A stretch of 40,340 bases of DNA, from IMG/VR virus record IMGVR_UViG_2872185964_000009; one strand, given 5' to 3'. Position numbers and translations under genes: made by a program. Positions 1 to 40,340 of this stretch are shown here, piece by piece (within the stretch, counting starts at the first letter, position 1; each line of letters starts with the position of its first letter). The notes below the pieces were generated by a model. It ran no database searches, was not told where the DNA came from, and saw nothing but the letters and a program-made list of their open reading frames with translations. Origin of the DNA: a virus (lineage: Duplodnaviria; Heunggongvirae; Uroviricota; Caudoviricetes).

Positions 1-294
1 GTGGCGCACGTCTTCGGTGAACGCACTCTGGCCACACTGGAGCGTCTTCTGAGCCTGCTGTCGGCCTTTGAGGTCGTGGTATGGATGACGGATGGCTGGC
101 CGCTGTATGAATCACGCCTGAAGGGAAAGCTGCACGTTATCAGCAAGCGTTACACTCAGCGCATTGAGCGACATAATCTGAATCTGAGACAACATCTGGC
201 AAGGCTGGGACGGAAGTCACTGTCGTTCTCAAAATCGGTGGAGCTGCATGACAAGGTCATCGGGCATTATCTGAACATAAAACACTATCAGTAA
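1..294 (+). CDS. insB: IS1 InsB, C-terminal part (5' end outside window)
   Basis: 97-aa ORF about 85-90 percent identical to the InsB ORFs of the complete IS1 copies in this window. Confidence 0.85.
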
Positions 295-309
295 GTTGGA
301 GTCATTACC
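1..309 (+). mobile_element. IS1, partial (window starts inside the element; right end ...GTAAGTTGGAGTCATTACC at 309)
   Basis: Terminal sequence matches the IS1 end seen in the other copies; InsB-like ORF 1..294 is a divergent isoform compared with the other copies. Confidence 0.9.
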
Positions 310-699
310 TAAATTCCTGGCGGAAGTGCGTCAGCACACCTGGTCATCCGGTACCAACGGTGTGGTGGCTGCAACGTTCTCACTGCGTCTGAAAGGCAAA
401 CCGGTGTCCTTTGTGGTACCGCTGGCGTTTGTGAAAAATCTGGATAAGACACTTACCGTGAATACCGGTGCGCTGCTGACAATGTCAGTCAGTGCCAACG
501 GGGAATGCCGCCGTATAAATACGCCTGGAAGAAGGATGGTCAGCCGGTTGACGGGCAGACGACAGACACCTTCAGTAAGCCAGGTGCGCAGTCCGCTGAT
601 GCGGGGAAATATACCTGCGTGGTGACCGATTCGGCAGAGAAAGCACAGAGTGTGACGTCTGTTGAATGCACCGTGACAGTGAGCGCAGCTGCCGGATAA
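310..699 (+). pseudogene. Lambdoid major tail protein (gpV-like) 3' fragment with C-terminal Ig-like domain; 5' end removed by IS1, split over two frames near 500
   Basis: Ig-like C-terminus (..KYTCVVTDSAEKAQSVTSVECTVTVSAAAG) directly upstream of the G/G-T pair, as in lambda V; assignment by position and domain flavour only. Confidence 0.45.
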
Positions 700-713
700 G
701 GGGATGGGTCATC

Positions 714-1088
714 ATGAAAAAGGATCTGAAAACGCTGGCGCTGGCCAGACTGTCAGGGTTTCGTCATAAAACGGTGAAGGTGCCGGAATGGGGGAATGTC
801 AGCGTGGTGCTGCGGGAGCCTTCGGCAGAGGCCTGGTATCTGTGGCAGGAAGTGCTCAATGGTGATGGAGAGGATGACGATACCCTGTCGGTGGTGGCGA
901 AAACCCGCCGTAACCTGGAAGCGGATGTGACGCTGTTCTGCGATGTCCTGTGTGATACGGACCTGCAGCGGGTGTTCACTCCGGACGACCGTGAGCAGGT
1001 GCTGGCCGTCTATGGTCCGGTACATGCCCGGTTGCTGCGTCAGGCACTGGAACTGATCGCTGATGCAGAGTCGGCCAGAAAAAAGTAG
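714..1088 (+). CDS. Tail assembly chaperone (lambda gpG-like)
   Basis: ATG at 714 with AAGGGGA RBS; 124 aa; sits between major tail and tape measure genes; ends at a slippery heptamer followed by an open -1 frame. Confidence 0.7.
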   Translation: MKKDLKTLALARLSGFRHKTVKVPEWGNVSVVLREPSAEAWYLWQEVLNGDGEDDDTLSVVAKTRRNLEADVTLFCDVLCDTDLQRVFTPDDREQVLAVYGPVHARLLRQALELIADAESARKK

Positions 1089-1393
1089 CCCGCCCGGAAA
1101 TTCGCTTTCTGATGCGACTTGCGCTCCGTCTGGGGCGCACCTTATCCGAACTGCGCCACAGCCTGAGTGCGAGCGAGGCGATGATGTGGATGGAGTTCGA
1201 CAGGATATCCCCGCTGGGTGATGAGCGCGGGGATATCCGTAATGCACAGATCGTGAAAGCGGTTTTCGGGGCACAGGGGATGAATGTTGCACTGAAGGAC
1301 GTCATGCTCTGCTGGGGCGAGGATGAGGATAAGCCGGAGGTGGATCCGTTTGCGGCGCTGGAAGACGCGCTGAGCTTTGCAGCACAGTCATGA
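714..1393 (+). CDS. Tail assembly protein G-T fusion produced by -1 ribosomal frameshift (T-specific part 1085..1393)
   Basis: Frame 2 is open from the slippery site through 1393 (VARPEIRFLMRLALRLGR..AAQS); canonical lambdoid G/GT arrangement. Confidence 0.6.
1079..1085 (+). other. Programmed -1 frameshift slippery heptamer A_AAA_AAG at the 3' end of G
   Basis: Codons aga-aaa-aag-tag in G frame; X_XXY_YYZ heptamer immediately before the G stop; -1 frame continues into T. Confidence 0.6.
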
Positions 1394-1401
1394 ATGATGA
1401 G

Positions 1402-1422
1402 AACCGCTGAGGCGGTTTTTTT
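1402..1422 (+). terminator. Short hairpin (AACCGC-TGAG-GCGGTT) plus T7 tract between T and the next ORF; weak intrinsic terminator or attenuator
   Basis: 6-bp stem, 4-nt loop, followed by TTTTTTT. Confidence 0.25.
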
Positions 1423-1440
1423 ACGCCCGGAGAAAGGTGA

Positions 1441-1701
1441 ATGGCGACGTTACGTGAACTGATTATCAAAATTGTAAGCTTCCGGGGAACTCATATTGAC
1501 GCATTTTTCAGGCGCGCGTCATCGGCGGCGCATACGAACGCTCGTGGTTTGATAACGGTTGATTTATTTTGTTGCACAGAGGCGATCGCCAGGCAGGTAC
1601 CGGAGGCGGGCTCTGAAGTACTGAGTAGCGTGATCGCGTCAGGCCGCGAAGTACTGACTCGGGGATTAATTGCAGGTGATGATGTACTGACCCGGGAATG
1701 A
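1441..1701 (+). pseudogene. Possible N-terminal fragment of the tail tape measure gene, cut off by the IS66-family insertion
   Basis: ORF with RBS (GGAGAAAGG) directly after G-T; same frame (mod 3) as the tape-measure ORF that re-opens at 4195; no sequence-level proof. Confidence 0.3.
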
Positions 1702-1835
1702 CTCCGGGCTGATTCAGGTTCTTATTCGCTGTCAGCCCGCGTGGTTGCTGGTCTGGCTCATTTCCTGCCGTCAGGAGTTCAACTCCCGACTGCAGGTTAT
1801 GGCCCGGTGCACGAACACCTGACGGCAGGTATCAC

Positions 1836-3436
1836 TCACCCGGAGAAGGTAAATCCCTCAAGAGGCAGCAACTCTGCCAGTCGCTCCTCCGGCCACTCCG
1901 GCAGACGCATCAGGACGTCTGTCAACCAGGCATGCGGCTCCAGACCGTTGCGTTTCGCGGTTTCCAGCAAGCTCATTATTTGCGCGGCGCGTTCTCCCGC
2001 CATCTGCGAACCGGCGAACAGCCACGATTTTCTGCCCAGAACCACGTTTTTGATGGCCCGTTCACACACATTATTATCCAGCGGCACCGCACCATCTTCC
2101 AGGAAGCGGCTCAGTTCCACGCGATGAGACAGCGCATAGGCAATGGCTTTGTGTAATGCCTTTCCCGGAGAACATTGCGGTTCCTGCTCTTCAAGCCATG
2201 ACCACAGTTCTTCCAGTATCGGACGGGCATAACGCTGTCGCCACTGGCGGATTTTTTCCACGGGGCGGCTACTGATCTTCTTCTCAAGACGGTACAACCC
2301 GCGATTTTCTTCACGGCTATGGCAGCCCGTGGATCTTTACTGATTTTATACAGGTCGGCGAAGCCCCTGCGGGCATGGGCCCAGCATCCGGCCAGCGTGA
2401 TCTCCGGCACTTTGTTTGCCAGAGTCCGGTAAGCTTTATGTCCGTCGACAACCAGCGTCCCGCCCCAGCCCTGAAGCCAGTTTTCAGGATACTCATGGCT
2501 ACGTCCGGTCCGGCAGTCGAAGCACACAACTGACGGTCCCGTCCTTTCTCCACTGACGTATGCCCACAGATAACCGGAGCAGGATTTACCGCCTTTCTTC
2601 GTGTTCAGGATCTTCAGGGTAGTCTCATCTGCATGCACCACCGGACGGTTTATCAACTCGCGATGGAGTAACGCCGCCAGGGGAGATAATGCGGCACCCG
2701 CCGCGCCAACCATGTCAGCCATCGAACTGACGGGCAGCCCGACATCTGAACGGGCAAAGACCTGTTGCTGGCGATACAGAGGCAGGTGGTCACCGTATTT
2801 ATTGATGATCACCTGTGCGATGACTGATGGCTCAACGGCACTTTTCGGGAGGATATGTGCCGGCATTTCACCGCTGAACACCTTCTGGCAACAGGGACAA
2901 CTGTATTGCGGACGGACATAACGGTTCACCACAAAGTGAGCGGGAATATACTCCAGCTTTTCACTCACCGCATCGCGGATATAGTGCAGCGGCTCGTCAC
3001 ATTCAGGGCAATGGTCAGTGTCCGGCTGGATAATTTTTTCCACCCGTGGAAGATGAACCGGTAAGGGTTTGCGTATCGGGCGTGAACGGGACGCTTTTTC
3101 ATCTTCTTCAGGGGATTGCGGGAGCAGTTTATCCAGATGTGCGGTAAGCGCGGCGATATCGGCATCAACATCCTCTTCGAATAGGGAGCGTTGCATACCA
3201 GCCAGCGTTTCACATTTTTTTCCGAAGCGCTGTTGACGAACCAGTTTCAGCATTTCTTCCAGAAGCTGGATGCGCCGGCTTTTCTCCAGTAATTCCCGCT
3301 CTTTTTCGGCATTCTCCGACATGACTTCTTGTACCATGGCAAGTGCCATAGCACGCAGTTTTTCGATGTCATTCGTGGTGTTGAGAGCGGAGATATCCAT
3401 ACAGGGGAGTATACCACTCCAGATACGGATATTCAT
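1836..3436 (-). pseudogene. IS66-family transposase TnpC (orf3), frameshifted between 2111 and 2297
   Basis: 441-aa N-terminal ORF with CxxC zinc-finger region and DDE-like core plus 153-aa C-terminal ORF in another frame. Confidence 0.8.
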
Positions 3437-3442
3437 TATTTT

Positions 3443-3837
3443 TCACTGAGTTAGCAGTGTATTTTGCGTGTTTTCAGGGCGCAGTTCAGGTTCATTCTGC
3501 CAGACCCATTTCGTCAGGTCATGTCCCTTAACCTGCTGCCAGTCAACACCGGCAATCAGCCAGTTAAACTCGTCGGGAGTGAGGTGCCAGGCAGCGTCAT
3601 TTGCACGTGGCCAGCGGAAGCTGCCTTTGTGCAGACGGCGGGTACACAACCACACCCGTGTTTATCCCACCGGAGAACTTTGATACGCGAACGGGCTTTG
3701 TTAACAAAGACGAAGGCGGCTCCCTCATGCCATGTCGACCGGAGTTCATCCTGTATATACTGCGTCAGTGAGTCGATGCCCCGGCGCATGTCAACAGGTT
3801 TAATTGCGATGAAGACATTATCAGGACTGAGCATATT
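3443..3837 (-). pseudogene. IS66-family TnpB (orf2), frameshifted
   Basis: MLSPDNVFIAIKPVDMRRGIDSL.. then ..RRLHKGSFRWP.. in a second frame; typical IS66 orf2 motifs. Confidence 0.7.
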
Positions 3838-4150
3838 TGAGTGCCCTGAAGACATCGGTAAGTTGTGACGGCTGACAGCACATCCGTACTCCACCGGGAA
3901 GGAAGAGCGTGACTGGCTCATTCGTGACGGGCTGTGGTACATCAGCATGCAGTGGTGGCGCAATATGAACGGGAAGAACGGTCGGTTCATTTGCCCGGCG
4001 TTCAGCTTTTGCGACATCCTGCGGCCATTCGCGAAGTGATGTGAAGGGAATATCGTTGAGTTCACAGTATTGCTGACGTGTAAGACCACTGGCGCGCCAG
4101 GCAGCAACGTGCTGCCTTTTCTGTTCAATGGTCCATCGGGGTTTTGACAT
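3821..4150 (-). CDS. IS66-family orf1 (TnpA, helix-turn-helix accessory protein)
   Basis: 109-aa ORF MSKPRWTIEQKRQHVAAWRASGLTRQQYCE..; RBS GGAG upstream; overlaps orf2 start. Confidence 0.75.
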   Translation of the reverse strand: MSKPRWTIEQKRQHVAAWRASGLTRQQYCELNDIPFTSLREWPQDVAKAERRANEPTVLPVHIAPPLHADVPQPVTNEPVTLFLPGGVRMCCQPSQLTDVFRALKYAQS

Positions 4151-4194
4151 CGATTATCTCCGGTAAGTTGGTGAATGGATGTCGGTAATACTAA

Positions 4195-7100
4195 CTGACC
4201 GAAGATCCCTATGAAGATGACTTCCCCGTAACGACACTCAAAATTTCGGCAAATTCACAGTCATTCCAGTCGGAGATCCAGCGGGCGTCCCGTATGGGCA
4301 GTGAATATTACCGGACCCTACAGAATGGCGGACGTCATGCCGCTGCTGCCGCACGGGAACAGCGCCGCGCCCTTGCAGAACTGAACAGTCAGTTGACGGA
4401 AATTCGCGGTTCTGCTGTCGGAATGGCTGGCGCATTTGCCGGTGCCTTTGCCACCGGACACCTGATTTCGCTGGCCGATGAGTGGGGTTCCGTGAATGCC
4501 CGTCTGAAACAGGCATCTCAGTCATCGGATGAATTCTCGTCATCACAGAAAGTGCTGATGGATATCAGTCAGCGAACAGGTACCGCGTTTTCGGATAATG
4601 CGGCCCTGTTTGCCCGTTCGGCTGCCTCGATGCGTGAATATGGTTACAGTGCTGATGATGTGCTGAAGGTGACGGAGGCCATTTCGACAGGACTGAAACT
4701 GTCAGGGGCTGGAGTTGCGGAATCCGGTTCGGTGATCACCCAGTTCAGCCAGGCACTGGCACAGGGTGTACTGCGTGGCGAAGAATTTAATGCTGTTAAC
4801 GAAAATGGCGACCGGGTGATCCGCGCGCTTGCTGCGGGGATGGGTGTGGCCCGTAAAGATCTGAAGGCAATGGCGGATGACGGAAAACTGACAGCGGATA
4901 AAGTGGTCCCTGCGTTAATCAGCCAGCTGGGGATATTACGTGATGAATATGCGGCCATGCCGGAAACGGTTTCCGGTAGTATCACGAAGGTGGAAAACGC
5001 CTTTATGGCCTGGGTGGGCGAAGTGAATGAGGCCTGCGGGGTGACAAAAACGCTCTCCGGCGTGCTGAACGGTGTTGCCGGACAGATTGATAATGTGGCA
5101 ACAGCTGTGGGGGCGCTGGTTGCCGTCGGGGTTGCCCGGTACTTTGGCAATATGGCCTCCGGAGCGATGTCTGCCACGGCAGGACTTGTGACGGCTGCAC
5201 GTAATGAAGTTGCACTGGCGGAAGCACAGTTCAGGGGAACGCAGATTGCCACGGCGCGGGCAAGGGCAGCCGTGTACCGTGCTCAGCAGGCCGTGGCGGC
5301 AGCCCGCGGGACGGAGATGCAGATTGCTGCAGAGGCCCGTCTGGCGGCCACACAGGAACGCCTGAACAGAAATATTGCTGCCAGAAGCGCCGCCCAGAAT
5401 GCGCTGAACAGTACAACGGCGGTGGGCTCACGTCTGATGAGCGGTGCGCTGGGGCTGGTTGGTGGCGTACCCGGACTGGTGATGCTGGGGGCTGCAGCAT
5501 GGTACACGCTGTACCAGAATCAGGAGCAGGCCTGGGAGTCTGCGCGCCAGTATGCACTGACGATAGATGAAATCGCGCATAAAACGCCGTCAATGTCTTT
5601 GCCTGAAGCCTCAGATAATGAAGGACGAACACGGGCGGCGCTGACAGAGCAGAACCGGCTGATTGATGAACAGGCTAGTCGGGTGAAATCCCTGCAGGAA
5701 AAAATCGCAGAATATCAGTATGTTCTGGCGAACCCGGGCTGGACGACCGTCGTGTGGCGTTAATTCGTCAGCAGGCGGCAGAGCAGAATAAGGTGTACCA
5801 GTCCATGCTGGTTATGAACGGTCAGCATACGGAATTCAACCGTCTGCTGGGGCTGGGTAATGAACTGCTTCAGCAGCGGCAGGGACTGGTGAATGTGCCG
5901 TTACGGCTGCCACAGGCCACTCTGGATGATAAACAGCAGAGTGCCCTGACAAAAACAGAGCGTGTCCGACTGGGGTATGCGGCGGATGACCTCGGTTTTG
6001 TGGATGATCCGTATCAGGAGGCGAGACAACGTTATATCAGTAATGCCCTGGAAGCCTGGCGCAATAACGAGGCGAATAAACCCAAATCCCGGGTGGAAAA
6101 TCAGAGACGGAAAAAGCGGAAGACAGTTTTTCCCGGCTGCTGAAGCAGCAGAAAGAGCAACTGGCACTGGCGGGGCAGAATACAGAGCTGGCGAAGCTGA
6201 AATACCAGACTGCGCAGGGCGAACTGAAAACCCTGACGGAGATGCAGAAGCAGGAACTGCTGCGCAATGCGGCCCTGATTGACCAGCAAAAAATCCGGGA
6301 GCAGTTGCGGTCCCGGGAAGAGACCCTGAAGAATGATAATGTGGCTGCGCGTGCATCAAATGAAGCGGAACTGCTGGGGTACGGGCAGGGAGAGCGGCTC
6401 CGTGAACGCATGCGGGAGTTGCAGCAGATCCGCGACAGTTTCCGCCAGAAGGATGCGGACCTTCAGTCTCAGTATCAGACCGGGGATATCAGTGAGGATT
6501 TTTACAGACAGGCTCTGGCACAGAACGCGCAGTATCTGAGTGAACGTCTGAAAGAGCAGGAAGCCTTTTATGCCGAATCGGATGTGCAGCGTGCGGACTG
6601 GCAGAAAGGGCTGCAGGAGGGATTCAGTAACTGGGTGGATAATGCGTCCGATTACGCCTCACAGGCAGTACAGCTTGCGACGGAGGGTATCTCAGGGATG
6701 GTGAATAACATCACGGAGATGCTGAACGGAAATAAAGTGGAATGGCGCAGCTGGGCCTCATCAGTGCTGCAGGAAATATCAAAAGTTCTTATGAATGCCG
6801 CGATTGTCAACGGGATCAAGACGGCGGCAAACAGTATGTCCGGAGCGGGAGGATTTATCGGCAGTATTGGTAGCTGGCTGGGCGGTGCGGTGGCCAATGC
6901 AAAAGGCGGTGTGTATACCTCGGCAAACCTGAGTGCGTACAGCAACAGTATTGTGGATACGCCCACGTACTTTGCCTTTGCAAAAGGGGCGGGACTGATG
7001 GGGAGGCCGGTCCTGAAGCCATTATGCCCCTGACCCGGGCGGCGGATGGCTCGCTGGGTGTGCGAGCGGTGGGCAGTATGAACGGCAGTGCAGGTCTGGT

Positions 7101-7254
7101 GTATTCCCCGGTCTACCATATCGCCATTCAGAATGACGGGACTAATGGCCAGATAGGGCCGGAAGCTGCGGGCAGCCTTGTGCAACTGATTGACCAGCGG
7201 GTGCAGGCGGTGATGCTGTCCATGCGACGTGACGGAGGAATGCTGAGTGGCTGA
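4195..7254 (+). pseudogene. Tail tape measure protein (lambda gpH-like C-terminal region); N-terminus displaced by IS66 element; reading frame broken near 5760, 6130 and 7030
   Basis: ORFs 4294..5763, 5754..6143, 6242..7033, 7024..7254 in four frames; last segment ..IQNDGTNGQIGPEAAG..RRDGGMLSG matches lambda H C-terminus. Confidence 0.85.
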
Positions 7255-7287
7255 GATAAAAACGCTGCATCTGGTCCGCGTGAAGGG

Positions 7288-7587
7288 ATGCAGGTGAGTG
7301 AGAAACCGTCGGTGGCGAGGGTACGGTTTGGTGACGGTTATGAACAGCGCCGCCCGACGGGACTTAATGCCCGACTGAAGACGTTTCAGGCGGTGTTCCG
7401 GGTGACGGATGAGGCGACCCGGCGATGGCTGGAAGAGTTTTTATCGTGGCATGGTGGTTACCGTGCCTTTTTGTGGCGACCGCCGAAACATAACCGGACG
7501 GTGAGGGTGGTATGCCGGGAGTGGAGCGTCACAGATAACGCCAGGTACAGTGATTTCAGTTGTACGATTGAGCAGGTGGTGAACTGA
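7288..7587 (+). CDS. Minor tail protein (lambda gpM-like); a possible upstream GTG start at about 7249 is out of frame
   Basis: ..VRFGDGYEQRRPTGLNARLKTFQ..EQVVN closely parallels lambda M. Confidence 0.85.
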   Translation: MQVSEKPSVARVRFGDGYEQRRPTGLNARLKTFQAVFRVTDEATRRWLEEFLSWHGGYRAFLWRPPKHNRTVRVVCREWSVTDNARYSDFSCTIEQVVN

Positions 7588-8284
7588 TGCAGGATATTCA
7601 CGAAGAAAGTCTGAGCGAGTCGGTTAAATCAGAGCAGTCACCGCGGGTGGTACTCTGGGAAATTGACCTGACGGTGCAGGGTGGTGAGCGGTATTTTTTC
7701 TGTAATGAGCTGAATGAAAAAGGGGAGCCGGTCACCTGGCAGGGGCGTAAGTATGAGGCATACCCGATTGACGGCAGCGGCTTTGAGATGAACGGCCGGG
7801 CAGCAGTGCCAGACCGTCGCTGACGGTGTCCAATCTGTTCGGTCTGGTCACCGGGATGGCGGAAGACCTGCAGAGTCTGGTGGGGGCCACGGTGGTCCGC
7901 CGCCGGGTGTATGCCCGTTTTCTGGATGCGGTGAATTTCGTTGCGGGCAATCCGGAGGCGGACCCGGAGCAGGAGCTGAGTGACCGCTGGGTGGTGGAGC
8001 AGATGTCGCAGCTGACAGCCATGACGGCCTCGTTTGTGCTGGCTACACCGACCGAGACGGACGGGGCGCTGTTTCCCGGTCGTATCATGCTGGCGAACAC
8101 CTGTATGTGGACCTACCGCTCTGATGAGTGTGGTTACACGGGTGGGGCTGTGGCGGATGAGTTCGATAAACCCACCACGGATATCCGTAAGGACAGATGC
8201 AGCAAGTGCATGCGCGGGTGTGAACTGCGCAGGAATGTCGGCAATTTTGGCGGTTTCCTTTCCATTAATAAACTTTCGCAGTAA
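7587..8284 (+). pseudogene. Minor tail protein (lambda gpL-like), one frameshift near 7790
   Basis: MQDIHEESL..VVLWEIDLT..GERYFFCNE..EPVTWQGR then ..GMAEDLQSLVGATVVRR..GNFGGFLSINKLSQ in a second frame; near-collinear with lambda L. Confidence 0.85.
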
Positions 8285-8294
8285 ATCCCGGTTT

Positions 8295-9033
8295 ATGACA
8301 CAGACTGAATCAGCGATTCTGGCGCATGCCCGGCGGTGTGCGCCTGCGGAGTCGTGCGGCTTCGTGATAAGCACGCCGGAGGGGAGCGGTATATCCCTTG
8401 TGTGAATATTTCTGCAGAGCCGGAGGCGTATTTTCGTATCGCACCGGAAGACTGGCTGCGGGCAGAGATGCAGGGGAGATTGTGGCACTGGTCCACAGTC
8501 ATCCCGGTGAGCTGCCCTGGCTGAGCGAGGCTGACCGGCGGCTGCAGATAAAAAGCGCACTGCCCTGGTGGCTGGTCTGCCGGGGGAAATTCATAAATTC
8601 CGCTGTGTGCCACATCTGACAGGACGGCGCTTTGAGCACGGGTGACGGACTGTTACACGCTGTTCCGGGATGCATACCATCTGGCGGGAATTGATATGCC
8701 GGATTTTCATCGCGAGGATGACTGGTGGCGCAACGGCCAGAACCTGTACCTGGACAATATGGCGGTCACCGGCTTTTACCGGGTGCCCCTGTCCTCTGCA
8801 CAGCCGGGCGATATTCTGCTGTGCTGCTTTGGTGCTTCGGTACCGAACCATGCCACCATTTACTGCGGCAACGGTGAGCTGCTTCACCATCTGCCTGAAC
8901 AACTGAGTAAACGGGAGAGGTATTCCGAAAAATGGCAACGACGAACGCATTCTGTCTGGCGTCACCGCCACTGGCACGCATCTGCCTTCACGGGATTTAC
9001 AACGATTTGGCCGCCGCCTCAGCCTGTATGTGA
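8295..9033 (+). pseudogene. Tail assembly protein (lambda gpK-like), several frameshifts
   Basis: MTQTESAILAHARRCAPAESCGF.. ; ..GEIVALVHSHPGELPWLSEADRRLQ.. ; ..TDCYTLFRDAYHLAGIDMPDFHREDDWWRNGQNLYLDN.. in different frames. Confidence 0.85.
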
Positions 9034-9616
9034 ACACGGCAGCGGAAGCCATTCGCGCCCTGTCGATGCAGATGCCGGGCTTTCGCCGTCAGATGAACGA
9101 AGGCTGGTACCAGATACGTATTGCCGGTGATGACACGGCACCGGAGGCGGTGTATGCCCGTCTTCACGAACAGCTGGGTGAGGGAACGGTCATCCACATT
9201 GTGCCGCGACTGGCCGGGGCCGGAAAGGGTGGACTGCAGATTGTGTTGGGGCGGCAGCCATCGTGGGCTCTTTCTTCACTGCCGGGGCATCAATGGCGTT
9301 ATGGGGTTCAGCCCTGGCAGCCGGTGGTTTTTCTGCCACCACGATGCTGTTTTCACTTGGAGCCAGCATGATTCTGGGCGGTGTGGCCCAGATGCTGGCC
9401 CCGAAGGCAAAAACACCGGATTACCGCGCAACGGATAACGGCAGACAGAACACGTACTTTTCCTCGCTGGATAACATGATTGCCCAGGGGAACCCGATGC
9501 CGGTGCCTTACGGGGAAATGCTGGTTGGCTCCCGCCGTATATCCCAGGACATCAGCACCCGTGATGAAGGCGGGGCGGAAAGGTCGTGGTTATCGGGCGA
9601 CAGGGATAAAACATAA
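8932..9616 (+). pseudogene. Tail assembly protein (lambda gpI-like), frameshifted; one G missing near 8998 breaks both K and I where they overlap
   Basis: MATTNAFCLASPPLARICLHG then ..DLQRFGRRLSLYVNTAAEAIRA.. and ..FTAGASMALWGSALAAGG..NTYFSSLDNMIAQGN.. ; matches lambda I. Confidence 0.8.
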
Positions 9617-9784
9617 AAAAATCCCGCAGTGATCGCGGAGCTGCGGGACAGACAAATGAAGATCAATGTGAAGGAGTTGTTTTTGTTACTCGGGCAAAAA
9701 AACACTAACGCAGCGAAATTATAAGCGCCACAGTCAGTGTGTGAAAATGTGAAGATATTCAGAAATTTTATTCCGTCATGACGC

Positions 9785-9816
9785 AGGCACCCGGTGAGGT
9801 GCCTGTTGTTTTTGTG
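9785..9816 (+). terminator. Hairpin AGGCACC-CGGTGA-GGTGCCT followed by GTTGTTTTTGTG in the I-J intergenic insert
   Basis: 7-bp stem, 6-nt loop, T-rich tail. Confidence 0.3.
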
Positions 9817-9848
9817 AGTGAACAATTATCACGGTAAGAGGTGATGTA

Positions 9849-12800
9849 ATGGGCAAAGGTGGCGGCAGGGCGCACACACCGCGTGAGGCGAAAGACAATC
9901 TCAAATCCACGCAGATGATGAGCGTGATTGATGCGATTGGTGAGGGACCGATAGAAGGCCCGGTGAAAGGCCTGCAGAGTATTCTGGTGAACAAAACCCC
10001 GCTGACGGACACGGACGGTAATCCCGTGATACACGGTGTGACCGCGGTCTGGCGCGCCGGGAGCAGGAGCAGACACCACCGGAAGGCTTTGAGTCCTCCG
10101 GAGCTGAAACCGGACTGGGCGTGGAAGTGACGAAGGCAAAACCGGTGACGCGCACCATTACGTCCGCGAACATTGACCGCCTGCGGGTTACCTTCGGGTG
10201 CAGTCACTGGTGCAGACCACGTCAAAGGGCGACCGTAATCCTTCCTCTGTCCGGATTCTGATTCAGTTACAGCGTAATGGCCGCTGGGTGACGGAAAAGG
10301 ACGTCACCATTAACGGCAAGACCACCTCACAGTTCCTGGCCTCGGTGATTCTGGATAATCTGCCTCCCCGGCCCTTTAACATCCGGATGGTCAGGGAGAC
10401 GGCGGACAGCACCACGGACCAGCTGCAGAATAAGACGCTGTGGTCGTCATACACCGAAATCATCGATGTGAAACAGTGCTACCCGAACACGGCCATTGTG
10501 GGGATGCAGGTGGATGCGGAGCAGTTTGGTGGTCAGCAGATGACGGTGAACTACCATATCCGCGGTCGCATCATCCAGGTGCCGTCAAACTATGACCCGG
10601 AAAAACGCACGTACAGTGGTATCTGGGACGGCAGTCTGAAACCGGCATACAGCAACAACCCGGCCTGGTGCCTGTGGGACATGCTGACTCACCCGCGCTA
10701 CGGCATGGGAAAACGTCTGGGGCGGCGGATGTGGACAAGTGGGCGCTGTATGCCATCGGGCAGTACTGCGACCAGACGGTCCCGGATGGTTTCGGGGGAC
10801 CGAGCCGCGGATGACCTTTAATGCGTACCTGGCACAACAGCGTAAGGCGTGGGACGTTCTCAGTGATTTCTGCTCTGCGATGCGCTGTATGCCGGTATGG
10901 AACGGCCAGATGCTGACGTTTGTTCAGGACCGCCTGTCGGATGTGGTGTGGCCGTACACCAACAGCGATGTGGTGGTGGATGATAACGGCGTGGGGTTCC
11001 GCTACAGCTTCAGTGCCCTGAAGGACCGGCACACGGCGGTGGAGGTGAATTACACCGACCCGCAGAACGGCTGGCAGACCTCCACGGAACTGGTGGAAGA
11101 CCCGGAAGCCATACTGCGCTACGGGCGCAATCTGCTGAAGATGGACGCGTTCGGCTGTACCAGCCGCGGTCAGGCCCACCGTGCCGGACTGTGGGTGATA
11201 AAGACCGAACTGCTGGAAACGCAGACGGTGGACTTCACGCTCGGGTCTCAGGGCTGCGGCACACACCCGGTGACATTATTGAAATCTGTGATAATGACTA
11301 TGCCGGGACCCTGACCGGCGGACGTGTCCTGTCCATTGATGCTGCCACCCGCACCCTGACGCTGGACCGTGAGGTTACCCTGCCGGAGACAGGTACATCG
11401 GCGGTGAACCTGATTAACGGCAGCGGTAAGCCGGTGAGTGTGGACATCACCGCACACCCCGCGCCGGACCGGATACAGGTCAGTACCCTGCCTGATGGTG
11501 TGGAGACATACGGGGTGTGGGGACTCTCCCTGCCGTCACTGCGCCGTCGCCTGTTCCGCTGTGTCTCCGTCCGGGAAAACACGGACGGCACCTTTGCCAT
11601 CACGGCGGTGCAGCACGTACCGGAAAAAGAAGCCATCGTGGATAACGGTGCCCGCTTTGAGCCGCAGTCAGGCTCCCTGAACAGCGTCATCCCACCGGCA
11701 GTGCAGCACCTGACGGTGGAGGTGAGCGCAGCTGACGGCCAGTATCTGGCACAGGCGAAATGGGACACGCCGCGGGTGGTGAAGGGGTGCGCTTCAGTCT
11801 GCGACTGACCAGCGGAAGCGGAGAAGACAGCCGTCTGGTGACCACCGCTATCACTGCGGATACAGAGCATCGTTTCAGTGGTCTGCCGCTCGGGAATACA
11901 CCCTGACAGTCAGGGCAATTAACAGTTATGGCCAGCAGGGCGAACCGGCCACCACCACCTTCCGGATTGCCGCACCGGCAGCACCGTCGCGGATTGAGCT
12001 GACGCCGGGCTATTTTCAGATAACCGCAACGCCACATCTTGCCGTTTATGACCCGACGGTACAGTTTGAGTTCTGGTTCTCGGAAAAGCGGATTGCGGAT
12101 ATCAGGCAGGTTGAAACCGCAGCCCGCTATCTTGGCTCGGCGCTGTACTGGATAGCTGCCAGTATCAATATCAAACCGGGCCATGATTATTATTTTTATA
12201 TCCGCAGTGTGAATACTGTTGGCAAATCGGCATTCGTGGAGGCTGTCGGTCGGGCGAGCGATGATGTGGAAGGTTACCTGGATTTTTTCAAAGGAGAAAT
12301 CGGGAAAACACATCTGGCCCAGGAGCTGTGGACGCAGATTGATAACGGTCAGCTTGCGCCGGACCTGGCTGAAATCAGGACGTCCATTACGAATGTCAGC
12401 AATGAAATCACGCAGACCGTCAATAAAAAACTGGAAAATCAGAGTGCGGCAATCCAGCAGATACAGAAAGTTCAGGTTGATACAAATAATAACCTGAACA
12501 GCATGTGGGCCGTGAAACTGCAGCAGATGCAGGACGGACGCCTTTATATTGCGGGTATCGGTGCCGGTATTGAGAATACGCCAGCAGGAATGCAGAGTCA
12601 GGTGCTGCTGGCGGCAGACAGGATTGCGATGATTAATCCTGCGAATGGCAACACAAAGCCGATGTTTGTTGGTCAGGGCGATCAGATATTTATGAATGAA
12701 GTGTTCCTGAAATATCTGACGGCTCCCACCATTACCAGCGGCGGTAATCCTCCGGCATTTTCCCTGACACCGGACGGGCGGCTGACGGCGAAAAATGCCG

Positions 12801-13314
12801 ATATCAGCGGTAACGTGAATGCGAACTCCGGGACGCTCAACAACGTCACTATTAACGAGAACTGTCGGGTTCTGGGAAAATTGTCCGCGAACCAGATTGA
12901 AGGCGATCTCGTTAAAACAGTGGGCAAAGCTTTCCCCGGGACTCCCGTGCACCAGAGCGGTGGCCATCAGGAACCATTACCGTCAGGGTTTATGACGATC
13001 AGCCGTTTGACCGGCAGATTGTTATTCCGGCGGTGGCATTCAGCGGCGCTAAACATGAGAAAGAGCATACTGATATTTACTCCTCATGCCGTCTGATAGT
13101 GCGGAAAAACGGTGCTGAAATTTATAACCGTACCGCGCTGGATAATACGCTGATTTACAGTGGCGTTATTGATATGCCTGCCGGTCACGGTCACATGACA
13201 CTGGAGTTTTCGGTGTCAGCATGGCTGGTAAATAACTGGTATCCCACAGCAAGTATCAGCGATTTGCTGGTTGTGGTGATGAAGAAAGCCACTGCAGGCA
13301 TCACGATTAGCTGA
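9849..13314 (+). pseudogene. Host specificity / central tail fibre protein (lambda gpJ-like), split into at least six ORFs by frameshifts
   Basis: MGKGGGRAHTPREAKDNLKSTQ.., ..SKGDRNPSSVRILIQLQRNGRWVTEKD.., ..PAYSNNPAWCLWDMLTHPRYGMGKRLG.., ..[19 protein letters not shown]..; collinear with lambda J. Confidence 0.9.
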
Positions 13315-13332
13315 ATTTTATAACCCAGATAC

Positions 13333-13360
13333 GGGCGCCAGAAATGGCGCCTTTTTTATT
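13333..13360 (+). terminator. Intrinsic terminator after J (GGCGCC-AGAAAT-GGCGCC + TTTTTT)
   Basis: Perfect 6-bp GC stem with 6-nt loop followed by T6. Confidence 0.55.
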
Positions 13361-13381
13361 GCAGAAAAGCGAGAGGTAATT

Positions 13382-13977
13382 ATGCGTAAATTATGTGCTG
13401 TTATTTTGTCCGCAGTAGTCTGGCAGGTCGCCGCTGCTACGCCAGCGAGTGCAGCAGAACATCAGTCCACGCTGAGCGCGGGTATCTCCATGCCTCGACG
13501 AACGTTCCCGGTAGTGATGATCTGAACGGGATTAACGTGAAATACCGTTATGAGTTTACGGACGCGCTGGGCTGATTACGTCCTTCAGTTATGCCAATGC
13601 TGAGGATGAGCAAAAAACGCGCTACAGCGATACCCGCTGGCATGAAGATTCCGTGCGTAACCGCTGGTTCAGCGTGATGGCGGGGCCGTCTGTACGCGTG
13701 AATGAATGGTTCAGCGCGTATGCGATGGCGGGTGTGGCTTACAGCCGTGTGTCGACTTTCTCCGGGGATTATCTCCGCGTAACTGACAACAAGGGGAAAA
13801 CGCACGACGTGCTGACCGGAAGTGATGACGGTCGCCACAGCAATACCTCTCTGGCGTGGGGGCTGGCGTGCAGTTTAACCCGACCGAATCCGTGGCCGTT
13901 GACCTTGCTTATGAAGGTTCCGGTAGTGGCGACTGGCGAACGGATGCATTTATTGTTGGTATCGGATACCGTTTCTG
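13382..13977 (+). pseudogene. lom: Lom-like outer membrane protein, frameshifted
   Basis: MRKLCAVILSAVV.. signal peptide; ..GSDDLNGINVKYRYEFTD.., ..RWHEDSVRNRWFSVMAGPSVRVNEWFSAYAMAGVAYSRVSTFSGDYLRVTDNKGKTHDVLTGSDDGRHSNTSLAWG.. match lambda Lom; at least three frames. Confidence 0.8.
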
Positions 13978-14082
13978 ACAACAGACGCCGATTTATCTTC
14001 TGTAAATATTGTTATGATACGCAGGTTCATCCACTTTATGGGTGAACTGCGTTTGAGGAAACGTAAAGTTACACTGTCCTGA

Positions 14083-14114
14083 AGCCCGTGGCGTCACTGC
14101 TGCGGGCTTTTTTT
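14083..14114 (+). terminator. Hairpin plus T7 tract after lom
   Basis: AGCCCG..CGGGCT stem followed by TTTTTTT. Confidence 0.4.
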
Positions 14115-14499
14115 ATTGGTGGAAAAGTATGACAGTAAAAATTTCTGGCGTGCTTAAAGATGGCACAGGAAAACCAGTACAGAACTGCACCATTGTGCTG
14201 AAGGCCAGACGAACCAGCAGCACGGTGGTGGTGAACACGGTGGCCTCTGAAAATCCGGATGAAGCCGGACGTTACAGCATGGATGTTGAGCATGGTCAGT
14301 ACAGCGTCACCCTGCTGGTTGAAGGTTTTCCGCCTTCACATGCCGGGACCATTACCGTCTATGAAGGTTCCAGACCAGGTACGCTGAATGATTTTCTCGG
14401 TGCCATGACGGAGGATGATGTCCGACCGGAGGCACTGCGCCGCTTTGAGCAGATGGTGGAAGAGGTGTCACGTAACGCCTCCGCGGTTGCACAGAATAC

Positions 14500-15480
14500 G
14501 GCAGCCGCGAAAAAATCAGCCAGCGATGCCAGTGCATCAGCCAGCGAGGCGGCAACTCATGCAACCGATGCTGCAGCCTCAGCACGTGCCGCCAGCACGT
14601 CAGCCGGACAGGCCGCGTCGTCGGCTCAGTCAGCGTCTTCCAGCGCAGGAACGGCATCAACAAAGGCCACTGAAGCATTAAAAAGTGCTGCCGCTGCAGA
14701 GTCCTCAAAAAGCGCGGCGGCTACCAGTGCCGGTGCGGCGAAAACGTCAGAAACGAATGCGGCAGCGTCACAACAATCAGCAGCCACTTCTGCATCCACC
14801 GCGACCACGAAAGCGTCAGAAGCAGCCACTTCAGCACGGGATGCGTCGGCTTCAAAAGAGGCGGCAAAATCATCAGAAACGAACGCAGCCTCGAGCGCCA
14901 GCAGCGCAGCTTCCTCGGCAACGGCGGCAGCAAATTCTGCGAAGGCGGCAAAAACGTCTGAGACAAACGCCAGGTCTTCTGAAACGGCAGCGGAACAGAG
15001 TGCCTCAGCTGCGGCAGGCTCAAAAACAGCGGCTGCGTCGTCTGCCAGTGCAGCGTCAACAAGTGCCGGGCAGGCCTCAGCCAGTGCCACCGCCGCCGGA
15101 AAATCGGCAGAAAGCTCCGCATCGTCTGCTTCAACAGCCACAACGAAGGCTGGCGAAGCCACTGAACAGGCCAGCGCAGCAGCGAGGTCTGCTTCCGCAG
15201 CGAAGACATCCGAAACGAACGCGAAAGCGTCGGAAACCAGCGCAGAATCCTCAAAAACGGCTGCCGCATCGTCCGCCAGTTCGGCGGCGTCATCGGCATC
15301 ATCGGCGTCTGCTTCAAAAGATGAGGCGACCAGACAAGCGTCAGCAGCGAAGAGCAGCGCCACGACGGCATCCACGAAGGCAACAGAGGCGGCAGGCAGT
15401 GCGACGGCAGCATCTCAGAGCAAAACTACTGCTGAATCCGCTGCGACCCGTGCGGAAGCTGCTGCTGATCGTGCTGAAGA
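14500..15480 (+). repeat. Ala/Ser/Thr-rich low-complexity shaft of Stf with recurring AAKTSETNA-type units
   Basis: GCN/TCN-dominated codons; motif KTSETNA occurs four times; also generates long spurious ORFs in other frames and on the opposite strand. Confidence 0.6.
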
Positions 15481-16010
15481 GATTGCCGGTGCAGTTGCGA
15501 TGGAAGACGCAAGCCTTACAACTAAAGGTGTTGTGAAACTTAGCAGTGCTGTTGATAGCACCAGTGAATCGCTGGCCGCAACGCCAAAAGCAGTTAAAGC
15601 AGCCAATGACAATGCGAATAGCAGGGTGCCATCTAACCGAAAAGTTAACGGAAAAGCATTGACTGCGGATATAACATTAACGCCGAAAGATATTGGTACT
15701 TTAAATTCAGTAACGATGTCTTTCTCTGGCGGGGCTGGGTGGTTCAAACTGGCTACGGTTACCATGCCACAAGCGAGTTCCATCGTTTACATCGCATTGA
15801 TTGGTGGCGCTGGTTACAACGTCGGTTCCCCACATCAGGCAGGCATTTCAGAACTGGTTCTACGAGCAGGTAATGGAAACCCCAAAGGAATTACCGGGCT
15901 TTGTGGAAGCGTACAGCCGTCGGATTAACGAATTTCGCCTGGATCAACACATCCGGCGATACATATGATATTTACGTTGAGATTGGCAATTATGCGGTAA
16001 TGACTCCAAC

Positions 16011-16388
16011 TTATTGATAGTGTTTTATGTTCAGATAATGCCCGATGACTTTGTCATGCAGCTCCACCGATTTTGAGAACGACAGCGACTTCCGTCCCAG
16101 CCGTGCCAGGTGCTGCCTCAGATTCAGGTTATGCCGCTCAATTCGCTGCGTATATCGCTTGCTGATTACGTGCAGCTTTCCCTTCAGGCGGGATTCATAC
16201 AGTGGCCAGCCATCCGTCATCCATATCACCACGTCAAAGGGTGACAGCAAGCTCATAAGACGCCCCAGCGTCGCCATAGTGCGTTCACCGAATACGTGCG
16301 CAACAACCGTCTTCCGGAGCCTGTCATACGCGTAAAACAGCCAGCGCTGGCGCGATTTAGCCCCGACGTATCCCCACTGTTCGTCCAT
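16011..16388 (-). CDS. insB: IS1 InsB reading frame
   Basis: 125-aa ORF identical to the InsB ORF of the IS1 at 24285. Confidence 0.9.
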
Positions 16389-16432
16389 TTCCGCGCAGAC
16401 GATGACGTCACTGCCCGGCTGTATGCGCGAGG

Positions 16433-16707
16433 TTACCGACTGCGGCCTGAGTTTTTTAAGTGACGTAAAATCGTGTTGAGGCTAACGCCCATAATGCGTG
16501 CAGTTGCCCGGCATCCAACGCCATTCATGGCCATATCAATAATTTTCTGGTGCGTACCGGGTTGAGAAGCGGTGTAAGTGAACTGCAGTTGCCATGTTTT
16601 ACGGCAGTGAGAGCAGAGATAGCGCTGATGTCCGGCAGTGCTTTTGCCGTTACGCACCACCCGTCAGTAGCTGAACAGGAGGGACAGCTGATAGAAACAG
16701 AAGCCAC
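16433..16707 (-). pseudogene. insA: IS1 InsA, frameshifted (C4 to C3 after codon 16)
   Basis: caccacccgtcag here versus caccaccccgtcag in the other copies. Confidence 0.85.
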
Positions 16708-18070
16708 TGGAGCACCTCAAAAACACCATCATACACTAAATCAGTAAGTTGGCAGCATCACCCAATTATGCGACGAGTGTAAATATCCATTGGGATTGTA
16801 CTGCAAATGCGTCAGTTTCTGTTTATACCTCGCCAACATATTCAGCGAGTAAGCCTTCCAGCGTTACCTATGGTGTTGTTTATACGATGTATAGCTCACA
16901 TCAGAAACCTACACCATCAGATATTGGAGCGCTGCCAACGACTGGAGGGACTATTTCAGGTCCGTTGTTTGTTACTGATGGGATCACCGGGCACTGAAGG
17001 GGAACGCCGATACCGCGACGAAACTTGCGGCAGCCCCAAAAATTAACGGTGTTAAGTTTGATGGCTCGGCGGATATTAACCTCACGCCGGAAAATATTGG
17101 TGCATTTGCCCGACGTTCGACGGGGCTTATGCGGATTCGGATGGAGCCGTTCCCTGGAATGCCGAATCAGGCGCTTACAATGTCACCCGCTCTGGCGACA
17201 GCTATATTCTGGTTAACTTCTATACCGGAGTCGGAAGTTGCCGGACCCTGCAGATGAAGGCGCATTACAGAAATGGTGGTCTGTTCTACCGTTCTTCAAG
17301 AGACGGTTATGGTTTTGAGGAAGGCTGGGCAGAAGTTTATACCTCGAAAAATCTTCCACCAGAAAGCTACCCAGTCGGCGCACCAATCCCGTGGCCATCA
17401 GATACCGTTCCGTCTGGTTATGCCCTGATGCAGGGGCAGACTTTTGACAAATCTGCTTACCCGAAACTTGCAGCCGCTTATCCGTCAGGCGTGATCCCTG
17501 ATATGCGTGGCTGGACGATTAAGGGCAAACCTGCCAGTGGTCGGGCCGTATTGTCTCAGGAACAGGACGGCATTAAATCGCACACCCACAGCGCCAGCGC
17601 ATCCAGTACGGATTTGGGGACGAAAACCACATCGTCGTTTGATTACGGCACTAAATCCACGAATAACACCGGGGCGCATACGCACAGTCTGAGTGGCTCT
17701 ACGGGGTCTGCCGGTGTTCATACTCATGGTAATGGTATTCGTTGGCCAGGAGGCGGCGGTTCTGCGTTAGCATTTTATGATGGCGGTGGGTTCACTTATG
17801 TCCAGAATTCACAGTATCAAGTAAGCCCGGGACTTCTTCCCGTAGATCGTATTATCAACGTATTCAGACACAGTCAGCAGGTGCTCATACCCACTCGCTG
17901 TCTGGTACTGCAGCAAGTTCTGGCGCACATGCACATACTGTAGGTATTGGTGCGCATACGCACTCCGTTGCGATTGGTTCACATGGACACACCATCACCG
18001 TTAACGCTGCGGGTAACGCGGAAAACACCGTCAAAAACATCGCATTTAACTATATTGTGAGGCTTGCATA

Positions 18071-18642
18071 ATGGCATTCAGAATGAGTGAACAAGCACGG
18101 ACCATAAAAATTTATAATCTGCTGGCCGGAACTAATGAATTTATTGGTGAAGGTGACGCATATATTCCGCCTCATACAGGTCTGCCAGCAAACAGTACCG
18201 ATATTGCACCACCAGATATTCCTGCTGGCTTTGTGGCTGTTTTCAACAGTGATGAGGCATCGTGGCATCTCGTTGAAGATCATCGGGGTAAAACGGTTTA
18301 TGACGTGGCTTCCGGCGACGCGTTATTTATTTCTGAACTCGGCTCATTACCGGGAAATGTCACTTGGTTATCCCGGAAGGGGAGTTTCAGAAGTGGAACG
18401 GCACAGCCTGGGTGAAGGATACGGAAGCAGAAAAACTCTTCCGGATCCGGGAGGCGGAAGAGAAAAAGACAAGATTAATCCAGGAAGCGACTGATAACAT
18501 AACAATTCTGCAGGATGCTGTTAATTTTGAAATGGCAACTGATGAGGAGGTTTCGATGCTATCTTCCTGGAAAAAATACCGGGTATTAGTGAGTCGGATT
18601 GATATAAATACAGCCCCGGATATCGTATGGCCTGAGCTGTGA
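18071..18642 (+). pseudogene. tfa: Tail fibre assembly protein (lambda Tfa-like), one frameshift near 18370
   Basis: [91 protein letters not shown].. then ..[28 protein letters not shown].. Confidence 0.85.
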
Positions 18643-18652
18643 TTAAACGGAA

Positions 18653-19198
18653 TTATGTGTGAGATGAATTATAAATAATTTCAGAGTGAAATTTGGTAAT
18701 GAATGTGGAGTCATCAGGAATGTCATGCAGTACCAATGCATGAGCTCCTATTTTTACATTATTCCCTATATGCACTTTGCCACCAAGGATGGTGGCGTTA
18801 CAGCCAATGGTTACATTATTTCCTATGACAATATCCATATCATTAAATTCACCGCGAAGTCCAATAGTTACCCCAGGCTTAATTGAACAATTTTCACCTA
18901 TTGTAACTTTGTGACCGATAACAACGCCATTGAGATAAGATATGTCGAACCCTTTACCAATATTTACAGTTAAGGGAACGGTTACATTGTATTTATCAAG
19001 AATGAAGCGTTCTATTTTTCCTGCAATCTTTCGCCGGTATCCGCCTTTATCAAAAAGATATTTTGCTATGCGCCACCAAAATAAATAACGTGATCTTCTG
19101 TGTTTTATTGCGCGAACAATTGCTTTTCGCCAGGAGAAAGGGCGTTTACAACCTATTACTTCATAGTGTATGCACTTTTTAAGTTCACTAATATTCAT
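18653..19198 (-). CDS. Hexapeptide-repeat (left-handed beta-helix) acyltransferase, CysE/WcaB-like; prophage moron
   Basis: 181-aa ORF with repeated [LIV]-G-x-x-x-x hexads (..VIGHKVTIGENCSIKPGVTIGL..IVIGNNVTIGCNATILGGKVHIGNNVKIGAHALVL..); markedly AT-rich; convergent with tfa. Confidence 0.8.
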   Translation of the reverse strand: MNISELKKCIHYEVIGCKRPFSWRKAIVRAIKHRRSRYLFWWRIAKYLFDKGGYRRKIAGKIERFILDKYNVTVPLTVNIGKGFDISYLNGVVIGHKVTIGENCSIKPGVTIGLRGEFNDMDIVIGNNVTIGCNATILGGKVHIGNNVKIGAHALVLHDIPDDSTFITKFHSEIIYNSSHT

Positions 19199-19358
19199 AT
19201 ATCTATTATTCAGTAAAGATAATTCTGTAACTTATTATTATATTAGGTTTAATGGGCTTTTTCTACAGTTTACTGTATTACTCTCACGCCGGAGCAATAG
19301 GCACAGGCCGGACGACAAATTGCATCAGGAGTTTCTCGCCAGAAGGTGGTGATCATCT

Positions 19359-19484
19359 ATGATGTTGGCGTATCGACTTTGTATAAGAAGTTTCCGGTCG
19401 GAGATGAATGAAACCGTAGCACGTCGTATGCAAGAACGTGCCACGGCTGGCTGGCGAACTTTCGATAGTGCGAGTATTGAATGA
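19359..19484 (+). CDS. Hypothetical 41-aa ORF (MMLAYRLCIRSFRSEMNETVARRMQERATAGWRTFDSASIE) with strong RBS; may not be a real gene
   Basis: AAGGTGGTGA 7 nt upstream of ATG; no recognisable homology. Confidence 0.2.
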   Translation: MMLAYRLCIRSFRSEMNETVARRMQERATAGWRTFDSASIE

Positions 19485-19514
19485 TTTCCAGCTGTTACCG
19501 ATTTTACGTGTTAA

Positions 19515-19763
19515 TTAGTGAAAAAACCACTCGTCAGCAGACTTCCAGGTATCTTTCAGAGTCTCCTGAACAAAAGTTTTAGCTGAATCTTTATCGGCGG
19601 TGCGCGTAACAGAAAGGCCATCGTTGCTGGTGGCTTTTACGATCACCTCTACATCGTCATAACGTTTACTGATGCGTCGGGTTAATTCTTCCTTTAACGC
19701 ATCCACAGCACCGTTTGGCATTTTAGTGATTTTTTCTTTAGCGATACAGATCTCAACACGCAT
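19515..19763 (-). CDS. DinI-like protein (prophage-encoded)
   Basis: [64 protein letters not shown] resembles DinI; RBS AGGAGGG retained; a LexA box lies on the other side of the IS1. Confidence 0.8.
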
Positions 19764-19831
19764 AACACCCTCCTGTGGTGATGCTGCCAACTTACTGATT
19801 TAGTGTATGATGGTGTTTTTGAGGTGCTCCA

Positions 19832-20107
19832 GTGGCTTCTGTTTCTATCAGCTGTCCCTCCTGTTCAGCTACTGACGGGGTGGTGCGTAACGGCAAAAGC
19901 ACTGCCGGACATCAGCGCTATCTCTGCTCTCACTGCCGTAAAACATGGCAACTGCAGTTCACTTACACCGCTTCTCAACCCGGTACGCACCAGAAAATTA
20001 TTGATATGGCCATGAATGGCGTTGGATGCCGGGCAACTGCACGCATTATGGGCGTTAGCCTCAACACGATTTTACGTCACTTAAAAAACTCAGGCCGCAG
20101 TCGGTAA
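19832..20107 (+). CDS. insA: IS1 InsA
   Basis: 91-aa ORF, GTG start, identical to the InsA of the other intact copies. Confidence 0.95.
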
Positions 20108-20151
20108 CCTCGCGCATACAGCCGGGCAGTGACGTCATCGTCTGCGCGGAA

Positions 20152-20529
20152 ATGGACGAACAGTGGGGATACGTCGGGGCTAAATCGCGCCAGCGCTGGC
20201 TGTTTTACGCGTATGACAGGCTCCGGAAGACGGTTGTTGCGCACGTATTCGGTGAACGCACTATGGCGACGCAGGGGCGTCTTATGAGCTTGCTGTCACC
20301 CTTTGACGTGGTGATATGGATGACGGATGGCTGGCCACTGTATGAATCCCGCCTGAAGGGAAAGCTGCACGTAATCAGCAAGCGATATACGCAGCGAATT
20401 GAGCGGCATAACCTGAATCTGAGGCAGCACCTGGCACGGCTGGGACGGAAGTCGCTGTCGTTCTCAAAATCGGTGGAGCTGCATGACAAAGTCATCGGGC
20501 ATTATCTGAACATAAAACACTATCAATAA
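20152..20529 (+). CDS. insB: IS1 InsB reading frame (expressed as InsAB' by -1 frameshift)
   Basis: 125-aa ORF; carries the MATQGRL variant shared with the IS1 at 34499. Confidence 0.95.
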
Positions 20530-20553
20530 GTTGGAGTCATTACCCCCTCCTGT

Positions 20554-20573
20554 AACTGTAGTTATGTACAGGT
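20554..20573 (-). promoter_or_regulatory. LexA (SOS) box, CTGT-N8-ACAG
   Basis: aaCTGTagttatgtACAGgt; palindromic CTGT/ACAG arms with AT-rich 8-bp centre, 2 bp from the IS1 end. Confidence 0.65.
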
Positions 20574-20574
20574 G

Positions 20575-20607
20575 TTATTTTTATCTGTATGGATAACCAG
20601 TGTCAAT
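20575..20607 (-). promoter_or_regulatory. Sigma70-like promoter (TTGACA, 17-18 bp spacer, TAAAAAT) oriented toward the dinI-like gene but now separated from it by IS1
   Basis: Minus strand reads TTGACActggttatccatacagaTAAAAATaacaCCTGTACATAACTACAGtt. Confidence 0.45.
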
Positions 20608-20763
20608 TCCTGATATTGTTTATGGGGCATCAATGGGCATGTATGGGACACTTTTTATCGGCGAAATTCGTCGAAGTTCGTCGACATGGTAAACGAATCA
20701 TCTATCCAACCCTTGAAAAACGGCGCTCCTGGACGATCTTCGTCGATTTTTAAAAATGTTGCG

Positions 20764-40340: not shown

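Follow-up and report, generated by a model that had tools for sequence, protein, structure and literature searches.

A tail-fibre-linked gene for a beta-helix acyltransferase-like protein in a decayed lambda-like prophage

The systems with which the gene described here can be compared are the serine acetyltransferases (SAT, CysE), the shorter enzymes of the WcaB type and the surface-modifying proteins of temperate phages. CysE carries a C-terminal CysK-binding tail that ends in Ile. WcaB-type short CysE-like O-acetyltransferases act on lipid-linked sugar intermediates, and the sequence of WcaB keeps the catalytic His. The phage proteins Oac and Gtr are integral-membrane proteins of the acyltransferase-3 or Gtr type that act at the periplasmic face and are usually encoded beside int/att. 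The roles of the SAT active-site residues have been described for NgSAT (PMC8786284), and according to a 2011 review every crystallised beta-helix transferase had a catalytic His (PMC3046976). NeuO, from the E. coli K1 prophage CUS-3, is a beta-helix homotrimer that O-acetylates the K1 capsule (PMC3046976), and it raises phage resistance according to the title of a 2026 paper (PMC13001214). The gene itself is already catalogued but uncharacterised. It is listed, with no function assigned, in at least two papers (PMC6456863, PMC9603915), one of them for JL22, where U/S of P1 are replaced by tfa and the acyltransferase-like gene, of unknown function (PMC9603915). A literature search on the accession and on characterised tail-fibre-linked acetyltransferases returned no functional study.

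The gene lies in the 40,340-nt stretch of viral DNA analysed here (the window) as an intact ORF with an ATG start on the minus strand at 18653..19198. Its 181-aa product is 100% identical in an exact-sequence look-up to UniProt B2TVY8 of Shigella boydii, an entry named "serine acetyltransferase", and also identical to the product of the copy in E. coli B19374, which RefSeq annotates as WP_001026780.1. A Pfam profile scan matched PF00132 Hexapep (E=1.1e-13, 50.6 bits vs a cutoff of 27) and, slightly below its cutoff of 27, PF14602 Hexapep_2 (E=1.3e-5, 25.2 bits). The match to PHROG 2154, a family labelled "unknown function", is full-length (E=2.8e-77, residues 1-180 against positions 4-184 of a profile of 185). 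The AF2 model, calculated from an alignment of 70 sequences after an earlier run with 26 close homologues had given a pLDDT of 65.8 and a poor beta-helix, reached a pLDDT of 92.7 and consists of four N-terminal helices (residues 3-69) followed by a beta-helix, with short beta-strands from residue 71. Neither the Pfam scan nor the model revealed a membrane domain. The top 50 Foldseek matches in the PDB are all beta-helix SATs (TM ~0.7 for the top hits), and CysE shares 24-34% identity with the protein over the beta-helix and the last helices; the best match in the BFVD viral fold search (E=7e-4, TM 0.42) was uninformative. The hexapeptide-repeat ORF pointed out in an earlier note on this DNA is thus real according to both the Hexapep match and the model, and the protein is a left-handed beta-helix hexapeptide-repeat transferase of the CysE/WcaB branch that by homology should be a trimer. 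The best NCBIfam models are EpsC (85 bits vs a cutoff of 150), CysE (TIGR01172, 76.9 vs 210.65; NF008349, 52.9 vs 397) and WcaB (NF007564, 60.4 vs 196; TIGR04016, 59.4 vs 194.65), all below their cutoffs. Models for Vat, CatB, Maa and LacA match weakly, with 24-34 bits, of which Maa and LacA account for only 30-34 bits. The assignment to a CysE/WcaB/LacA type made in the earlier note can be retained for CysE and WcaB, on the NCBIfam and Foldseek results, but not for LacA.

Three features go beyond what had been noted before, of which the first two, an active site that is not that of a SAT and the replacement of the catalytic pair, concern the catalytic residues. The NgSAT residues D147, D161, H162, E170, R196 and H197 correspond to T73, S87, Y88, H96, M121 and D122, so that all six mapped positions differ. 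In E. coli numbering, Asp143/His158 and Asp157/Arg192/His193 are replaced by T73, Y88, S87, M121 and D122; Tyr88 is aligned with His162 of NgSAT and with His158 of the E. coli enzyme. The serine-binding D/R/H residues are missing from the alignment of the whole phage family. All 83 distant homologues have the His of the catalytic column, as do 112 of the 118 sequences of the representatives alignment, its loss being confined to the clade to which the window protein belongs (the Tyr clade) and to three isolated non-His representatives. Three active-site columns have changed together in this clade, D/E73 to T/K/V, H88 to Y and D/E96 to H/R/L, and in the window's subclade the near-universal catalytic His/Asp pair is replaced by Tyr88/Thr73. 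The protein differs from typical members of the fold in that the canonical His and its acidic partner are missing, and because the canonical general base is absent enzymatic activity is uncertain. Possible substitutes are His96 and His153, the latter specific to the family; His96 is variable within the clade, with Arg or Leu in three members (P0013-P0015). All 13 members of the clade, with identities as low as 53%, have Tyr88; this invariance suggests that the residue has a specific chemical role rather than that constraint has been relaxed. Coil glycines and core positions of the beta-helix are kept throughout, as in active relatives. The clade is under strong purifying selection, with dN/dS values of 0.073, 0.052 and 0.050 at dS up to 0.66 or more, which indicates that some function is retained.

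The gene stands out by its base composition. An AT-rich block had been proposed for 18643-19515, and this is correct for 18643..19275, a stretch of 633 bp that comprises gene, leader and promoter and has a GC content of 0.346 vs 0.518 for the window; the remainder, 19276-19515, holds an invertase remnant and is not AT-rich (GC 0.475). Among windows of the same size the standard deviation of GC is 0.054 and 1.3% are as AT-rich as this block, the lowest values of the whole stretch clustering near 32.8-33.0 kb. The GC content of the ORF is 0.363 and that of the 77 bp upstream of it 0.234. These 77 bp include the sigma-70-like promoter proposed before, TAGAAA-17-TATAAT (19265..19237, minus strand), which matches the consensus at 10 of 12 positions about 38 nt upstream of the ATG and is the best sigma-70 match of the region. 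Since 8 promoter-like sites were counted in the region vs 3.8 +/- 2.0 in shuffled sequences, the match alone is weak evidence. Three other copies (B19374, the Escherichia phage vB_EcoM-613R2 and a P1-like contig) have the identical -35 hexamer and either TATAAT or TACAAT as the -10, and diverge in the sequence upstream of the -35, so the hexamers of the predicted promoter are conserved and the gene appears to have a promoter of its own. Since it is read from this promoter against the late operon, with tfa on the plus strand, the gene is probably expressed in the lysogen. A clear Shine-Dalgarno sequence was not found for the ORF. The terminator scan gave no intrinsic terminator; its single hit, a weak hairpin on the plus strand within the ORF, does not exceed chance expectation. 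Rfam yielded nothing beyond a match to IS009 inside tfa that is below threshold and a weak, partial match to CssrB. Tandem repeats at the 5' end like those of neuO are absent; direct repeats in 17800-19900 are limited to three copies of 23 nt, spaced apart, which result from the coding periodicity of the hexapeptides.

The host element is a decayed lambda-like prophage. Directly before the AT-rich block lies tfa (18071..18642, plus strand; Caudo_TAP E=2.6e-32), a pseudogene with a frameshift between the frames 18071-18415 and 18364-18642, which is the single gap when 17874-19776 is aligned to the intact locus of E. coli B19374. On the other side, at 19283..19410 on the plus strand, is the 3' remnant of a DNA invertase of the pin/gin/cin family, with no 5' part and with a translation that reads ...TPEQ, an in-frame stop, AQAGRQIASGVSRQKVVIIYDVGVSTLYKKFPVGDE and a final stop. 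It shares 94% nucleotide identity with the pinE 3' end of E. coli Z1323CEC0002, where pinE is annotated within a canonical invertible tail-fibre segment, stf-tfa-(inverted tfa'/fibre)-pinE; in B19374 the remnant is annotated as a truncated HTH pseudogene. The end of the prophage is formed by a DinI-like gene (19515..19763, minus strand, coordinates from the B19374 annotation; PF06183 E=1.5e-18, NF007893 E=1e-18). Comparison of IS1 copies by blastn located one copy at 19809..20544, between dinI and a frameshifted btsS and colinear with B19374, which marks the junction of the decayed prophage and the chromosome, and, together with the ORF list, another at 15996..16730, which interrupts the side-tail-fibre gene upstream of tfa. 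Amid the broken tfa, stf and btsS the acyltransferase-like gene is intact. Of 5426 complete E. coli genomes, 29 have the arrangement tfa, ORF, dinI, btsS, with 98.7-99.6% identity, and more than 4000 genomes have parts of the tfa-to-dinI stretch that was used as query. Since 29 complete genomes show this same order of genes, an assembly chimera was rejected; the block is present in related prophages, and instead of a housekeeping match in a conserved chromosomal context we found the tail-fibre region of a prophage. The gene thus combines deviant composition, a promoter of its own and a patchy distribution among related prophages, as expected of a moron, and its description as AT-rich accessory cargo is upheld.

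The third new feature is that the gene belongs to a tail-fibre cassette. The earlier note was right that it lies between tfa and the dinI-like gene, but it is not a simple insertion there: blastn blocks delimit a unit at 17880..19272 that comprises the 3' end of the side-tail-fibre gene, tfa, the acyltransferase-like gene and its promoter, and in the window this unit abuts the truncated pin gene. In the 26.6-kb record of vB_EcoM-613R2 it is matched by one continuous block (85.0% over 1389 nt). The P1-like contig has two adjacent blocks (83.8% and 84.1%), interrupted solely at an internal deletion of that copy. The identities of tfa and the acyltransferase co-vary across phages. Relatives follow tfa directly and convergently in this lambdoid prophage, the P1-like contig, vB_EcoM-613R2, a P2-like contig, Hafnia phage yong2, Citrobacter phiNP and another prophage of the baseplate type. 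In plasmid records 90-92% identical copies overlap the tfa annotation, and in some copies the 3' ends of tfa and the acyltransferase-like gene overlap. Judged from these alignments, the cassette of fibre tip, tfa, gene and promoter appears to move between unrelated phages as one unit rather than by free insertion, although the linkage to tfa could instead reflect a shared insertion hotspot. His-type and Tyr-type proteins share the niche beside tfa.

Other relatives are found beside integrases, away from fibres or in non-phage contexts. Those on conjugative IncI/K/F plasmids (37-39% identity) are among accessory genes beside a ProQ/FinO gene and not beside plasmid-encoded adhesin genes, for which reason an analogy with plasmid adhesins was dropped. 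A Salmonella relative is inside the tail-fibre region and overlaps a gene of that region other than tfa; about 750 bp away lies a gene for a protein that matches Pfam GT_STM0557_N. The closest His-type representative adjoins dinI and a WaaI-like GT8 glycosyltransferase of the LPS-core type. These two LPS-gene neighbourhoods are anecdotes that hint at a link to LPS. No polysaccharide cluster was seen in the context of the nearest homologues outside the family (P0038 and P0044); P0044 adjoins a gene for a PALP-domain (PLP-dependent) enzyme, which would fit a real short SAT. Intact ORFs of the family recur in Escherichia, Shigella, Hafnia, Citrobacter, Salmonella and Kosakonia, as well as in several types of phage and plasmid. 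The exact protein sequence occurs on 542 contigs, the 90% cluster has 783 members and 58 phage-plasmids are carriers. An identical protein is found in S. boydii and several E. coli lineages, which argues against a serotype-specific O-antigen target.

In view of the above, we tentatively favour a cassette-borne moron encoding an acyltransferase that is expressed in lysogeny and acts on an envelope glycan, thereby altering a phage receptor or antigen. Transcribed from its own sigma-70 promoter, the gene would yield a soluble cytoplasmic enzyme in which a short four-helix cap precedes the beta-helix. This enzyme may transfer an acyl (acetyl) group from acyl-CoA to a glycan precursor at the cytoplasmic face of the envelope. 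The substrate cannot be read from the sequence, as had been stated before; candidate acceptors are the LPS core and an undecaprenyl-linked O-unit or exopolysaccharide unit, comparable to the role reported for WcaB in colanic acid. The modified glycan would change a phage receptor or surface antigen, with lysogenic conversion or superinfection exclusion, possibly by receptor masking, as the outcome. The window's subclade would work, if at all, with a non-canonical active site of Tyr88/Thr73, in which His96 or His153 could stand in for the catalytic His. A more specific version, which we consider doubtful, is that fibre tip, tfa and gene form a "bind-and-mask" module in which the acyltransferase-like protein masks the receptor of the co-transferred tip, probably an LPS-core sugar, and in which the window's clade uses a His-independent mechanism based on Tyr88 or a relocated His. 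We know of no description of histidine-independent O-acyl transfer by the beta-helix fold.

Other explanations should be weighed against this. If the protein were a true serine O-acetyltransferase, its gene would be an auxiliary metabolic gene boosting the cysteine synthesis of the lysogen. The RefSeq/PGAP and UniRef names say so and, among solved structures, SATs are the nearest in both sequence and fold, yet this is barely credible: the CysE scores are far under the cutoffs, all mapped active-site residues differ, the serine-binding residues are missing in the whole phage family, SATase_N (PF06426) is not matched, only four N-terminal helices are present where SAT chains have 240-310 residues, and the C-terminus, ...SSHT, is not an Ile-terminated CysK-binding tail. 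A genuine CysE was rejected on the score cutoffs, the domain absence and the active-site mapping. Alternatively the protein, like LacA, Maa, Vat or CatB, might acetylate a small molecule, be it a xenobiotic, an antibiotic, a sugar or a metabolite; the lysogen would then profit through detoxification or in its metabolism, independently of phage receptors. The weak matches to these four families, a fold that accepts many small molecules, the occurrence of the same protein in hosts with different surface antigens and the relatives among plasmid accessory genes would all be consistent with this. However, the protein resembles the xenobiotic and Maa/LacA branches solely in generic hexapeptide coils, the catalytic His of all those enzymes is missing and detoxification does not predict a persistent linkage to tail fibres across phage types, so that we regard such a role as unlikely.

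The concerted change of columns 73, 88 and 96, confined to one clade bar three isolated representatives, together with a catalytic His in all crystallised transferases of the fold (PMC3046976) and a function retained under purifying selection, would also suit a pseudoenzyme that binds acyl-CoA or a host or phage partner and acts as regulator, inhibitor or (anti-)defence factor. This is rather improbable in our opinion: glycines and core positions are conserved as in active relatives, the invariance of Tyr88 suggests chemistry, the shared niche of His-type and Tyr-type proteins suggests a common biological role, and no PADLOC-DB 2.0 family was matched at E<=0.01, which leaves the defence function suggested in the earlier note unsupported. 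The tight linkage and co-divergence with tfa and fibre tip, and the overlap of 3' ends in some copies, would fit a role in the lytic cycle or virion, such as late envelope modification that frees progeny from debris or modification of a fibre component. The orientation against the late operon, the conserved promoter, the foreign AT-rich composition typical of morons, the relatives beside integrases away from fibres and the survival of the gene in a prophage with dead tail genes make this improbable. Finally, the gene could be functionless for phage and host, a neutral passenger at a hotspot of recombination or insertion that lies downstream of tfa; cargo is known to occur where the late operon ends, and the cassette junction is at a degraded invertase gene. 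In view of dN/dS values of 0.05-0.07, the recurrence of intact ORFs across several hosts, phage and plasmid types, and the conserved promoter, this is very improbable.

Surface-modifying enzymes of prophages change serotype, vaccine epitopes and phage susceptibility, and the present family is uniformly mis-named "serine acetyltransferase" in databases. If the protein masks the receptor of the fibre with which it moves, this would explain the extra gene in tail-fibre swaps among lambdoid, P1-like and P2-like phages and would be relevant to host-range prediction in phage therapy. If receptor and mask are matched in the cassette, any phage that gains the fibre by recombination would also gain the corresponding superinfection exclusion. 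A mundane detoxification role would turn the gene into a routine cargo annotation. The concerted loss of the His/Asp pair under purifying selection is a clean case for testing whether beta-helix transferases adopt another kind of catalysis or evolve into pseudoenzymes.

Compared with known systems, the locus corresponds in position to the invertible G, C and P segments of Mu, P1 and e14 (gin, cin, pin), as a 3' remnant of pin is found beside the cassette. Here, however, the locus has neither the alternative fibre half nor the invertase's 5' part, and the acyltransferase-like gene is found in their place, so that host-range switching by inversion is lost. CysE provides the closest solved fold and is the source of the database name, but the window protein lacks the full N-terminal domain, the catalytic Asp/His, the serine-binding Asp/Arg/His and the CysK tail, and its gene has a phage rather than a housekeeping context. 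With WcaB/EpsC-type enzymes, its best-scoring named families after CysE, it shares the short helical N-terminus followed by a beta-helix, a length of about 160-190 aa and a cytoplasmic location; it differs in scoring far under the cutoffs and in being encoded outside a polysaccharide or wca cluster. Oac of Sf6 and GtrABC/GtrC of P22-like phages are functional models, as cargo of temperate phages expressed in the lysogen that alters an LPS receptor or antigen (PMC3630932, PMC4413052), although the window protein shows no such membrane domain and its gene is usually beside tfa. NeuO is a member of the Maa/LacA/OatWY branch with both a His and a Trp in catalysis and is phase-variable via 5' heptanucleotide repeats (PMC3046976), whereas the window gene is CysE/WcaB-like and has neither such repeats nor the catalytic His. 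Yet both are prophage cargo encoding soluble left-handed beta-helix transferases, a homotrimer in NeuO and a probable trimer here, and the role of NeuO, capsule O-acetylation and, according to the title of the 2026 paper, raised phage resistance, is the role proposed for the window gene.

The 181-aa reading frame of hexapeptide repeats proposed in the earlier note is real (18653-19198, minus strand; Pfam Hexapep E=1.1e-13) and lies, as had been stated, between tfa, which is frameshifted and ends at 18642 (+), and a DinI-like gene identified by a profile match (19515-19763, -). The AT-rich block described for this position was also recovered: 18643-19275 has a GC content of 0.346 versus 0.518 for the window, among the lowest 1.3% of equal-size windows. 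The sole other equally AT-rich stretch, at about 32750-33600 (GC 0.33), is in the chromosomal part and matches the yeh fimbrial/metG/apbC region of E. coli. The suggested promoter, TAGAAA-17-TATAAT at 19265..19237 (-), is the region's best match in a sigma-70 scan (10/12). On its own such a match is weak, because the region contains 8 promoter-like sites where 3.8 are expected; three further copies of the element keep its hexamers but diverge just upstream of the -35. In the 3' half of tfa, 18413-18611 (+) matches Rfam IS009 (RF02111) over the full model length but below threshold (91 bits versus a gathering score of 117, E=1e-20), which probably reflects tfa homology and not an independent sRNA.

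The AT-rich block is part of a larger mobile unit. Window positions 17880-19272, which run from the fibre tip through tfa and the acyltransferase gene to the -35 hexamer of its promoter, are matched as a single block by Escherichia phage vB_EcoM-613R2 (85% identical), and a P1-like contig carries the cassette (84% identical) with R/S/U-type fibre genes on one side and the lydAB-darA operon on the other. A 90-92% identical copy occurs in 58 plasmid records; among the plasmid matches listed, sizes are 47-50 kb and 90-119 kb, and almost all overlap a tfa annotation. In the P1-like element JL22, as published, tfa has replaced U and part of S together with a "serine acetyltransferase" to which the description assigns no purpose (PMC9603915). 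Relatives at 42-58% identity likewise stand directly after tfa and convergent with it in a P2-like prophage contig (L015), a baseplate-type myophage contig (L006), another baseplate-type prophage, Hafnia phage yong2 and Citrobacter phiNP, the last of these entered as "fitness" cargo (PMC6456863). A Salmonella relative is inside a tail-fibre region and overlaps a gene of that region other than tfa. A minority of relatives have P2/186-like prophage integrases as neighbours or occupy small chromosomal islets. Pairwise identities of acyltransferase and Tfa co-vary (92/86, 52/58, 43/56, 51/70 and 98/96%), which indicates long-term linkage. In phiNP (L004, 643-1256) the gene is flanked by tfa on one side and by a hicAB toxin-antitoxin pair on the other, and a dinI-like gene lies a little further on, so that one fibre-end cargo slot gathers several morons. 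In protein P0009 of P1-like contig L016 (5001-5471), 25 aa between two repeated VTIG coils are deleted in frame; since this removes more than one beta-helix turn, the copy is probably inactive, or else the assembly collapsed.

Between the gene and dinI lies what is left of a Pin/Gin/Cin invertase gene (19283-19410, +). Its translation (...VVIIYDVGVSTLYKKFPVGDE*) yields the C-terminal HTH and contains an in-frame stop; the 5' part is missing, and the stretch shares 94% identity with the 3' end of pinE. An intact comparator has the canonical invertible layout, stf'-tfa-(inverted tfa and fibre)-pinE. In the window the acyltransferase gene stands in place of the alternative half of the fibre and of pin's 5' part. 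An invertible tail-fibre segment was once present in the prophage or took part in recombination with it, and the switch has since been lost. The same lambdoid prophage is present beside btsS in E. coli B19374, ETEC H10407 and 27 more (29 of 5426 complete genomes), in the order J, lom, stf, tfa, acyltransferase gene, truncated HTH pseudogene, dinI, btsS. The window is a Shigella-type chromosome rich in IS1, with five full copies and one partial within 40 kb (1-309, 15996-16730, 19809-20544, 24285-25020, 25115-25849 and 34496-35234); one copy splits the side-tail-fibre gene stf, another lies between dinI and the frameshifted btsS, and two are only about 95 bp apart. This load and the many pseudogenes (tfa, stf and btsS among them) represent Shigella-type IS expansion. 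With tfa frameshifted and stf broken, the acyltransferase gene is intact and its product matches the B19374 protein at every residue; an exact-sequence look-up gave the Shigella boydii entry UniProt B2TVY8 and 542 contigs that carry this sequence.

An AlphaFold model from a 70-sequence alignment (pLDDT 92.7) has four N-terminal helices (3-69) followed by a left-handed beta-helix, and the closest solved folds are serine acetyltransferases (SATs; TM ~0.7, 24-34% identity). Together with the Hexapep match this upholds the assignment to acyltransferases of the CysE/WcaB type, and the protein is placed with short CysE/WcaB-like enzymes. All named NCBIfam families score far under cutoff (EpsC 85 bits versus 150, CysE 77 versus 211, WcaB 60 versus 196); the full-length match is to PHROG 2154 ("unknown function", E=2.8e-77). 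Active-site residues of the N. gonorrhoeae SAT (PMC8786284) were mapped through an alignment. The catalytic pair Asp147/His162 corresponds to Thr73 and Tyr88, the serine-binding residues Asp161, Arg196 and His197 to Ser87, Met121 and Asp122, and Glu170 to His96; a seventh listed residue, Asp96 of the N-terminal domain, is outside this set. As all six differ, the database name is unsupported, and a true SAT is the least credible of the readings considered. A short SAT-like gene of 275 enterobacterial plasmids, mostly conjugative or mobilisable, is 37-39% identical, has the canonical Asp/His pair and carries the same name; we know of no characterisation of it. In the two plasmids examined, IncK2/Z of Shigella sonnei (L018, 5875-6462) and IncFIB of E. 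coli O55:H7 (L019, 5932-6519), it stands beside a ProQ/FinO-family gene.

The replacement of the catalytic pair is specific to a clade. In the alignment of the enterobacterial phage family (~35 members), columns 73 and 88 define two subclades: 19 members have an acidic residue at 73 and His at 88, while in the 13 nearest the window protein, which reach down to 53% identity, column 73 is Thr, Lys or Val, column 88 is always Tyr, and His (n=10), Arg or Leu replaces the usual Asp/Glu at column 96. All 83 more distant homologues have His88, as do 112 of 118 sequences of an alignment of 113 representatives (1.84-billion-protein library, 50% identity clusters) plus five family sequences, the exceptions being three of the Tyr clade and three singletons. 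Within the clade dN/dS is 0.073 (window versus 613R2, dS 0.66), 0.052 and 0.050. These substitution patterns indicate that the clade is not decaying, which makes a neutral hitchhiker very improbable; the protein, with its non-canonical site, therefore has some selected role. Catalysis may have passed to Tyr88, His96 or the family-specific His153, or the chemistry or role may have changed; a pseudoenzyme or binding role is rather unlikely.

The orientation against the late operon, the conserved sigma-70 promoter, the foreign composition, the patchy distribution and the retention in a dead prophage fit a moron that would be expressed in lysogeny, and a lytic-cycle role is improbable. A defence function, also raised earlier, gained no support, as no PADLOC defence model matched the protein. 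The proposal of a surface polysaccharide altered by a prophage acetyltransferase is in line with the linkage to receptor-binding modules; the target is conjectural. Short CysE/WcaB-like proteins are cytoplasmic enzymes that acetylate lipid-linked sugar intermediates, and the link to receptor-binding modules suggests that the product could acylate an envelope glycan serving as phage receptor. We tentatively favour such acylation, with receptor or antigen change, at somewhat less than an even chance. The neighbourhoods of two relatives hint at LPS. The closest His-type representative, with the usual His88, is in a chromosomal islet (L022, 6001-8131; GCA_000307305.1) with a DinI gene and a WaaI-like GT8 glycosyltransferase of the LPS-core type (267 bits, under the equivalog cutoff of 461); the islet adjoins a DUF3413/sulfatase gene, which we take to be yejM, and is possibly a prophage remnant modifying the LPS core. 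The Salmonella relative is ~750 bp from a gene whose product matches Pfam GT_STM0557_N, presumably an O-antigen-modification glycosyltransferase. That hosts of differing O-antigens carry the identical protein speaks for a conserved target (the core, for example) or a non-glycan one; a small-molecule acceptor is unlikely, if less so than a binding role.

Databases already list the gene, at least two papers mention it without characterisation (PMC6456863, PMC9603915), and prophage beta-helix acyltransferase cargo is a known kind of element. Three points are new here: the SAT annotation is refuted; a cassette structure ties the gene to the exchange of tail fibres and to the disappearance of the invertible segment; and one clade has replaced the catalytic pair while under purifying selection. 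A "bind-and-mask" arrangement, in which the acyltransferase masks the receptor recognised by the co-transferred fibre tip, or a His-independent mechanism would, if true, raise the interest of the gene. A precedent for the modification of an envelope glycan is NeuO of prophage CUS-3, like the window protein a beta-helix transferase, which O-acetylates a surface glycan, the K1 capsule (PMC3046976), and according to the title of a further report raises phage resistance (PMC13001214). The Oac and Gtr systems, which are membrane-bound, are further precedents.

Follow-up and report, generated by a model that had tools for sequence, protein, structure and literature searches.

An IS1 insertion in the 5' leader separates a prophage dinI-like gene from its putative LexA-controlled promoter

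Described systems closest to the locus

We compared a prophage dinI-like locus in a stretch of DNA of 40,340 nucleotides (referred to below, at its full length, as the window) with the described systems it resembles most. The prophage VT1-Sakai (Sp15; AP000400) carries the gene H0001 at yehV, and its att site, yehV remnant, -35, -10, LexA box, Shine-Dalgarno sequence and ATG are the same as those of the window. At the corresponding promoter positions AP000400 annotates a 'putative promoter of H0001 and H0002 genes', at the identical sequence a 'LexA protein, putative SOS box', and then 'DNA-damage-inducible protein I'. VT1-Sakai differs in having no IS1 and in a second gene, H0002 (YkgJ-like), which is assigned to the same promoter, whereas the window has a DNA-invertase HTH remnant and an acetyltransferase in that place. 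In the dinI-antirepressor-irsA operons of Salmonella Gifsy-1/2/3, the dinI homologue is also found directly behind a LexA-box promoter, as in the window (PMC3121763; PMC8072944). The Gifsy genes are experimentally DNA-damage inducible: the dinI homologues of the Gifsy-1, -2 and -3 prophages show 4.6- to 23-fold induction by nalidixic acid and are described as LexA-regulated (PMC8072944), and LexA control was tested at the Gifsy locus (PMC3121763). The window, in contrast, lacks an antirepressor or irsA-type gene after dinI. Induction was not significantly altered when the dinI homologue was deleted from Gifsy-1 or Gifsy-3 (PMC3121763). Concerning the chromosomal DinI of E. coli K-12 (1GHH), a C-terminal acidic helix motif is common to it and to the window protein (alignment including EILQETWESADDWF), whereas the aligned sequences are well diverged and the window gene is a prophage paralogue.

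Two groups of described IS1 insertions are relevant to the locus. In the classical polar insertions in operon leaders, e.g. those of gal and lac, IS1 lies between the promoter and the structural gene and causes Rho-dependent polarity; the target in the window differs in being a prophage SOS gene, and IS1 hit the Shine-Dalgarno sequence precisely, leaving one copy at the gene and the other at the promoter. The second group comprises hybrid promoters: the IS1 inverted repeat carries an outward -35 which can form such promoters (Prentki 1986, cited in PMC8764528 and PMC9330008), and in the examples given there (bla-TEM, acrEF, afaA, E. coli ST131) the outward -35 is directly upstream of the gene, as in the window. 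However, the window has no usable -10, and loss rather than gain of expression would be expected, as for osmB, where IS1 ahead of the gene gave an approximately 4-fold lower transcript; genes are activated by IS1 only with a good, correctly placed -10 (PMC8764528).

All parts of the locus (IS1, a prophage DinI paralogue and the SOS promoter of VT1-Sakai) are already known, and the insertion of an IS between promoter and gene belongs to a classical kind of event. The importance of the locus is modest and no current view is challenged by it. It is a clean natural example, for which matched empty-site strains exist, of how accessory genes of prophages are cut off from their regulators by IS expansion in Shigella, and it could serve as a natural test of IS1 antisense polarity and of the contribution of the prophage DinI paralogue to the SOS response.

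Anatomy of the interrupted locus and its empty site

The features of the locus are presented in Table 1. The first-pass annotation of this DNA, which was made from the sequence alone, had described a 768-bp IS1 flanked by a perfect 9-bp duplication; the length, the inverted repeats and both repeat copies were all confirmed. The terminal inverted repeats agree at 18/23 positions and the termini read GGTGATGCTGCCAAC... and ...GTTGGAGTCATTACC. A modelled -1 shift at the A6C site yields an InsAB' fusion of 232 aa. The element is thus an IS1 by its length and inverted repeats, its A6C frameshift and its 9-bp duplication (IS1 duplicates 9 bp, occasionally 8 bp, of its target). It is identical (100%) to another copy in the window, at 34499..35266, and shows 97-98% identity to the annotated IS1A / IS1SD copies of E. 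coli. The NCBIfam IS1/IS1595 zinc-binding domain scores above its cutoff on the IS1 ORF. The whole-transposase model NF033558 is just under its own (92.8 bits vs 100), because the scan covered the 91-aa InsA part only. The Pfam domains InsA, HTH_Tnp_IS1 and DDE_Tnp_IS1 were matched on the corresponding ORFs in two looked-up loci (L011 and L012).

Table 1. Positions in the window of the features of the IS1-interrupted dinI-like locus.
Feature	Position	Strand	Description
dinI-like CDS	19515..19763	-	82 codons + stop, intact
Duplication copy nearer the gene	19768..19776		Shine-Dalgarno of the dinI-like gene, ACAGGAGGG on the - strand
IS1, complete	19777..20544	+	768 bp; IRL 19777..19799; IRR 20522..20544
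Outward -35-like TTGGCA in IRL	19785..19790	-	8 bp from the terminus; candidate half of a hybrid promoter
insA	19832..20107	+	InsA, 91 aa
A6C slippery/frameshift site within IS1	20083..20089		
insB' frame of IS1	ends 20529		
Duplication copy nearer the promoter	20545..20553		Orphaned Shine-Dalgarno, now ahead of an ATG inside IRR
LexA box 2, putative	20556..20571	-	CTGTACATAACTACAG; between -10 and Shine-Dalgarno; 20-mer 20554..20573
-10 element	20577..20583	-	TAAAAA with 17-nt spacer or AAAAAT with 18-nt spacer
LexA box 1, putative	20585..20600	-	CTGGTTATCCATACAG; fills the -35/-10 spacer; CTGG-N8-ACAG
-35 of SOS promoter	20601..20606	-	TTGACA; consensus scan
Truncated yehV (mlrA) remnant	20764..20832	-	VT1-Sakai-type att core 20765..20784; exact match to AP000400 features
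btsS (yehU), host gene flanking the prophage	21039..22669	+	Apparent frameshift ~21364; 1-nt homopolymer deletion, probably assembly error

The duplicated 9-mer is CCCTCCTGT on both sides of the element and the agreement ends at the 10th base; the probability of a 9/9 match by chance is 4^-9 (arithmetic). In the direction of the gene, the 9-mer is the Shine-Dalgarno sequence of the dinI-like ORF, and 13 nt separate the ATG (19763..19761) from the IS1 terminus, both as previously proposed. Since IS1 duplicated the 9 bp containing the Shine-Dalgarno sequence, the gene has lost neither its ribosome-binding site nor its start codon. Judged from its sequence, the ORF encodes a genuine DinI-family protein: with Pfam DinI (PF06183) the score is 67.7 bits (cutoff 24.2) over profile positions 1-63 of 63, and E. 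coli DinI (1GHH) is matched over its full length (E=1.2e-11, residues 1-81 vs 1-79). An exact-protein look-up found the identical protein in many E. coli and Shigella assemblies. No decay of the ORF is seen, and strains that carry the IS1 encode the same protein as those that lack it, as would be expected either of a young insertion or of a gene that continues to serve a function.

The empty site was reconstructed by deleting 19777..20553 in silico, and the 401-nt product was used as a query. Uninterrupted loci were found in 1,334 E. coli genomes at a coverage of at least 80%, the best with 99.8% identity over the 401 nt, and 67 phage records were also matched. Starting upstream of the -35 and continuing past the ATG to well inside the ORF, the reconstructed site has the same bases as VT1-Sakai and E. 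coli S1-IND-01-B, and the lone exception in that alignment is a difference in the length of a C-run 30 nt upstream of the promoter; over 398 nt the identity of VT1-Sakai to the query is 98.5%. In both of these empty sites the 9-bp sequence is single-copy. The expectation that the deletion would give back a classic dinI locus was therefore borne out.

A sigma-70 promoter with TTGACA and TAAAAA(T), followed by a LexA box and pointing to the gene, had been reported on the far side of the IS1, and we located it at 20606..20556 on the - strand. It has 10/12 consensus matches and is the sole strong promoter-like site on the - strand within 19450..20750. Concerning the LexA box (box 2), its presence was upheld, but the distance of 2 bp given for it is that to the end of the duplicated 9-mer, and the distance to the IS1 terminus is 11 bp. 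A second box (box 1) had been missed, and the promoter appears to carry two LexA-type boxes rather than one. On the + strand box 1 reads CTGT-N8-CCAG, and its position is occupied by a perfect CTGT-N8-ACAG (CTGTTTATCCATACAG) in mEp460, 1720a-02, PhiR12_2 and Stx2c phages. The bare CTGT-N8-ACAG motif is not significant alone, as it is found once in the window (box 2) against 0.51 expected by chance, so the case for LexA control is built on position, conservation and analogy. In seven aligned diverged phage homologues, down to approximately 75% identity, the CTGT/ACAG half-sites of box 2 are invariant, in contrast to the 8-nt spacer between them. In a LexA-type half-site of the Klebsiella phage sequence, ACAG is replaced by CCAG. 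The -35 of the phage homologues is TTGACA except in PhiR12_2 (TTGATA), and the -10 is unchanged. By analogy with the Gifsy loci, the promoter is putatively under LexA control. Also, in the phage searches the homology to otherwise unrelated genomes starts exactly at the -35 (query position 71-72), which suggests that promoter, operators and gene move together as one moron-like unit. Before the insertion, the cassette would have had the order TTGACA, LexA box 1, TAAAAAT, LexA box 2, Shine-Dalgarno, ATG and dinI-like gene, and it would have formed such a unit in a lambdoid prophage, at the end on the yehV side.

Predicted effect of IS1 on the dinI-like gene

Our preferred reading, to which we give a probability of roughly 0.7, is a simple IS1 transposition into the 5' leader of a LexA-repressed prophage dinI-like gene, as a result of which the gene would be strongly down-regulated and residual read-through would be LexA-dependent. 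We infer this consequence for expression from the sequence. The gene is now 777 bp away from its promoter and operators. Upon DNA damage, the SOS promoter would fire into IRR, and its present orientation antisense to insB and insA is as described in the first-pass annotation. The orphaned Shine-Dalgarno opens a 5-codon mini-ORF, MTPTY* (20540..20523, - strand). Translation of the SOS transcript would be limited to this mini-ORF, and the approximately 750 nt that follow would be antisense IS1 RNA without translation; no ORF with a Shine-Dalgarno was found on the antisense IS1 path past the mini-ORF. The C/G ratio of this path is 1.6-1.7 in 80-nt windows at roughly 20265-20385, and up to 1.7 in the windows starting at 20384 and 20344. 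Untranslated C-rich RNA is a classical Rho substrate. Since untranslated RNA with C over G is of the kind which Rho terminates, little transcript should reach dinI; Rho termination on the antisense path is thus predicted from the composition and the missing translation. The dinI-like gene would be strongly down-regulated, and what expression is left would be read-through, still dependent on LexA.

The insertion could also be functionally mild, with the SOS promoter reading through IS1 and the dinI-like gene staying damage-inducible at a useful level behind a leader 777 nt longer. Neither an intrinsic terminator nor a terminator-like hairpin was detected on either strand in 19450..20750, and read-through could be substantial from a promoter which is strong on paper (perfect TTGACA -35) to an undamaged ORF which retains its own Shine-Dalgarno and ATG. 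We regard such a mild effect as unlikely, because Rho typically acts on RNA such as this (approximately 750 nt without translation, with a stretch of C>G) and because in classical genetics IS1 is polar in either orientation, in a Rho-dependent manner. Published observations fall on both sides: IS1 upstream of ugd in ST131 left the transcript unchanged (PMC8764528), whereas IS1 is reported to contain a terminator (Hubner et al. 1987, cited in PMC12095673), and InsA, supplied here by numerous copies of IS1, binds to both of the inverted repeats (PMC12428005) and may act as a roadblock.

The first-pass annotation had offered two alternatives, i.e. that the gene is silenced or that it is uncoupled from LexA. 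Strong down-regulation, as in the preferred reading, is close to the former; the latter found no counterpart, as the search for a LexA-independent promoter of the gene gave no credible candidate, and residual expression should for this reason stay SOS-dependent. The consensus scan gave no promoter inside IS1 reading out via IRL, the original SOS promoter being the only one on the - strand, and a relaxed scan adds one poor - strand site 280 nt inside IS1. There are reports of promoter activity directed inward from IRR, which would give low LexA-independent transcription toward dinI.

Activation by the IS1 end, in which an outward or hybrid promoter would drive constitutive, LexA-independent expression of the dinI-like gene, has in its favour the outward TTGGCA of IRL and the hybrid promoters of IS1 known from PMC8764528 and PMC9330008. 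It is nevertheless improbable. The -10 candidates at spacings of 16-18 are GTGTTA, TGTTAT and GTTATG, with 4/6 as the best match; only TGTTAT comes into question, and it has no A2 and extends into the ATG. The consensus scan reported no promoter on the - strand within IRL or close to it, and the -35 lies within the IRL bound by InsA (PMC12428005), by which it may be occupied. The hybrid promoter TTGGCA-17-TGTTAT (-10 at 19767..19762; 4/6 match, no A at position 2, i.e. the -11 A) was rejected as non-productive: because TGTTAT overlaps the ATG, any transcript would begin inside the ORF, without Shine-Dalgarno or start codon.

In the preferred reading, only the dinI-like gene should be affected by IS1 and prophage induction should not be altered, because no antirepressor or irsA-type gene stands behind dinI. 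A Gifsy-style gene of this kind was sought 3' of the dinI-like gene and none was found; the invertase HTH remnant is present instead, together with the acetyltransferase, which is of the hexapeptide type, low in GC and on the opposite strand. A further suggestion is that the captured SOS promoter is a source of SOS-inducible antisense RNA against insB/insA of IS1, by which IS1 transposition would be coupled to DNA damage in the Shigella lineage. Such RNA could influence IRR activity in cis or the mRNAs of IS1 transposases in trans, the latter because there are many near-identical IS1 copies (five in the 40-kb window); we consider this coupling highly improbable.

Distribution of the insertion and IS-rich context

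The distribution of the insertion was studied with junction probes (40-50-mers), among them the 40-mers AGTAAGTTGGCAGCATCACCACAGGAGGGTGTTATGCGTG and ACACCTGTACATAACTACAGTTACAGGAGGGGGTAATGACTCC. Both IS1 junctions are found exactly in CP049281 and CP026762, which show 99.8-99.9% identity to the window over 6.2 kb. CP026866 contains the IS1-dinI junction only, and its other IS1 end abuts ruvA, an arrangement which we read as recombination between IS1 copies. The empty site is present in several sister assemblies, and CP026807 is an example of a sister Shigella strain that has it. CP049281 is Shigella boydii 600657, clade 2 (PMC7545283). Because the junctions are common to CP049281 and other assemblies, the window is, on sequence grounds, a Shigella boydii-type chromosome in which the insertion was inherited within the lineage. 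The IS1-bearing arrangement was found in none of the complete E. coli genomes (0/5,426), and near-matches in the E. coli strains EC27 and ATCC 8739 proved to be unrelated arrangements. The junction search gave 0 matches among the GTDB species representatives, where Shigella is presumably without separate representation.

The differences between the window and the sister assemblies are nearly all 1-nt deletions in G/C homopolymers. For this reason the frameshifts seen in btsS and in genes for tail fibres, as well as the two IS1 copies of '767 bp', are probably assembly errors, and that in btsR may be one too; BtsS is intact (561 aa) in the sister assemblies. The many homopolymer deletions are also what could be held in favour of an assembly artefact, i.e. 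an IS1 misplaced by a repeat-collapsing assembler. However, the IS1 junctions and the 9-bp repeat are untouched by these errors, the perfect duplication matches the single-copy empty site, and two strains that were sequenced independently agree exactly in both junctions, with one junction in a third. We give the artefact practically no credence.

Concerning the other IS1 copies of the window, a second one (25115..25881) has the duplication CAGAAGGAG, which is the Shine-Dalgarno of an IS3-family orfA (ATG 25897), with IRL toward the gene. Two of the five copies are thus located on a Shine-Dalgarno sequence with IRL facing the gene, and the test for this geometry flags both. Among 79 distinct IS1 IRL junctions of other genomes the geometry was found in none (0/79, vs a random-position background of 0.84%), and a general preference of IS1 for Shine-Dalgarno sequences was therefore rejected. 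The local 2/5 is a post-hoc coincidence (Fisher p ~0.003, arithmetic).

Two of the window IS1 copies are without target-site duplications. The 40-kb window contains five full IS1 copies (99.7-100% identical) and one divergent partial IS1, as well as an IS2 nested in an IS3-family element. Rfam and tRNA scans of the window gave no matches. The yehV remnant with the att core, next to btsS (yehU), marks the prophage boundary; the dinI cassette is 160 bp inside it and is thus the first module of the prophage. The prophage is already defective, and its tail-fibre gene is split by the IS1 at 15996..16762. With five full IS1 copies, IS2 and the IS3-family element in the window, the insertion can be seen as part of the routine IS-driven decay of a defective prophage, and it is most likely a neutral step in the decay of a prophage which another IS1 had already crippled.

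Putative operators and predicted transcript start at the interrupted dinI locus

Most of the features discussed here are listed in the table. Inside the dinI promoter, a second LexA-type box occupies the gap between the -35 and -10 elements; on the + strand it reads CTGT-N8-CCAG. A perfect CTGT-N8-ACAG is found at the equivalent position in the mEp460, 1720a-02, PhiR12_2 and Stx2c phages, and so, judging from sequence, the dinI cassette has tandem LexA-type operators. At the promoter-side end of the IS1 (20523..20553), an ATG within IRR, the terminal repeat facing the promoter, lies 5 nt downstream of that side's copy of the duplicated Shine-Dalgarno sequence; a 5-codon mini-ORF (MTPTY*) is thus formed at the beginning of the predicted SOS-driven antisense IS1 transcript.

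IS1 copies on Shine-Dalgarno sequences and probable IS1 rearrangements

A further IS1 (25115..25881) has the same geometry as the copy at dinI: its IRL is directed toward an IS3-family orfA (ATG 25897), presumably IS600-like, and its 9-bp duplication is the Shine-Dalgarno sequence of that gene. This arrangement is seen for two of the five full IS1 copies within the window, versus none of the 79 distinct IRL junctions gathered from other genomes.

The full IS1 copies at 24285..25052 and 34499..35266 both lack a target-site duplication, which points to IS1-mediated deletions or rearrangements. Immediately left of the former, the sequence resembles a truncated neighbouring gene. In a related assembly, CP026866.1 (1331..3000), the dinI-adjacent IS1 has lost the promoter side and ruvA-ruvB adjoins instead; this replacement suggests that this copy was used in IS1-IS1 recombination (inversion or translocation). 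The partial IS1 at the window edge represents either a divergent iso-IS1 or an older IS1.

State of the prophage and apparent frameshifts

The tail-fibre gene is itself cut by an IS1, and the prophage is therefore defective, whatever the effect of the dinI insertion. The hexapeptide-repeat gene adjoins what is left of a DNA invertase, a 36-aa HTH segment; E. coli ATCC 8739 carries this module too, truncated and adjacent to an IS1, within its lambda-like prophage. Compared with two independent Shigella assemblies (CP049281 and CP026762), the window lacks single bases in homopolymeric G/C stretches. On this comparison, the apparent frameshifts of btsS and the tail-fibre genes, as well as the length of the two 767-bp IS1 copies, are probably assembly errors, not pseudogenisation in the case of the genes; the same probably holds for the btsR frameshift, located outside the compared stretch.

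Coordinates of features in the window
Feature	Position	Strand	Remarks
Partial IS1	1..309		Window edge; just 90% identity to remaining IS1 copies
Tail-fibre N-terminal domain ORF	14129..15928		
IS1	15996..16762		Duplication CAATTATGC; interrupts prophage tail-fibre gene
Tail-fibre collar-domain part	~16770..18070		
Hexapeptide-repeat gene	18653..19411		Serine/sugar O-acetyltransferase-like; between tail-fibre assembly gene and dinI
Second LexA-type box	20585..20600	-	CTGGTTATCCATACAG; dinI promoter spacer
IS1	25115..25881		9-bp duplication CAGAAGGAG; flank with gene start 25882..25899
Nested IS	25897..28400		IS3-family element starting at 25897, interrupted by IS2 (- strand)
IS2 TnpB	26713..27615	-	
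IS2 TnpA	27576..27941	-	
Single-base deletion sites	16663, 16992, 17126, 17832, 18375, 20638, 21364, 22666
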